From a virus, in the IMG/VR virus record IMGVR_UViG_3300038451_000147, positions 32,001 to 96,000 of that record: 64,000 bases of DNA; one strand, written 5' to 3'. Made by a program: the position numbers and the translations under genes. The number at the start of each line of letters is the position of its first letter. Position 1 is the stretch's first letter. Of this stretch, positions 1 to 64,000 are shown one piece after another. The notes below the pieces were generated by a model. That model saw only the letters and a list, made by a program, of their open reading frames with translations. It ran no database searches and was not told the DNA's origin.

Positions 1-2
1 GA

Positions 3-227
3 TGGGTTCCCAACGACATGGTGCAGTATGGTGTCGTCCAGTTCGTTATGACAAGAGGCGGGATACCGAAACTCACCAATCTAGTCAAGCCCGGAGAGAT
101 AGACTACCAATGGTATGTGACGAAACAGATAGACCCCATCGTGTGGAGACTTGGTATTATCGAAGCTGTCACCAAGTATAAGAAGGAGAAGCCGACCAAG
201 GAAAAGACGAAGCAGACGACCCTCTAA
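3..227 (+). CDS. polB: Family B DNA polymerase, C-terminal end (5' truncated by window edge)
   Basis: Frame open from the window start; EIDYQWYVTKQIDPIVWRLG resembles the PolB thumb C-terminal motif (ID.xYY..xQI.P.V.R.L). Confidence 0.6.
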   Translation, partial: WVPNDMVQYGVVQFVMTRGGIPKLTNLVKPGEIDYQWYVTKQIDPIVWRLGIIEAVTKYKKEKPTKEKTKQTTL

Positions 228-472
228 TGGATATAGTAAGTAGTTTCTGGGTCTAATCCCTTCTTCACTACGGCTTCTTGATTCATCTTCAGGAACTCGT
301 CAAAATCGTGGACATTGAGCAGAACCATCTCCAAATCGGCCTTGTAGTTGGCTATCAGAAGCCCCTGACCCCTCACAGCGTCCTTGAGCAATCCAACAAG
401 TCCCACTATGAGAAGAGTCTCAATCACAACTGCTACAGCAAGCCCTATCGTGATTACCAAATTCCACTCCAT
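224..472 (-). CDS. Small single-pass membrane protein
   Basis: N-terminal hydrophobic helix; TATA-like CCTTAATA about 25 nt upstream of ATG. Confidence 0.6.
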   Translation of the reverse strand: MEWNLVITIGLAVAVVIETLLIVGLVGLLKDAVRGQGLLIANYKADLEMVLLNVHDFDEFLKMNQEAVVKKGLDPETTYYIH

Positions 473-510
473 ATATAGGGATATATCCCCTTCCTCTTAT
501 TAAGGATTCT

Positions 511-888
511 TCAACCATCGGTCTGGGTCAGGGTCACATCTACAGTGTAGAGGTAGGGCTTGCCACCAGTATGCACATCGCTAATCTGGCCAATCCTCAC
601 ATTATGAGACACACCTTCGACATCCGCAAGTATCTGGTCTAAAGGTTGCATGGCCGCAAGCAGAGTCTCGATGTCTTCAGCATTGGTGAAGTCTTGTGGA
701 ACGATGATGTTCAACGTGAACTCTGAATTATAGACCCCAACAATCAAAGAAGTGTCAGAAAAGGCTTGGACTCTCGAATAAGTCCTCAATTTGGCCTTCT
801 GCGATTCATCAAAAGAAGCGACTTCCAGAGGAATGGGACTCCCTTGAGGAACGCCAGCAATGACGGGTTGAAGCGTAATCTGGGTCAT
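511..888 (-). CDS. Putative tail-tip (distal tail-like) protein
   Basis: 125 aa, beta-rich, at the end of the tail module, with its own TATA box (CTTATAAG, 912-919). Confidence 0.4.
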   Translation of the reverse strand: MTQITLQPVIAGVPQGSPIPLEVASFDESQKAKLRTYSRVQAFSDTSLIVGVYNSEFTLNIIVPQDFTNAEDIETLLAAMQPLDQILADVEGVSHNVRIGQISDVHTGGKPYLYTVDVTLTQTDG

Positions 889-924
889 CGGATAGTAAAG
901 ACCAAAAGAGCCTTATAAGGGCTT

Positions 925-2982
925 CTATGGCACATTAAAGACGAATGCTTTCGCCATGTAAGGAGTCGTATTCGCACAATATATGAGTAAGATTTGACCA
1001 AGGGACGACACCTGCTCCGAAATAGAGAAACAATCACGGGAAATTACAATCCCTTGAGGGTCGGTAAAGAGTGTTGTAGGCGCACTCCACACGCCACCCG
1101 AATACTTGGAGTAATAGAACTTGGTCGCATCATACCAAAAGACGTAAAGATAGCCAGTTGCCGGGTCTACCGTTATCATTGGCATTATGTCATGCGAACC
1201 AGTGCTGACTCCAATTGATACGGGCGTTGTAGCCGTTTGTGTCGAATACGAATATTGCGAAAACATAATGTCAGTCGTGGTCAAATCTGTCCATACCATA
1301 TAAGCAGTATCGCTACCATACGTCATCATAGACGCGGCCAATGAATCATTAGCAGAAACTACTCTGATAGTGCCTTGAGAGGGATTCCAAGACACAACTC
1401 TGAGAGAGGATTTGGTTGCATTCACTCTCATAGCATAACTCGAAACTATTACTCCGCCAGTGAGAGGCGCAACGGTTCCATACACGCCAAAACTGCTACT
1501 AAAGTAATCGAATCCAAGTTTAGGAAAGCCAGAAGCGTCTACCCATGTTCCATCGGTTGTTGACGACTTGGTGATAGAAATTGCCGCACTTCCATTGCAG
1601 AACATTACCCAAGGGTGATTAGTAGAATCAACAGTAACAGAAGGAGCACCGTCTACACCTATACTATATAAATGTTGTTCTGGTTTGCTCCATGTTATTA
1701 TACCAGTAATATTAGGGATGCCCCGTCTGTAGAAAAGGGTATGACTGCTCTCGCCTTCAGCCACATAATGGACATACGTTCCGTCAAAATGAGTTGAGAA
1801 ACACTCAGCCGCAACTCCCGACAATGCCAAAACTGTTCGGATTTGAGTCGGTGTTGCCCAATTATATCCATCAGCACTCGAAGTGTATGACATCCAATTT
1901 GGCGGAGTAAGAATGAATGCCCAATACCGACCATTGGCAAAAAAGACCTTACGTTGGGAAACTTTACCAACAGTTCCGACTGTGACTGAAATTGGTTGTG
2001 GCGGAACTACAATCACTGGACAGGTGAGGTCTATATTCACTTCATTGTCTGCCTTTATCAGAGAGAAGGAAGTGTCATACAACTGTTGTCCTTGAGCAGT
2101 GACAGCAAGAGAGTCATCCGTTGGAATGGGATTTCCGACCCATCCAGCCTCAGTATGCCTCTTTATGTCACTGAGGTATCCAGTGGCTTGCTGAGTCGGA
2201 GAGACGACCTCTAGAGGGATACTCCTATTCATTTTGTCCTTCAACCAAGTATAGGCTGTAGTAGAAATCTTTGGTATCATCACAGCTTTAGACCTGCTTG
2301 AGATGCCCAACTGCTGGATTATGTCTGTCGTCATGGGTCTGGTCTGTTTGTCGGTCTTCTTGGGTATAGTGATGTTCAAACTTTGGCCACCCTGATTGAT
2401 GTAATCAGAAGAGGCGAGAGCCACATAGTCTACGATGGCTCCATTGCTACAATACATTCCAACTCCCCAAACAGGGCCGTCAGCATAGTGTCCAGCAAGA
2501 TAGAAAGCGGGAATCGAGTAATGGGTATACAGAGAAGAGTCCAGAGTGAAGGAAAAGGTTCCATCAGGAAGTGCAGAGAGAGTGCTATCCAAACAAACAA
2601 CGTAAAGGGTAGAGGTTCCAAGGCCAGCGTTCTTTGCCCTAACTCTCACATAGCCAATAAGGTCAGTTGGAATCCCAACTGGAAAGTCCTTCTCTACCGC
2701 AATGTTGGTCGGAAGATAGAGTTCATCTCCATTTGTGATGGCCGAACTCTTAAGACCGAATACTCCGGGCGTGACCACTCCACCATACACAGGGTCGCTA
2801 GTTGTAATAACACCACTACCAGTATTGGAGAAGGTGATAGCATTTCCGCCCGGAACGATGATGTCCCACCATCCAAGCGTCCCATATCCGGGCGCAGGTG
2901 CGTGGTCGGCTTGTCTGAAGGAATCGTCTTTCCAGACCAGTCTCCTTATCTCAAGCCCAAGTGGTATTGTGGTAGAGGCCAT
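925..2982 (-). CDS. Tail-tip/receptor-binding protein with C-terminal beta-propeller-like domain
   Basis: Tail module position; C-terminal half has BNR-like repeats (YTSSADGYNW, KSSTTDGTW, YSGGVWSAP). Confidence 0.6.
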   Translation of the reverse strand: MASTTIPLGLEIRRLVWKDDSFRQADHAPAPGYGTLGWWDIIVPGGNAITFSNTGSGVITTSDPVYGGVVTPGVFGLKSSAITNGDELYLPTNIAVEKDFPVGIPTDLIGYVRVRAKNAGLGTSTLYVVCLDSTLSALPDGTFSFTLDSSLYTHYSIPAFYLAGHYADGPVWGVGMYCSNGAIVDYVALASSDYINQGGQSLNITIPKKTDKQTRPMTTDIIQQLGISSRSKAVMIPKISTTAYTWLKDKMNRSIPLEVVSPTQQATGYLSDIKRHTEAGWVGNPIPTDDSLAVTAQGQQLYDTSFSLIKADNEVNIDLTCPVIVVPPQPISVTVGTVGKVSQRKVFFANGRYWAFILTPPNWMSYTSSADGYNWATPTQIRTVLALSGVAAECFSTHFDGTYVHYVAEGESSHTLFYRRGIPNITGIITWSKPEQHLYSIGVDGAPSVTVDSTNHPWVMFCNGSAAISITKSSTTDGTWVDASGFPKLGFDYFSSSFGVYGTVAPLTGGVIVSSYAMRVNATKSSLRVVSWNPSQGTIRVVSANDSLAASMMTYGSDTAYMVWTDLTTTDIMFSQYSYSTQTATTPVSIGVSTGSHDIMPMITVDPATGYLYVFWYDATKFYYSKYSGGVWSAPTTLFTDPQGIVISRDCFSISEQVSSLGQILLIYCANTTPYMAKAFVFNVP

Positions 2983-2990
2983 ATTCTCAC

Positions 2991-4481
2991 CTAATTGGCG
3001 GCTGTCACCACCGTATACGATGAGACAGATACGTTATTGGTGTCAGTTCCTATCAGTTCAAACAAAGCATGATTGTTGGTCGGAATCGCGGGGTCGTATG
3101 GAAGCGTGCCAGAAGCAACTAGATAGAGAGTCACTACAACAGGATTCGAGATGGCATCTCTAGTGATTGTAGGGGTTGTCGGAATGACAATCTGTTGAGA
3201 GTATGTATTGAGAGGTATGGGTGTGACAAAGCCCGGACTGTAGGCTAGAGTGGTATTAGCATAATCTATCAGTCTGCTAACGGTATTCACTGTAATGGTG
3301 ATAGGATACGGCACAGATGCCTTGGGTTCAATAGGATAGAAGTAGTAGAAGAGCGTGATATATCCGGCTCTAAGAAGGTCTACAGAGTTACAGAAGGCCA
3401 TGTTTCCAGCCACAGGGTCAGCATCGGTCTTCAAGTGTGTATACGTCAAAGCCGCATCGAGAGCCAAGAACGACACTGGATGTGAGTTGAGCGCACCAAT
3501 GGTGGCAGGTTCCATCCTTGAAGTATTCGCTCCTATGACTATCTGCTGTCCCACCGCAAATCCTGTGACCGACTTCACGAAGAGGATAAAGGTTCCGGTA
3601 TTGCTGTCCTTGTTTACAACAGTGTTGGCTGTTGCTATCTTCTGCACCACTCCTAATCCATAGGTCGCTATGCTAGGCAGAACTACAAGCGTGAAATCGC
3701 ACACCGCATAGGTGTTGGTTATGGAGTCGTAAGCGAAGACGTTGACTTTGTATGAAGGCGGTAAGGTAGGGTTGATGACGTTACCTGTGCCTTCTGGATT
3801 TATGAAGAGCGTCTGGTAGTTCTGAGTTGTGTAAGTGTTGAGAGCGTTGCCAGAATTGGGAGCAAGCGTGGAACTGAGAAGACCTTTCCATCCACTTTCA
3901 CCCGAACTCAAAGTCGTGAAAGTGCCAGTAGTCCAAGCGGATGGAGATGAGCCTATCTTCCCTACCCAAGTGGCGGTAGTCGCATTGACAGAGGATATGT
4001 TGGGGTCTACAGCAGAGTCAATCTTCTGAAGGAAGAAAGAGAGCGTCAGAGGGTTGTTGAACCCCTTGATTGCAGAGACATAGATTGTAACACTGTCCTT
4101 TGTGGTCGTAGTGCCACTTACGGTGGGCGTGGCGTAGAGTATCTGAAAAGTATCACCACTGTCATCTGGCGCAGGTGAAAATGCGTTGGTGGTTATTGTG
4201 GTTGCTGTATTCGATAGAATCGCCCTAATCTGGTTAATTGCAAGACCAGAAGTGTATTTCAGGTAGTAACCGACCCAATGGTTCACAGTCCATAACGCAC
4301 CCGAATCCTGTAGCACTGTCGCTGTCGTGCCAGTTGTTGTTGTGTCTGAAAACGACACAGTGTTGACGGGCGGGTTTGGTATTGAGGGCGGATTGGCCGG
4401 AACAGTGTAGTTCTGAGGCACTTGAATCAGAGCATTGTCTACCCCTATCCAGAAGACATTTGAGACCGTAGGCGCGACCAT
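2991..4481 (-). CDS. Tail-associated structural protein
   Basis: T/S/N/P-rich beta protein containing the shared ~65-aa module; start re-assigned to ATG 4481 because TTTATAAG lies ~26 nt upstream. Confidence 0.6.
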   Translation of the reverse strand: MVAPTVSNVFWIGVDNALIQVPQNYTVPANPPSIPNPPVNTVSFSDTTTTGTTATVLQDSGALWTVNHWVGYYLKYTSGLAINQIRAILSNTATTITTNAFSPAPDDSGDTFQILYATPTVSGTTTTKDSVTIYVSAIKGFNNPLTLSFFLQKIDSAVDPNISSVNATTATWVGKIGSSPSAWTTGTFTTLSSGESGWKGLLSSTLAPNSGNALNTYTTQNYQTLFINPEGTGNVINPTLPPSYKVNVFAYDSITNTYAVCDFTLVVLPSIATYGLGVVQKIATANTVVNKDSNTGTFILFVKSVTGFAVGQQIVIGANTSRMEPATIGALNSHPVSFLALDAALTYTHLKTDADPVAGNMAFCNSVDLLRAGYITLFYYFYPIEPKASVPYPITITVNTVSRLIDYANTTLAYSPGFVTPIPLNTYSQQIVIPTTPTITRDAISNPVVVTLYLVASGTLPYDPAIPTNNHALFELIGTDTNNVSVSSYTVVTAAN

Positions 4482-4522
4482 ACTAAGATTTTTAGGGGCT
4501 TGACGGCTTATAAAGATTGCCT

Positions 4523-7500
4523 CTACGGTGAGACGTAAGGATGGGGCTGATACACCCACTGTTGAGTGGGGTCGAACACCACCGCATTGTTGGGATTGGC
4601 TGTCTGAGCGTTGACGATGGCCTTGGTGAACTTGGGATTGGCTTGGTAAGAGTAGTTGACATAGACAGTGTAAGCGTTGTTCGCAGGGCTAATGGTGTAA
4701 GAGACAGGTGGATGAGTTGAAGTATCAAGTGTGTATGTAAGCCCATCGTCTACTATCTGTAGTGGAGCCATAACGCCTTGGACGAGCAAATCATAGTTAG
4801 TGGCTTTCAAGGGAGTTCCAGAAGTGGAAGTGGGCATCGTGTTACTTGTGCCACCATCGGCTCTGTAGACATTGTAACTCTGTGCATATGGGACTGAAGG
4901 CCAAGTGATGACAATCTCCGATGACACAAGCGTATAGGTATCGCCACTACCATTCGGTGCAGGTGAGAAGGCGGCAGTGGTTATCGAAGTTGCGGTATTG
5001 GAAAGAATCGTCCTCTCCTCTCCGATGGCAGGGCCACTGGTATATTCCAGAGTAAATCCTACCAAGGCGTTCACAGTCCACGCCTTACCGCTATCCTGTA
5101 GCACTGTTGCCGTTGTGCCAGCCGTAGTCGTTCCAGTGGTCTGAGCGACAGTGTATGTTCCACCCTCTGGCACAGAGTTGTTGTAAGGCTCTGGCTGAGT
5201 GTTCGTATTAGTGTTCGAGAGAGGAAGATTGAACGGGGTGCATACTTGAGAAAGCGCGGTCTCGTTGTTGTCTGGGTCTATAGCCGTTATGAGATACCAA
5301 TACTGATGCCCCAATGCGAGTTGCGAACCTGCCCCTACAGGAGTTCCATCATACACTACATTCAATCCCGGCGGAGTTTCAGGAGCAGATGTATCGAGAG
5401 ACTGAACAAAGGGTTGAGTATTCGCATCTCCGCCTAGAGTGCCGTTATCCTCATAGGAGTTTGTAGCGGTGAAGTCTAGGTAAATCAACTGAAGTATGTT
5501 CAATGTGAGTATATCCGCTATTCCAAGCACCGCCCTGTAGACATTGTAACGAGTGACAGCACTTCCCGTAGTCGGGTCTATCACTGCTGGCCAACTGAGA
5601 AAGATGTGACTGCCCGGAGTCGCAACATACCCCGATATTGAGTAATTAGACAGGGCAAACTCGTTGCCGTAAGAATCAACAGGGCAATAGAGGTATTGGC
5701 TTCCTTCCGGTGGAAAGGGAGCAGTGCCACCCGTAATTGATGCCGCAGGTAGAGTAGAAAACAGAGGGTCTGGACACCAAGAAATCGCCCCTGTGTTGCG
5801 GATTACTACCATGTATTTCCCACTTACATTGGCATTCCCACCGTCATCAGTGAGAAAGGGAGCAGAACTGGTAAGAGTTGGCGGAGAGGCGTGCGACTTG
5901 GAGATTAGCGAGAGGATGTCTGCCAGTTGGTTGAGGTTGATTACTTTGTCATAGATGGCCATTCCATCTGGTTGGATGACCGTCAAGTAGACACTGTTCG
6001 GTGCGCTACTGGCAGTGACACCCAAAGTCGTAATCTGATTTGCCGATGAAGAGTTTGAGGCATCCACTTCGACTCCGAACTGATACAAAAGGATGTCGTC
6101 TGCCTTCACTGGATTGCCAGCCGTGTCTATGGCGTTCATAGTATTGGGTATGGACTGAGCGTATACAGGGATGGCTTGAGCCTCTGCATCTGGATATACA
6201 GTCCCACTGTCTTCGTAGTCCTCACATCTCAACTGAAAGGGAGTGGCCCTGTTGGTGATGAAGTCTCCGCCACCCTGATGGATGGCCCCACCTTCTGCTT
6301 GTCTTCCCCTTCCCAACAGAGTCTTAGAGGCCGGATTGACTGTGGTATACATGAACTGCATCGCCCCACCATAAGAACCCTGTTCTTGGAAACTATGGAC
6401 GGCGTTCCATTGCTCTATCGGGACGTTCTGAACAGGGAAGGTCAGAGTGAGTGTGATGTCTTCGCCTTGGTCTGGACTCCATGTTATGTCTATAGTCTTG
6501 ATTCTAGCCGTGAAAGCGGCTGTTATGAGACCACCAGTCGGATTGTAAGAGCCTATCAAGGGGTTGCCATTGCTGTCCTCTATCACGCCACTAAGACTTG
6601 GAGCATTCACTAGAATGTAATCGCCCGGATACATCGTATGTGTGCTTGCGTAAACGTAGTCCGGCTTCAAGATGATGTTAGGAATGGGGTGCTGGAAGAA
6701 GTTGATACTGGTTCCAACATACCTCTGTATCTCGCCTTGGTCTACCACGTTGTTGAGCGTCTGGTTGGTCTGCTTCAGACCATACTCAGCGATACTTCTC
6801 TGATTGTCTATCGGAATGGCGACTACATCTGAGCCTTGGAAACTGCCACCTGTAAGGACGAAACTGTTGTTCATTGAGATGTAATCGCTAGTGAATTTGA
6901 TTGAAACGATGTTATCACCTTCTGAGAACACTATAGTATCTATAGGGTCGTATCCATTGTATACCCCAAATTCCACATAAGCCATAGGCGAATAGATGGG
7001 GTCGCTCCCTAGGAGAGTGGGGTCGTTTGCGAGTTTGGCAGAGATGTTGCAACTATTGTCTCCCAAGTGTATTCCAGTTCTGTTGTTACCATTGCCCAAG
7101 GCACTATGAACAGGGTCGAAAAGCATAACTGTTGCAGTTGGTAGTTTGGGAGCAAAGGTGTCAGTCAAAGACCCACTTGGACGGGGCGGAATGGTGTAAG
7201 GAAAGTCTCCTATATCCAACCTATACTCTGCCAAGAAAGGTTGGTTCTGGCTCGGATTGAAGAGTGCAGACGTTACCAGTCTGTCTATCGTAGCGGAGAT
7301 GTTCTGATATTGGACATTCAAATTGTCGTTCACCACAATGTTGTCAAAGTCAGTGAAATACATAATATCCGGATTCAAAAAGGTCGTCTGATGAGTGGTA
7401 GGATTCACATACCCATTGTCAGCGAAATTGGCCAACTGGAAGGCTGGCAGATGTCCAGTAGAATAAGACGTTTGGAACGCAGTTACAAGGATGTCTGCCC

Positions 7501-7936
7501 AAAGTTGACCAAACCTCAAACCTAGTGTCGGATTGAGATACACTAAATAGGGATTGGTATTGGGTTGAAGAGGCGGTGGACTCTTCCCGGCTATCTGGAA
7601 AAGCCTTGTCGCAAGCATATACCATAGACTGTTGACCTGAAAGGTGGTCACAAGTTCTGCGTCTGAAACATCATATTCTGGATTCGTGGTCATCCCTCTG
7701 AATTTGAGAGTGTAAGTTCCATCAGAATTGACACGGTAGATGTAGATTTCTCTAGCCGAAACAATCTTCTGTATCCCTGCAAGAGTGATGGTCACGTTGT
7801 CCTCTGAAGGAGCGATGTTCCTTTGGAACACTAGATTAGTCACATTCGCAAGGACGATGGCCGAAGGGTTTACTGACCCATCTGGCATCAGATAGTCCGA
7901 GTCGTATGAAACGATGTAATTGATGGTGTTAGACAT
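4523..7936 (-). CDS. Baseplate hub/central tail protein with FN3-like domains
   Basis: Directly downstream of the tape measure gene; hub-like motif SIAEYGLKQ...PGDYILV...RIKTIDITW; FN3-like LSWPAV..YNVYRA and ITWPSV..YNVYRA. Confidence 0.7.
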   Translation of the reverse strand: MSNTINYIVSYDSDYLMPDGSVNPSAIVLANVTNLVFQRNIAPSEDNVTITLAGIQKIVSAREIYIYRVNSDGTYTLKFRGMTTNPEYDVSDAELVTTFQVNSLWYMLATRLFQIAGKSPPPLQPNTNPYLVYLNPTLGLRFGQLWADILVTAFQTSYSTGHLPAFQLANFADNGYVNPTTHQTTFLNPDIMYFTDFDNIVVNDNLNVQYQNISATIDRLVTSALFNPSQNQPFLAEYRLDIGDFPYTIPPRPSGSLTDTFAPKLPTATVMLFDPVHSALGNGNNRTGIHLGDNSCNISAKLANDPTLLGSDPIYSPMAYVEFGVYNGYDPIDTIVFSEGDNIVSIKFTSDYISMNNSFVLTGGSFQGSDVVAIPIDNQRSIAEYGLKQTNQTLNNVVDQGEIQRYVGTSINFFQHPIPNIILKPDYVYASTHTMYPGDYILVNAPSLSGVIEDSNGNPLIGSYNPTGGLITAAFTARIKTIDITWSPDQGEDITLTLTFPVQNVPIEQWNAVHSFQEQGSYGGAMQFMYTTVNPASKTLLGRGRQAEGGAIHQGGGDFITNRATPFQLRCEDYEDSGTVYPDAEAQAIPVYAQSIPNTMNAIDTAGNPVKADDILLYQFGVEVDASNSSSANQITTLGVTASSAPNSVYLTVIQPDGMAIYDKVINLNQLADILSLISKSHASPPTLTSSAPFLTDDGGNANVSGKYMVVIRNTGAISWCPDPLFSTLPAASITGGTAPFPPEGSQYLYCPVDSYGNEFALSNYSISGYVATPGSHIFLSWPAVIDPTTGSAVTRYNVYRAVLGIADILTLNILQLIYLDFTATNSYEDNGTLGGDANTQPFVQSLDTSAPETPPGLNVVYDGTPVGAGSQLALGHQYWYLITAIDPDNNETALSQVCTPFNLPLSNTNTNTQPEPYNNSVPEGGTYTVAQTTGTTTAGTTATVLQDSGKAWTVNALVGFTLEYTSGPAIGEERTILSNTATSITTAAFSPAPNGSGDTYTLVSSEIVITWPSVPYAQSYNVYRADGGTSNTMPTSTSGTPLKATNYDLLVQGVMAPLQIVDDGLTYTLDTSTHPPVSYTISPANNAYTVYVNYSYQANPKFTKAIVNAQTANPNNAVVFDPTQQWVYQPHPYVSP

Positions 7937-8853
7937 CAGTATACACCCCTCTGTTTCTGTGAGGCCAACAGGGTCTTAGCCAAAGCATTCTCCACTTCCT
8001 GTCTCACTCTAGCCAAGTCTACGTTGCTTGTAGCGTGAATATGAATCTCAACATTAGATGCTCCGACTACTCCACCACCTGTTGCTCCTTTTGGAACCAC
8101 CGTCTCGCCAGCGTGAACTAGAGCAAGACCAGTTTTAGGAACGAAACCACCAGACTGGTAAATACCTGCAAATGCAACAGCAGGAAGAACTTTCTCTGCG
8201 ACTGAAACCAAACCACCTGCACCTTCCGCACCAGCAAGTCCGACTTGGGCGGTTGTCTCCGCTTCTGTCGTTGCAATAGCCCCAAGTTGGGCTACTCTTA
8301 AAGCCGACAGAGCCACTACAAATGTATCCACTGTGGTTGCTATCTCTGTAAAGGCCGTCATAATCTTGGCCGCATTACTGAAACTCGCTGTCACATACGC
8401 ATTTGCGGCAACCATCTCATTCACCTTGCTCTGCTTGTAGAGAGCACCAACATAATTTGCGGCCACAGTTGCCCTTGTTGCCTCTTCTGAACCTTTACCA
8501 TAGACTTGGGTAGCAACAGACTGCAAAGCAATTCCCTGTGTGTAGACATTCTGAGCGCGAATCATCTTGATTTGAGCATTATACAAGTCAACCAATTCAT
8601 TGATATTGCCAGCCGCCAAATCTGCCAAAGCCGCAAAAGAAGAGTTCCATGCTGACATAACAGTAGAGAACGTCTTGACTCCTTGGATACCTATAGACAT
8701 AGCCGCAGACATCCCGGCTTGTGCTTCTGCTTCTTCTTTTATTGCTGATGTTAGTTGCTTTGAAACATCATAGCCTTCTGCCATTGCTATCCGTAAATCG
8801 CCTACACCTTCAGCAAGTTCAAGAATATCCTTCTTACTCATCACCGTTGCCAT
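7936..8853 (-). CDS. Tape measure protein (short, 305 aa)
   Basis: Ala-rich helical protein between chaperone and hub; typical TMP C-terminal motif GGFVPKTGLALVHAGETVVP. Confidence 0.75.
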   Translation of the reverse strand: MATVMSKKDILELAEGVGDLRIAMAEGYDVSKQLTSAIKEEAEAQAGMSAAMSIGIQGVKTFSTVMSAWNSSFAALADLAAGNINELVDLYNAQIKMIRAQNVYTQGIALQSVATQVYGKGSEEATRATVAANYVGALYKQSKVNEMVAANAYVTASFSNAAKIMTAFTEIATTVDTFVVALSALRVAQLGAIATTEAETTAQVGLAGAEGAGGLVSVAEKVLPAVAFAGIYQSGGFVPKTGLALVHAGETVVPKGATGGGVVGASNVEIHIHATSNVDLARVRQEVENALAKTLLASQKQRGVY

Positions 8854-8867
8854 ACTATCTTATAAGG

Positions 8868-9427
8868 CTACGTCTGGGTTAATAAGGTTGTCGGACTTGT
8901 CAGAATTTGCTCTCTTTGATGCTTCTTCTCAAGTCTCTTCCTTTCAGCTTCGACAACGAACCTATAGGCTAGAAGCAGTTCTCTTATCTCAAGAGCCGTC
9001 ATTTTAAGGGCTTCCTCTCTGGGAATGCCCAAAAGGTCTTGAAGCGTCTTCAGAACAGCATACTTGTCATACTTACCAAGTATGGTTTTGACTTCGTTTA
9101 GAGTCTCTTCGTCTTTGGTGTTGGTGACTCCTGTGACGGTGAGTTCTTTAAGAGTGATAAAAAACTGGTTTCATAGACGTTGAATCTCTGTAGTTCAACC
9201 CAAAGATGGAGAACCGTTTCTTTGTCTACCGCTTTCACAGCCTCTATAGACTCGAACTTAGGCTCGACTGTCCCATAGAAGACCATAATGGCTTGCTGTT
9301 CCACAAGTTTGTCCTTGTTAGACGCGATAAGCCTATCTACAAGACTGCCCTCTTCAAGATTGAAGCGTTTGATGGTATACTTCGTGCCTCTAACTGTTAC
9401 TTGCTTGGTTTCAGTAGTCACAAGCAT
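8868..9427 (-). CDS. Frameshifted tail chaperone (G-T-like, ~186 aa) via -1 programmed frameshift
   Basis: TTTTTTA at 9164-9158; the -1 frame is open for 96 codons to TAG 8870-8868 and encodes LGIPREEALKMTALEIRELL. Confidence 0.75.
9098..9427 (-). CDS. Tail assembly chaperone (G-like)
   Basis: Lies between tail tube and TMP; in-frame slippery heptamer T TTT TTA near its 3' end. Confidence 0.75.
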   Translation of the reverse strand: MLVTTETKQVTVRGTKYTIKRFNLEEGSLVDRLIASNKDKLVEQQAIMVFYGTVEPKFESIEAVKAVDKETVLHLWVELQRFNVYETSFLSLLKNSPSQESPTPKTKRL

Positions 9428-9453
9428 TAGAAGGGTAAGAGACTATATAAAGA

Positions 9454-9774
9454 TTACTGGCCGAGTATCCTTCTTTCGTTCTCATCCAGTCGGTGTCTGA
9501 GGTCTTGGGCTTGCTCCTGATTCCTGAGATTCATGACCTCACTAGCGGCAGTTCCATACACGACATTCGGGTAAGGAGCGTCTCTAAGAATCCCTTGGAC
9601 ATCCGCGCCATTGAGGTTAACACCCCAAAGAGCGGCCACAACCCCTGTTAAGAACATCACTCCCATACTATCAGCGAATGCCGATGCCATGTCTAACCCT
9701 AGCAGAGAAAGCCCTGCAAACGACCCTATGAGTGCCAGTATCATAAGCCCCAAGATTCCCTTTTGTCCTATCAT
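9454..9774 (-). CDS. Two-TM membrane protein
   Basis: Two hydrophobic segments; own TATA box near 9797-9804. Confidence 0.55.
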   Translation of the reverse strand: MIGQKGILGLMILALIGSFAGLSLLGLDMASAFADSMGVMFLTGVVAALWGVNLNGADVQGILRDAPYPNVVYGTAASEVMNLRNQEQAQDLRHRLDENERRILGQ

Positions 9775-9824
9775 ACCTTGTGGATAGTCTGTAACCTTTA
9801 TAAACCTTTCTGGCTAACCGTCAA

Positions 9825-11048
9825 CTAGATAGTCTTCACGGCGGCTCCGGTGGCAGTCCAAGGCAGGTCTACGGCAACCCTGTCTGCAATTGGAAGGGTG
9901 AGGTCTATCTTGGGTAGCACCGCACCTGTGTAGTCTATTGCGACAGTGTAAGTCGGAGAAGTGGCACTTGGCAGACCTTCTTTCCCAAGGATGATACGAA
10001 TGGTCTGTTGGGCTAGACCGGACAGAGTGGTATCAAAATCAACAACATACACATCACCACTAGCATCTGGCGCAGGACTGAATGCGGCTGTCGTTATTGA
10101 GTGTGCGCCATTTGCTGTGATTGTCTGTTGTAAACCAGCCGCAGGGCCAGTAATGTAAGTCAGTATACCACCAATCAAAGCACTAGCAACGAAAGTCTGG
10201 GTAGTGTCGGCCAGCACTGTTGATGTAGTGCCAGTTGTAGTTGTGCTTTGAAGATTAGGAACGTAGCCCTCATAAGTCACATCAGAAAGGGTGGCAAAGG
10301 TGGCCGTCATATCACCATCGGCCTTGCGCGTCAGTGTAGGCATACTTCTGATGACATCTGTGCCAAACTGAGGCACACGCGACAGGTTGTTGGTGATAGT
10401 GCCAGTGAAGGTCAAGGTTTGTGGTGCAACGGTTGGCGAAGACTGTTGGTTAAATATGACGCTCTCTTGGGAGAAGTAGAACGGGACGTTGCCGGGGTCG
10501 CTTGGGAAGGTCACATAGGCAGGAAGCACTCGCATGATGTTTTGACACCAGTAGTCTACTCTAACCTCAAGTGCGGCATTCGTCTTGCCACTGATTGTCA
10601 CAGTGTTGGCAATTGCTCCTGTGACAGTGTAGACAGCACCAGTGTCGAAGTCCTTGATGATGAAAGCGTGGGAGATACCAGTCACAGGTGGTGAAAGAGA
10701 CCCGCCAGCCGGAGTTCCGATAGCGTTAATCATGTCCCACAAGATGCCTTGTGTATGGTCTCCACTTGTCCCACCACCAATGTTCTGTGGCCAGTAGGTT
10801 ATCGTGAACTCCACGTTTCGTTGGCCTTTCAAAAGATAGGCCGGGAAGGAAGTGCTACCGTCCATCCTGTAAACAAAGATGGGTTGCTTGTCTACCGTTC
10901 CTCTCATCTGTTGCACCGCGCCAACCCAATTGTATGCCTTTGGTGTGTTTATAGTTCCCGCAGGAGCCATACCATAATCTACCTCTGCAAGCCACCCTAC
11001 GGCGGCTCTCCATCCTGCCGCTACAAGCGGGAATGTGGTAACGCTCAT
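9825..11048 (-). CDS. Tail tube (major tail) protein with inserted accessory domain
   Basis: N-terminal WLAEVDYG..P motif and tube-like beta strands (FTGTITNNL...RKADGDMTATF); upstream of chaperone and TMP. Confidence 0.7.
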   Translation of the reverse strand: MSVTTFPLVAAGWRAAVGWLAEVDYGMAPAGTINTPKAYNWVGAVQQMRGTVDKQPIFVYRMDGSTSFPAYLLKGQRNVEFTITYWPQNIGGGTSGDHTQGILWDMINAIGTPAGGSLSPPVTGISHAFIIKDFDTGAVYTVTGAIANTVTISGKTNAALEVRVDYWCQNIMRVLPAYVTFPSDPGNVPFYFSQESVIFNQQSSPTVAPQTLTFTGTITNNLSRVPQFGTDVIRSMPTLTRKADGDMTATFATLSDVTYEGYVPNLQSTTTTGTTSTVLADTTQTFVASALIGGILTYITGPAAGLQQTITANGAHSITTAAFSPAPDASGDVYVVDFDTTLSGLAQQTIRIILGKEGLPSATSPTYTVAIDYTGAVLPKIDLTLPIADRVAVDLPWTATGAAVKTI

Positions 11049-11088
11049 GACAAGGAGATTAATGTGCTAGGAGTATTTAAGGGTGTTG

Positions 11089-11541
11089 TCACAGAACGCA
11101 GGACATGAGCCAACCGTCCTCTTCAGGATTCGTGTAGTATTGAGGTATCTTCATATTGATGAAATAGCCGAGTTTCTCATACATACGGATGGCCGCCTCA
11201 TTGCTCTTCCGAACCTGAAGACAAGCCATAGGGATGTTCCTCTCTCTCATAGCTCTGTGAGCCTCATACATCAGTTTACACCCTATCTCTTGGCCCTTGT
11301 GCGCGGGGTCTACTGCGACAGAGATGACCAGACCCATACGAATGTAGTTAACTGTTTCCTCTCTACACATGACATAGCCTATCACCTTCCCATCCAATTT
11401 GGCCACATAGAACATATCCCCGAACTGGTTAAGATGATGCGTCCAGAAGGATGGCACATAGATTTCGGGCATACTGGCCGCATTGAGAGCCATCATAGCA
11501 GGAAGGTCTGTCCTAAGAGGGTGCTGGATTATGAGACTCAT
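11089..11541 (-). CDS. GNAT N-terminal acetyltransferase, Ard1/Naa10/RimI family
   Basis: MPEIY (cf. LPENY), VIGYVMCR, VISVAVDPAHKGQEIG, LQVRKSNEAAIRMYEKLGY, YY..EDGWLM. Confidence 0.9.
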   Translation of the reverse strand: MSLIIQHPLRTDLPAMMALNAASMPEIYVPSFWTHHLNQFGDMFYVAKLDGKVIGYVMCREETVNYIRMGLVISVAVDPAHKGQEIGCKLMYEAHRAMRERNIPMACLQVRKSNEAAIRMYEKLGYFINMKIPQYYTNPEEDGWLMSCVL

Positions 11542-12242
11542 GAAAATAGCACCTGAAATATCTCAGTGGCTTTGGCCTCTCCAATACGTCTTCCAGATTG
11601 AAGTTTAAGAGTGGAAAGCATAAAGATAACATCTTCTTTGGAATATTGTAGTTTCCAATACAGACATATCTCATAGAAGCGTTGTCGAAGTGCTTTACCT
11701 GTTTCATGTCCAAAAGCGTCAAGAAGATATTCACGTTTCTTCTCTACAGACCAATCCCTACGGAAGCCCCTTCGCTCTGGGAACTCCTTCTTCTCCTTCG
11801 GCTTGCCCAACTTGAAGTTCTGATGAGTGAGATAGAGAGCCGTGTCTGCCTTGTCCATAGTGATAACAAGACCAACACCAAAAGCCCGGAACGCTGTAAG
11901 AGCCTCATAGAAGGACACCTTTCTCTCTGGATGGGCCACAAAGTAGTCGTCAAGACGCATCCACTTCTTGATAGTCCAGTCGTAGAATCCTAACCCTTCC
12001 AGAATGACGAAAGGCTCGTAAGCGTTCTTGTTGTTCGAGAGGTCTTTCAGTTGCTCGAAGATGCGGCCATCGTGAACAGATGCAAGAAAGTCCTTCAGTT
12101 CCTTCCTCTCATACATCCTGCTCTTCTCCACACCCTGAATGACGTTATCCGTTCCAATCTCTTCGGCCTTAACTATAACGACATCGGGCGGGAGCAAGCC
12201 CTTCAGAGTTTCGGCCTCTTGCTTGTTGATATACCAGACCAA
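11538..12242 (-). CDS. ERCC4/XPF-family structure-specific nuclease
   Basis: ERKELKDFLASVHDGRIFEQ (ERKxxxD motif), VILEG, C-terminal HhH-like RIGEAKA. Confidence 0.85.
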   Translation of the reverse strand: MVWYINKQEAETLKGLLPPDVVIVKAEEIGTDNVIQGVEKSRMYERKELKDFLASVHDGRIFEQLKDLSNNKNAYEPFVILEGLGFYDWTIKKWMRLDDYFVAHPERKVSFYEALTAFRAFGVGLVITMDKADTALYLTHQNFKLGKPKEKKEFPERRGFRRDWSVEKKREYLLDAFGHETGKALRQRFYEICLYWKLQYSKEDVIFMLSTLKLQSGRRIGEAKATEIFQVLFS

Positions 12243-12973
12243 GGACTATCCCTTGCTCCTCTGCCTTAATAAAGATTTTAACTGTTTGAGGGTAGTGTCC
12301 TTGTCCCAACTCACGTTCCTTTTGATGGCTTTGTCATAACACATCTCACCCATTGGGAACGACATTCCAGTGACGCTCAGTGTGGCCAATTCCTTGCCGT
12401 TACAGAAAGCACAGAGTTTGCTGTCGAACTCTGGCACATTGCTCAACGGATTAGATGTTCCTTTCGTCATGATGACGCTAACCTTGTCCAAGTAGGATGA
12501 AGACACCAAATACACTCCTTGAGAAGTATATAGCGATTGGGTTCTCCATACATAGGTCTTACCTTTATCTCTGAACTCTGATGCAGTCCCAGATGGCAGA
12601 GATAGTTTATGTGGAGTTGAGCCTTATCCATGCCATACCCCTTGTCCACAACCTTTATAAACCTTCCTGCCATTGGGTTGACTATGGCCAAAAAGAAGCA
12701 GTATACGCTGGCAGACTTCCCAGAACTTCGAGAGTATGTCACTGAGCAGATACGGCTTCATGAGGCGGCTCGGAAGGTTTCTCTTCATCCTCAAGAGTCT
12801 CAAGGACAGCAATCCAGTCTAGAAATGTGATGCTTCCGTCTGCTTCGGTTCGATAGTAGGGCGGTTCACCAAGCGAGAACGGTAAGAAAGTCAGTTCGCC
12901 TTTGGCCTCTATCCCTTCCTCTGGGATGTCACAAATGAGTCCGTAATAGACCACCTTTACTGCCTTTCCCATG

Positions 12974-13003
12974 AATGCTTATTAAGCACACAACCTATAT
13001 AAA
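12974..13003. promoter_or_regulatory. Compact bidirectional archaeal promoter
   Basis: AATGCTTATTAAG ~26 nt before the terminase ATG (13011) and opposite-strand TTTATATA (13003-12996) ~24 nt before ATG 12972. Confidence 0.65.
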
Positions 13004-13010
13004 CATTGCA

Positions 13011-14564
13011 ATGAGTAGTTCCAATGAGCGTCTTCTGAAGAGTCTGGAACAGGAGTTCGACAAAATTAAGGCGAAGGAACCCAAAGACGTTACTCTAGAC
13101 CTCAGTGACCCTATGACATTTGTTGAGAACTACGTCAAACTTCCAGAGAAAGCTCCACCAGAGCAGAAGACTTGGTTCGAGCAACGGCCTTGGCTTTCAG
13201 AAATCTACAGAGATGGGAACAAGAGAATTGTTATAGTGAAGGGCCGACAGATGGAAGTCTCCGAGTATGCCGTGAATATGCTGTTCTATTGGGCCGCAAA
13301 ATGGCCGGGGAAGTATATCTACGCCTCTTCGTCAGGTGACAAGGCAGATGTCTTCAGCCATGACCGCTACCAGAAGCAACTCTCTCGAAGCCCTACGCTC
13401 CAAGCCCTTGTGCGAGACGAAGCCGTTAGAAGGGTGCAATATGCGAAGTCCGAAGTCTACTTTATGACAGCCTATGAAGACACCAAGACTCTGAGAAGCA
13501 TTGACGCTGATGGCATCATCCTTGATGAGTTCCAAGACTACAGGGCCAACGCCATCCCCATCGCTGAAGAGGGTCTGGCTCACAGTCAACTCAAGAGGCT
13601 TTGGGTGATAGGAACTCCCTATCTCACAGGAACCAACTTCTCTAGTAAGTGGGACGAAAGCACAAAGAAGGAGTGGAACAAAGAGAAACAGATGTGGGAA
13701 GTAACCAACCCTAAGTCAGATGGGATGTGGCAAGGCTATCACATCAGTCAGGAGATGGCAGTAGGGGTATGGCTTACCCCAGAGGAGTTCGAGTATAGGA
13801 GAGCACACAAGCCAGCACAGGAGTTTGCGAATGAGTGTCTAGGATTATTCTATGCTGGACTCGGAAGACCGACAGACTACGGTTACATGAGTTCACTCTT
13901 CAGCCCGTCTTTAATGAAGGGCCAATTCGGAAAGGGTGAACTTCTGATTTCGGGTATAGATTGGGGTATCTCCAAGTCTAATACGGTCTTCTACTTGATT
14001 CGACCAAGACTTCTAGAGTTGCCAGACCTCTATACAATAGACACTCTTTATGTTGAAAAGGTAGACAATCCAGATATAACCAAACAGATTGCAAGAATCG
14101 CGCAACTCCTCACTACCTTTCCCACTGTAATCAATGTGCTAGACTACGGCACTGGTTTCGTGCAAAATCAGGAACTCTACAAACAGTTCGGAAACCGAGT
14201 GATACAGATAGAATTAGGCAGTGGAAAACTAGGCAAGCCCATAACGGTAGAGCAAACCGCCTTTGGCCCGATAGCCAAAGTCAACAGAACGTGGGCTATA
14301 GACACGGCTATGGATTACGTCACTAGACCAGACAGATTCAGATTTTACAACGAGACAGACAAAGGCACAAAGGACTGGATTATCAGAGACTTTTTGGCTG
14401 AATACCCTGAAACGAGCAAAACCACCGAAAAGAAGATTTGGATTCACAGTTCCGATGCCACAGACGACTGCCTCATCGCCTTCGTGAATGCTATGATTGG
14501 CTTCCAACTTCAGAAGTCGGCTAGTATGCCGGAGCGCGTGGAAGATATGATTAGTTTCGTGTGA
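13011..14564 (+). CDS. terL: Terminase large subunit
   Basis: Walker A-like VKGRQMEVSE, Walker B IILDEFQD, motif IGTP, nuclease GIDWG and DDCL; start moved from 12975 to 13011 from promoter spacing. Confidence 0.9.
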   Translation: MSSSNERLLKSLEQEFDKIKAKEPKDVTLDLSDPMTFVENYVKLPEKAPPEQKTWFEQRPWLSEIYRDGNKRIVIVKGRQMEVSEYAVNMLFYWAAKWPGKYIYASSSGDKADVFSHDRYQKQLSRSPTLQALVRDEAVRRVQYAKSEVYFMTAYEDTKTLRSIDADGIILDEFQDYRANAIPIAEEGLAHSQLKRLWVIGTPYLTGTNFSSKWDESTKKEWNKEKQMWEVTNPKSDGMWQGYHISQEMAVGVWLTPEEFEYRRAHKPAQEFANECLGLFYAGLGRPTDYGYMSSLFSPSLMKGQFGKGELLISGIDWGISKSNTVFYLIRPRLLELPDLYTIDTLYVEKVDNPDITKQIARIAQLLTTFPTVINVLDYGTGFVQNQELYKQFGNRVIQIELGSGKLGKPITVEQTAFGPIAKVNRTWAIDTAMDYVTRPDRFRFYNETDKGTKDWIIRDFLAEYPETSKTTEKKIWIHSSDATDDCLIAFVNAMIGFQLQKSASMPERVEDMISFV

Positions 14565-14599
14565 AGGGCTTAAATAGAGGAACTTCCTTATAAACTGTG

Positions 14600-15685
14600 A
14601 TGTCAGAAGACCAATGGCTACCAGACCTCTTCAATCCGGCTCAAGCCCCAGAGCCAGAGCCAAGTGAGCCATCTGAACCTGCTACACAGCCAACCGTGTC
14701 TGCCCCTTATGATACAATAGACGTTGCCTTGGACGGCTGGACTTACCGCCTTTGGAGACAATGGTTAGGACAGGACGAGCAAGAGCAAAGGAAGAATGTA
14801 GACCTACTCACCGATATATTCCAACAGTATGACCCTTCTGCAACATCGCTTCTGGAAGTGTCGAAGTCGCAACCGGATTCTCCCGACCCCTACTCATGGG
14901 TATTCCGCTTCGGTTTGTTTGGAGACCCTGCAAAAGTAACGGAAGCCATCGAAAACATTGACTCTCAACTCCTTAAGATAGCCGAAAACTTCAAGGTTAT
15001 AGCAGGAACAGCAAAGGCACTTGTGACAAGAATGGATGGGACGCAAGAGGCCGTTGAACTTCCGAAGGATTTGGTGGCCTCAGACATCGCTACTACTATG
15101 TATAGACTTCTCGACCTAGTTCAGACTGGCGGTGTTAAGGAGTCTCCTGAGACCGAATCAAGGGCTTCGGAACTCCGTCAAATCACATCTCCAGCATCCG
15201 GTGAGTATTGCACTATACACGGAAAGACAGGCGAAGAACATACCGATGAAGAAAGAGAGGCAGATATATGGGGAACAAAAGGAGAGGAAGAGAAGGCATG
15301 GACTCCCGACTACCAATATATCCCAAAGGCTCTCGCTGAAGAGGGACGATGGAACGAATGGGCAGATGAAGTAAAAGAGGCCATAAGCGGAATAGATAAA
15401 GTGGCTGAAGACGTAAAGATGCTGAGAACTACGAAAACTAGCACCCCTGAACAGACTATCAACACTCTTAACGCGGTCAAAGAGTTGGTTGAGACCACAA
15501 GAAGTTGGTTCTATGAAATCGCCACCCAAGTAGACCAAGAGCCTATCGGAGAGGAAGACAAAGCCCTTGCAGGTGAATTGAAACGGGTATTCAAAGACGA
15601 GACCATGAAGACGGTTTTCGACAACCTCTCGTCTATGATTGAGAAGGTCATCGCTGAGAAGCAGACAATGGTTATACCGAACTAG
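14600..15685 (+). CDS. Acidic helical protein, possible internal head protein
   Basis: Long ORF with own TATA (GCTTAAATAG); P/E-rich N-terminus and helical domains. Confidence 0.5.
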   Translation: MSEDQWLPDLFNPAQAPEPEPSEPSEPATQPTVSAPYDTIDVALDGWTYRLWRQWLGQDEQEQRKNVDLLTDIFQQYDPSATSLLEVSKSQPDSPDPYSWVFRFGLFGDPAKVTEAIENIDSQLLKIAENFKVIAGTAKALVTRMDGTQEAVELPKDLVASDIATTMYRLLDLVQTGGVKESPETESRASELRQITSPASGEYCTIHGKTGEEHTDEEREADIWGTKGEEEKAWTPDYQYIPKALAEEGRWNEWADEVKEAISGIDKVAEDVKMLRTTKTSTPEQTINTLNAVKELVETTRSWFYEIATQVDQEPIGEEDKALAGELKRVFKDETMKTVFDNLSSMIEKVIAEKQTMVIPN

Positions 15686-16675
15686 AATGCTTAAATACTA
15701 AGCCACATCTACTTCACTCATGAGCCAAGAAGAAGAGTCTATCCCTCATGAAACACAGGTAATGGAAGTCATGCGGAACCTATTCTCCACAGAGTATGGG
15801 CTTGACGAAGAGGACAGAGACCTTGCCAACCGATTGGTTCAATACGGAAGCGACAAAACAGGACTAAGTGAGAAGGAGATAGCCGTCTTCATAAAGATGG
15901 GCATAATGGATAACGAGAAAGACCTTCTCGTTCCAGACCAGTTCTTCTTCAGGGGTCTGGTGCTTCCTTCCTTCTGGATGAAGTGTCTGCTTGCTTATCA
16001 TGGGATGATGGACTTTTCTAATAAAAGTGAGAACAATGAGAAAACTCAGACCAAATGACATCGTAACAGTCGTAGCAATCGCATCCGAACTTGTAGCAAT
16101 TTTACTCTTTCTGCTCCAAATATGGCTCTTGGGCGCAATCTATTGTTTCGCTTCTGTTGTAGCAATAGTCTTCCTAAACCACAATCTGAACGGAATCTAC
16201 AAAAAGGGAAGCACGATTAGATGGCTCGACTATCTGAGAATCAGAGACCTAATGGCTCACGGTCACAACTATGAAGCGGTCATTTACACCATGAAGGTAG
16301 CCTATGGGATGGATGAAGCGCAAATTCAAGCCCTAAAGCCAGAAGACCTAAATACTCTCATGGAGAAACTGAAGGTGAATAAAGAAAATGTCTAACTTCT
16401 ATGACGAACTGAATACCCTAGAATGGGAGAAGTATGTCTACGTCAAATGCTTAGTGTGTCACGGAGTCTACAGATACGGCATCTACGGTTTCCAAGAAGG
16501 TGGGATAAACTGCGTCCTCTGTGGAGCCGTCACTTGGAACCCCATCATCGTAGACAAGGAAGAATACCGGAAGTTCCTAGAAAAACAGAAGAACCCCTAC
16601 GGCCTACAGACTTTCCAGCAAAGGGTCTGGGGAACTGCACCCAACGATGAGCCTTATCAAAGACGTTAAGACTAT

Positions 16676-16882
16676 CTAAGGAGTAGGAGCGACCTGTTCT
16701 TGCGTAGTAAGATACGCGACTACTGCCCCTGCAATAGCCGCTACGAAAATAACAACCGCGCCCTCTGTAGTCAGGTCAGGGATGTATTTAGGGAGTATTG
16801 CCGTAATAAGGGCAGATGCCGCACTTACCACTGCGATGATTAGAGCAAGCACTGATTTGCTTACCGTAAGGATTGTGGTCAT
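16676..16882 (-). CDS. Small two-TM holin-like protein
   Basis: 68 aa with two hydrophobic helices. Confidence 0.4.
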   Translation of the reverse strand: MTTILTVSKSVLALIIAVVSAASALITAILPKYIPDLTTEGAVVIFVAAIAGAVVAYLTTQEQVAPTP

Positions 16883-17289
16883 ACCTTCTTCTTAGACTTC
16901 TGCCCCTTATAAGCCTTCTTCTTCGGAAGGTAACTAGGAATGTTCATCAGTTCCTTTGGAAGCAAGCCTCTCTCAATCATCTCCTCAACGTGGATGATAC
17001 AAGCGATGTTCCAAGCGGAAGCGGCCAAATGGTCTTCGTCCCTCAAACCCTCTCTATACTCATTGAGATGGCGTATCGCACTGTCAAGAAATCTTCCAAT
17101 GGGTATCCCTTTCTCCCAATTGCGGTCTCCATACTTGACAGCCCCGTTCTCATAGTGTCTAGCCAGTCTACGAAGGAAGATAGGGCTTATGAGGTCGAAC
17201 CTTCCCTTTCCCTGTTGGATGTCCCGCACCGCACCTGTCTTGAACTTCTGCCTTGTTCCACTGTCCTTGACTTTCTTGTAGTCCATCAT
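16879..17289 (-). CDS. dATP/dGTP diphosphohydrolase-like protein (DUF5664)
   Basis: FKTGAVRD..GKGRFDLI, GAVKYGDRNWEKG, DSAIRHL, EDHLAASAWN. Confidence 0.85.
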   Translation of the reverse strand: MMDYKKVKDSGTRQKFKTGAVRDIQQGKGRFDLISPIFLRRLARHYENGAVKYGDRNWEKGIPIGRFLDSAIRHLNEYREGLRDEDHLAASAWNIACIIHVEEMIERGLLPKELMNIPSYLPKKKAYKGQKSKKKV

Positions 17290-17783
17290 TTCCTCTTCAT
17301 CACTTTCGATTGGTTGAAGGAATGGATGAACTCATCAACACTGGTGAAGATTGCTGTTGCATGATACACCAACCAAGGATGTCCCATTTTAGTCCTATCT
17401 TCTATTATGAGATAGGTCGGATGCTTGACAACGTGACTATTGTAGAAGACTTCCATCGGGGTTCCAACAGAAATCTTATCGGTAAAGAAGGCTAACACAC
17501 CATCTGCCCTTCTTATGATTTTGAGGTCGCGCTCCACCACTTCCTTTGGGATATTGGTTGCCAGACCCCATGTTGAAATCCACTTTTGGCGTTCCTCTTT
17601 GTCCTTGAACTTCTTGTCCTGAGACAACCTATCGAACTTCTTCACATCATGCCTACCTTCTACATCATAAAAGGGATTGACTAGATTCAATCCTGTCTTC
17701 CTTTCTATCTTCTTCTCTTCTATACGGAGCCGAAGTCTGTCTCCAAACGGGTGCGCCATGTAGTAACTAAGCATGGATTTCAC
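17286..17783 (-). CDS. Nucleoside 2-deoxyribosyltransferase/nucleotide N-hydrolase-like protein
   Basis: YYMAHPF, NPF, DLKIIRRADGVLA, SVGTPMEVFY. Confidence 0.75.
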   Translation of the reverse strand: MKSMLSYYMAHPFGDRLRLRIEEKKIERKTGLNLVNPFYDVEGRHDVKKFDRLSQDKKFKDKEERQKWISTWGLATNIPKEVVERDLKIIRRADGVLAFFTDKISVGTPMEVFYNSHVVKHPTYLIIEDRTKMGHPWLVYHATAIFTSVDEFIHSFNQSKVMKRK

Positions 17784-17899
17784 CCCTGATTATCTCAAAG
17801 ACCTCATCCTGAGAGACCATCGTAATGGGGCCAGCGTATCCTTGAACCATATATCCAGTCAACTTCCTGATACAGTTAATAAGGATTTCGGCCTCTTCC

Positions 17900-18193
17900 T
17901 CAGTCAAAGACTTCACCATTTTCATGGCACTTCACGTTCTCATAACGAGCAACCACCTTCCTATAGAACTCCTGTTGAACAGCCGCTAAGATACCCATCA
18001 TCTCATTTAGAGTCTTATAGTTGCGTGGTAGAAACTCTGTCTCCTTGTAGACCTCAAGAAGCACTCGCGTTAGAGCATAGTTGGTCATACCCTCTCTACT
18101 TACATCCATAGAGACCAAATTGTTGATTTTATCGGCCAACATCCGAATGTTGTCATCCAATTCTCTTCGTTGCTTTTGTTTGATGTAAGGCAT
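17900..18193 (-). CDS. Conserved viral all-alpha protein (DUF6899-like)
   Basis: MPYIK..R, G.TNYALTR, Y..LNEMMGIL, EFYRKVVARYE..K..ENGEV. Confidence 0.65.
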   Translation of the reverse strand: MPYIKQKQRRELDDNIRMLADKINNLVSMDVSREGMTNYALTRVLLEVYKETEFLPRNYKTLNEMMGILAAVQQEFYRKVVARYENVKCHENGEVFD

Positions 18194-18281
18194 ACCAACC
18201 CCTTGCTCTCAACTCTATTTAAGGATTCTACGATTTAGACCTTGAAACCTTTATATAGTCCAAGACGCTAGAGTAGTCTTA

Positions 18282-18482
18282 ATGACTACAGAATGGAAGA
18301 AACTTCAATCGGTTGGCCACGCCACCACTCGCATTACTCACATCAGAGCCGACCTCATCAGAGACCTCTTGCCCAACGCTTCTGCTAAAACCATCATCGG
18401 TGGTAAGTGGACGTTTGACAGTGACAAGAAGGTTCTGGTTCTCGAAATCAAAGAGTTCTCTGAATGGCCGCCAAAAGAGTGA
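18282..18482 (+). CDS. Small AbrB/SpoVT-like DNA-binding protein
   Basis: KKLQSVG..RITHIRADLIRDL pattern; TATA CTTTATATA upstream. Confidence 0.35.
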   Translation: MTTEWKKLQSVGHATTRITHIRADLIRDLLPNASAKTIIGGKWTFDSDKKVLVLEIKEFSEWPPKE

Positions 18483-18922
18483 GAGTAGATGTCTGAAGAT
18501 AAAGAGGAAGAGAATGATGGAAAAGGCCGTCATTACAAGCCTCAAGAACGGACTCTCTTCCTTGATATAGAGGGTCTCGACCTCAACACCCCAGAAGGGC
18601 AGGATGAGATGCTGAAACGGTTGCAGATTCTCATAGCCACAACAAACCACAATGCTCTAGACCTGAAAGCCTTTGCCACCCTCAAGGATACCGTCAGGAT
18701 TAAAACCGACCTCAATGTTCTAAGACTCTTCACCCAAATGAAGAAGAAAATGGACGAATGGGAGACCGCACAGATAGCCAAGAATCCTTAAATAGCCTAG
18801 AAACGTAGGTGGTTGACTATGGGAGAAAAAGAAGGAAAGCGGTACTACTTTTGGAGAACGGTGACAGGAACGATTTCTGCTGTAGGCACAATAATCATCC
18901 TGCTAAAGGTCTTTAATCTGAT

Positions 18923-19426
18923 TTAGGCTTCGTTGAGGAAAGGAACTCCCATCTCATCCTTATCCTTGTCTTCGTCTGAAGGCTCAAGTTCATATTCCTC
19001 TGAGGTCTCGTCTGCCGGATTGCCTTTGTGCTTCTCGGACTCGTAGGTGTCTCCTAATTCGGCTTGAGTCTCTGGTTCTCGCACCATCTTCTCTCCCTCT
19101 TCGGTTGCGACATAGCCGCCATACTCGGTCTCGACTATCAGTCCTTGGTCTACCAGACTCTTGAGGGCTGGCTTGACCTTCGTTGTTCCTTCCTTCACCG
19201 CGTCCATAATGGCATCATGCAGTTCAGAATCCTTCTCCTGAATCTCAAAGGCGATGTCAGCCATACTTGCTGGCCCACCATATTCCTCTTTGTAATGGGC
19301 TACCTGAAAGAGAACTTCGGCCTCTATATCTAACTCTCCACTGTCCAAAGCCGTTTCTGGGGCCGTCTCAGGCTCTTCTACTGGCTCTGGATTCGGCTCA
19401 GTCTCAGAGTCGGTTGCTATAGCCAT
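18923..19426 (-). CDS. Winged helix-turn-helix protein with acidic termini
   Basis: PASMADIA...VKPALKSLVDQGLIVETEYGGYVATEEG. Confidence 0.65.
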   Translation of the reverse strand: MAIATDSETEPNPEPVEEPETAPETALDSGELDIEAEVLFQVAHYKEEYGGPASMADIAFEIQEKDSELHDAIMDAVKEGTTKVKPALKSLVDQGLIVETEYGGYVATEEGEKMVREPETQAELGDTYESEKHKGNPADETSEEYELEPSDEDKDKDEMGVPFLNEA

Positions 19427-19484
19427 AGGATAGGAAAGGGGCTAGGAGTATTTAAATATAGCGACTTGCTCTATCTACTATAGT

Positions 19485-19964
19485 ATGAGCATCGTTCCAC
19501 CTGCGATAGTCCAATACTGCAATACACAGGACATCGTGAGACTACTCAATCTGCAACAGTCCAGCACAGACCCCAACAAGTATCTCGTCTGGCAGATTCC
19601 GACCTCAGTAGACATCATAAACACCTTTGTCCGGTATGGGAACGAACAGACTACTGCTACATGGGGAGACCTCACCCAAAGTTCATTATTGCCTCTCGCA
19701 AGGCAGTATGCCGTCTTCACAGCCGCCCTAAATATGATAGAGACGATGACAGTAAATTGGGTGATTTCCGGTCTACCAGTGACCATCGGTGATGTCAGCA
19801 TCAACAGACTCCAAGCCATGCAAGCGGCAACAGTTGAAGTCAAAGAGAGGTTCAAAGAGGAGATAGGCATACTCTACGTCAAGTTGTCAGAAATCTCGTT
19901 CCCCAACAACTATCAGAGTCCAAGTCCATACGTTGACTTCGGTGGGAGTCCGTATTGGAGTTAG
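19485..19964 (+). CDS. Head-tail adaptor protein
   Basis: N-terminal YCNTQDI, helical body, VTIGDVSI; first gene of the neck triad. Confidence 0.65.
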   Translation: MSIVPPAIVQYCNTQDIVRLLNLQQSSTDPNKYLVWQIPTSVDIINTFVRYGNEQTTATWGDLTQSSLLPLARQYAVFTAALNMIETMTVNWVISGLPVTIGDVSINRLQAMQAATVEVKERFKEEIGILYVKLSEISFPNNYQSPSPYVDFGGSPYWS

Positions 19965-19974
19965 GTGATTAAAA

Positions 19975-22038
19975 ATGGCTCCGCCTTTCACACCTGTAAC
20001 TGTAACAGATTCTACAACAGGAGTAGATACCATCGGCCCTTTACAACGAAATTTGATAGCGACTTGGACAACGCCTCAAACAACCACAAGCGGAACTACC
20101 ACAGACCTCTGCAATCAGCCAAAGACATTCGTTGGCAACGATGGCTACTACTACGCCTTCTATGCAGACGACATGGACGAGATAAGTTACTCCTACACCA
20201 CCGATGGAACCATTTGGACAGAGGTTCAAAATATATTCGGTAGCAAGGACACATCAGATGCCGCAGATTTCGTGGTCTGGTATGACGATGCAAGTGACAA
20301 AGTGGCAATCGCACGAATCTCGGAAGGTGACTTCACAGCCTTCTATTGGAGCATTGGCACACCATACCAAGGAGCCATAACTTGGGACTATTTTGATGAG
20401 ACGAAGATGGTGCTTTACCAATCCTACATAGAGTTTCCTAGCGTCTACATAGGCTCCAACCACGATTCCACTGGCACATATCTCTGGGTATCTGTGACAA
20501 CTGAAGACAATTCCAACAACTACTACAATGAGGTCTGGCGATACACCTACAGCGACATTTCACCTAGTTGGACTGAGATTCTGGTTACCCCAACCGACTT
20601 TTCCAGCCACGCCCTTACAGTAATCGTGGGAACTCCAACAAGCCATGATTTGGTTTTGTTCAGAGGCGGATTCACTGCATGGAGCGATGTAGTGACATTC
20701 TACTCCTCAATAAACGATGGAACATCATTTACTGCTGGCTCTCCAACATCCGGCACTTACACTCTTGAATGGAGTGGATACACGGTCTATGACGACACAG
20801 TGTATATCTCAGCAGTAGGCCCGACTGGAGAAGGCGGTGGTAGCCTATCCTTGGTAGCATATAACGCGAATACAGATTCGGTAACTGAAAACAATCTCAT
20901 ACCTACCTTCCCCATACTTTGGAGCATGGTATTCGATGGCGGAGCAACCATCTCAGTAAATCTGTATGGTTTCACCATCCTATGTGCAGGCTCAGATGAG
21001 ACCATTTCAATCACCCAAAGTCAGCCTTGGTATGAGTTCAATCCTGCCCTAATGACATGGATGGCCCCAACAACACTGTGGACAGGAAGCGAAGTCGCGC
21101 CCCAATATCCTCAGATATACTACAAGGAAGTGCCGGGTAGCCCACTATCAGCAGTAGCAGAATGGACGACCTTCGCTCCCACAAACACATGGGCCACTAT
21201 CCTGTATCCGTCAATGCTCATAGGTGGAGTCATTGGTATATTAGATACTACAAGTGATATGGAATTTATTAGTCACTACAACGCTTCCTTCTATGTATCT
21301 GATAGCGCGATTGCGATTGAGTCTCTCGGCCATCTCATTCATGAAGGAGATGCGGCTCTTGCATTAGAGTATCTCGGCTTGCTAACCAAACGTGGTATAC
21401 TAGATAGCACAACAGACATTGAATCTATCATTGTAAACATTAGCACTCTCCACAAGACCATACAGGATTACGCTTACGCAGTTGATTGGGCAGTAGGTGG
21501 AAATCTTGTAGGTCTTTTCGACATGGCCTACGCAGAAGACAAGATTTCGGTGCAAAAGTTCTGCACATACAGTCCCATCTCTGGAGCCATCCCTCTAACA
21601 GCTATGGACACCGATTACATAGCCCTTACCTACCGCCAGATGATAGACATGACTGGAATCCCCATCACCTACAGGACTCAGCATATAGTTGGCCACGATG
21701 CCTATGAGCACCCCATAATCAAATACACCGATTCCATACTCACCGCCTTCATCACCATCTTCACCAACGTAGAATACGAGTATGTTGAAGAGGGCTTCCT
21801 GCCTAACCACTACGCCAGTATGTGGATATACTGTGTAGCCCCACAGGTAGGAGACCATGTAGTGTGGCAAAGCATAGAGTGGGAAGTAAGGAACTCCATA
21901 CCGAAGGTCATCGGCAACAAGACCGTCTACTATCAGACCATCCTCAGAAGGGTGCTTGCGAATGTACCGCCAGCCGCACCTGACCCGAATACACTTAATA
22001 GTGGCGGAGTAGCAAGTCTCCCCACAGGCGACCCGTAG
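19975..22038 (+). CDS. Head-closure (stopper) protein fused to a large N-terminal propeller-like domain
   Basis: C-terminal ~120 aa GIPITYR..DAYEHP...PQVGDHVVWQSIEWEV...YYQTILRR resemble SPP1 gp16-type stoppers. Confidence 0.6.
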   Translation: MAPPFTPVTVTDSTTGVDTIGPLQRNLIATWTTPQTTTSGTTTDLCNQPKTFVGNDGYYYAFYADDMDEISYSYTTDGTIWTEVQNIFGSKDTSDAADFVVWYDDASDKVAIARISEGDFTAFYWSIGTPYQGAITWDYFDETKMVLYQSYIEFPSVYIGSNHDSTGTYLWVSVTTEDNSNNYYNEVWRYTYSDISPSWTEILVTPTDFSSHALTVIVGTPTSHDLVLFRGGFTAWSDVVTFYSSINDGTSFTAGSPTSGTYTLEWSGYTVYDDTVYISAVGPTGEGGGSLSLVAYNANTDSVTENNLIPTFPILWSMVFDGGATISVNLYGFTILCAGSDETISITQSQPWYEFNPALMTWMAPTTLWTGSEVAPQYPQIYYKEVPGSPLSAVAEWTTFAPTNTWATILYPSMLIGGVIGILDTTSDMEFISHYNASFYVSDSAIAIESLGHLIHEGDAALALEYLGLLTKRGILDSTTDIESIIVNISTLHKTIQDYAYAVDWAVGGNLVGLFDMAYAEDKISVQKFCTYSPISGAIPLTAMDTDYIALTYRQMIDMTGIPITYRTQHIVGHDAYEHPIIKYTDSILTAFITIFTNVEYEYVEEGFLPNHYASMWIYCVAPQVGDHVVWQSIEWEVRNSIPKVIGNKTVYYQTILRRVLANVPPAAPDPNTLNSGGVASLPTGDP

Positions 22039-22506
22039 ATGGTAATCATAAGTCAACCGCCAAACGGGGTAGACCCCATCCTTTTCCTACAGGGCTTGCT
22101 AGTAGGTCAAATCAGAGACGACTCAGGAACTATCGTGCGAATAACGGTAGTCTATCCGAAAGAGATACAAGGGATAACCATGCCTCTGATAATAATCAAC
22201 CAGAAGCCAGAAGAGATGAGATTCATCAGCATCCCCGCCTTGAGACGCAGATGGACTACGCCTTTCACCCTTGAGATTTGGGCCAAAAGCGTGGAGCAGA
22301 GATACGCCATAAAAGAGAGCCTGATGGCTAGACTGGATGCCATCACTGGCCCTGCAAACCAACTCGCAGATAACTATGTGTATATGTGGTTCAAGGTCAA
22401 CGAGCCGAAAGACCAACAGAAGAAGTTCGGACAGCCCATATTCACAATCGGATTCCAAGTCACACTGGTCTACGACACCCTCACAGCACAAGTGCCACCG
22501 TTATGA
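22039..22506 (+). CDS. Tail terminator protein
   Basis: MPLIII...FTLEIWAKSVEQRYAI pattern; third gene of the neck triad. Confidence 0.65.
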   Translation: MVIISQPPNGVDPILFLQGLLVGQIRDDSGTIVRITVVYPKEIQGITMPLIIINQKPEEMRFISIPALRRRWTTPFTLEIWAKSVEQRYAIKESLMARLDAITGPANQLADNYVYMWFKVNEPKDQQKKFGQPIFTIGFQVTLVYDTLTAQVPPL

Positions 22507-23337
22507 TAACAAGAGAGAACTTAGGTAGCAGAAGTAACGAACAGGTCGTCAATGTCGGTGCTCTGTTCTATCCAGCCTTCTAGCCTTTTAGTAGATTGAC
22601 ATCCTCTACTGAAAGCAGTGCTTCAGAAAGTTTATCGAAGAAGGGACTTTGCACCAGTTCACCCATCAGACTATACTTGTCGGCCAGTTCAGCAACAAGG
22701 GTCAGAACGTCTTGGTCTTCCACAATCTCTGCCCCACAGTAGATGGCGATGGGAGCCTTGGTCTCCTTACAGAAGATGAAGGTGTAGTCTAAGACACGCG
22801 CAACGTGCTTGGTGTGTTTGCAGTTGGTAGAAGTGTGGTCGCCCTCAAAGAGTAGAACATATTTCCCGTCACTAGCCTTGGCCCCTGTTAGAAGCATCTT
22901 AATCCTTATAAGGAAGAAGCCTTTATTAAGCATTGCGACCAACACGCTTAAATAAGCCGAGTTAGATAGGGTGGAGCAATGGTGTATTCCAAGAAAATGG
23001 ACGAAATCTACGGGGAGACGATGTATCCAAAGTCACTGCCAACAGTCGCCTTTTCAATCACACCCACCCTCAAGGAAGTCGTTACGAGCAGAGGAATTGT
23101 AACGGAAGGGGTAAAGAGGATGGGCATCAAAATCAAAGGCACTCACTTCAAGTTGGACACCCCTATCGGGAAACTAGGAATCAAGGAGATTTCAGTTATC
23201 CATGCGAGAGACGATGGTGACTTCACCAACATCTACACGCATAGGTATTCCGTCCTAGCCATTCCCCTTCCCAAACAGCCCCGTAAGAAGTAACTAGGGA
23301 CAACCTTAAATAGTCCCTTCCCCTTTATTAATTCAGT

Positions 23338-24096
23338 ATGCCATTCGCAGACTACAAGGACTTTACCGACTGTGTGTCTAAGAACAAGTCAAAAGACGAC
23401 CCGTCAGCCTACTGTGGCTATATAAAACACCAAGTTGAGGGTGGCAAGAAGAAAGAAGAAATCATGGATTTCCCAGAGCACCAACTCTTCCATCTCGAAG
23501 AGGCAGAGAGGTCGCTTAACACAGGGCCAAGCGGAAAGAAACTTCCCTATCCCTGTCAGTATTGCACACAACAGTATCCAAGTTATTACGCTCTCTCCGA
23601 ACACATGGGTATAGACCATCCAGACAAGTTCCAACATCAAGAAGAGTCTCATGGTGGAGACCGCCAGACCAGACTACCAAAAGGAGTTCAACACACTATA
23701 AAGAGGATGGGTGGGCCTGAATCGTGGAATCCAGAAGGAATAGAGAAGGAGACTGAGAATATCAAAGAGGCTACTGCTTTCCTCAACACACTGAAGGCAA
23801 CGATTGATGAGGTCACGCTCATAGCAAAGGATACTGGTTACATGGGTGTCTCTAATAAGGTAAGTCCTACAGCACCCACCTACAGTTTCCCCGTCTCAGG
23901 AGACCTTGTAGATACCGTAGTCCATGAGGTAAAGGGCTTTGACGTTCAGACCAACTTCTACAACCAGACTATGGCTGAACTCAAAGACATCGTAAAGGAT
24001 GCCGACAAGTTCTTCATAGACGCTGGCTGGAACTCCAAGGAAACCGTCAAGGAGTATGCGAAGCACATAAAGAAGAACGGAAAGGATTTCGATTAG
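23338..24096 (+). CDS. Mosaic protein with PFADYKDF..C...YCG motif and C2H2 zinc finger
   Basis: YPCQYCTQQYPSYYALSEHMGIDH; strong TATA AACCTTAAATAG upstream. Confidence 0.6.
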   Translation: MPFADYKDFTDCVSKNKSKDDPSAYCGYIKHQVEGGKKKEEIMDFPEHQLFHLEEAERSLNTGPSGKKLPYPCQYCTQQYPSYYALSEHMGIDHPDKFQHQEESHGGDRQTRLPKGVQHTIKRMGGPESWNPEGIEKETENIKEATAFLNTLKATIDEVTLIAKDTGYMGVSNKVSPTAPTYSFPVSGDLVDTVVHEVKGFDVQTNFYNQTMAELKDIVKDADKFFIDAGWNSKETVKEYAKHIKKNGKDFD

Positions 24097-24137
24097 AAGT
24101 CAGCCTTATATAGCCCCACTACTCTAATTACTACAGT

Positions 24138-26153
24138 ATGGCCAAACCAGAGGCTTACGGTAAGACATCGCCCGTCTCCACCTGCCCCATTTGTCATGAC
24201 TTCATGCTACCCGAAGAGTATGACAAGCACGTTATGACCGAGCATACCAAAGACCAACGAGAGCGACACGGAGTCAAAGTTGAGGAGAAACCGGGGCCAA
24301 AAGGCCACTTCTACGGAGATGTCTGGTCTAAATATGACGAGCAACAGCCCTACCAATTCACTCAAACCGAGTTTGATGCCATCACTAAAGATGCGTGGGA
24401 AGCAGATTGTGAGCAATGTCGAAGCATAATCGAGAACACAGAGATGGACGGCTCTGAATATGCCATCCATCCGACCTCAGAACAGAAGGCGCACATGACC
24501 GACCTCTTTGGCTATTCGGCAGAACGCGCTCAAAAGCCAACGGGCTATCTAGACCCTGAAGACCCACAATGGCAAAAGTCCGTTGAGCACATTCAAGAGA
24601 GACAAAAGAAGCCGGGTAACATAGGAACCTTCGGGCCACAATCCGGTATGCGGAGAGGAGAGCCGACTAGAGACGAGTGGCAAATCGCCAGTTATCTAGA
24701 CTCGATTGGACTGGAATACATTCACAAGATGAAACTCGGAGAGATAGACCCTACAGTTGGGAAGCCAAAGGTAGAATATGACTTCTTCATTCCATCGCTT
24801 CTGATAGCCATCGAGACCAGTCCGAGCTGGCATGAAGGTGGGCCTAGTGAACTCGCAAGGGTAGCCGAGAACGACAAGTTCAAAAGGAAGTTCGCCAAAG
24901 AGAACGGGATAGAACTCTTCGTCTACGACCCCGATGAGAAGTTCGGCAGTGCGGAGTTCATAAACACGGTCTTGGCTCCTGAACTGAGGACGCATGGTGT
25001 GGATGCCCCAGATGTGCCAGCAGGAGAAATTCCGGCTCCATCTGAGAAAGATGAAGACCTTTCGATAGAAGGGCGAACCTATGGCGACCCACGCTTCAAC
25101 GAGTGGGACACCCCGTTCATCTACAGAGAAGAAGAGGAAGATAAGAGACCAGAAAGTTGGGGAAGAGTCAAGCACAGCACTTGTGTTTGTCATGACCCAC
25201 CGAATAACAAGACTTCTTTTTGTGATGAATGTGATATGCACCATCATGATAACGATTGGATGGAAGACCATCTAGAGATACAAAGTATGCGAGAGGTTGA
25301 AGCGGATTTTGGTAAAAGAGATGAACAGAAGGGAGTAGGTTACGATTGGAACTACAACACCAAGTATCGAGAGAAACCCATTCTTGAAGAAGAAGGTGAG
25401 CCAGTCGGAGACAGTTGGAAAGTCAAAGGAAAGCACAACATATGTAAGAAGTGCGGCAAAGAAACGGAACTATGTGACATCTGCAACTATCATCACCATT
25501 TGGACAACTTTGCAGGTGAGCATGAGAAGTTCCAGATGATTGTCAACTCTGGTGGTTTTGACTGGAACAAACTGCCGCCCCAACTGCAAACCTTTGAGAG
25601 CAAGTATGGAACCGCCTTCCCTTGCCCTATGGACATAGACCCTGAAGACATGGGAACCTTCCAAAAGGAAGAGCAAACTGATGTTCCAAAAGGCGTGGTT
25701 CCACCTGAAGGATATGCAAGACAGACTACAGAAGAAGCGGCTTTGGGCGTGCTAGACCATCTGATAAAGGGTGGAGTGGAGAGTTTCGATTCGTGGGACG
25801 AAGTGATAGAGCACCTTCAGTTCTTGGTGGATACTGGTTACATCGCCAACTTCCAACCGCCCAACATCTCTGAAGAGGAGTTTGAGGTATGGAAGCCTCT
25901 CATACAAGGTATGATGAGACAGCAGACAAGATGGCCCGACCTCAAAGAGCAATCTGGGATACCCCAAAACATCCCCACTGGCGCATATACCCGACTGGAA
26001 CCCTTGACCCAAGACCAGTCTCAGAACTTTCCTAGATTCCCAGAGCGTGGGAAGGTCAACACCATAGAACAGCAGAGTGGTGGAGAAGAGTTAGAGGCCC
26101 AGAACATCCTCAAACTAGAGGAAGAGATTAAGAAACTGGAATCCCAAGTTTAG
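24138..26153 (+). CDS. Mosaic acidic protein with zinc-binding modules and a DUF559/Vsr-like nuclease domain
   Basis: CPICH..HVMTEH; YDFFIPSLLIAIE..WH..NDKFKRKFAKENGIELF; two CD.C..HHH modules. Confidence 0.6.
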   Translation: MAKPEAYGKTSPVSTCPICHDFMLPEEYDKHVMTEHTKDQRERHGVKVEEKPGPKGHFYGDVWSKYDEQQPYQFTQTEFDAITKDAWEADCEQCRSIIENTEMDGSEYAIHPTSEQKAHMTDLFGYSAERAQKPTGYLDPEDPQWQKSVEHIQERQKKPGNIGTFGPQSGMRRGEPTRDEWQIASYLDSIGLEYIHKMKLGEIDPTVGKPKVEYDFFIPSLLIAIETSPSWHEGGPSELARVAENDKFKRKFAKENGIELFVYDPDEKFGSAEFINTVLAPELRTHGVDAPDVPAGEIPAPSEKDEDLSIEGRTYGDPRFNEWDTPFIYREEEEDKRPESWGRVKHSTCVCHDPPNNKTSFCDECDMHHHDNDWMEDHLEIQSMREVEADFGKRDEQKGVGYDWNYNTKYREKPILEEEGEPVGDSWKVKGKHNICKKCGKETELCDICNYHHHLDNFAGEHEKFQMIVNSGGFDWNKLPPQLQTFESKYGTAFPCPMDIDPEDMGTFQKEEQTDVPKGVVPPEGYARQTTEEAALGVLDHLIKGGVESFDSWDEVIEHLQFLVDTGYIANFQPPNISEEEFEVWKPLIQGMMRQQTRWPDLKEQSGIPQNIPTGAYTRLEPLTQDQSQNFPRFPERGKVNTIEQQSGGEELEAQNILKLEEEIKKLESQV

Positions 26154-26196
26154 CCTTGAGAGCCGTCATGTGCCAACATTTTTGGTTATTGAACCA

Positions 26197-26667
26197 TTAT
26201 TTCCATTTGATAACAAAGGGCAATGGCCCAAACTTCAACTCAAGATAATGCCTAGCATTACAAGGTCTGCAAGTTACTTCCAAATCTTCTATTGACCTCT
26301 CGCCAGAGAGGATTTTTTTGTAAAAGGTCGTAGTTTTACTGCTACCATTATGCTTGTGTTTGTAATCAGTCTTATTTCCGCCACCCTTCTTATGATTAAC
26401 CTCAAGCAATCGAATATCATCGCATCCACAATAGACACATTTTGGAACTTCAAAACCAGATACCTTCTGAAAGACCTTCAGACGATGCTCAAGATACCAC
26501 TTATGAAGACGTTCAGCATATCCTGTTTTTTCTCGCCAACTTTTGTTCTTTCTGTTCATCTCATCTCTATGCACTTCACGATAGTTTCTGTCATACTTAC
26601 ATTGGCAATCTTTACATCGGCTTTGTCTTGGAGCGTCTATCTCTTTTCCACAAGAACAATGAGGCAT
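26197..26667 (-). CDS. HNH-like (His-Me finger) endonuclease
   Basis: CVYCGCDDIRLLEVNHKKGGG...LEVTCRPCN. Confidence 0.7.
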   Translation of the reverse strand: MPHCSCGKEIDAPRQSRCKDCQCKYDRNYREVHRDEMNRKNKSWREKTGYAERLHKWYLEHRLKVFQKVSGFEVPKCVYCGCDDIRLLEVNHKKGGGNKTDYKHKHNGSSKTTTFYKKILSGERSIEDLEVTCRPCNARHYLELKFGPLPFVIKWK

Positions 26668-26693
26668 ACTTCCTTATTAGAGGATTGTGGTAT

Positions 26694-26924
26694 TTAACTC
26701 TTGTGACTGCTAACATCATTCACATACGCAAGAAGAAGAGTCATATGACGACAATGCCTATGAACCCAAAAACCCAGACAGTCGCACGACCCCACATTCG
26801 CTTCTCTACTGTAGAAGAGGTTGTGTGGTAGGTCTTCGGGATGAGACTTGGATTTGACTGTAGCGAACACTAAACCACCTTCATCTTGCAATATAGTTAC
26901 TTCAGACATTTCTCTTTCTCCCAT
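26694..26924 (-). CDS. SWIM zinc-finger protein
   Basis: GSCDCLGFWVHRHCRHM (CxC..CxH). Confidence 0.75.
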   Translation of the reverse strand: MGEREMSEVTILQDEGGLVFATVKSKSHPEDLPHNLFYSREANVGSCDCLGFWVHRHCRHMTLLLAYVNDVSSHKS

Positions 26925-27432
26925 AATATTCTTGAAGCAAAGGTTCTACAATGCTTCTAATGTTACTCCAACGCCTACCCACTTTAACTTCATAAGCGAC
27001 TTGGCAATTCATACAACAGGTTTCCAAATCGTCTGTCTTCCTCTTTCCAGATACTATCATTCTATAAAGGTCGTTGCCTTCTAGTTTTAGAGCCTTTCTT
27101 TCAGAATTGCCGCCCCCGTTCTTATGGTTGATAGATAAAATCAAAGGATTTGCTTCACCACAATACACACACTTTGTCCCAACAATTCTCAACGCCTTGC
27201 TTTTTACTCTCCAATTATAATTGCCAGCATATTCGGGATGCTCTCGAAGATAATGTCTATGATAGCCTTCGTAAGACAAACCCTTTATCTGTCGCTTTCT
27301 TGCTGTCTCAATTGAGCATTTTTTACATTGTGTGCGATACCAAAATTTGCCAGTCTTTGTGTTCCTATTAACATAGAACTCAGAAAGAGGTCGCTCTACT
27401 CCACATTTAGTGCAAACCTTAGAAGTTATCAC
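26902..27432 (-). CDS. HNH-like endonuclease with N-terminal zinc finger
   Basis: KVCTKCGVERPLSEFY...CKKC; CVYCGE..LSINHKNGGG...LETCCMNCQ. Confidence 0.7.
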   Translation of the reverse strand: MITSKVCTKCGVERPLSEFYVNRNTKTGKFWYRTQCKKCSIETARKRQIKGLSYEGYHRHYLREHPEYAGNYNWRVKSKALRIVGTKCVYCGEANPLILSINHKNGGGNSERKALKLEGNDLYRMIVSGKRKTDDLETCCMNCQVAYEVKVGRRWSNIRSIVEPLLQEYYGRKRNV

Positions 27433-28035
27433 AGTAGCATTATAGCATTTCTACTATAAAAACATTTTGGTAGAAATCCTGTAGAACCTCTACCTCATTT
27501 GGACTTTGGTTGCTCTGGATAGCCAAGTTGCTTCCGCCTCTTCTCCCTCTCTTCCTTCGTGTCGTAAGGAAGTATTGTTCCCGACTCGAAGCCTATCTCA
27601 TTCTGCATTATGGCGGGAGCGTTGGTGACTGGCTCGATGCTTCCCAAGCCGCTTCCTGTTGAGTAGATGACGCATTCTGGTCTCATATGTGCCAAATCGT
27701 CCTCTTCAGTCAGGATAGTGACATGATGAGTTGTGCAGACTCTTTCTATTCCCATGCTACCACTTACTGGCTCTCTGCCCTATATAAAGATTCGTTGAAA
27801 CCTTTGACCAATGCTTCAAGTCTTCTCTTGCCTACCCTCTGATAATCAGTCTCTAAATCTTCAAGTGCTCTCGTCACTTCAAGAATGGTGTAGTTTATAG
27901 CTTTGTGCGCCCAAAACTCGCACTCGGATTCAGGAACGGGTTTGCTTAGATTGTCTGTCTCTGTCATCCCATTGATTGAATCCAAGTAATCCATATAGGC
28001 TTGATTGCTTGCATCAAGACACTTCTGGCAGAAGT

Positions 28036-28272
28036 TCATTGCTTCATCCCTCTGAATACTGCTACAATCCACCAGACGGCGGCTTGAAGCATCAACGTGG
28101 CTGTAGTTATGAGGAGTCCTTCTTCGTAGAAACATGGAACCATGAACGTGAGCAAGGCCGAACACGGAATCGAAGTCTTTCGTGGAACTTGGGCGTTCTT
28201 ATTCCATGCAGTAGGCATCGTAGTAAGTGCTAATCCGAATGACGCTATTGCTATCAGTAAATCCCATATCAA
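28036..28272 (-). CDS. Small three-TM protein, PQ-loop/SemiSWEET-like
   Basis: TTG start overlapping the upstream TGA; three hydrophobic helices with a proline after TM1. Confidence 0.4.
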   Translation of the reverse strand: MIWDLLIAIASFGLALTTMPTAWNKNAQVPRKTSIPCSALLTFMVPCFYEEGLLITTATLMLQAAVWWIVAVFRGMKQ

Positions 28273-28522
28273 AGAGACCCCACCCTCTCGATACCGCCAA
28301 AGTCTTGCATTAGAAGGTAAGTGCCTTCTGGTGTAAGTGGCCACGCCTTTGATTCGTAGACAAGTTTGTATGAGTCTTGGTCTGGGTCGTAGACAACACC
28401 AACAAGTTTCGCGTCAGAAGGGAGATGGGACTTAATCCTGTAAACCCCATTCAACTTGAACATCTCTTGCATTCCTTCCCTAGTCACCAAAAGGAACTTC
28501 TTGCCAGTCATGGGTTGAGGCA

Positions 28523-29233
28523 TCATTCTTCCTCACCCTCTTCCTCTTTCTCTGGCATCTTGGTCTCGAAGTCTTCGATGGTAAGAGGCTCCTTTGTCTC
28601 ATACTTGCAGATGTCTTCCATCTTCATCTCCTCTAGCCAGCCACTATGGAGTAGGATAGACCGGGCCAGAAGGTAGTAAACGGTGGCGATGGCCTTGGCT
28701 CCCACGTTGTTAGCCGGAATAGCGATATCCACATCCTCAAAGGTGGCGTTGGTGTTGCAGATGGCTATGACAGGGATGCCTATGCTAGAGGCTTCATACA
28801 TGGCTCGTCTGTCTCCTCTCATGGCTTCCCCTATCTTCTGTGGGACTCCATTAGTAGGGTCTGAGACCACCAGACAGTCAGCATCCACATAACTCTTGAT
28901 TTGAGAGTTGGTGAGGCTTCCCGCAACGAGACGGTGCATAACTATTGGGATGAGGGTAGCGGCATTGAAAGACTTGAGGGCATTGTCGAATCTGGGGTCT
29001 GTAGCATAGAACAAGGGTCTCATTGCAGGGTCTTGTCCATGTCGGCTTATGTGTTTGCCCACCACATCCAGTTTGTTCAGAATGGCGTTGATGTCCATCA
29101 ATGGATTGCCAGCCGGAGAAACCTCAGAGACATAGATGGCCATGTCTTTGGTGACACCGCCCTTTACCCCGATGTGGATGCCAGTGGCTCTGAGAGCGTC
29201 CTCTGTCAGCATCTTGGGAAGGATGAGACTCAT
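28523..29233 (-). CDS. rps2: Ribosomal protein uS2 (archaeal-type), diverged
   Basis: TGIHIG...TKDM..Y, GSLTN, LVVSDP, GIPVIAICNTN..DIAIPANN.G.KAIATVYYLLAR, IEDFETK; ATGA overlaps with both neighbours. Confidence 0.9.
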   Translation of the reverse strand: MSLILPKMLTEDALRATGIHIGVKGGVTKDMAIYVSEVSPAGNPLMDINAILNKLDVVGKHISRHGQDPAMRPLFYATDPRFDNALKSFNAATLIPIVMHRLVAGSLTNSQIKSYVDADCLVVSDPTNGVPQKIGEAMRGDRRAMYEASSIGIPVIAICNTNATFEDVDIAIPANNVGAKAIATVYYLLARSILLHSGWLEEMKMEDICKYETKEPLTIEDFETKMPEKEEEGEEE

Positions 29234-30435
29234 GCAAAACTCTCCTCTACCGCCCTCACCAACTCGTCCAGAACGGCTTCTGGATTGTTGATGTGGGCCT
29301 TGGCAGACCCCGCTTCTCTCAAACCGCCACCTTCCATGATGGTTGGATTGGCCGTTCTGAAGACCTTTCCGATGTGAATCGGACTATCCGCTTGGCCGTT
29401 CCTTCCTGAGACATGGATACCATACTTAGGAATGGTGTTGATGACGAACCAAGGCTTCTTGTTCTGGCCACCCAACTTGTTCGCCATTGCCGAGCCGATG
29501 TTCCATTCGTGGCTGATGACGGAGACTCCGTAGTTTCCAGTGACCATCGGGAACTCCAACTTCACGTTATTCTTCCAGTCCTCTGAGACCTTCTTGAACT
29601 CCGGCTTATACTTGATGTGGTTCATGGCCATCATCTGAGTATTGGGATTCTTCCCATCTGTAAAGAGAGGAGATGCCAAACTCCCCTTGGTTATCAGAGT
29701 ATAGAGTTCCAACCAGTTGGGTATCTGCTCCAACTCCTTCATGGCCTCATAACAGAAAGGTGGTGCGGCATTGAAGACCATCCTACGTTGGACATGGAGC
29801 AACTGAGCATAGAAGTCTATGAGACCCCAATCATAGCCTAAATTCGCTTGTGTCGCTAAAAGCCCCTTGAGGCCAGCGTGTCTTGAAAGGATGTCCTGAT
29901 AGATTGGGCCACCCTCTTGGCTGTCGCTTGCTACATCGCCTCTGAGTCCGAGCAAGGCCCACTTCTCCATGTTGGCGATTGGCCATTCCAATCTCTTGGC
30001 CCACTTGTAGACGATTCCAGTGGTGCAGTTCTCAGTAGTTGATTCATAGACAAAGGTGGTGTTACCAACAGGTTCGGTCTTGTAACTAGACAAAAGTGCT
30101 TTGTATGTTGCGTAGTCTTCTGGGGTCTCCACTTCTGAGTCGGGCGGATGGTTGTCCCAAAGCACTACATTGATACCAGACTGCATAAGACTCATGGCCT
30201 TTGAGAGCATATCTAGGCCGCTTCCCAAGTCTAGAAGGTAAGCGGTTTCTGGCTTCAGAGCCTTGATTGCCGCTACATTCGCATCCGTCACCCCAAAAGT
30301 ATCCCAATCTTGCCAGATGATGGTGTGCTTCGAGTTGGGCTTCGTTTGGGTGAGTGCATTGTGGACTATCCTAGTGGCGCACATCCCATCGGTATCTTCA
30401 TCGGTCATAATGACCGTATCCTTGTTCTCGCTCAC
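29230..30435 (-). CDS. DHH-family phosphoesterase (RecJ/GAN/Cdc45-like) with altered motifs
   Basis: DEDTDG, LLDLG, WDNH, GLRGDV, VSGR, GGGLREAG. Confidence 0.8.
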   Translation of the reverse strand: MSENKDTVIMTDEDTDGMCATRIVHNALTQTKPNSKHTIIWQDWDTFGVTDANVAAIKALKPETAYLLDLGSGLDMLSKAMSLMQSGINVVLWDNHPPDSEVETPEDYATYKALLSSYKTEPVGNTTFVYESTTENCTTGIVYKWAKRLEWPIANMEKWALLGLRGDVASDSQEGGPIYQDILSRHAGLKGLLATQANLGYDWGLIDFYAQLLHVQRRMVFNAAPPFCYEAMKELEQIPNWLELYTLITKGSLASPLFTDGKNPNTQMMAMNHIKYKPEFKKVSEDWKNNVKLEFPMVTGNYGVSVISHEWNIGSAMANKLGGQNKKPWFVINTIPKYGIHVSGRNGQADSPIHIGKVFRTANPTIMEGGGLREAGSAKAHINNPEAVLDELVRAVEESFA

Positions 30436-30687
30436 GCCTTTTCACCCGCTACAGCCCCGACCCCAATCTTGAGACCGAAACCGTTTTCGAGTTTGAACAT
30501 GACAGCATGGTTCACTGTCATCTCTTCTGGCATCTCAACAGTCTTCGAGAACTTCTCTCTGGTGCGCTCGTCTGTCACAGTTAGCGCAAGAGTTCCATCT
30601 TTGCTTATCTTGTAGGGGCCGAAATCTCCTTCCCACAATGTTTCTGTTTTCATGGCCTACCCATTCGTTTGAAGGTATTTAAGGATT

Positions 30688-31344
30688 CTAGACAGACTTC
30701 CTTACCCCTTTCATGAAGGTCTCTAGTTTCTTGTGGACTTCCTCTAGAACGATGACATCCTGCTTGTTGTGTTGAACGATGTATCGCATCGAGTTTGGAT
30801 TGACCATCGCCGTCTTCCAGATTGTGGGTTCTAGGGGTGTCTTCTCTTCCACATGGAGCAAAGAGGCAACAGAAGCCAGTCTGTTGGAGTGCAATTGGAG
30901 TTTGGCCTTGACCAGATAGTAGAGGTCAACGTGCTGAACCTCACCATAGGCCGGGAAGTCTAGACCCCAATCCAAGGCGCGAGTCCTTATCATGGGAAGG
31001 TCGAAGCCAGTCCCATAGTAGGTGTAGAGAACGTCATATTGTCTCATCGCGTCTATACACGCTTGGACTGTCCTCTTGTCAAAAGTCTCGGCAAGCGGCT
31101 CATCTGGGACTCTCATGCAGTCCCAAACCATCTCCCTACTGTCTCTAGTCTTGATGGCCCAACTGTAGATAATGTTGAAGTCTCCCTGAAGACCGTTGGC
31201 TTCAATATCTAGATAGCCAACCTTCATGTCCTTATTCATATAGTCATCAAGGAACTTCTTCCAACAGTTCGGGTGTCCTACGCCAGTGTGCGCGTGTTCG
31301 CACTTCCACAGCGCGGGACTGATTAGTGGTTTCTTACCTTTCAT
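30688..31344 (-). CDS. DnaQ/RNase H-like (YprB-type) 3'-5' exonuclease
   Basis: YLDIEANG, YYGTGFDLPMIRTR, HVDLY, HNKQDV. Confidence 0.85.
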   Translation of the reverse strand: MKGKKPLISPALWKCEHAHTGVGHPNCWKKFLDDYMNKDMKVGYLDIEANGLQGDFNIIYSWAIKTRDSREMVWDCMRVPDEPLAETFDKRTVQACIDAMRQYDVLYTYYGTGFDLPMIRTRALDWGLDFPAYGEVQHVDLYYLVKAKLQLHSNRLASVASLLHVEEKTPLEPTIWKTAMVNPNSMRYIVQHNKQDVIVLEEVHKKLETFMKGVRKSV

Positions 31345-31449
31345 AGCATACCCACCATCGCAATGGTATTTAAGGATTCGCTCATTTTCGCGTCTACTAG
31401 ATGTGTATACGCGAACAGTCTACTTAAGCGTTGTCGTTGATAAAGTTGT

Positions 31450-32091
31450 TTATAATGTTCCAACAGTCACATACCCCTTTGCCGCTTCCAGACCGTCAGG
31501 AGTCCCACAATCGAAGAACTTGCTCTTCGTCTTGATGACATCGAACTTCGTTCCCTTCTGAATCATCTGAAAGAGGACTTGGTTCATGTTCCCATATCGC
31601 AACTGGCCATTCTCCAAAAGTCTCTTGGTAGTCGTCTTCATCAGGTCGGTGAAGATGTCATCCGCGATGTAGGTATCCGCCGTAACATAGGCGTGCTCCT
31701 TAGAGATGAACTCATCCATGAAGTTGTAGTTATCGAAGTAGGAGTCAATCGCACCAAAGACGACCTCTTTGAACTTGGTGTTGACGGTCATAGCCGGGAT
31801 GCCGCTAGTCATCCAAAGAGAGGGGTTGTTAACCTGTCCCTTGCTTCCATTGGTGTCCAGAAAGAGTGTGATGGTCTTATCACTAAAGGTGCTGTGAGCA
31901 TTGTCATTATACCACTTGTTCCACCAACCCTGATTGATTCGGTTGTGGACTATCCAAACCGTATCGGCTGGAACAGCACTGATTGTCCTCTCAAAGAGGC
32001 GGTTGCCGTTACTGTCTAACAGAAGGTGCTTCTGGATTTGGTCTGCCGTGTATCCGCCAGCCATCAGAACTAGAACACGCCCACTACTCAT
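31450..32091 (-). CDS. Degenerate sugar-nucleotidyltransferase (GT-A fold) homolog
   Basis: VLVLMAGG...KHLL and C-terminal FFDCGTPDGL, but the GxGTR loop is missing. Confidence 0.6.
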   Translation of the reverse strand: MSSGRVLVLMAGGYTADQIQKHLLLDSNGNRLFERTISAVPADTVWIVHNRINQGWWNKWYNDNAHSTFSDKTITLFLDTNGSKGQVNNPSLWMTSGIPAMTVNTKFKEVVFGAIDSYFDNYNFMDEFISKEHAYVTADTYIADDIFTDLMKTTTKRLLENGQLRYGNMNQVLFQMIQKGTKFDVIKTKSKFFDCGTPDGLEAAKGYVTVGTL

Positions 32092-32138
32092 GAATACCCC
32101 TAGTATAATAGCCTATTTAAAGATTCTCGGTTGCTATA

Positions 32139-33194
32139 CTATACGAAGGTAAGGCCACCAAGAGATGAGAGAACTAGGGCTATGTGGTTCCCTATGGTAG
32201 TAGTGCCACCGCCAGCGAACAGTAGAGCCACTGCTTTCTGGTCGCTCTGCCTCATGATTAAAGAGCCAGAGTCTCCGCCAGCACTGAACGGAGTGGTCAT
32301 ATCCTGAACGATGACCTGTTCTATGAAGGTTGCTACATTGGAACCGCCATAGCCAACAGTGATGGTTCCAGCCGTATCTATCACAAGACCAGTGGTGACT
32401 CCTGTAGTGCGCCCGGATTTGGTCACAACATCTCCGTCTACAGCCTCACTTACCCCTATCGGAGAGAACAAACCGTTCTCCTGTGGCAGATAGTTGGTCT
32501 GGTCGTTGAGAGTGGCCCACGCACAATCAACTTGGTTCTGTGCTATTTGCTTGACTGTCCCATGAAGCCTTGTCTTCCTATGAAGACCCTTTGCCAAGCC
32601 ATTGTATGCGCCAGAAATCATAGCGGCATTGGGACAGTTGCTAGGCTGTGTGCCATCATACACAATCGGAACGAAATAGGCGAGTTTGGCTATCTGGTCA
32701 TTGAGTAGAGTGCCACCATCGTAGGCTCCCGGCTGAAGGATGGGGTCTCCCATACTCGCATTGTTCTCATTGGCCAGAACGTGGTTGTTACTCAGAATGC
32801 CGATAGTGCCAGTCGGGTCTTTCACAAAGTAGTCTATAGTGCCAGCCGTAATCTCATAGTGGCCTACGCTGATTCCGCCTATAAGGGGTCTGAACTTTTT
32901 TGTCGGGTCTTGAAAGGGTGGGGCCGACCTAGCCTTCTGATGACCAATCTCGATAACATCAACAGCGATTGTATTCCCATTCTCATCCTCTATGTTGTCT
33001 GGAAGTATCTCCTCTGCTTTCAACTCAGAGAGAGCCTTCTTCTTCTCAACGTAGACTCTTACGGCCATATTCCCTGTTCTCTTCCCGCCCTTGAGTTCGT
33101 CCTTCAACTCGGCACTGTAACCGTTGACATTCGGAAAGTTCTCATGGAAATATGCGAGAGCCGCAACTAGATTAGGATGTAGTCTTTTACCCAT
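32139..33194 (-). CDS. Trypsin-like serine protease (Nal1-type)
   Basis: Triad LSNNHVL, VDCA, GDSGS; QPGAYDGG; KSGRTTGVT. Confidence 0.9.
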   Translation of the reverse strand: MGKRLHPNLVAALAYFHENFPNVNGYSAELKDELKGGKRTGNMAVRVYVEKKKALSELKAEEILPDNIEDENGNTIAVDVIEIGHQKARSAPPFQDPTKKFRPLIGGISVGHYEITAGTIDYFVKDPTGTIGILSNNHVLANENNASMGDPILQPGAYDGGTLLNDQIAKLAYFVPIVYDGTQPSNCPNAAMISGAYNGLAKGLHRKTRLHGTVKQIAQNQVDCAWATLNDQTNYLPQENGLFSPIGVSEAVDGDVVTKSGRTTGVTTGLVIDTAGTITVGYGGSNVATFIEQVIVQDMTTPFSAGGDSGSLIMRQSDQKAVALLFAGGGTTTIGNHIALVLSSLGGLTFV

Positions 33195-34314
33195 ACCCTA
33201 TCACTGGTCGGGAAAGCATTTAAAGGTTTGCCTTACTATAGTTTGATTTCCTTGGGCGTGTATGTGAGAACAGTCCGGCCCTCATTCTCATGTTCGATGG
33301 TGAAGACCATAGCCAGCAGAACTAGACTCTGATACTCGCTCTTGACCGTTTTGAAGAGTTGGGTGGCAAAGGACTCAGGACTGGTCTTGCTTTCCTCTGA
33401 GATGTGAGACATGATAACCTGAAGGTCTCTCCGGGCTTGCCAGATGATTTTAGGTGGGAGAACCTCTCCCTTCAGTTTGGGGATGTCCACTATGAGAGAG
33501 ACTTGAGGCTGTCCCGCGTAGGCAAAAGTCACTTGCATAGCGTTTAAATAGAACAGAGGGATTATAAAGATTATGCTCCGTAACTCACAAGGGAAGCCAG
33601 CCTTCTGGCGCATCAGCACTACCAACGACCCTAATGACAAGACTATCCAGATACAAACCGACTATCCCTTCGTCTTCGTCTATACCTCAAATACAGGTGC
33701 GCCTCTGGGCGTGTCTCAGGCTCCAACTGGCGTATGGAGTCCCTTGATTGCAACATGGACATTCCCACAAATACCTTACCCGACTAGCATAAACGTAGAG
33801 ATTCTAGACGGCGGAAGCCATCAATCCTATGGCTCTGAAGTGCTTTCGGTCTTCGGTGGCGATGTCTTTAGAATGAGGATAACCTATCCAAGCACCGAGA
33901 GCAACAATCCGGCTGGACACGGATACATTGACGCTATGGTAGATGGTCAAAGGATGACCATCTACGGAGAGAACTACTTACAACAGGAGTTCTATCACGA
34001 TGATGTCTGGACGAGAGGTTCCGGCAACTAATCGTTCCTATTCATGGAGACTACCCAAACATCGGAACTGCCGCTATACCTTTCGGTTGCTCTTCTTTCT
34101 CGAAGGCATCGTCCAAAACCTTATGGAAGATAGTCCTCATAAGCATGAGTTTGGACTCGACCAAAAGGTGGTCTCTCTGAAGTGAATCGAACAGAGCAAC
34201 AACTTCTTTCTCGCTCATATCATGTCGTAGGCTGTTTGCGAACTCAAGGAGTTCTTTTTCTACATCTCTTGTTGTTTCCATGCCACAACCCATTATCCTG
34301 TGGCTATTTAAGGA

Positions 34315-34659
34315 TTACAGTTGAAGGTTGGGCAAGTTAGCCCTCAGTCCTTGATTCCTCTTAATCCACTGACAATTCCAGCACAAAACCTGATAGCCGC
34401 CCGGATAGTGGTGCTTCTTGAGCCAGCAGTAGAACCTGTATCCATGTCCCTCTTCTGCCCTTCTCTCGGCTCCATCATCATCAATGTGGTCAATAGTCAG
34501 CGCATCCAAATTAGTGTAGGGTAACTGGTGTTCTCCAAAAGGATTGGCGCATTGTGGCGGGTCGTGCTGAGAGTAAAAGCACATCACTTCCATCTTTAAA
34601 TAGTATCGCTTTTTGAACTGTGCTTCCTTGTAACGCATCTCTGCGTCTGAACTTTCCAT
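34315..34659 (-). CDS. HNH-like endonuclease
   Basis: CANPFGEH..LTIDHIDDDG...GYQVLCWNCQ. Confidence 0.7.
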   Translation of the reverse strand: MESSDAEMRYKEAQFKKRYYLKMEVMCFYSQHDPPQCANPFGEHQLPYTNLDALTIDHIDDDGAERRAEEGHGYRFYCWLKKHHYPGGYQVLCWNCQWIKRNQGLRANLPNLQL

Positions 34660-35477
34660 CCCGGCATGGCAGAACCTCTGCCCCTTATAAGGATTTCACG
34701 ATTTTAGGAATCCCTATATGGTAGAAGAGAACCAGAAGAGTTCAATTAGAGTTCGTGTGTGATTCTGAGGAACCATCTCCTTCTAGTTCCTCATAAATCT
34801 CAAATAGAAGGAGAATAACAATCATAACACAACTAACAGAATGCTTATAAAGGGTGGGATTGCAAGGGTGGGGTATGAGCAAGAAATCAGAACGGTGGCC
34901 GTTACCTAAGTTCAAACTACATCTAAAGTCAGAAGGGTGGCTTGAGGTCACTCTTCCTTTGAAGAACGTTTCAGCATCACAAATCCAAGTGCGAGTCTCC
35001 TATTATGAGAGAAGCAGTGATGGGAAGATGATTGGACAGAAGCAGACGCTTGACACGACCAAGGGAGACCTCATCGCTGAGATAGAGATGTGGGAACAAT
35101 GACTAAAGACTGTCTTCCTGTTTCAGTTGGTTGGCGGTTAACAGGGTTGTCTTCTACATGGAAGGACTGTGATAGTTTCGCTAGAGAAAATGGATGGGTT
35201 GAATTTCACTTTCTAGATGGCCGTAGAATGTTCTATCCCTCTGATGTCATAACGTGGATAGAGGTTGCTGGCGAAAGGAAATGAGCCAGTATTCTGATGA
35301 CTATTGGTTCAGATACTTCATGATGGAAGACACCGCACGACAGGATTGGAAGAGTAGACAAGAATGGCGTAAAGCAAGAGGATTGCCACCACTTCCCTCA
35401 TTTGAGGAAGCCCTTGTCGCAAGTCGGGGTCAAGAATGGGTGAATGCTTATAAAGAGGCAAAACAGAGGCTAGTGTC

Positions 35478-35723
35478 ATGAGCGAGAAAGTAGTAAGCGA
35501 AGTCATCACAGCCCAGACGAGAGCCGCTTTCGAGCAGAAGGTCAAGGATAAACTCAAGGCGTGCTATTCTCAAGGTTCTGAGGTCAATGTGAACGAGTTC
35601 TCTCAGAAGTATGGGGTTCGGACTAGCAACGTGAGAAAGGCTGTAGAGGCACTTGAGAAAGAAGGATACGTTCTGAAGTTGCCAACGGCGGTTCCAAGAC
35701 CGAAGCCAAGTGAGCAAAGATGA
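35478..35723 (+). CDS. GntR-like winged HTH regulator
   Basis: NEFSQKYGVRTSNVRKAVEALEKEGYV. Confidence 0.75.
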   Translation: MSEKVVSEVITAQTRAAFEQKVKDKLKACYSQGSEVNVNEFSQKYGVRTSNVRKAVEALEKEGYVLKLPTAVPRPKPSEQR

Positions 35724-35949
35724 AAGGCACACCCGTCAAGATGACTAAGGAGCAGATACAGGAGATGATTGCGACAACGGCTAAAAGATACAGGGGTGAG
35801 CCGCCTCAGTGGAGATACGGCTATCTTTGCGCCCTTCACCAGATAGGAGAGGACGATGGAAAGGACGACTGCAACCATTATGACACAGAAGGGTCGCTTG
35901 AGGCGTTCTTCAAACTGATAGGCAAGGACTATAAACAGGTGTATGCGTA

Positions 35950-36288
35950 ATGAGTTCATCAACTCCACCCGCATCTGAGACAAGTGCCGGAACTCCTACC
36001 CCAGAGCAACCTCTGAAGTTCCCGGCCTTTGAGGACTCGGACATCAAAGTGCTGAAAGGCATCACACTCTCCAAGAACGGTGGTTGGTGGAGTGCCATCT
36101 TGCTTGTCGAGACCTACCACAAGATACAGGTGAAGTGGTATCTCTGGCAAGAGAAGGAGAATAAGGACACCCATCAGAAGGAGTGGAAGAGGAAACAACA
36201 CTACACTATCAACCCATTCAATTGGGAAGAGTGCAAGAAGATAACAGACCAACTTCTCCTAGAGAGAAAGGGGATAAAGCCATCATGA
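35950..36288 (+). CDS. PC4-like ssDNA-binding protein (tentative)
   Basis: WWSAILLVE..YLWQ..WKRKQHYTI..W pattern of beta strands plus a helix. Confidence 0.35.
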   Translation: MSSSTPPASETSAGTPTPEQPLKFPAFEDSDIKVLKGITLSKNGGWWSAILLVETYHKIQVKWYLWQEKENKDTHQKEWKRKQHYTINPFNWEECKKITDQLLLERKGIKPS

Positions 36289-36692
36289 GTTTCTCCACTT
36301 GCACTCGTTGTAACAGACCATTTAATGAACATCCAACGAAGTTTGAAGATGCACCTGCTCCATTCATGGTTGCAAGACGCTACCAAGTCAATGAGAGATG
36401 CACTCTCTCATCTGAATCAGAACTCAAGGTAGGAGACAAATACAACGGCCACAAGATGTCTCCTCTCACCCTCTCTGTCAAAGAGATTGTGGACGAATAC
36501 AAGAAAGCCACCCAGAACTTCGGAGCGTTCCACAACGCACATGAGGGTTATGCAGTCATTCTAGAAGAGTTGGACGAACTGAAGGATGAGGTCTTCAAAC
36601 AGCATCCTCAAAGGACTAAGGAGAGGTTGAGAGCAGAGGCCAGACAGGTGGCGGCAATGGCTCTCAGATTCATGGTGGATGTTACATCATGA
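36285..36692 (+). CDS. MazG-like all-alpha NTP pyrophosphohydrolase
   Basis: HEGYAVILEELDEL...EARQVAAMALRF. Confidence 0.7.
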   Translation: MSFSTCTRCNRPFNEHPTKFEDAPAPFMVARRYQVNERCTLSSESELKVGDKYNGHKMSPLTLSVKEIVDEYKKATQNFGAFHNAHEGYAVILEELDELKDEVFKQHPQRTKERLRAEARQVAAMALRFMVDVTS

Positions 36693-37072
36693 GCGATAGC
36701 GAAGACCTCAAGACAATGAAGCAGAGGGTGGCCAAAGCCTTTCTCGCCTTTATGCACGCCAACGACACTGGCCTAACTCAAGACCAGATAAGGGCCATTC
36801 AAATCATCTGTTCAAACTACGAGTTTGGAGATGCGGTAAGAGCTTATTTGAACACTATATATCCTGTTCAGTCTGTGAAGCCAACTTCTTCCGATACTCC
36901 ACAAATCTGAGCCAGTAGTTCCTGTAGGTGAATGAGGCTTGGTGTCTACCGTAACCATGCTCCATGAGGGTGGTCACAATCTCATCCCTAGATTTGGGTG
37001 GAGAGGCTATGAAACAGGTATACATCCATTGGGCGATTGATGGGTATCCTAAGAAGGGCTTGGGGTGCATCT

Positions 37073-37435
37073 CTAAGGCACTGGATGACGGGCTATGACG
37101 TTGATGCTGAAGGTCTCCGTGTCCTCTAGGTAGGTGTAAGCAGGAGCGAATCCAGTAGTCATCTCAATCTCTGCATCAAAGGTTCCTGTGATAGAGAAGT
37201 CGCCCTGTAGCACTATGTAGGTGGCTATACACCTGATGCCAGTTATGGGGTCTACTGAAGTAGTGCAAGTCCCGCTAAACGAAACAGTAGGGTCTTCCTC
37301 TTGCGTAAACACCCATAGAGTGGGCGTTTCACCAGTTAGGTCTCTAGGCGTTCCATCAGCATTGAGTATGGTGAAGGTAAGGGCAAACCCGAAGTTGTCC
37401 ACTTTAACGACCAATCCTGATGGCATTTCTTTCAC
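37073..37435 (-). CDS. BppU-N-like baseplate/fibre adaptor
   Basis: LTFTILNADGTPRDLTG...YIVLQGDF..GTFDAEIE. Confidence 0.6.
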   Translation of the reverse strand: MKEMPSGLVVKVDNFGFALTFTILNADGTPRDLTGETPTLWVFTQEEDPTVSFSGTCTTSVDPITGIRCIATYIVLQGDFSITGTFDAEIEMTTGFAPAYTYLEDTETFSINVIARHPVP

Positions 37436-37465
37436 ACTGGATAGGGACTTCCGACTATTTAAAGT

Positions 37466-38173
37466 CTAAGTCGGGTTGCTGTCCATAACGAACTTGACCT
37501 CTTTCTTTGGGGTTTTAGCCTTGAATGAGTGGTCTCTCATCTTGACGGTCAACTCACGCACTTCTGGCACTGTGATAGGATTTATGGTTATTGAGGTCGC
37601 TCCCCAATAACCCACAGCCACAGCTACAACTACAAATGAGCCAGTGTTGTGAATAGTGAAGTCAAAAGGAACAGGAGTCGGAGGCAAATTTGGGCTTTCG
37701 TAATGCTGTGCAAATACCGTAGGTGCTACAAATGCGCTGTCTGTTCTCCTCACACCAACACCGCCTATTAATAGGTCGGTATCGCCAGTGAAAGTCTCCG
37801 TATAAGCAGAATCGTGGCCAACTGTAGCCCCGCCACTACGTTCTGAATCGGCATCTATGTTGGCTGGCGGTAATGTAGTAGAACCGATTTGGCTGTTGCC
37901 ACTGCAATAGGCATAGATGTAATAGTCATCTATGGGAGTGTAGCCACCACCCCATAGTGTGAGCGTATCAGTAAACATACTCGTCTCAAGAGCATAACCA
38001 ACATCCGTTGTATAGGTTCCGCTAGGGAACTCATAGGCGGCAAAAGCAAAGTTAGTCCAACTCCAACTAGGTGTCACAAGAACCTCATAATCTCCGACAG
38101 TGGCAGATGGAATCACAAACATCCACACTGTCTCGTAGTCATCTGGCCCTGTCTGGTTTATTACGATTGACAC
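37466..38173 (-). CDS. Virion fibre/adhesin-like protein
   Basis: Beta-rich; basic C-terminal tail similar in character to that of the adjacent 1236-aa protein. Confidence 0.45.
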   Translation of the reverse strand: MSIVINQTGPDDYETVWMFVIPSATVGDYEVLVTPSWSWTNFAFAAYEFPSGTYTTDVGYALETSMFTDTLTLWGGGYTPIDDYYIYAYCSGNSQIGSTTLPPANIDADSERSGGATVGHDSAYTETFTGDTDLLIGGVGVRRTDSAFVAPTVFAQHYESPNLPPTPVPFDFTIHNTGSFVVVAVAVGYWGATSITINPITVPEVRELTVKMRDHSFKAKTPKKEVKFVMDSNPT

Positions 38174-38191
38174 AATTTATACTAGGCTACT

Positions 38192-41100
38192 CTAAGTATT
38201 TACGTCTTCCTCTTCTTCTGGCACTACTCTCAGCCTCAGAGCCTTCTTGAAGGTCTTGAGAGTCGTGTTCTTGACCTCAGAGAGTATCTTAAGTTTGAGA
38301 AACTCCTTCCATTCAAACCTCATCTGGCCAACAATCCCCTCACCCATGTATCCGAATATTAGAATTAGAGTCGTAACGAGATTACCTGTCTCCTTAGTGC
38401 CTATTTCTCCCTTGACTACTTGGTGTGTGACAGCAAACTTGCTAGTTGTTTCATCACCCATACTTCCTGAGACCTTTTGATGGGTTATCGTCTTCTCCGT
38501 CACACCGACTCCTATCGCTCCGCTTACAACATCATGCAAGGCCGCAGTCACACCAAGCAGTCGAGTCCCGATAGAGCCTTTCGTAGTCTGATGAGTTACG
38601 GTGAACGTCTCGCTAGAAGAGGTTCCTATATGTCCAGAGACTACCTGCCCTGTCTCTACAATTAGATGGATGGCCGCGCCAATGGCCCCGCTTATTATGT
38701 CGAAGGTCTTTTCCTTTGCCGTTGTAGAAGTCCCAAGTTGACCAGAGACCTCTTGGTGAGGAATGGTCATCGCACCTGTCTCTGTTAAACCTATAGTCCC
38801 TGCGACCTTTTGGCGTGTGATACCCTTGCCCGAAAGTGAAGTGCCAATTGCTCCGCTTACAAGGTCGTGTATTATCTCGACAACCGATGCTCTGGCCCCA
38901 ACTGAGCCATACACAACTTGAGAGGCTACAAGAGTTTGGCCCGTCTCGGTCACACCTATCGTTCCCTTGACTTTCTGTCGCGTTATGATTTGGCCAAGAA
39001 TCGAGTCTCCAATCGCTCCGTTTACGCGCTGACTTATCACACTAAGCACACCCAACGCATTGGTTCCGATAGAACCTGTGGTCTTCTGATGGGTTATCGC
39101 GGTCTGGCCAGACTCAGCCGTTCCTAAGGCTCCTGAAGTCGTTTGATGGGTGATGGTGATTTCACCAGACTCCTCTGAACCAATCTGTCCAAAAGTCTTT
39201 TGGTTGGTGGCACTCCGACCTGAAATCGAGCCGTTGATGGCCCCGCTTACAAATTGGCTCAATATCTTGATTGCTCCTAACAGATTGGTTCCAAGAGAGC
39301 CGCTTACCTCTTGGTGGGTTATAAGAACTGCACCCGTTTCTGCCGCACCCATAGTTCCCGAAACCACTTCATTGGTTGCGACAGTTCCTGAAATCTCATT
39401 CCCAATATCTCCATGCACAACTTGGGATATGACGATGCCCAAAGACATTGCGGTTCCCATCACTCCTTGGAGTCCCTTATTCACAATACTCCATACTTGG
39501 CTCCCAATGCTTCCAGAGGTCTCTTGGTGGGTGACAGCCAGTGTGCCAGTGGCATCCTCACCCATAGTGCCGCTTACCACTTGGTTAGTGACTGAGGTTT
39601 CTGTCGCTTCCACACCTAACTCTCCAGAGACCACATCTCTAGTTACAACTGCGCCAATCCCTTCTGCCCCAATGTTGACTCCGATTACATCATGAGTCAC
39701 ACTCTGCCCAAAGCCACTGAGTCCAGTGCTACCGCTAACCTCTTGATGTGTTATATCGGTGACTCCTGAAGCCTCATTGCCCAACGCCCCACTTATTACA
39801 TCACCAGTGACTACTTCCTCTGTGGCAGACGTTCCCAAGAGGCCACTCATGGCTTGGTATATCACATTCGCTATACCAGAGAGGTCGTCTCCTAATGAGC
39901 CAGAGACTTCCTGATGAGTCATCTCTATCGCCTCAGATGAGGCTTCGCCTATCGAACCAGATGCGGTTTGAGAGGTTATTTCGAGTGCTCCACTGGCCTC
40001 TTCTCCAATGGTTCCTTCCACCACATCGTTTGTTATCAATGCTCCGAGTATGGCACTCCCGATGTATCCGAACATCTGTATTGCAGAGGTAACTATTGCG
40101 ATTCCAGAGATGGCACTTCCTATCGAACCCATTATATTTTGTAAAGTGACAACAAACGTCCCGCTTGCATCAGTTCCTACTAACCCACTTACTTCTTGAT
40201 GAGTGACAAACAACTCACCAGAAGCCGTATTGCCTATCGAGCCACTTACTGCATCACTAATGATTAGTGTCTCAGTTGCTTCGGTTCCTAATATACCAGA
40301 CACAAGTTGCGACAGTATCGCAAATGTCCCTGCTAAAGAATTGCCCAAAGAGCCAGAGGTTTCCTGATGGGTTACAGCCAAAGCACCAGAAGCGATGTCT
40401 CCCATTGCGCCACTGGTTTCCTGATGAGTGATAGCCAAAGTCCCAGAAACATCGTCTCCTATCAAGCCACTTATCTCTTGATGAGTCATCTCTATAACAC
40501 CAGAGACCGAATCTCCTATAGAGCCAGAGACTACATCATTGGTGATGATTGCTCCGCTTGCACTGTCTCCAATTGCACCTGCGGCAGTCTGATATATCAT
40601 CTCAATTGCACCAGATATAGCATCTCCTATACTTCCTGCAACTACCTGTTCTGTCTCTACAATCTCTGAGATAGCCGCACCTATGGCTCCACTTATTGTC
40701 TGATATGTCATAACCAACGCTCCACTAAGACTGCTTCCTATCAATCCAGAGACCGTTTGATGCGTTATTTCGGTTGTACCACTGATGGCATCGCCTATAG
40801 AACCAACTACCTCTTGATGAGTTATCTCAATCGCTTCTGTCGCACTCTCACCTAAAACACCTGATACAATCTGTTGAGAAATGCCTGTTAGAGTAGACAG
40901 AGCACTTCCTATAGCTCCGTATACATATGTAACAAGGGCAGTGACAGCCACTCCGACAAGACTGGTTCCAATAGAGCCACCGATGGTCTGATGGGTTATA
41001 GCAATCGCTCCACTACCCGCGTTACCCATCGAACCTACTACAGTTTGATATGTCATTTTAACTGAGTCAGCAATAGCGTTTCCAACAGAACCCGTTGCAG

Positions 41101-41902
41101 TCTGATGGGTTAGATTGAAGGCTGTCTTAGATGCCGCACCACCGATAGCTCCTGCTGAAGTCTGATGAGATATTGTAAATGCTTTAGAAGCGGCATTTCC
41201 AACAAAGCCAGTTGATGTTTGATGTGTCATCTTTATGGCCTCTGAGATTCCTGAACCTATACTCCCACTGATGGCTTGTGCGCCTCTGAGTTCGGCCATA
41301 CAACCGCCCCAATAGGCGGTATTTGTCCACGAACAAGCGATAGTCGTAGAACCCGGCGTGGCTCGGGTATTATCAATCATTATACTACTCATGCCCGTTG
41401 TGGTTCGAGCATCTCTTTGGTTGCCCGTTGTTGCAGAGGCTAGGTATGCGTTGTCAATATCGAAGCCACCAACAACCCAATTATTAGGGTCTTTTGTAGT
41501 GTCCGAGTTTGAGGCTGTATTCTGTCGTACAGCAGGGTCTTGCGCTTCGTGAAGATTGCCAAGTTTGATGACTCCTGTGTAAGATGATGTGCTACCAAGG
41601 AATCGTCCATTGGCCGCCATTGTAATCTTGATTACGTTGGAAGCATTCGCATTGACCGCACCTTTGCACGCCCAAAGTTCGCCCGATGAGAGGTCTTGAG
41701 AATCACTGTAAGAATCAACATAAACGTAAGTATTCAAGGCTGTGTCGGTTATGGTTGAGACTCCGATAGCACCTGCGATGAGTGCGGTGACGTAGACAAA
41801 AACCCAATCTCCAACCAATGTGGCGATGGCTGGAAGGTTGAGTGTTTTGACTAAGGCTGAACTCTGGGTGGCTCCGGTATCGTTCTTCTGAGCAATAGTC
41901 AT
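38192..41902 (-). CDS. Long repetitive fibre protein (1236 aa)
   Basis: N-terminal ~200-aa beta domain followed by roughly 50 degenerate ~19-aa THQ..SG.IG....G repeats. Confidence 0.7.
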   Translation of the reverse strand: MTIAQKNDTGATQSSALVKTLNLPAIATLVGDWVFVYVTALIAGAIGVSTITDTALNTYVYVDSYSDSQDLSSGELWACKGAVNANASNVIKITMAANGRFLGSTSSYTGVIKLGNLHEAQDPAVRQNTASNSDTTKDPNNWVVGGFDIDNAYLASATTGNQRDARTTTGMSSIMIDNTRATPGSTTIACSWTNTAYWGGCMAELRGAQAISGSIGSGISEAIKMTHQTSTGFVGNAASKAFTISHQTSAGAIGGAASKTAFNLTHQTATGSVGNAIADSVKMTYQTVVGSMGNAGSGAIAITHQTIGGSIGTSLVGVAVTALVTYVYGAIGSALSTLTGISQQIVSGVLGESATEAIEITHQEVVGSIGDAISGTTEITHQTVSGLIGSSLSGALVMTYQTISGAIGAAISEIVETEQVVAGSIGDAISGAIEMIYQTAAGAIGDSASGAIITNDVVSGSIGDSVSGVIEMTHQEISGLIGDDVSGTLAITHQETSGAMGDIASGALAVTHQETSGSLGNSLAGTFAILSQLVSGILGTEATETLIISDAVSGSIGNTASGELFVTHQEVSGLVGTDASGTFVVTLQNIMGSIGSAISGIAIVTSAIQMFGYIGSAILGALITNDVVEGTIGEEASGALEITSQTASGSIGEASSEAIEMTHQEVSGSLGDDLSGIANVIYQAMSGLLGTSATEEVVTGDVISGALGNEASGVTDITHQEVSGSTGLSGFGQSVTHDVIGVNIGAEGIGAVVTRDVVSGELGVEATETSVTNQVVSGTMGEDATGTLAVTHQETSGSIGSQVWSIVNKGLQGVMGTAMSLGIVISQVVHGDIGNEISGTVATNEVVSGTMGAAETGAVLITHQEVSGSLGTNLLGAIKILSQFVSGAINGSISGRSATNQKTFGQIGSEESGEITITHQTTSGALGTAESGQTAITHQKTTGSIGTNALGVLSVISQRVNGAIGDSILGQIITRQKVKGTIGVTETGQTLVASQVVYGSVGARASVVEIIHDLVSGAIGTSLSGKGITRQKVAGTIGLTETGAMTIPHQEVSGQLGTSTTAKEKTFDIISGAIGAAIHLIVETGQVVSGHIGTSSSETFTVTHQTTKGSIGTRLLGVTAALHDVVSGAIGVGVTEKTITHQKVSGSMGDETTSKFAVTHQVVKGEIGTKETGNLVTTLILIFGYMGEGIVGQMRFEWKEFLKLKILSEVKNTTLKTFKKALRLRVVPEEEEDVNT

Positions 41903-41992
41903 CCTATAACCACCCTATTCCAGCCCGATTCAGAGGACATACTAGAGAGTATAGTCCTTCTGAGTTATATAAGGTTGACCCACTTAGACCGT

Positions 41993-42673
41993 CTAAGTGC
42001 AGGTTATCGTATAGGTCACAGCCACCGTTCCGCTTGCGCTTACAACGTATCCTGTTGCGCCATTGGTCTGGTCGTGGGCAAGCAGGTAAATGTTGCTATC
42101 GAAAGTCCCGTAAATTCCGATGTTGCCCCAAGTCTCGTTGCCAGCAGTGCTGTTCGTCATAGTTCCTACAATCAGGAATGTAGTCGTGCTCGATGAAGTC
42201 GAATTGATGGTTCCATCAGCAGTCGCGGTTCCAATGTGCGTTGGAGTCACAGCCCCATCTGCTCCTGCAAGTTGGGTTTCGATTGCTCGGTCTGTCCCGG
42301 CGTTTGGCGCGGTCACACCACTTCCAGCGACTATCTGAATAGCACTACCAACTTTATCTGCCGCCATCGTGTGAGTCGCGTTGGATGTATCGTAAACCAT
42401 AGCCGTGACGATTGCTGTGTGAAGCATAGCCGACATAATGATAGCACAGAAGTTCTTGGTGGACAGGTCGTGCTCCTGATAGGAGTGGTTTGACATCACT
42501 TTGGGACAGTCACACTGAGGGACTATCCTTCGTCTCTCGATGTGGAAGAAAGGCCAACGGGCTTGTTTCACAACTAGAGTCTTAGTCTGAGTCTTATCTG
42601 GAGTCTGGTGAATCGGGCAAGGCTCGAAAACCTTGATGTCCAGACCAATGTGCATACCACCTATTCCTGACAT
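41993..42673 (-). CDS. Fibre-anchor/collar-like structural protein
   Basis: IVAGSGVTAP..TDRAIETQL, NIGIY, VAVTYTI pattern of tail-collar-like proteins. Confidence 0.5.
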   Translation of the reverse strand: MSGIGGMHIGLDIKVFEPCPIHQTPDKTQTKTLVVKQARWPFFHIERRRIVPQCDCPKVMSNHSYQEHDLSTKNFCAIIMSAMLHTAIVTAMVYDTSNATHTMAADKVGSAIQIVAGSGVTAPNAGTDRAIETQLAGADGAVTPTHIGTATADGTINSTSSSTTTFLIVGTMTNSTAGNETWGNIGIYGTFDSNIYLLAHDQTNGATGYVVSASGTVAVTYTITCT

Positions 42674-42726
42674 ATCTAAGTATTAGTAGGATTCGGGAGT
42701 ATTTAAGGCTTGCTGACTAAGGTTGT

Positions 42727-43389
42727 CTAGTATTGCGTAATGTTCAGCGTTAGTATCCAGAGTTGGCCAGCACCCTTCAGTCCTTCATCCTGCACATATC
42801 TGTCCATGAGAAGGATGTTCACGTTATCATAACTGGTGACAACAGAACCGGGGCCATCAGCCGCATCGTTGTCAACTCCGAAGGTTGTCCACTCCCATTC
42901 AGCAATACCAGTCGGGAAGGACGCTTCCCATGTGATTGTGTCTCCTATAGTCGCGTTGGTAGTAATCTGTGGATAGGTTGGGTCTATGGTTTGCATATAG
43001 AGATTCGTGGCTCCGCCAATAGGATTCAGGACAGTTACGCTTGTGTCGAAAGGAGAAGATGGGTCGTCTGAGACTCCAAGCCTTGAATTGGTGTTATTGA
43101 AGTAGAGACCACCACTACCAATTACAAAGCCCCATCCAAGCGGCTTGTAGTCGTCGAGCAGACTGTTTGGCCCAATCACGGTCTTTTTGATTAGTTTGTG
43201 ATGGAACTTTGTCATGGCTTCTCCAACAGAATGCCCCTCTTTCTTCCAGTTGTAAATTGCGTTATCTGGGTCTTTGAAACGGGCGATTGTGAATGTGGCC
43301 CTTCTAGGATTGGAAAGCATCAATTCTCTTGCTATCTGTGGAGTCATTACTATCGGCCTTTTAACTACTTCTGGAACTGCGGTGGCCAT
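42727..43389 (-). CDS. Fibre-anchor/collar-like structural protein
   Basis: RLGVSD, ITWEASFPTGIAEWEWTTFG, LLMDR..GLKGAGQLWILTLNI. Confidence 0.55.
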   Translation of the reverse strand: MATAVPEVVKRPIVMTPQIARELMLSNPRRATFTIARFKDPDNAIYNWKKEGHSVGEAMTKFHHKLIKKTVIGPNSLLDDYKPLGWGFVIGSGGLYFNNTNSRLGVSDDPSSPFDTSVTVLNPIGGATNLYMQTIDPTYPQITTNATIGDTITWEASFPTGIAEWEWTTFGVDNDAADGPGSVVTSYDNVNILLMDRYVQDEGLKGAGQLWILTLNITQY

Positions 43390-43439
43390 TCTAATGTATA
43401 GATGGTAGCAGTAGTATTTAAGCCCTTCGGCTGAAGGGA

Positions 43440-43543
43440 TTTAAAAACGTGGGAAGGGGTAGCCCACTAAAGGCGGCTACGCCCTGCTTTCAGTTAACTC
43501 TCCGAAGGGAGTGTGTTGTATGGTTGGCTTCTAGTGAAAGACT
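43440..43543 (-). terminator. Structured 3' UTR and oligo-T terminator of the capsid operon
   Basis: ACTCCC-TTCG-GAGAGT and GTAGCC..GGCTAC hairpins followed by TTTTT. Confidence 0.5.
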
Positions 43544-44479
43544 CTACGAAGACCGCAAGTCGGTCATCTTCACAATACTTTCTGGGTATGTGATGACGGG
43601 CGCGTATCTTGCAGTAATCACAGTGTCTATCGAGTCGAAAGTCGGTTGCGGCCAAACATCTACGCTGATGGGTCTCTTAGTCGCAAAGTAGCCCAACGGG
43701 GCGTATGCGGCTGAGTAGTTGCTACCTGAAGCGGCAAGGATGTAAGCCCTACCACTGTTGGCAGTTCCATCAGTCAGAGGGATGTTCGGGGTGACTATCC
43801 GCTTAAGTCCATACAGCGCAGGGGCGGAAACGACTGTTCCCTGTCCCTGTTGGTATACGGGCTGTCCGAAGAAGAGTAGTGCGGCAAACTGCGGAATCCT
43901 AGCCAAGTCCTGATTCGCCATTGGATTCATCGCAATGGTGTCAGGTTCCAGCATGAAGTTCTGGATGACTTGGATGCCGTTTGTTATGTCGTTAACTCCT
44001 ATCGTGTTAGCGAATGTTCCGGGCGTTCCATCCATGAACACTGAAGTTCCAGTGACACCGTAGGTGGTTTGAGCACCTGCGTTGAGAGCCTTCTCAACGT
44101 CTTGGTCAATCGTCATGACCACTCGTCTCGCGGCTCTTTTCAACTGGTCTTCTACTATGTTCACTATCTGGTCTTCAATCAACTCTCTGGTAACTCGGAC
44201 TCTCATACCCACCTTGTAAGGTGTAACGGTAATCGAGTCGTAAGGTGTGAAGTCGGCCATTATCTCGGCCCCTTCCGCAGTCTTTCCTATAACTGCGTTG
44301 GCGCGAGCACCCTTTTGTTTCGGAATGGTGGCTGTTGAACCAACCTTGATGAAGAAGTCCTGAAGTAGAGGCTTCAATGCCAGATTGGGCATCGTAAGTT
44401 CTACTATCCTCTTCGCCAGTGCTGGATAGAACAGAGCACCAGTGTTAACTATCGGGAACTGCTCTCTTGTCATTGCCAT
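43544..44479 (-). CDS. Major capsid protein, HK97 fold
   Basis: TAEGAEI, ITVTPYKVGMRVRVTRELIED, TIAMNP, LYGLKRIVTPNIP; follows protease, scaffold and decoration genes. Confidence 0.92.
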   Translation of the reverse strand: MAMTREQFPIVNTGALFYPALAKRIVELTMPNLALKPLLQDFFIKVGSTATIPKQKGARANAVIGKTAEGAEIMADFTPYDSITVTPYKVGMRVRVTRELIEDQIVNIVEDQLKRAARRVVMTIDQDVEKALNAGAQTTYGVTGTSVFMDGTPGTFANTIGVNDITNGIQVIQNFMLEPDTIAMNPMANQDLARIPQFAALLFFGQPVYQQGQGTVVSAPALYGLKRIVTPNIPLTDGTANSGRAYILAASGSNYSAAYAPLGYFATKRPISVDVWPQPTFDSIDTVITARYAPVITYPESIVKMTDLRSS

Positions 44480-44498
44480 TCTAACTCACTTGTAGTGT

Positions 44499-44963
44499 CT
44501 AGAACAGAAGGGCAACAATGGATTGAGGAGTGCTTGTCACAGTGCATCCCTGAAGGGCGATGAGCCTTGCGTTTAGTTGGCCAGTTGCCGTATCCGCAAC
44601 CGCAACCATCCCATCGTGTCCAGTGGTGTCTGATGTGTCAAGGAATTGCCCCGGCGTAACTGTGGTATCGCATATCACAGTCACTTCACCACGACAAATG
44701 ACATCAATTGCACTCTGAAGTTGCCCAGATGTCTGAGCGACTCCAAGAATGAACTTGAGTTCTGCGCCTTCCCCTGCTACGGGAACGACACAGGTAAAGT
44801 CATTGTCGGTTGCCAGAGTAACTATTGCTCCTACATATACATTCGTGCCGCTTGCATTCGCCTCACTATTGAAGGTGAGAAGGAACGAGTCGTTGTGGAA
44901 GGGTGCGCCTTCAAGCAGTCCGGGGATTGAACTTCCGTGTAGATAAGGTGGCCCGAAAGCCAT
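44499..44963 (-). CDS. Capsid decoration/cement protein
   Basis: ILGVA, IDVICRGEVTV, VTPGQ, LIAL pattern (DUF2190-like); immediately upstream of MCP. Confidence 0.7.
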   Translation of the reverse strand: MAFGPPYLHGSSIPGLLEGAPFHNDSFLLTFNSEANASGTNVYVGAIVTLATDNDFTCVVPVAGEGAELKFILGVAQTSGQLQSAIDVICRGEVTVICDTTVTPGQFLDTSDTTGHDGMVAVADTATGQLNARLIALQGCTVTSTPQSIVALLF

Positions 44964-44973
44964 TGTCTATTAC

Positions 44974-45498
44974 CTACCCTGAGAGTAGTCCCAGACTCTT
45001 GAACTTATCGGAAGCACTCATGAGTTCCTTGAACTCAGGTGGGATTTCGGTAGAGATACCCATAGCGGCAAGAGCACTGTTCTCTTCTTTTACCTCACCG
45101 ACATTGCCCTTTCCATTGGCAGTGTTGGCAGGTGCAGAAGCAGTGGCCTCTTTCCGTTTCTTGGCCTCTTCCTCAACCTTAGACCGGACTTCCTGAAGCC
45201 TAGACTTCAGTTCTTCCAGTTTCTTCCGCTTTGTGGCTTCCTCTTCCTCTTTCTTGCGCTTCGCCTCTTCGTCCTCTTCAACCTTGCGGTTAGATGCCCG
45301 TCTCAGAGCAATCCTCTGGCTCAGTAGGGCTTGCCTCTTGCGAAGCGAGTCTTGCTGTTCCAGTTTCACATTGACCTCTTTGATTATGGACATCAGACCA
45401 TCAAGTTTGGATTCGAGAGCACCGAATTGCTTCACAACTTGGTCATAAGACAAAGTTTTGCCTTCGCTTATTTCACCAGAAGGTGCGACAGTAGCCAT
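44974..45498 (-). CDS. Capsid scaffolding protein
   Basis: E/K/R-rich coiled coil between protease and MCP. Confidence 0.7.
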   Translation of the reverse strand: MATVAPSGEISEGKTLSYDQVVKQFGALESKLDGLMSIIKEVNVKLEQQDSLRKRQALLSQRIALRRASNRKVEEDEEAKRKKEEEEATKRKKLEELKSRLQEVRSKVEEEAKKRKEATASAPANTANGKGNVGEVKEENSALAAMGISTEIPPEFKELMSASDKFKSLGLLSG

Positions 45499-45619
45499 TT
45501 AGTTTCTTGATTTCTGGGGTGACGTTACATTTACCAATCGGCCAACTACACACCCATATAGAGTAGAAGGTGTCATAAGTGGAGTATATATGGTATACCC
45601 CTTATTTAAAGCCTTCGCC

Positions 45620-47155
45620 TCAGTTCCCGAACATATCGGGTGTTTCATCGCGTCCAATGACATCGAGATAGGTTTCCTCATCAACCATCTGTCCACAGCC
45701 ACAGGGACACTTATACTGCTCCTTGGGTTCAGCCTCTTCTTGTCGTCCCTCTTTCGGAACCTCACCAGAACCACCACAGGTTTCACAATCGGCACCACTG
45801 ATAGGGAACCGTCCTATTCCTGTGCAATCGGGACACCAATCCATCCCCTCATGTGGTTTTATCCTCAACTTCTGCAAAACTCCTTCCTCTTTCCCTGCCT
45901 CTTCATAAACCAAGCAAGGGCAATCTGCCGCGCCCGGAAAATAGGACGTAGGCGCATGACAACCATCTTCTTGATGATACCCTCTCACATGACTGCATAC
46001 ACACTTGCCCTCTTCCTTCTTATCTTTCTCTCCACCTTTCTCCACCAGTGGGAAGTCCTCTAGTGAGCCGCCTTTGGCCTCTTCAGTCTTTGCTCCACAC
46101 ATTTCGCAATCACCACAACGACAAGAAGAAGGACAATTGCATCCGAAATTTTGACAACTTACACCACCCCATGTCTCATCTTCCTCTTCCTTTGGTTCAT
46201 CCACTGGTTGCCCTAGAGATTTCATAAAGGCTTCTTCTTCGGGAGAAAAGCCATACTCCTCTATAGGCTTGTCTAAATCCAAGTCTCTCGCCTTTTGGCT
46301 GTATCTAATCTCAACTCGGTCTTCTGGATAGCCTTCCAAGGCCATTTTTGCCATCCTAAGTTGCATCTCAACCACTTCAGCAGTGACCATTCTGACTGCA
46401 TTCATGGCCTCAAAGAGCATGGGTGTGAAGTTTGGAAGCACGATTTTAGCCGCCTTTGGCACTGGTTTGACCGTTGGCGGTGCTACTTTAGGCTCATAAC
46501 GCGCCCTTAGAGCATAGTCAAGACTGGCTTTGAATCCAAATGGAGTGATGTCAGCGTGTTCATAGGCAGGTATAGCTATGATAGACTGCTCCAAAGCCGC
46601 AGGTCGGCGTATCAACATATTCAAACTGCCGCATCTTGGGCAGGGAAGGTCAAGGTCTTCGATAGCGGCTTCCTGTTCGGACTTGCCTTGAGCGGTCATA
46701 CAGTCATCACAATAGGCATTCGGGACAGCAATCTGGATGCTATTGTGCTTGATATAACCCAAAAGTATCTTCTGAATGATGTTTTCGTCACAAGTTTCAC
46801 CCTTCCAGAAGACTTTTCCAGCCGTTGGGTCGTTCTTGTCTGGCTCTACCCATGCCTCTTCGACCTTCCCGATGATAGAATCAACGTGGTCTATGTCGTG
46901 GTCTTTCATCAGAGGGAGTCCCTTAAGTTGGTCAGCGATGGCTTGAAGGTCTTCTAGAGGCACTCTCCACTTGTTCCGGTTCCGAGAAGTGTCAATGGCC
47001 ATACCACCAAGACCCAGAATGTGTGGAAAAGCACTTGGCCCTTCCTTCTTGTAGTTGTCAATGAGTTCAGCGTATCGCTTGGTCGTAACTAGGGGTGCGA
47101 GACCAGAACTATACTTGAAAGTCAGCCCCTTTCGGTCTGAAGGTATCGGAACCAT
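45620..47155 (-). CDS. Prohead maturation protease with long Cys-rich C-terminal extension
   Basis: NRNKW, GLPLMKDH, IIGKV, HNSIQ, EQSII..PAY. Confidence 0.8.
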   Translation of the reverse strand: MVPIPSDRKGLTFKYSSGLAPLVTTKRYAELIDNYKKEGPSAFPHILGLGGMAIDTSRNRNKWRVPLEDLQAIADQLKGLPLMKDHDIDHVDSIIGKVEEAWVEPDKNDPTAGKVFWKGETCDENIIQKILLGYIKHNSIQIAVPNAYCDDCMTAQGKSEQEAAIEDLDLPCPRCGSLNMLIRRPAALEQSIIAIPAYEHADITPFGFKASLDYALRARYEPKVAPPTVKPVPKAAKIVLPNFTPMLFEAMNAVRMVTAEVVEMQLRMAKMALEGYPEDRVEIRYSQKARDLDLDKPIEEYGFSPEEEAFMKSLGQPVDEPKEEEDETWGGVSCQNFGCNCPSSCRCGDCEMCGAKTEEAKGGSLEDFPLVEKGGEKDKKEEGKCVCSHVRGYHQEDGCHAPTSYFPGAADCPCLVYEEAGKEEGVLQKLRIKPHEGMDWCPDCTGIGRFPISGADCETCGGSGEVPKEGRQEEAEPKEQYKCPCGCGQMVDEETYLDVIGRDETPDMFGN

Positions 47156-47702
47156 CTCGTATTTATAGTGGGAGAACCTCTATTTAAGGCTGTCCTTGAA
47201 TGGGCCTCTCCTTAGTAGAGAACACTACGATAGCCACCTTCGTTCCATAGGTTATCTTGGAGATAGCGGCCTCTCGTTTCCACATATAGGCTTTGGCGAA
47301 CTCGGTTGGCAAGACTACTTTCACCTTTCCATCCACAGAAACCACCTTGGCCTCAAACTTCTTATGTGAAGCGAACTCCAAAGCCTTGTGCTTCTCTTGA
47401 GTTATGTAGAACTCGTCCTCACTAGGGGCGTAGATGAAGGCTTTGTCACCCCATTCCTTGGCGGTAACTAGGTCTCCTAAAGGCAGGTCTATGGTTTCAG
47501 TCGTGGTGGCCATTGTTTCTCACCTTCCGAGATAGCGGCTTCGTGCTTATAGGGATTATCTCTCGTATGACTATCCACCACACTCCACAGTCGAGACAGT
47601 CATAACGAAGAGGGCCACCCCACCCTTCTGGATGAAGGTCGGGACGGTAGGGTTGCTCAGTCGGTCTCTTTGAAATGTTTAGACTCCCACACGCTTCGCA
47701 CT

Positions 47703-48002
47703 TCAACTGCCATCTACTGTGAGTTTCCCATACTTCCCTACGTTGAGGCGGATGACCTTCTGGAACTCTGAGACGAACCCATTGGTGATGGCCACAAGAG
47801 AATCTTTCTTGACCCTTTTGATGTCATCGTTCCAAAGCGACAGAGTGATGCTTCCTGTTGCATCCTGAATCTTCGCATCTGCCACCTGTGCTGTCCCACC
47901 TGCTCTCAGGTTGACAGTCTTAGGGTCACTAAGTTCTTTCACAACCCCAGAGGCATCTACCTTCCTCATTCCGTTCTTTAGGTCGCGTATATCCATAGGC
48001 AT
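47703..48002 (-). CDS. ssb: Single OB-fold SSB of TACK type
   Basis: IRDLKNGMRKVD, TVNLRAGG, DATGSITLSLWNDDI, ITNGF, LNVGKYGKL. Confidence 0.9.
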   Translation of the reverse strand: MPMDIRDLKNGMRKVDASGVVKELSDPKTVNLRAGGTAQVADAKIQDATGSITLSLWNDDIKRVKKDSLVAITNGFVSEFQKVIRLNVGKYGKLTVDGS

Positions 48003-48017
48003 AGGATGGTTTCTAGC

Positions 48018-48533
48018 CTATATAAAGGTTTGGGCTTCTTGCTCCAACTTAGTCACTTCGTTCTCAACTCCTTCGACTTCTTTATCAAACTCGTCTTGTG
48101 GTATTGACAAAGCAGTTGGCGGTAAGTCTTCCGCAATATCCGCTACGTTCTCTGGACTATACTCGCCATAGTTTATGAGGATTTCTTCTCCCACTTCAAT
48201 GGGTCTAAGAGTAACCAAGTCTCCTGTGCCAGCCTCAAAGTCGAAGTTCACAAACCTTGCATTGGGTTGGTCGCTGTGGTCTAGAAAGTTGCTCCATACT
48301 CCTTCACCCGATTCAGGTTCAGACCAATAGAGGTCTCCAACACGAAGGACAGCCCAATTACGGGAAGGGTCTATCTCCTTTACAAAAGGAGCCTGAAAAC
48401 TGGAAATCGTCTCTCCCTCTTTAAAGGGTCGAGTGGCAAAGACACCATTGCCATGTGGACAACCCGAAACAGCCACACCCGGCCCTGTTATGGGTTCCGT
48501 TGGAGTTGGATAGCGTCTTGGATGTTCGGACAC
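48018..48533 (-). CDS. SET-domain protein lysine methyltransferase
   Basis: HGNGVFATRPFKEGETI, FLDHSDQPNA, LRPIEVGEEILINYG. Confidence 0.9.
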   Translation of the reverse strand: MSEHPRRYPTPTEPITGPGVAVSGCPHGNGVFATRPFKEGETISSFQAPFVKEIDPSRNWAVLRVGDLYWSEPESGEGVWSNFLDHSDQPNARFVNFDFEAGTGDLVTLRPIEVGEEILINYGEYSPENVADIAEDLPPTALSIPQDEFDKEVEGVENEVTKLEQEAQTFI

Positions 48534-48577
48534 AGTAGACTTTAGGAAGTCGAACTATTTAAAGCCTAGTTCAACGT

Positions 48578-49348
48578 CTACGACCAGATTACCCAGAGTG
48601 GCTGATTGTCGTTGGAGTAGACGATGGTTCCTGTCCTCTGTTCGCCTATAGCGTAGGGCGGGACGTTTGTGTAGTAGAGTCGTGGGTCTCCAACGATTAT
48701 GAATGTGTCTCCACCTGCGGCTGTCGGTGCTACTCCGAATGTGCCAGTGCAGGTTATTATTGTTGCTGTATTCGATGCAATGATTAGTTGCAGTCCAATC
48801 GCGGGGCCAGTAAGGAACTTGATGTAGGCATTCGCCAAATAGTTCACTGGTAGTTTCAAAGGAGAAACAGTTACCGTTGCGTTTCCTGCGTTTGTTGAGG
48901 CTGAAGATACTCCTACCAGATTACCCATATCAGGAGTGTAAACTATCTCGACTCCACCCAATTGGATTGTCTGCTTTGGAACTTCTGTGCTCCAGAAGGC
49001 TGAACCACCCGGGCCGAGTTGCGACATTCCGCCAGCCGCAAGGCTCTCCACTGTTCCTATTGGAGTTACAATGAACGACTTTGATGCAGTAGCCGCGCTA
49101 CTGTCTATCGCAGTGACAGTCTTAGTGCCATACCCTAAAGTGGCCATCGGAACTACGAAGGTTCCAGTCCAAGTGCCAGCATTGGCAATCGTTATCGTAC
49201 TTGGCAGAACAGTTGCAAAGACATCCACACCACCAATGGTGACTGCTGTTATTGTGGCCGCACCGCCACCTGTGTATCCTGCTCCTGTCATGGTGACAGT
49301 AAGACTACCCGCACCAGATGTTGGACTTAGCGTTAATGTGGCTGTCAT
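48578..49348 (-). CDS. Ig/TIG-like virion surface protein
   Basis: LTLSPTSG...GTWTGTFVVP N-terminal Ig-like domain shared with 51741-53219; carries the shared module. Confidence 0.55.
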   Translation of the reverse strand: MTATLTLSPTSGAGSLTVTMTGAGYTGGGAATITAVTIGGVDVFATVLPSTITIANAGTWTGTFVVPMATLGYGTKTVTAIDSSAATASKSFIVTPIGTVESLAAGGMSQLGPGGSAFWSTEVPKQTIQLGGVEIVYTPDMGNLVGVSSASTNAGNATVTVSPLKLPVNYLANAYIKFLTGPAIGLQLIIASNTATIITCTGTFGVAPTAAGGDTFIIVGDPRLYYTNVPPYAIGEQRTGTIVYSNDNQPLWVIWS

Positions 49349-49592
49349 TCTATCTCTTCTATGGTTTCGGTAGTATTTAAACCTGCTGTCCTCTAGCCAG
49401 TCGGCATACTCTTCATCAGTTCAAAAGACGCTTTGTCTTCGCTCGTCCATCCGCAATTGGAACAGAGTTGCTCCGGCCCATGCACTCCCTCATACGTCTC
49501 TAGTTCGGTGTCTGGGTCTTTACACTTCGGACACTTTGTCATAGCCTAGACTAGAAAGAAATGCTTAATAAAGGTTCTGTGCAAGGGATGGT

Positions 49593-50057
49593 GTGATAGT
49601 AGGTATAGTGGGAGCCGGGGCAGACAAGTTCACCTTAGAGACCGAGATGAAGGCGAGAGCAATAATTCAGAGCGTTCTCATATCCTATCCCAATGCCACC
49701 ATCACTTCAGGTCACTCCATAAAGGGCGGGGTTGACATCTTCACAGAAGGGGGCTTCTATTCGCATCCGACCACTGGCGGATTGTGGATTCGTGCTCCAG
49801 TCATTCAAGCATGGCCCAAGACCGGAAAGGGATACGGTTACATGGCTCGAAACTTGGACATCGCCAATGCTGACCTAATTGTGGTCATTGTGGTAAAGAA
49901 CTACCCACCAGAATACAAGTTCGAGTCTTGGGAATCAAAGACCCCATACTGCTATCACTGCAAAGAATTGAGGGAACCTCATGTGAAGAGTGGCGGTTGT
50001 TACACCGGAATGAAAGCCTTAGAGTTTGGTCACGAAGCGATTTGGTATATTCTCTAA
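49593..50057 (+). CDS. SLOG (YspA/DprA-like) family protein
   Basis: IVGIVG, ITSG..GGVD, GYMARNLDIA. Confidence 0.6.
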   Translation: MIVGIVGAGADKFTLETEMKARAIIQSVLISYPNATITSGHSIKGGVDIFTEGGFYSHPTTGGLWIRAPVIQAWPKTGKGYGYMARNLDIANADLIVVIVVKNYPPEYKFESWESKTPYCYHCKELREPHVKSGGCYTGMKALEFGHEAIWYIL

Positions 50058-50337
50058 GAATCTTTATAAACCACCATTCCCATTCTCTTAGTATGCTATC
50101 CCTTTACTGTCCAAATGGTGAAGTTCACTCCTTCGACCTCAAGTCTTCAGGAAAGCCAAAGCAGGGATACGGGTATCCCACTTACGACAAGATTCCTTTG
50201 GTCGAAGAGAAGGTGGCGACCTGTTTGAAATGTGGCTATACCGTTTTCCTCACAATAACGACTACAGCCAAAACAATGTAAAATGACAATTATGGAATCC
50301 CTTAAATAGTCGTATGTCTATAAGGTAATGACTTAAC

Positions 50338-50778
50338 ATGAGCAGTCAATGGACTATCTATCATGGAGACGGGACGCAAACAACCTGTCGTTCATGCGGA
50401 AAGAAAATATCATCGAAACCAACAGAATCATGTAAAGAGCCTAGACATATGGCTTGCTATGAAAGAAATGTAACTCAAATCAATAAGAATCGCAAAGAGG
50501 CTCAACTAGAGGCTTTGATTCATTACTCCGGCACAGACCCGCCTCAGTGTGCCAACCCCTTCGGAGAGCATAAAGAACCATACACCACTATTCTTGCTCT
50601 ACAGTTAGACCACATCAAAGGTAATGGAGCAAAATTTAGACGCAGACATCCATTCCAAGTCGGAAAGTCTTTAGCACTGTGGCTTAGAAAGCGTCATTGG
50701 CCAAAAGGGTATCGCGTGCTTTGTGCAAATTGTCAATGTATAGCGAGAGAGCGTTTAGGTAATGATGGAAGAAAGTAG
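50338..50778 (+). CDS. HNH-like endonuclease
   Basis: DPPQCANPFGEH..LQLDHIKGNG...GYRVLCANCQ. Confidence 0.7.
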   Translation: MSSQWTIYHGDGTQTTCRSCGKKISSKPTESCKEPRHMACYERNVTQINKNRKEAQLEALIHYSGTDPPQCANPFGEHKEPYTTILALQLDHIKGNGAKFRRRHPFQVGKSLALWLRKRHWPKGYRVLCANCQCIARERLGNDGRK

Positions 50779-51292
50779 AGTGCTGGACAGGACTTAAAGC
50801 CATAGAACTCGGCCATCAAGCCATCTGGTATCTGCTCTAAGTCTCTACGAAAGCGACTTCGACATTAAATTCTAGTATTCCATCAGTGTATTCTACAACC
50901 AGATGACCAGACCTTGCGTTCCCGATTTCTGGCCACATGACCGCATCTTGTGTGAGTTTGGCGTAGAGGTCTACAATCTGTCCCAATGTAGGGACTGTTC
51001 CGGCCCATTCCCACTGATTAATATCGAAGAGAATCTTCGCTTGCTTTGAAGCCTCTAGAATAGCGTCCTGAACGTAGGGTGGAAGCACCACAACTTTGAG
51101 GGACATGACTGCTCCATACACAGGAGATGGTATCGTTGTTGCCATAGGCAGGAGTCAGGTAGTGAGGGTATTTAAGCATTCTTCCTAGAGTTGCGCTTCT
51201 CCAATTCGTCCCACTTACATTCCGCCTTCAGCAACTTACAGGTCGGACACATCCTCTGGACTTTCTTGGTCTTGAACGTCTCACCGCACCAA

Positions 51293-51652
51293 CTACACCT
51301 GAGTTCGAGCAAGTTGTATCTCACCTTCGACTATAGCCGCCATATGCTCCATGAAGAACTTCCAGTTGTTCTTGTTCACATGAATGACGCGCCAGCCCAT
51401 CGAGACCAGTTCAGCGTCCCGAACCTTGTCCTTAATCCGTCCCTCTTTCGTGAAGTGCTGTTGGCCGTCATACTCAATCGCAATCTTCCTCTCAACGATT
51501 CCAATGTCAACCCACCGACTCTTCCGCATTCCTACAATCCTAACACGGTGATTTCTTAGGGCTGTTGGATAGAGGAACCGGACATAATGCAGAAGTTTGT
51601 TCTGTTGAGGAGAAGAGGGCGGGAACCATCTGCGTCTGAACCTTCGTGGCAT
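51293..51652 (-). CDS. DUF559/Vsr-like endonuclease
   Basis: VDIG..KIAIEYDGQQH..DKVRDAELVSMGWRVIHV. Confidence 0.85.
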   Translation of the reverse strand: MPRRFRRRWFPPSSPQQNKLLHYVRFLYPTALRNHRVRIVGMRKSRWVDIGIVERKIAIEYDGQQHFTKEGRIKDKVRDAELVSMGWRVIHVNKNNWKFFMEHMAAIVEGEIQLARTQV

Positions 51653-51740
51653 GAGGAGATTAAGAACAGCCAGTTATATAAAGTGTGGTCGAACTTCTGA
51701 GAACAGGTTTAAATAGTGGGCCGTCCTACAATAAGATAGA

Positions 51741-53219
51741 ATGGTAGCAACAATTACTCTTACTCCAGCCACTGGCCCTGTTGGAATGCAGAAGGTTGTT
51801 GTGAACGGAGCAGGGTGGACGAGTGGAAACACAATCGTAATCTTCACATTCGGTGGAGCAACACCACCTACAAACACCGTTATTGGCCAAGTAGTTTCTA
51901 CTGCTGGCACATGGTCTGGCTCATTTACAGTTCCCTATTCAAGTGCGGCTGGCCATACTTGCACTGCGACAGACAATAACGGCGCACCTGTCTCTGCCAA
52001 TGCGACTTTCACCACTACGACTTCAGCCCTTAAAGATGCGTCTGGTGCGGCTCATGGAGCCGCGAGTGCGGCAACTTCTGTAGCGGCAACTCTTTCAACT
52101 ACGTCCAGTCCAGACCTTCTTGTTGCTGTGGTCGTATGGGAAGACGAAACTGCGCCACCCGCGTCTGTGACTCTTTCTGATGCAACAGGTGGTGCGGGTC
52201 TTACTTGGACTCCAAGAGGTCAGCCAATATCGTATGTCACAGGAGCCAGTGGAAGCATAACATCTGCATTCTTCATTCAGGAGTTCACTGCCTATGCGCC
52301 AGCCACAATAACGACTAAGGCTGTAACCGCAACCTTCTCAGCCGCAACAAGTGGACGTTCAGCTATCTCGGTATGCGGCTTCACTGATATAGCCTCTCCA
52401 ATGTTCGCTGATAGCAACCTTGGTCTGCCATCACCCATCACAGGGTCGGCCACAGCCGCAACATTCACAGGAAAGGCTTCTACTCACTATGCGCCAACCC
52501 TTCTGTTCGGAGCACTATTACTCGCTCCATCAGCCGCAATAACGGTTGGAACAGGATTCACCCAAGTAGACGCTTACAACGTCACAGACTTCTACATTGA
52601 GACCGAGTGCAAGGTTGTCGTAGAGCCACAAGTTGACGCTCTAGTAACATGGACTGCGGCTTCAGCCGCATACATAATACTAGGGTTTGTTGATGCCTTC
52701 CTTCAGAGTGGTGCTACAAACGCGCCTTGGACGACTACAGACATAGGCGCAGAGGTTCAAGGAGTCAGCATCCGAGCCGCAGTCAATAGTGGCCTTCCAG
52801 TGATTAACAGCACAGAAACAGGTGTTGCCAAGTGGGAGATGCCAACAGTCATAGCAAACTATCCTCACCAGACTGTCATGAATAACAGGACTGACGGTCT
52901 GACAGGGACGACAACGACTGGAACATCGTCAACAGTCTTACATGAGACAGCCGTAACGCTAGTTGTGAATGCTCTAGTTGGCTATACTCTGTTCTACACC
53001 AGTGGAACGGCCCAAGGCCAAAGCAGAGTAGTCACAGCGAATGCCGCAGGAACGATAACCGTTGGAGTTGCATTCTCGCCAGCACCAAGCGACTTGGGAG
53101 AAACCTTCCTTGTGGTTCCTTCACTGGTAGAAAGCCACACAACCAATGTTCAGTCTGTCATAGGAGTGGGCGGAGAGACGGCTGATTGGGAAGGAAGCCA
53201 GACTACGGTAGCACCGTAG
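51741..53219 (+). CDS. Ig-like/adhesin virion surface protein
   Basis: N-terminal TIG-like domain, T/A/S-rich beta domain, C-terminal shared module. Confidence 0.6.
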   Translation: MVATITLTPATGPVGMQKVVVNGAGWTSGNTIVIFTFGGATPPTNTVIGQVVSTAGTWSGSFTVPYSSAAGHTCTATDNNGAPVSANATFTTTTSALKDASGAAHGAASAATSVAATLSTTSSPDLLVAVVVWEDETAPPASVTLSDATGGAGLTWTPRGQPISYVTGASGSITSAFFIQEFTAYAPATITTKAVTATFSAATSGRSAISVCGFTDIASPMFADSNLGLPSPITGSATAATFTGKASTHYAPTLLFGALLLAPSAAITVGTGFTQVDAYNVTDFYIETECKVVVEPQVDALVTWTAASAAYIILGFVDAFLQSGATNAPWTTTDIGAEVQGVSIRAAVNSGLPVINSTETGVAKWEMPTVIANYPHQTVMNNRTDGLTGTTTTGTSSTVLHETAVTLVVNALVGYTLFYTSGTAQGQSRVVTANAAGTITVGVAFSPAPSDLGETFLVVPSLVESHTTNVQSVIGVGGETADWEGSQTTVAP

Positions 53220-53709
53220 AAGTAGTTACTTTACTGTATCTGTAGGATTCAGTTTCTTTGCTATCATCTTTGCTATTGTAGCAGGGTTATCTGAATACAT
53301 TTCCTCTGGTGTGAAGGCGGCAATGGCCCTTCCCTTATGCACGATATGAGCGATTCCCTTCGTAATGGTTATCATAGACCCCTCTTCAGACTCCCAATGG
53401 CCTAAAATACCGCTTCCTTTGACCTCTTTTACCTCTTTCCAAGGCATTTTAACTCGCCTTTGTTACTGGTTTTGCCTCTTTTTCCAGTGCTGTATACTTC
53501 TTCAAAAGTTCGTCATACGCTATCTGAAGTTCTGCAACACCATCACTAAACTCCTGTAGAGAGTTGGAAAAGGCTGTTAGAGAGGCGTTTACAGTGGCAA
53601 ACCTACGAACAAGTTTGGCCTTTCTCTGGTCGTCTGGCGAAATCGGTTCGATTGACATATTTGACATACAAGAAGTAGATTGGTATCTAGGCTATATAAA
53701 GATTTGTGA

Positions 53710-54723
53710 TTAGGACTCGTAGAGTGGGATGTAGTAGTCCTGTCCCGGCGCACGAACCTTTATCCTACCAATGATACCACCAGTAAGAGTGGTCAAGGGT
53801 TGGAGCCATGTTCCAGCACTTCCATCGTCCAAGTCAAACAGATAGGTGGCTTTGACTGATGCAATCTCGAATACCGAGTCAATCACTGCTGTCGCATTGC
53901 TTGCCAGTAGCACCAGACTGAATCCACCCGCAGTCACTCCTGATGTGTAGGCTGTGAAGTCGTTCTGTATCCAAAGGCCATGCATCCTTCCACCAGTGAT
54001 TAATGTTGGATTGGTGTTGCCCACCTGTCCGTAAAGTGCCGCCGTCCAAGTAGAGTCACCTAGAGTCCCTGCGATGTCAATCCTTCCTTGGATACCAACG
54101 ATGTAAGAGGTTCCGCTAGAAGTTGAACCTGCACCCAAGGTTGCCTTTCCTCTTATTCCAAAGACACTAGCCGCCATACTTGCGGCTGTCGTTGTAGCCT
54201 CAACCCAGAATGCCCTGTAACTTCCAGTGGCTCCCGGCGTTGTGACTATACATTGCAGAACGTAATCAATAGAAGCGGAATTGGAGAAACTCTGTCTGGC
54301 TGACCATACTTGTTCTGTTCCAATTGCGGCAAGGGTGTCGCTGGACGTTATTGGGAGAGCAAGAGTATTGCTACCACTGCCAGTAAGTCCAGAATTGAGA
54401 GTTGTGCTACCCGAACTTGTTCCTTTCAGAAGGAAGTCGGTCTTGGTAAACGATTGTGCGGCAGTCCAAGTCTGCGCGAAGCCTAGAAGAGCAAACGTGC
54501 CAGCGTTATTGGGAAAGGTGAAGGTCTTGGCAGTCGTGACACCCGAAGCATCCAGAGTTGCGTTCTCTATCGAGAACGTAGGGCCAGACGAACCACCACC
54601 AGAATCGGAAACTGTTCCAGTTACAACAAGATTCCCACCAAGATGATATGCTACACTATGACTAGGACTGTCATAACCAACCTCAAAACCATCTTCAACT
54701 TCCTTGATACCAGAGTCGGTCAA
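53710..54723 (-). CDS. Fibre/spike protein
   Basis: Repeated TFTFP..GTFALLG.AQTW shaft motif and C-terminal YYIPLY. Confidence 0.55.
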   Translation of the reverse strand: MTDSGIKEVEDGFEVGYDSPSHSVAYHLGGNLVVTGTVSDSGGGSSGPTFSIENATLDASGVTTAKTFTFPNNAGTFALLGFAQTWTAAQSFTKTDFLLKGTSSGSTTLNSGLTGSGSNTLALPITSSDTLAAIGTEQVWSARQSFSNSASIDYVLQCIVTTPGATGSYRAFWVEATTTAASMAASVFGIRGKATLGAGSTSSGTSYIVGIQGRIDIAGTLGDSTWTAALYGQVGNTNPTLITGGRMHGLWIQNDFTAYTSGVTAGGFSLVLLASNATAVIDSVFEIASVKATYLFDLDDGSAGTWLQPLTTLTGGIIGRIKVRAPGQDYYIPLYES

Positions 54724-55194
54724 TGCAATACTAATAGAGAAGCAGAAGTATTTAAGGTTGTCTATATTCAGATAGTTCGCCAGCCTTCCTACCAGAAGGA
54801 ACGCGAGAAGCGGCTAGAGGCGCAAGAGTGGTGGCCAATTCGTTTACTGCGACTCCGACTTCCTGAAGTTTGGTCATAAGAGCCGTGTCCTTCTTGACGT
54901 TTGCCATCGTTATAAGCATGGCTATGGCCGTCTGAAGAGCCTTGGTATTGTTGATGGCAAGGTCTATCTTCTTTTCCTCTATCATCATCTTTATCTGCTC
55001 AATCCTCTTTTTGAAAACCTCTATAGGGTCTTCTGGTGTGAAGTTCATAGGTTGTATCGTTGTTGGATGATATGTTGGAACAGGATTTATCCCTTCCTCT
55101 TCTATGAGGACGACTGTTCCCCGCCCTTGCTCGTCATGAAATACCTCTTGTGCCATATCCAGACCTATACTGTTGTAGTTTATAAGGATTTAGA

Positions 55195-55308
55195 TTAGCC
55201 GCATCGTCCATAGCCGCAACTATAACAGGTGACGCACCCGTTATAGTGGACAAGAGTGAGTTCATGACACTCGGGACATTCTTCTCCTTGTTCAACAAAG
55301 AAAGTCAT
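55195..55308 (-). CDS. 37-aa zinc ribbon resembling the C-terminus of class II ribonucleotide reductase
   Basis: Hand-translated MTFFVEQGEECPECHELTLVHYNGCVTCYSCGYGRCG; TATA at ~55337-55343. Confidence 0.55.
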   Translation of the reverse strand: MTFFVEQGEECPECHELTLVHYNGCVTCYSCGYGRCG

Positions 55309-55523
55309 TGAAGGAGTAGTCTAAGGGAAGTAGGCGTTATAAGTGTTCCTATTGATAAAGGTCTGTCAGCCGAAAATTATCAGAGCGATTCCGAAAATCA
55401 CCCGAAGTGCTCTCCCTACTTGCCAGTAGTTGTTGTCTGCAACTCCGCCACCATACAGATACCAATAGATTAGGTTGGCTCCGCCCTCTAGTGCAAAGAA
55501 AGAACCTATTCCCTTGACCCAAA

Positions 55524-56423
55524 TCAAATCCTACACCGTGTTATAGCCTCTGGATAGGTGATGATAGGAGCGTATTTTGCTGTGATGACAATATCGAGTG
55601 AGTCGAACACTGGTGAGGGCCAGACATCTATGCTGATTGGACGCTTGGTGACGAAGTAACCAATAGGAGTGTAGCAGTTGTCGAAACCCGTCTGAACTAC
55701 ATAAGCCGTCTTCGGTGAAATCTCCGAACTTCTCAGAATGTGGAAGTCTTTCAACTCTAAGAAACCATAATACGGATTCACTCTATCGTTCATGAGGATG
55801 GCATATCCTGAGGCTTTGGATTTGGGTATACTTGTAGTAACATCGAAAAGGTCAGGATACCTGAAGGGCCAGAAGGAGAATCTCTTTTTGGTGGTCATAT
55901 CGAAAAGAGATGCAACATCTGAATCTATTGTCTTTGCGGTTCTTTGTGCGGCTCTTCTGAATGCACTTTCTACAATGGTGATGAGACCATCTTCAAACAC
56001 TTCTCTGCCGATTCGGACTCTCATACCCACCCTATAGGGTGTTACAGTGACAGTTCCATATGGTGCGAAGTCCCTATTGATTGCATTTCCGCTTGCTGTT
56101 CTACCTACTGTAGCAGTAGTCGGCTCTCCTTTCTGTTTAGGAAAAGTGGCTGATGCACCAATATGAATCTTGAAATCTGTAAGGATTCGCTGTATCTCTA
56201 GTTTCGGCATTATGAGTTCTACGAAGCGTTTCGTCAGTTCAGGATAGAACAGGGCAGGAGAGCCGGGAGTCGGAGACGATGCTGGCACATCTGGCTTACC
56301 ACAAAGATACCCAGACTTTTGGAATCTGCTCATAGCCCACATCAGTTCGCCCCAATAGGCTGGAAAGGCTGGCTCCTCTTCTTTGTGCGGGTATCCCTCT
56401 GCTGGATGTGGTTCTGCTACCAT
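55524..56423 (-). CDS. Second, diverged major capsid protein paralog
   Basis: ALFYPELTKRFVELIMPKL, TVTPYRVGMRVRI and GYFVTKRPISIDVWPSPVFDS match the MCP at 43544-44479. Confidence 0.9.
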   Translation of the reverse strand: MVAEPHPAEGYPHKEEEPAFPAYWGELMWAMSRFQKSGYLCGKPDVPASSPTPGSPALFYPELTKRFVELIMPKLEIQRILTDFKIHIGASATFPKQKGEPTTATVGRTASGNAINRDFAPYGTVTVTPYRVGMRVRIGREVFEDGLITIVESAFRRAAQRTAKTIDSDVASLFDMTTKKRFSFWPFRYPDLFDVTTSIPKSKASGYAILMNDRVNPYYGFLELKDFHILRSSEISPKTAYVVQTGFDNCYTPIGYFVTKRPISIDVWPSPVFDSLDIVITAKYAPIITYPEAITRCRI

Positions 56424-56662
56424 AAGAAACACCAAACAATGTTAGGGTCAATGTAGTTAGGGTCAATGTAGAAAGGCGGGTAGTAAGGCTGTGGCGGATA
56501 GTAGGGTTCTGGCCAGTAAGGATGCTCATCAGGAACTAGGATGTATCCGACTCCATTACAAGCGTGACAGGTCTTTTCATAAGGTGCGGTTGTCGAACCT
56601 TCACTTAAGTCGTTTGGAATCTTTCCTTTCCCTTTGCAAACAGGACACAGTTCGGAGTGCAT
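56417..56662 (-). CDS. DnaJ-type CxxCxGxG zinc-finger protein with P/Y-rich tail
   Basis: CPVCKGKG, CHACNGVG; perfect 15-bp tandem duplication at 56441-56470. Confidence 0.7.
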   Translation of the reverse strand: MHSELCPVCKGKGKIPNDLSEGSTTAPYEKTCHACNGVGYILVPDEHPYWPEPYYPPQPYYPPFYIDPNYIDPNIVWCFLW

Positions 56663-56724
56663 ATCTTCTTGATGGAGAGGAACCTATATAAACATTCTTA
56701 AGGAAGGAGAATCATCTACAGAAT

Positions 56725-56853
56725 ATGAAATGGTATTCCTTGTCTTTGGGCATCTTCGCTTTGGGACTTCTCATGGGTTGTTTTCCCTTCCTCTGGCTTA
56801 TTGCTGATGCTCTAGGTTGGGGTCTCTTTGTTAGATATTTGGGAATACCTTAG
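56725..56853 (+). CDS. 42-aa hydrophobic peptide
   Basis: Hand-translated MKWYSLSLGIFALGLLMGCFPFLWLIADALGWGLFVRYLGIP; TATA-like TTCTTAA ~25 nt upstream. Confidence 0.55.
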   Translation: MKWYSLSLGIFALGLLMGCFPFLWLIADALGWGLFVRYLGIP

Positions 56854-57020
56854 TGGTAAGGGTCGGGACAGGTTACAGCCCTACTCGGTCACACGCCTAA
56901 TCCTGTCGGTTGAAGGCAGACCTATGAACCACTAAGGTATAAAACTGTTCGTGCCAGATAAGGGCCGGATAGCCCTTTTGTCATTCGGTCATTAGCCGTC
57001 ATCTAGACGGCGACTGGCAT
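56845..57020 (-). ncRNA. Candidate structured non-coding RNA
   Basis: Promoter GCTTAAATAG near 57041-57049; only a 6-codon ORF; stems TGCCAG/CTGGCA, GCCGTC/GACGGC, AGGGC/GCCCT and a perfect 13-bp stem. Confidence 0.5.
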
Positions 57021-57732
57021 CATACCTATGAACAAGAGGCTATTTAAGCGTTACTGCACTGGTTTGGATACTTTGGATACATCAGTCAGAGCCGTGTTTG
57101 TAGAGAGGGCAGGTGAGGCAATAGAAGGCTTGCTTAAAGTGGCACGCCGAAAAGTCCCTGTAGAGCACAGCCAAATAAAGGTGATGAAGACAATCCTCTA
57201 GGTCTTCCCTCAACATCTGTTGCATAGGGTTCTTACGCATCCTTCTTTTCACCATGAATCGGGCAGTTCGAGTCGAGTTCGTCCTTGTCTATAGAGATGG
57301 GTTTGCAAGTGCAACGCGAAGCCCTCTCCATTGCCTTCTTTACGGCTTTCTCGATTGCGGTCTTGAGTTCTGGGTCTGCCTTGCCATGTATCTTGAGTTC
57401 GATAGGCGGGACGTTCTCTCTCATAGAGTCAATGGGTATCACACAGTCTGCATCGAGAAGCAAGTCCTTTGCGCCTACTCCCATACCACTACATATCGTT
57501 CCATGAAGAGGGCATTTAGGATTCACCTTAAGTCCGTGTCCGTCAAACTTGCAGGTGCAGGTCTCCATCTTCGGCTCCTTCATAGACTCTTCTATCAGTT
57601 CTCTCGAAACATGAATCCTTTGGTGACAGTAACCTTTAGACGAAGAGTCAACTGTCACATACTTGGTCTCGTCCTCTTCTTGGCTCACGCACTGCATAAA
57701 GTTGCAACGCTATTTAAGGATTCTAGCCTTAT

Positions 57733-57826
57733 GAAATGGGCGTGGCCCTCTTTCTCCTGCTCCGAGTCATTGAGAGAACCCCATTCGTATAGAGCAATTC
57801 TAGGTGAGGCACTCCACGCCGTCCAT
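57733..57826 (-). ncRNA. Candidate hairpin non-coding RNA
   Basis: Promoter AACCTTTATAT near 57845-57855; only an 8-codon ORF; 5'/3' pairing GGCGTGG/CCACGCC. Confidence 0.4.
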
Positions 57827-58898
57827 ACCCTTGTTCGCTAGGCCATATAAAGGTTCGCTCTTTGCGAACTAGGCTAGTCGTATTGGTTGATGTAAGAGAA
57901 ACTCGCTGTCGTGTGGTGTATCGGGCATTCTATGGTCGGACTGTGGTAGGCATCGTCAGTCCACAATTGGATATTGAGGCTGTTTAGAAGTTTCTTCAAC
58001 TTCTCGAAGCACCAACATGGCTCATTGATTTCTAGAGTAGTCGGCTTCGCACTGCACCGAGCGCAGTAATACTGCTCCGTCTTCAGAATGCCGACCTTGC
58101 CATAACTGCTCGTCCTCTTGCCGCACTTGGCACAGATAGGCTCGACCCAATGGTGGGTCTTCAACCACTCCTGTTCCTTCTTTCGTTGGTAGGCTTGGTA
58201 GGCTTCTTCTGAAGGAAATCCAAAGACATGGAGCATAATCTCCTTGGAGAGAACCGGATAGACCATCTCTGGCTTCGTCATCATTTGTCCTCACTTACAC
58301 AGTTCGGAACTAGGGCCAAAAGGAGATGGGCTTGTTGGTCGGTGATTTCCCCTACCAACTTCGCATCAGAGGGTGTGTGGTTCAGTTCGGTGATGTAGTA
58401 ACCGCCCTCATCAGGGTTGCTCCAATACCAGAGATTCTTTGTCATTTCTTTCTCACAACCTTTTTGTAGGTCACATATTTGTCGTTTACGTCATCTGGAT
58501 TCCGGGCCACTCTGTTGTCACAGCCTATTCCCCACAACATCCCCAACTCTCTCATCACTTCACAAGAGTCTGGCAGACCATGTTCGCGGGATAGATGGTT
58601 GTGAATCTTCATTAGAACTTCGTAGTCAATCCCAAGGTCGAACTCGAAGCAAGTGCCATGCATCCAGACTTGTGTGACTGTGCGCTTCACCATGTTTAGG
58701 TCATCCAAGTCTTTGCGATTTCCGTGTATTTGGTGAAACAGAAAACGGTGTCGAAGAAGGCCGTGACTCGTCTTCCTGCCTTATTCACCGTAAATTCCAG
58801 ATGGTCTGTCTCCTTTACCGGATTTAGGCACATCGCGCAAACTGTATTGTTGCTCATAACACTACCCTTGTCTTGAGGGTTTATAAAGATTCTCTGCT

Positions 58899-58976
58899 CT
58901 ACCTATGTCGTCTACGGTAGCGGTGAACTCCGCCACCTGTAGGTCTCGAACCGCGTCCTTTCCATTTGTATCCCAT
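58899..58976 (-). CDS. 25-aa Arg/Gly-rich basic peptide
   Basis: Hand-translated MGYKWKGRGSRPTGGGVHRYRRRHR; TTTATAAA at 58999-59006 at leaderless spacing. Confidence 0.5.
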   Translation of the reverse strand: MGYKWKGRGSRPTGGGVHRYRRRHR

Positions 58977-59009
58977 GCCCACCCTGTAGTCTCTAACCTT
59001 TATAAACAT

Positions 59010-60100
59010 TCTTACCGAAATCTCCATGTGCAGGACTTGGGCTAGGACGCGACCATCCGAACCTGTCCGACCCCATCCGAACCCAAGGGACTCCTACCCC
59101 TACCTAGTAGGACTATCCCTACCAATAGTTACTACTGCCCCTACTGAACAGTCCTTTATATATGACCTGCAACTCGACTGAACGCCTCTTTATAAGTAGT
59201 CTGTCAAAACTTCAGATGTGCAGAATTAGGAGTAGGAAACCACTACTCAAAAGTAAGGCCAGTCAAAAGTCTTGGATTCTTGCCTACTCTTACCCCTATT
59301 AGATGCTCATACCCCTATTAGTGTTCGGTGAGGGGTATACCCTATCCTATACCCATCCGGCCCACTTCCACAACTCGACAGGATGCTGGATGCCGAGCCG
59401 CCAGAGATACTCCATCAAGTCCCAATCCATTCTACTTCTTCTAGGGTCTTTACCCATCCCACTACCATTAGGGGCTGTGCCATTATAAAGGTTGTGTGTG
59501 GCTGTGCTATCCTAGCCGGAAGGCTGGAGTGGAAGAGGGGGTGTCCCTATTAAGAATGCTTACTGGCCGTTTTCAGTGGAAACACTGGCCGCCCTAATAA
59601 GGGGTGCGAAGGGTATATATGGGGGTATACCCTCTTGGCCATGATGGGCAACATGGCTCGACTGGAAACAGGGGTCGGCTTTATAAGGGTTGGGGCGCGG
59701 TTCCAGTGGAAGCGTAGGTCTTTATAAGGAACCACCAGTGCTTCCAGTGCAAACGAACCCATTAGGGGTTTTCATTCTTGGCTCTAGATGGGGCGGCCTC
59801 TCATGCCATCCTTATAGTGACAGGTGCAAACGAGTGGAACCTAAGTGATAGATTCTATGTAGGACTATACCCAGAAGTGGTAATCCTTACAGGATATACC
59901 CTATACCCCTGTCAGGATTTACCAAGTTAGAAGAGGACGTTATGAGGAAGGCGTTTGCATCCCACCGTCAATTCTGCAACCCCACTGCAACCCCAAGTTC
60001 CATCGGTCTGCATCGGAAATGGCCCTGCTCTATATAAAGTTCTGAGTAGGGTGAGGGGAGTGCGGGGAGAGGGGAACTAGGGGAAAGGACAGGAAGGGAT
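59010..60100. other. ~1.1-kb largely non-coding control region (possible origin, terminus or early promoter region)
   Basis: No convincing ORF; strand switch point; direct repeats, GGGTATACCC palindromes and several TATA boxes. Confidence 0.5.
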
Positions 60101-60102
60101 AT

Positions 60103-60405
60103 ATGGTATACCCACCTACCCTAGTGGCAATGATGAAACAAACCCCAAGGGTAGAACCGGAAGCCACACAGATGAAGGGCGACATTGTTTCAGCCCTATA
60201 TCTGGATGGCAAGGAATCGGAAGGGGTCTACGTTACAGGACGGGACTCCAATAACTGCCGACCTACAGCGTGGGTCAACCTACTTTCATTCGACAGCCAC
60301 ACAATGCCCAGACTCGAAACACTCGGCTGGCACCTAATCACAGCCGGAGCCGTCAAGCGCAAGGTTCGCCTAGTCCTCTCTTACGAAGGGGTGGCTCAAC
60401 AGTGA
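60103..60405 (+). CDS. First gene of putative early operon, hypothetical (start uncertain)
   Basis: Follows TATATAAA at 60031-60038; TGA overlaps the next GTG. Confidence 0.55.
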   Translation: MVYPPTLVAMMKQTPRVEPEATQMKGDIVSALYLDGKESEGVYVTGRDSNNCRPTAWVNLLSFDSHTMPRLETLGWHLITAGAVKRKVRLVLSYEGVAQQ

Positions 60406-60746
60406 CCGCGCCCCACTTCCTAATCGCAGTCCGTGAGTTGGGCATCCGAATCGGTGGGCCGACTTCGGTTAGAAGGGAAGGCATCGCAGACATCGCAAGG
60501 GCCAAGAACTTCCAAGAGGCAGAGAGCAAGGCACTGGCAAGGTTCGCCAAGAAGTGGAAGACAAACGTGGTTTGTCTCCAAGTCACTGAGGCACGACTGG
60601 CAGTAAGGCCAGAGCCAGAAGTCCTATACGACTCAGCCAAGGCCGATAAGGTAAACGCGGCCTATTCGCTGGCATTCGCAAGACTGCACATCCCCACGAC
60701 TTACGCATTCGACGCGACCGCGCCAACCTTTAGGAGTCTAGCCTAG
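60402..60746 (+). CDS. Hypothetical early protein
   Basis: GTGA overlap start; ends at the first TAGACTTG junction. Confidence 0.6.
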   Translation: MTAPHFLIAVRELGIRIGGPTSVRREGIADIARAKNFQEAESKALARFAKKWKTNVVCLQVTEARLAVRPEPEVLYDSAKADKVNAAYSLAFARLHIPTTYAFDATAPTFRSLA

Positions 60747-60748
60747 AC

Positions 60749-60946
60749 TTGTTAGCCGCATATTACAAGGCTAAGAAGGACTTGAAGGCCACAGTGGGCC
60801 AACCCCTAAGATACGGCGAAACCTCAATGTTCGGGGCTGAGTTCAAGGCAGACGGCCAATTCTGCGTAGTGGGGCCAAGCGAACATCAGCGTAAGTGGTA
60901 TGCCACCGTGTCCATGAAAAACGGACTCATCGAGAAGGTCTCCTAG
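60749..60946 (+). CDS. Small viral protein (K.KKDLK..VGQPLRY.ETSMFG.E motif)
   Basis: Bounded by two junction octamers; motif recalled from phage hypothetical proteins. Confidence 0.7.
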   Translation: MLAAYYKAKKDLKATVGQPLRYGETSMFGAEFKADGQFCVVGPSEHQRKWYATVSMKNGLIEKVS

Positions 60947-60948
60947 AC

Positions 60949-61335
60949 TTGGCACTTCACTTCGACAGACGCGGAATGTATAAGGGAACCAACCCACTGG
61001 CATCAGCCTTCCCGATAATCACAGACCCAAGCCAATCAGCCACCGAGACCCAGACCTTCCAAGCCTTGAGGGAGAACGTGAACGCCTACAGAGGAATCAA
61101 GGTCTGGAAGCGTGAGCGCAAAGCCCGAAGAGACAAGGGAATCAAGCGAGTCACCACAACCTACACGCCTAAGTCAGTGAAGACCACGACACCCAAGATT
61201 GAACGCAAGGCAGAGCCAGTCACCCTTTACCCCAAGGACGGGGAGCCAATTACTTACCTTCCCACTGAGCCATCAAGTTATGCAGACATCGCCCAAGCAC
61301 TGGCGCAAGCCATCAAGGAATCGGGGATAGCCTAG
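60949..61335 (+). CDS. Hypothetical basic protein
   Basis: TTG start at junction; RKARRDKGIKR motif. Confidence 0.65.
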   Translation: MALHFDRRGMYKGTNPLASAFPIITDPSQSATETQTFQALRENVNAYRGIKVWKRERKARRDKGIKRVTTTYTPKSVKTTTPKIERKAEPVTLYPKDGEPITYLPTEPSSYADIAQALAQAIKESGIA

Positions 61336-61337
61336 AC

Positions 61338-61601
61338 TTGACTCCAAAGTTTTGTCTCGTAGACGGTCTTCAATTACGCCAAGACAAAATGCTTTCGCAA
61401 CCAACGCCTTCAGCGCGTCATTATAAATTGAGTTGTCCAAAAGGCCACGTTTACACATTATCAATCGAGAGCGAAGACGACCTTGATTATCTCACTTACA
61501 TATTTGAACTTGAGTGGTGGGAACGCCCATCAGACTGGAAGGGAAATATGAGAAACATTCGCGCACCAATAAGAGCATTCAAAGAGACAGGGAGCGACTA
61601 G
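61338..61601 (+). CDS. Small zinc-binding hypothetical protein
   Basis: C..D...CPKGH; junction-bounded. Confidence 0.6.
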   Translation: MTPKFCLVDGLQLRQDKMLSQPTPSARHYKLSCPKGHVYTLSIESEDDLDYLTYIFELEWWERPSDWKGNMRNIRAPIRAFKETGSD

Positions 61602-61603
61602 AC

Positions 61604-61714
61604 TTGTTCAAGATAACAAGGTGGGTCACAACGAAGAAAGAGGCAGACGACTTGAGCCAGTGGATTCACGATATAGACGGCATCTGGCCGGAAGTCACAA
61701 AAGAGGCAGACTAG
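61604..61714 (+). CDS. 36-aa hypothetical protein
   Basis: TTG to TAG exactly between two junction octamers. Confidence 0.6.
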   Translation: MFKITRWVTTKKEADDLSQWIHDIDGIWPEVTKEAD

Positions 61715-61716
61715 AC

Positions 61717-61884
61717 TTGGTTAGCAAGACCTTCCGTAAGAAGAGCATGAAGACCAAGAACGGCACGACCATAACCTTCGAGTATGAGGACGGATTCATA
61801 AACCGCGCCCTAATCATAATGACCTTCCCTTGTGGGAATCAGCAATACTTCAGACTCGTTCCAGACGGAAAAGAGAACTGGTAG
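61717..61884 (+). CDS. 55-aa hypothetical protein
   Basis: Junction-bounded. Confidence 0.6.
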   Translation: MVSKTFRKKSMKTKNGTTITFEYEDGFINRALIIMTFPCGNQQYFRLVPDGKENW

Positions 61885-61886
61885 AC

Positions 61887-62051
61887 TTGGCAAAAGACAA
61901 TAAGCCACTGGAAAAGGCAATAGAGGCCCAAGTTTGGGAGCGAGAGTTAGATAATCTGGCTCAACTTGTGAGAGACTTGGCAGACGGAATCAGCACAGAG
62001 AATGCAACAGAAAAGCGAGACCCTTCTAATCCTACACAAGGAGAGACCTAG
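61887..62051 (+). CDS. 54-aa hypothetical protein
   Basis: Junction-bounded. Confidence 0.6.
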   Translation: MAKDNKPLEKAIEAQVWERELDNLAQLVRDLADGISTENATEKRDPSNPTQGET

Positions 62052-62053
62052 AC

Positions 62054-62503
62054 ATGGAAATTCGCATCCCCGAAATAGACCTTCAAAAATTCGAGTGGCT
62101 TATGGGCGAAACAACAGAGTTCAATGTAGGAGTGAACGTAGACAAACACAAGACCCACATCATGCGAGACAACCGAACCATTAGCCTAAGTGTTTGCCTC
62201 TTCCCTTACCACCCAATAGAGCAATGCAGACAATACCGAAGAATCGGGAAGGGACTCAACCCAAGGCAGAAGACACGCGCCCTCAATGCCGTGTGTTTCC
62301 ACGGTCACAAGGCATTCATGCAAGCACTCTTCCAGAACATTCCCAAGGCCAGAATCAGGTCACTCATGACAGACAGAGTTAGGACTAAGTGGATGGACGC
62401 AGAGAACTTCAAACAGGTCGCGCAAGACATCGAATCTGTGAACGTGGGGTCACTAATGGAGTCTACAGTCTACAGCGAAACGTGTGAATGTGGGAGAGTC
62501 TAG
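62054..62503 (+). CDS. Viral hypothetical protein (NAVCFHGHKAFM motif)
   Basis: ATG start at the TAGACATG junction. Confidence 0.7.
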   Translation: MEIRIPEIDLQKFEWLMGETTEFNVGVNVDKHKTHIMRDNRTISLSVCLFPYHPIEQCRQYRRIGKGLNPRQKTRALNAVCFHGHKAFMQALFQNIPKARIRSLMTDRVRTKWMDAENFKQVAQDIESVNVGSLMESTVYSETCECGRV

Positions 62504-62505
62504 AC

Positions 62506-62688
62506 TTGGCAAACGAACTTTCAGACAGATATCTCACTTTCCTAAAGGCAGAGCGCGAGAGACTAAAAGCAAAATTGGAATCCCTTGAGAGAGGAATCAA
62601 AATCGTAGAGACCGACGACTTATGCACTTGCCAACTTGACGGAAAAGGTGAGGCGTGTCCAGTTCATGGAGACATTAGACTTGTCTAA
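62506..62688 (+). CDS. Coiled-coil plus CxC..CPxHG protein
   Basis: TTG start at junction; reads through the next octamer to TAA. Confidence 0.6.
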   Translation: MANELSDRYLTFLKAERERLKAKLESLERGIKIVETDDLCTCQLDGKGEACPVHGDIRLV

Positions 62689-62803
62689 CAATCTTAGACT
62701 CACCTTACTCAGAGCCAGCCTTTACGCCTTGACTCACAGCGCACTGAAGCGTGGGTGGCTTCGGGCTTCGGCCTACCTATTCCGAGAGGCATTCGGGGAT
62801 TAG
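62681..62803 (+). CDS. 40-aa hypothetical protein
   Basis: Hand-translated MSNNLRLTLLRASLYALTHSALKRGWLRASAYLFREAFGD, between two octamers. Confidence 0.55.
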   Translation: MSNNLRLTLLRASLYALTHSALKRGWLRASAYLFREAFGD

Positions 62804-62805
62804 AC

Positions 62806-63219
62806 TTGGGCCAAAAGGAAATACTTGAGGAAGCATTGCGACTCAAAGCAGAAGGTCTTTACAAGACAATAGAAGAGAGAGCCAACGAGTCAGGTTATCA
62901 AGTGGTTAGAACAGCCACCACAACCTACTTAGTAAAGAGGAAGACCAAGGCCAAGAAAACTGAAACCTTCTGGCACTTCCAGCCAGCCGAGCAACTAGGG
63001 AGACACATGGGCCTAATCGAAGTCTACGGAGACATGAGAAGGTCGGATGGCATTGCGACAACTCTCACCCTTATCTCGCCAGACGGTTACATTCCTCACA
63101 CAACTCTAGACGAGTATTTCAAACAGGGTTGGATTATCTCATTCGTTGGTACAGCCAAGTGTGGAGAAGACGGATTGCTTCCCTTCGTTCATCTTATGCT
63201 TGAAGAGGAATGTAAATAG
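62806..63219 (+). CDS. Hypothetical protein
   Basis: Junction-bounded; TTG start. Confidence 0.65.
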   Translation: MGQKEILEEALRLKAEGLYKTIEERANESGYQVVRTATTTYLVKRKTKAKKTETFWHFQPAEQLGRHMGLIEVYGDMRRSDGIATTLTLISPDGYIPHTTLDEYFKQGWIISFVGTAKCGEDGLLPFVHLMLEEECK

Positions 63220-63221
63220 AC

Positions 63222-63377
63222 TTGGCCTTAAGATTTATGTCGTGTGAGTCTGCCCTAATCCTAGTCGGCCAAACAGAAGACGATAAGCCAATCTATGAGT
63301 GTGCATTCCATCATGAGATTTACGAACTGAGAGACAGAGAATATCAGGAGATAACCCAGACTTGGCAATTCGACTAG
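63222..63377 (+). CDS. 51-aa hypothetical protein
   Basis: TTG start at junction; hand-translated. Confidence 0.55.
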   Translation: MALRFMSCESALILVGQTEDDKPIYECAFHHEIYELRDREYQEITQTWQFD

Positions 63378-63538
63378 TCGAACTTCACTTAGCACTAGAC
63401 GTTTTCCAGACGGACTTCATGCGCAAGAATATCGAAGTCAAAATCTCCCTCAAAGAGAAGACCCTAGACATCACAACAGACAAGATTCTAGTGACTCCCA
63501 CCGAAATCAGACAACTCTTGAAGAGGCCCACGCCTTGA
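63362..63538 (+). CDS. 58-aa hypothetical protein
   Basis: TTG start at the CAGACTTG variant, preceded by AGGAG. Confidence 0.55.
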   Translation: MAIRLVELHLALDVFQTDFMRKNIEVKISLKEKTLDITTDKILVTPTEIRQLLKRPTP

Positions 63539-63633
63539 CTCGAAACGAGAACATTGCGGCAATCGTTGTGACTGGAATCTTCCTAGTCCTTGCAGTCTTC
63601 GCCATCCTAACCACATGGGGAGTCTTGCCTTGA
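63535..63633 (+). CDS. 32-aa single-TM peptide
   Basis: TTGA overlap; MTRNENIAAIVVTGIFLVLAVFAILTTWGVLP. Confidence 0.55.
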   Translation: MTRNENIAAIVVTGIFLVLAVFAILTTWGVLP

Positions 63634-64000
63634 GAAACGGAAGAGACCCCAGACAGAAGCGTATAGCAGTATTCGGAGAATGCCCTCAGACCTTCGGGTT
63701 TGAAGTCGTGACCCACACCTTGGCAACTCCCACCGACTTAGCAATGACCAACTACCAGACGAATGAAGTTCGGGTCAATGCCTTACGAATCGCCCAACTT
63801 GGGGCCACTGCACACAAGAGATTCGGGTTTCCGATTGAAGAGACCATCATTGACTTGCTCAGTGGAATTTCAGTCCATGAACTGATTCATCAACTTGAGA
63901 GGATAGACCACACAAGGAAGGATAAATGGAGCGTGGCAGACTTCTCTTCGGTGATGGAAGCAATGGGCCATCCATATGAGAAGCGCATCCGGTTCTATTA
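63630..64000 (+). CDS. HExxH metallopeptidase-like protein (runs to window edge)
   Basis: TTGA overlap start; ISVHELIHQLE motif. Confidence 0.5.
   Translation, partial: MRNGRDPRQKRIAVFGECPQTFGFEVVTHTLATPTDLAMTNYQTNEVRVNALRIAQLGATAHKRFGFPIEETIIDLLSGISVHELIHQLERIDHTRKDKWSVADFSSVMEAMGHPYEKRIRFY

Follow-up and report, generated by a model that had tools for sequence, protein, structure and literature searches.

The window analysed here, a stretch of 64,000 nucleotides that corresponds to bases 32001-96000 of the 105,335-bp IMG/VR record IMGVR_UViG_3300038451_000147, carries at 28523..29233 on the minus strand an intact open reading frame (ORF) of 236 aa with an ATG start, which encodes a homologue of ribosomal protein uS2. 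Directly upstream and coupled to it lies the gene for a 401-aa DHH/DHHA1 phosphoesterase of the RecJ/GAN type (29230..30435, minus strand), the product of which gives weak profile matches to the archaeal RecJ/GAN structures 5x4h and 5ghr; among the orthologues of this DHH-like protein the Pfam domain DHH was detected in four of five and DHHA1 in one of five. The transcription unit begins with a 73-aa ORF (30432..30653, minus strand), which is conserved only in the closest relative of the virus (L002) and whose stop codon overlaps the GTG start of the DHH-like gene, while a coupled and poorly conserved 85-aa ORF (28269..28526, minus strand) follows downstream of uS2, with 35% identity over 54 aa in L002 and no counterpart in the other relatives. 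The ATGA overlaps on which translational coupling had been proposed are present at both ends of the uS2 gene, at 29230-29233 (stop of the DHH-like gene and start of uS2) and at 28523-28526 (stop of uS2 and start of the next gene). A Shine-Dalgarno-like GAGGAG (29242..29247, minus strand) stands 8 nt before the uS2 ATG, and a second Shine-Dalgarno-like run, GGGTGAGG at 28531-28538, is found just upstream of the start of the 85-aa ORF.

A TATA-box-like TTAAATA (30676..30682, minus strand) precedes the 73-aa gene, 22 nt from its ATG, and based on archaeal promoter spacing we infer that it may act as a promoter. The uS2 gene is probably transcribed from this box in a short coupled operon that comprises the 73-aa ORF, the RecJ-like DHH gene, uS2 and the 85-aa ORF. 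A scan for sigma-70 promoters returned fewer sites than shuffled sequences and is not meaningful for an archaeal virus. The genes around uS2 belong to nucleic-acid metabolism (an RNase H-like exonuclease, the RecJ-like DHH protein and zinc-finger proteins), and the window contains no tRNA genes and no Rfam matches. A predicted complex between viral uS2 and the RecJ-like DHH protein scored an ipSAE of 0.00 in each of two runs, performed without controls, and speaks neither for nor against binding.

The whole record has direct terminal repeats of 82 bp, is rated 100% complete by CheckV and encodes a large terminase (TerL), a portal protein, a HerA-type ATPase and a family-B polymerase (PolB), to which a Pfam pass over the 111 ORFs of at least 90 aa in the whole genome added HK97-type capsid proteins, PriX, ERCC4, RPA-type OB folds, a SET domain and RNase H. 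Among the same 111 ORFs PF00318 was the sole ribosomal family, and the absence of other ribosomal genes from the vicinity, as noted in the original prediction, thus extends to the entire genome. With a complete genome, terminal repeats and hallmark genes, the uS2 gene is truly virus-encoded, and GC content at the locus is not anomalous. PriX, ERCC4 and the RPA-type single-stranded DNA-binding protein point to an archaeal host. In a search confined to Nitrososphaeria, a group that includes the ammonia-oxidising archaea of soils and waters and whose viruses are poorly known, relatives of TerL with 25-34% identity were found in 17 of 401 genomes, which weakly supports Nitrososphaeria as the host. 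Three of the 17 TerL-bearing genomes (G380, G336 and G284) are unpublished. We are probably dealing with a complete 105-kb tailed virus, the hosts of which are archaea of the ammonia-oxidiser type (Nitrososphaeria).

The product of the gene is recognised as uS2 by profile searches and by structure. PF00318 matches it with 49.5 bits against a gathering threshold of 26.1, over residues 141-193 only, and the NCBIfam model TIGR01012 (uS2_euk_arch) with 119 bits (E 1.7e-34) over residues 11-204. The latter score lies below the equivalog cut-off of the family (211.5 bits); the other members of the viral clade score 107-133 bits, two cellular-type sequences, P0020 and P0021, reach 233 and 230 bits, respectively, and cellular Thermoproteota score 204-302 bits, with 59 of 61 genomes above the cut-off. 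Judged by these scores, the window protein is a homologue and, at most, a putative functional equivalent of cellular uS2. Its closest solved relatives by sequence are archaeal uS2 chains (PDB, E 3e-24). An AlphaFold2 model computed from an input alignment of 26 relatives has a mean pLDDT of 89.7, and the top 13 Foldseek matches to this model, with 1vi5, 9qf4, 9znf and 9fhl as the leading structures, are all archaeal uS2 (target TM 0.82-0.92, rmsd 2.0-2.6 A). The universal motifs (R..G..TN, DP, EA and IP.NN) are present across the viral clade, in the whole of which R101, G105, N109, D125, P126, E147, A148, P154, D169, P173, N175 and N176 are kept, and the C-terminal F222-E223 is likewise retained. 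The overall pI does not differ between viral and cellular proteins (5.2 vs 5.0), and PHROGs holds no family for the window protein. The intact 236-aa ORF, the matches to PF00318 and TIGR01012 and the archaeal fold at TM of about 0.9 all bear out the description of the gene as a full-length, archaeal-type uS2. The ORF is best explained as a functioning viral paralogue of the archaeal ribosomal protein uS2 that presumably acts in the ribosome.

The gene is not peculiar to this genome. About 18 close relatives with 48-88% identity occur in protein collections, some of them on contigs of 77-107 kb, and the next match after these is the cellular-type P0020 at 39%. Four related IMG/VR records carry uS2 with 79% (L002), 66% (L003), 61% (L004) and 53% (L085) identity to the window protein, and in the same order of records the identity amounts to 76, 54, 52 and 43% for the DHH-like protein and to 85, 44, 45 and 37% for the exonuclease; uS2 is more conserved than its neighbours in the related viruses. 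All four records share one gene order (a 213-aa protein, the RNase H-like exonuclease, the DHH-like protein, uS2 and an 86-aa protein); the DHH-like gene adjoins uS2 in L002, L003 and L085, and a small ORF stands between the two in L004. Two of the four are complete genomes of 106-107 kb, and a provirus classification applies to one relative. In the two pairs of uS2 genes that are unsaturated at silent sites, dN/dS is 0.14 (dS 0.92) and 0.13 (dS 0.79). Because synteny holds in four independently assembled records and dN/dS is low, neither a chimeric assembly nor neutral decay, two of the outcomes that were to count against the original prediction, is supported; the gene is under purifying selection and shows no decay. 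The best explanation of these data is that uS2 is a kept core gene of a family of tailed archaeal viruses of roughly 91-107 kb.

With regard to origin, a careful maximum-likelihood tree of 55 rows (LG+C20 PMSF) joins named Nitrososphaeria and the viral clade in one group (100/100), to which neither other Thermoproteota nor the outgroups belong. Within the Nitrososphaeria polytomy the viral clade (100/99) is sister to P0020 (95/94), and a quick tree of 81 rows concurs. The long branch from Nitrososphaeria/TACK that had been predicted is thus present, as a long viral stem inside Nitrososphaeria. Among cellular sequences, the window protein finds its best BLAST matches in metagenome-assembled genomes of Conexivisphaerales, at 39% identity. 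P0020 is itself probably cellular, since it has no insert, scores 233 bits with TIGR01012 and occurs on 30 contigs, the longest of 288 kb; among named genomes, Nitrososphaeria come closest to it (53-65% identity). Taken as a whole, these data are consistent with one ancient acquisition from a Nitrososphaeria lineage, after which the gene would have changed fast.

When a profile built from the viral clade was run against 1.84 billion representatives, it added sequences (P0035-P0039, P0053 and P0064) that group with the viral clade in trees, P0035-P0038 in the 55-row tree too. They share the hallmarks CN[ST][DN]A, YLL and RA..EA and carry inserts at the same site, mostly of 14-30 residues. P0035-P0038 score 163-175 bits with TIGR01012, between the cellular and the core viral values. 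P0035 and P0037 have no match in viral contigs, and P0038 and P0039 have none in metagenome contigs.

One virus-specific feature of the protein is a loop of 12 residues (127-138, TNGVPQKIGEAM; 28820..28855, minus strand) directly after the universal D125-P126. It is a gap in all 111 of 111 cellular sequences, and T127, N128, G129, P131 and K133 are invariant or nearly so among 19 viral sequences; in the AlphaFold2 model the loop has a pLDDT of 92-96. The original prediction had described an insertion of about 14 aa after VSDP, and the insertion is indeed there, with a length of 12 residues. The short insertion that it placed near GIHIG is likewise real and consists of a single residue, G25. 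A third proposed change, the replacement of the archaeal RF.PG motif by RLVAG (residues 101-105; 28919..28933, minus strand), holds for the window protein and is no feature of the family: R101 and G105 never vary, F has become L and P has become A only in the window and its three closest relatives (P0002, P0003 and P0004), and RF.PG or RF.AG is retained in most of the viral clade. Judging from this distribution, RLVAG is a recent change within one sub-branch. The E. coli counterpart of this segment reads RWLGG.

To compare conservation, we considered the 64 alignment columns whose conservation reaches 85% or more across 111 uS2 sequences from cellular Thermoproteota. Of these, 33 are retained in the viral clade and 31 have changed, several of them to another residue that is fixed or nearly so. 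Thus Q143 (100% in cells) is R in 100% of viral sequences, N163 (92%) is A in 100% and L43 (95%) is N in 100%, while D160 (96%) has become N in 95%, W187 (100%) Y in 95%, D162 (100%) N in 89% and R79 (89%) D in 89%. R179, invariant in cells, is lost in the viral clade, where Ala is commonest at 58%. Residues that are invariant in archaeal cellular uS2, Q143, D162, R179 and W187 among others, are therefore not retained in the viral clade, and of the three basic residues in the NNKGRK motif the viral protein has lost two. Several of the changes fall together in the codons for residues 160-179 (NTNA ... PANNVGA; 28697..28756, minus strand), which hold D160N, D162N, N163A, the change of K/R177 and R179A. 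The virus-specific set as a whole comprises the 12-residue loop, R142/R143, D160N, D162N, N163A, the loss of K/R177 and R179, and W187Y. According to the secondary structure of the model, most of the changed positions are in loops after the parallel strands of the central sheet; Q143R belongs to the helix that follows the insert, L43N to the N-terminal hairpin and W187Y to the final long helix. We also considered whether the remodelled loops turn an acidic pocket basic and rejected this idea: the net charge of the three loops is +1 in the viral clade vs -3 in Nitrososphaeria, but it is +1 in other Thermoproteota as well, and for this reason loop charge is not distinctive of the viral clade.

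For mapping of positions, E. coli rpsB was added to the uS2 alignment. In E. coli, H18, D188, D204 and D205 of uS2 form a Zn pocket, and D188, N203, D205 and R208 touch bS1 (Byrgazov et al. 2015, PMC4288201). Since these four residues contact bS1, the E. coli docking surface must be exposed on the 30S subunit, and we consider the pocket likely to be solvent-exposed on the archaeal 30S as well. E. coli H18 aligns with viral V23 (T in cellular archaea), D188 with N160 (D in cellular archaea), D205 with V177 (K/R) and R208 with K180 (K), and the 12-residue loop aligns between E. coli A166 and D167. The viral changes and the loop are thus at, or adjoining in sequence, positions that align with E. 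coli D188, D205 and H18. Because the universal motifs are kept and the changes align at or near the bS1 pocket, the rRNA anchor of the protein has probably been kept and its outward docking surface re-fitted.

What is known of the position of uS2 in the small subunit bears on what such a protein might do. It bridges h26 (body) and h35-37 (head) of 16S rRNA (PMC10931766); in yeast it belongs to a late-assembling cluster with uS5, eS21 and the eS17 tail, beside Nob1 and Pno1 (PMC6336269); and archaeal uS2 and eS17 sit where the exit chamber containing the Shine-Dalgarno duplex ends (PMC7005279, PMC7531240). A late, peripheral protein of this kind is a plausible one to swap. We hypothesize that during infection the viral uS2 would take the place of uS2 on host 30S subunits, where the kept core would seat it in the uS2 site and the re-fitted outer surface would be presented. 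To this reading, incorporation into the host 30S at the uS2 site with an altered outer surface, we assign a probability of about 0.55. Through the altered surface, the small subunit could come to engage a different mRNA, factor or viral protein. The surface might provide a docking site comparable to that for bS1 on bacterial uS2 and in this way tilt the choice of start sites or mRNAs towards viral transcripts, or else let ribosomes escape host translation shut-down, and the ribosomes would in either case be specialised for the virus; we offer this further step tentatively and think it rather unlikely. The favoured mRNAs might include leaderless first genes or the genes at TAGAC-TTG junctions that are common to the virus family. 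A statement cited in PMC7531240 has it that E. coli ribosomes without bS1 and uS2 favour leaderless mRNAs. A switch away from Shine-Dalgarno-led initiation is not obviously in the interest of the virus, since its own coupled junctions use Shine-Dalgarno-like runs. The original interpretation stands as far as a virus-encoded gene free of chimerism and decay, its Nitrososphaeria origin and its novelty are concerned, and needs amendment as to RLVAG as a family trait and the length of about 14 aa for the insertion.

Observations that speak against a ribosomal role need to be set beside this reading. Half of the cellular-conserved residues are changed, which could equally mean a new, non-ribosomal job; the score of 119 bits is far under the 211.5-bit equivalog cut-off; and two of the three basic NNKGRK residues are lost. 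The uS2 fold might instead have been exapted to act outside ribosomes, as an RNA-binding regulator, as a partner of the RecJ-like nuclease or as a decoy, which in the last case might titrate a host factor that normally recognises uS2 or late pre-30S particles. That 31 of the 64 columns conserved in cells have changed, in many cases with a new residue fixed, speaks for such a shift, as do a score of about half the equivalog cut-off and the placement of the gene in a block of nucleic-acid metabolism and not among translation genes, and an extraribosomal role of uS2 is known from the autoregulation of rpsB-tsf in E. coli (PMC10931766). However, all universal uS2 motifs are kept, together with the C-terminal EDFET, for which no role outside the ribosome is known; the entire fold superposes at TM of about 0.9; and the changes are clustered in loops after the strands of the sheet rather than scattered. 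We regard exaptation as possible, at odds well short of even.

Replacement of the host protein could also be of a simpler kind, in which the viral copy merely tops up uS2 for the production or repair of 30S subunits during host shut-off and leaves the behaviour of the ribosome unchanged. uS2 enters the 30S as one of its last proteins and could be limiting for completion of the subunit (PMC10931766, PMC6336269), and homologous replacement has been proposed for viral ribosomal proteins in general (Mizuno et al., PMC6375957). A spare part would, however, be expected to resemble that of the host, whereas viral uS2 is at most 39% identical to any cellular uS2 and, across the viral clade, possesses a 12-residue loop that is conserved and has invariant residues replaced by other, fixed ones, which makes plain supply improbable. 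That the gene is an artefact or a passenger, be it cellular DNA misassembled onto viral DNA or a recent host gene drifting to loss, is scarcely credible in view of the same gene and neighbourhood in four independently assembled virus records from different samples, the intact ORFs, dN/dS of 0.13-0.14, the single clade formed by the viral sequences (100/99) and the unremarkable GC content. Incorporation into the host 30S with a re-fitted outer surface is thus the reading that we prefer.

Among known systems the nearest is cellular archaeal uS2 itself (PF00318, TIGR01012; 1vi5/1vi6, 9qf4, 9znf and 9fhl_B), with which the viral protein shares the alpha/beta fold, the length class and the motifs R..G..TN, DP, EA, GIP and IP.NN, and with the Nitrososphaeria form also the C-terminal EDFET and the acidic tail. 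It differs in that the viral copy is outside any ribosomal operon, is no more than 39% identical and has the 12-residue loop after DP, Q143R, D162N, W187Y and the loss of R179. With the platform formed by uS2 and bS1 in E. coli, where the pocket lies on the outside of the 30S and serves to recruit a protein that handles mRNA, the likeness is positional only: several viral changes fall on aligned positions of the Zn/bS1 pocket, and K180, which is kept, corresponds to R208, but the archaeal pocket has no Zn ligands and bS1 is not known from archaea.

As to ribosomal proteins carried by viruses, those of phages include bS21, bL12, bL9, bL31 and bL33, among others, and phage bS21 is incorporated into host ribosomes (Mizuno et al. 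2019, PMC6375957). In the main text of that study uS2 does not appear; PF00318 is one of its 106 search profiles and is not given as a detected family. Liu et al. (2021, PMC8651126) described eL21 of Hafunaviridae as the first such protein of archaeal viruses, bL19 occurs in a Bathyarchaeia virus according to a preprint which says that only L21e had been seen before (PMC10541130), and eL40 is found in giant viruses (PMC11499249). Our full-text literature search found no report of a viral uS2, a tblastn search of 50,697 GenBank phage and archaeal-virus records with the viral protein returned nothing, and Foldseek against BFVD gave no viral protein with a uS2 fold at E <=0.001, all of which agrees with the original prediction, which knew of no uS2 in an archaeal virus. 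Viral uS2 joins the virus-encoded ribosomal proteins, for which the only earlier archaeal-virus cases in the literature that we found are eL21 and bL19.

That a whole family of archaeal viruses has long kept a universal, essential 25-kDa protein of the small subunit extends the range of ribosomal parts known to be acquired by viruses, and the concentration of its changes in places corresponding by alignment to an exposed surface of the E. coli 30S adds to its interest. Because uS2 is located at the Shine-Dalgarno duplex and the 5' mRNA exit, viral uS2 offers a natural test of ribosome specialisation by a single protein in archaea. Like other viral ribosomal proteins, it is the single ribosomal gene of its genome, is conserved under purifying selection and would presumably replace the host copy, and the proteins favoured by phages are, as is uS2, peripheral and late-binding. 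The published viral ribosomal proteins are, on the other hand, mostly small and loosely bound, whereas uS2 is large (about 25 kDa), universal and essential, and the viral uS2 further differs from them in its archaeal host and in its heavy remodelling in place of likeness to the host protein.

The octamer TAGACWTG, considered both in the window (60744-63224) and in whole virus records, consists of a TAG stop codon followed by AC and a TTG or ATG start codon. With the reversed octamer counted in the same five whole records as a control, it was found to be enriched in all five related viruses: 23 occurrences vs. 3 in G000 (the complete genome from which the window is taken), and 8 vs. 1, 17 vs. 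4, 12 vs. 4 and 15 vs. 5 in its uS2-carrying relatives L002, L003, L004 and L085, respectively. The junction motif is therefore a trait of the virus family and not peculiar to G000.

The last of these relatives, L085 (IMGVR_UViG_3300021476_000423; 106,907 bp), also carries uS2 and is classified by IMG/VR as a provirus, whereas the records of G000 and L003 have terminal repeats. If the provirus classification is right, some members of the uS2-carrying family integrate, and such integrated members could disclose the host.

Viral-clade uS2 hallmarks are shared by seven further uS2-like proteins (P0035-P0039, P0053 and P0064), which carry inserts, mostly of 14-30 residues, at the same DP site as the viral uS2. 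Four of them (P0035-P0038) reach intermediate scores of 163-175 bits on TIGR01012, the archaeal/eukaryotic uS2 equivalog model, and one of the seven is encoded on a 162-kb contig. These proteins may represent uS2 in further virus lineages.

Coupled to uS2 is a RecJ/GAN-like DHH protein (29230-30435, minus strand), in which DNH (D94, N95, H96) occupies the expected place of the name-giving DHH motif and is invariant in 5/5 orthologues. The syntenic block opens with a conserved 213-aa protein (31450-32091, minus strand), which had no match in the Pfam search and, by eye, reads like a sugar nucleotidyltransferase, judging from LMAGG ... FDCGTPDGL. Downstream of the uS2 block, two cysteine-rich paralogues (26197-26667 and 26902-27432, both minus strand), the second of which is kept in L003, have CxxC pairs followed by ...HK.GGGN... 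and look like HNH or zinc-finger nucleases.

Across the whole genome, G000 encodes a SET-domain protein, PriX, ERCC4, an RlaP-type nucleotidyltransferase and a dATP/dGTP diphosphohydrolase domain, a set of replication and chromatin functions that is unusually eukaryote- or archaeon-like among tailed viruses.
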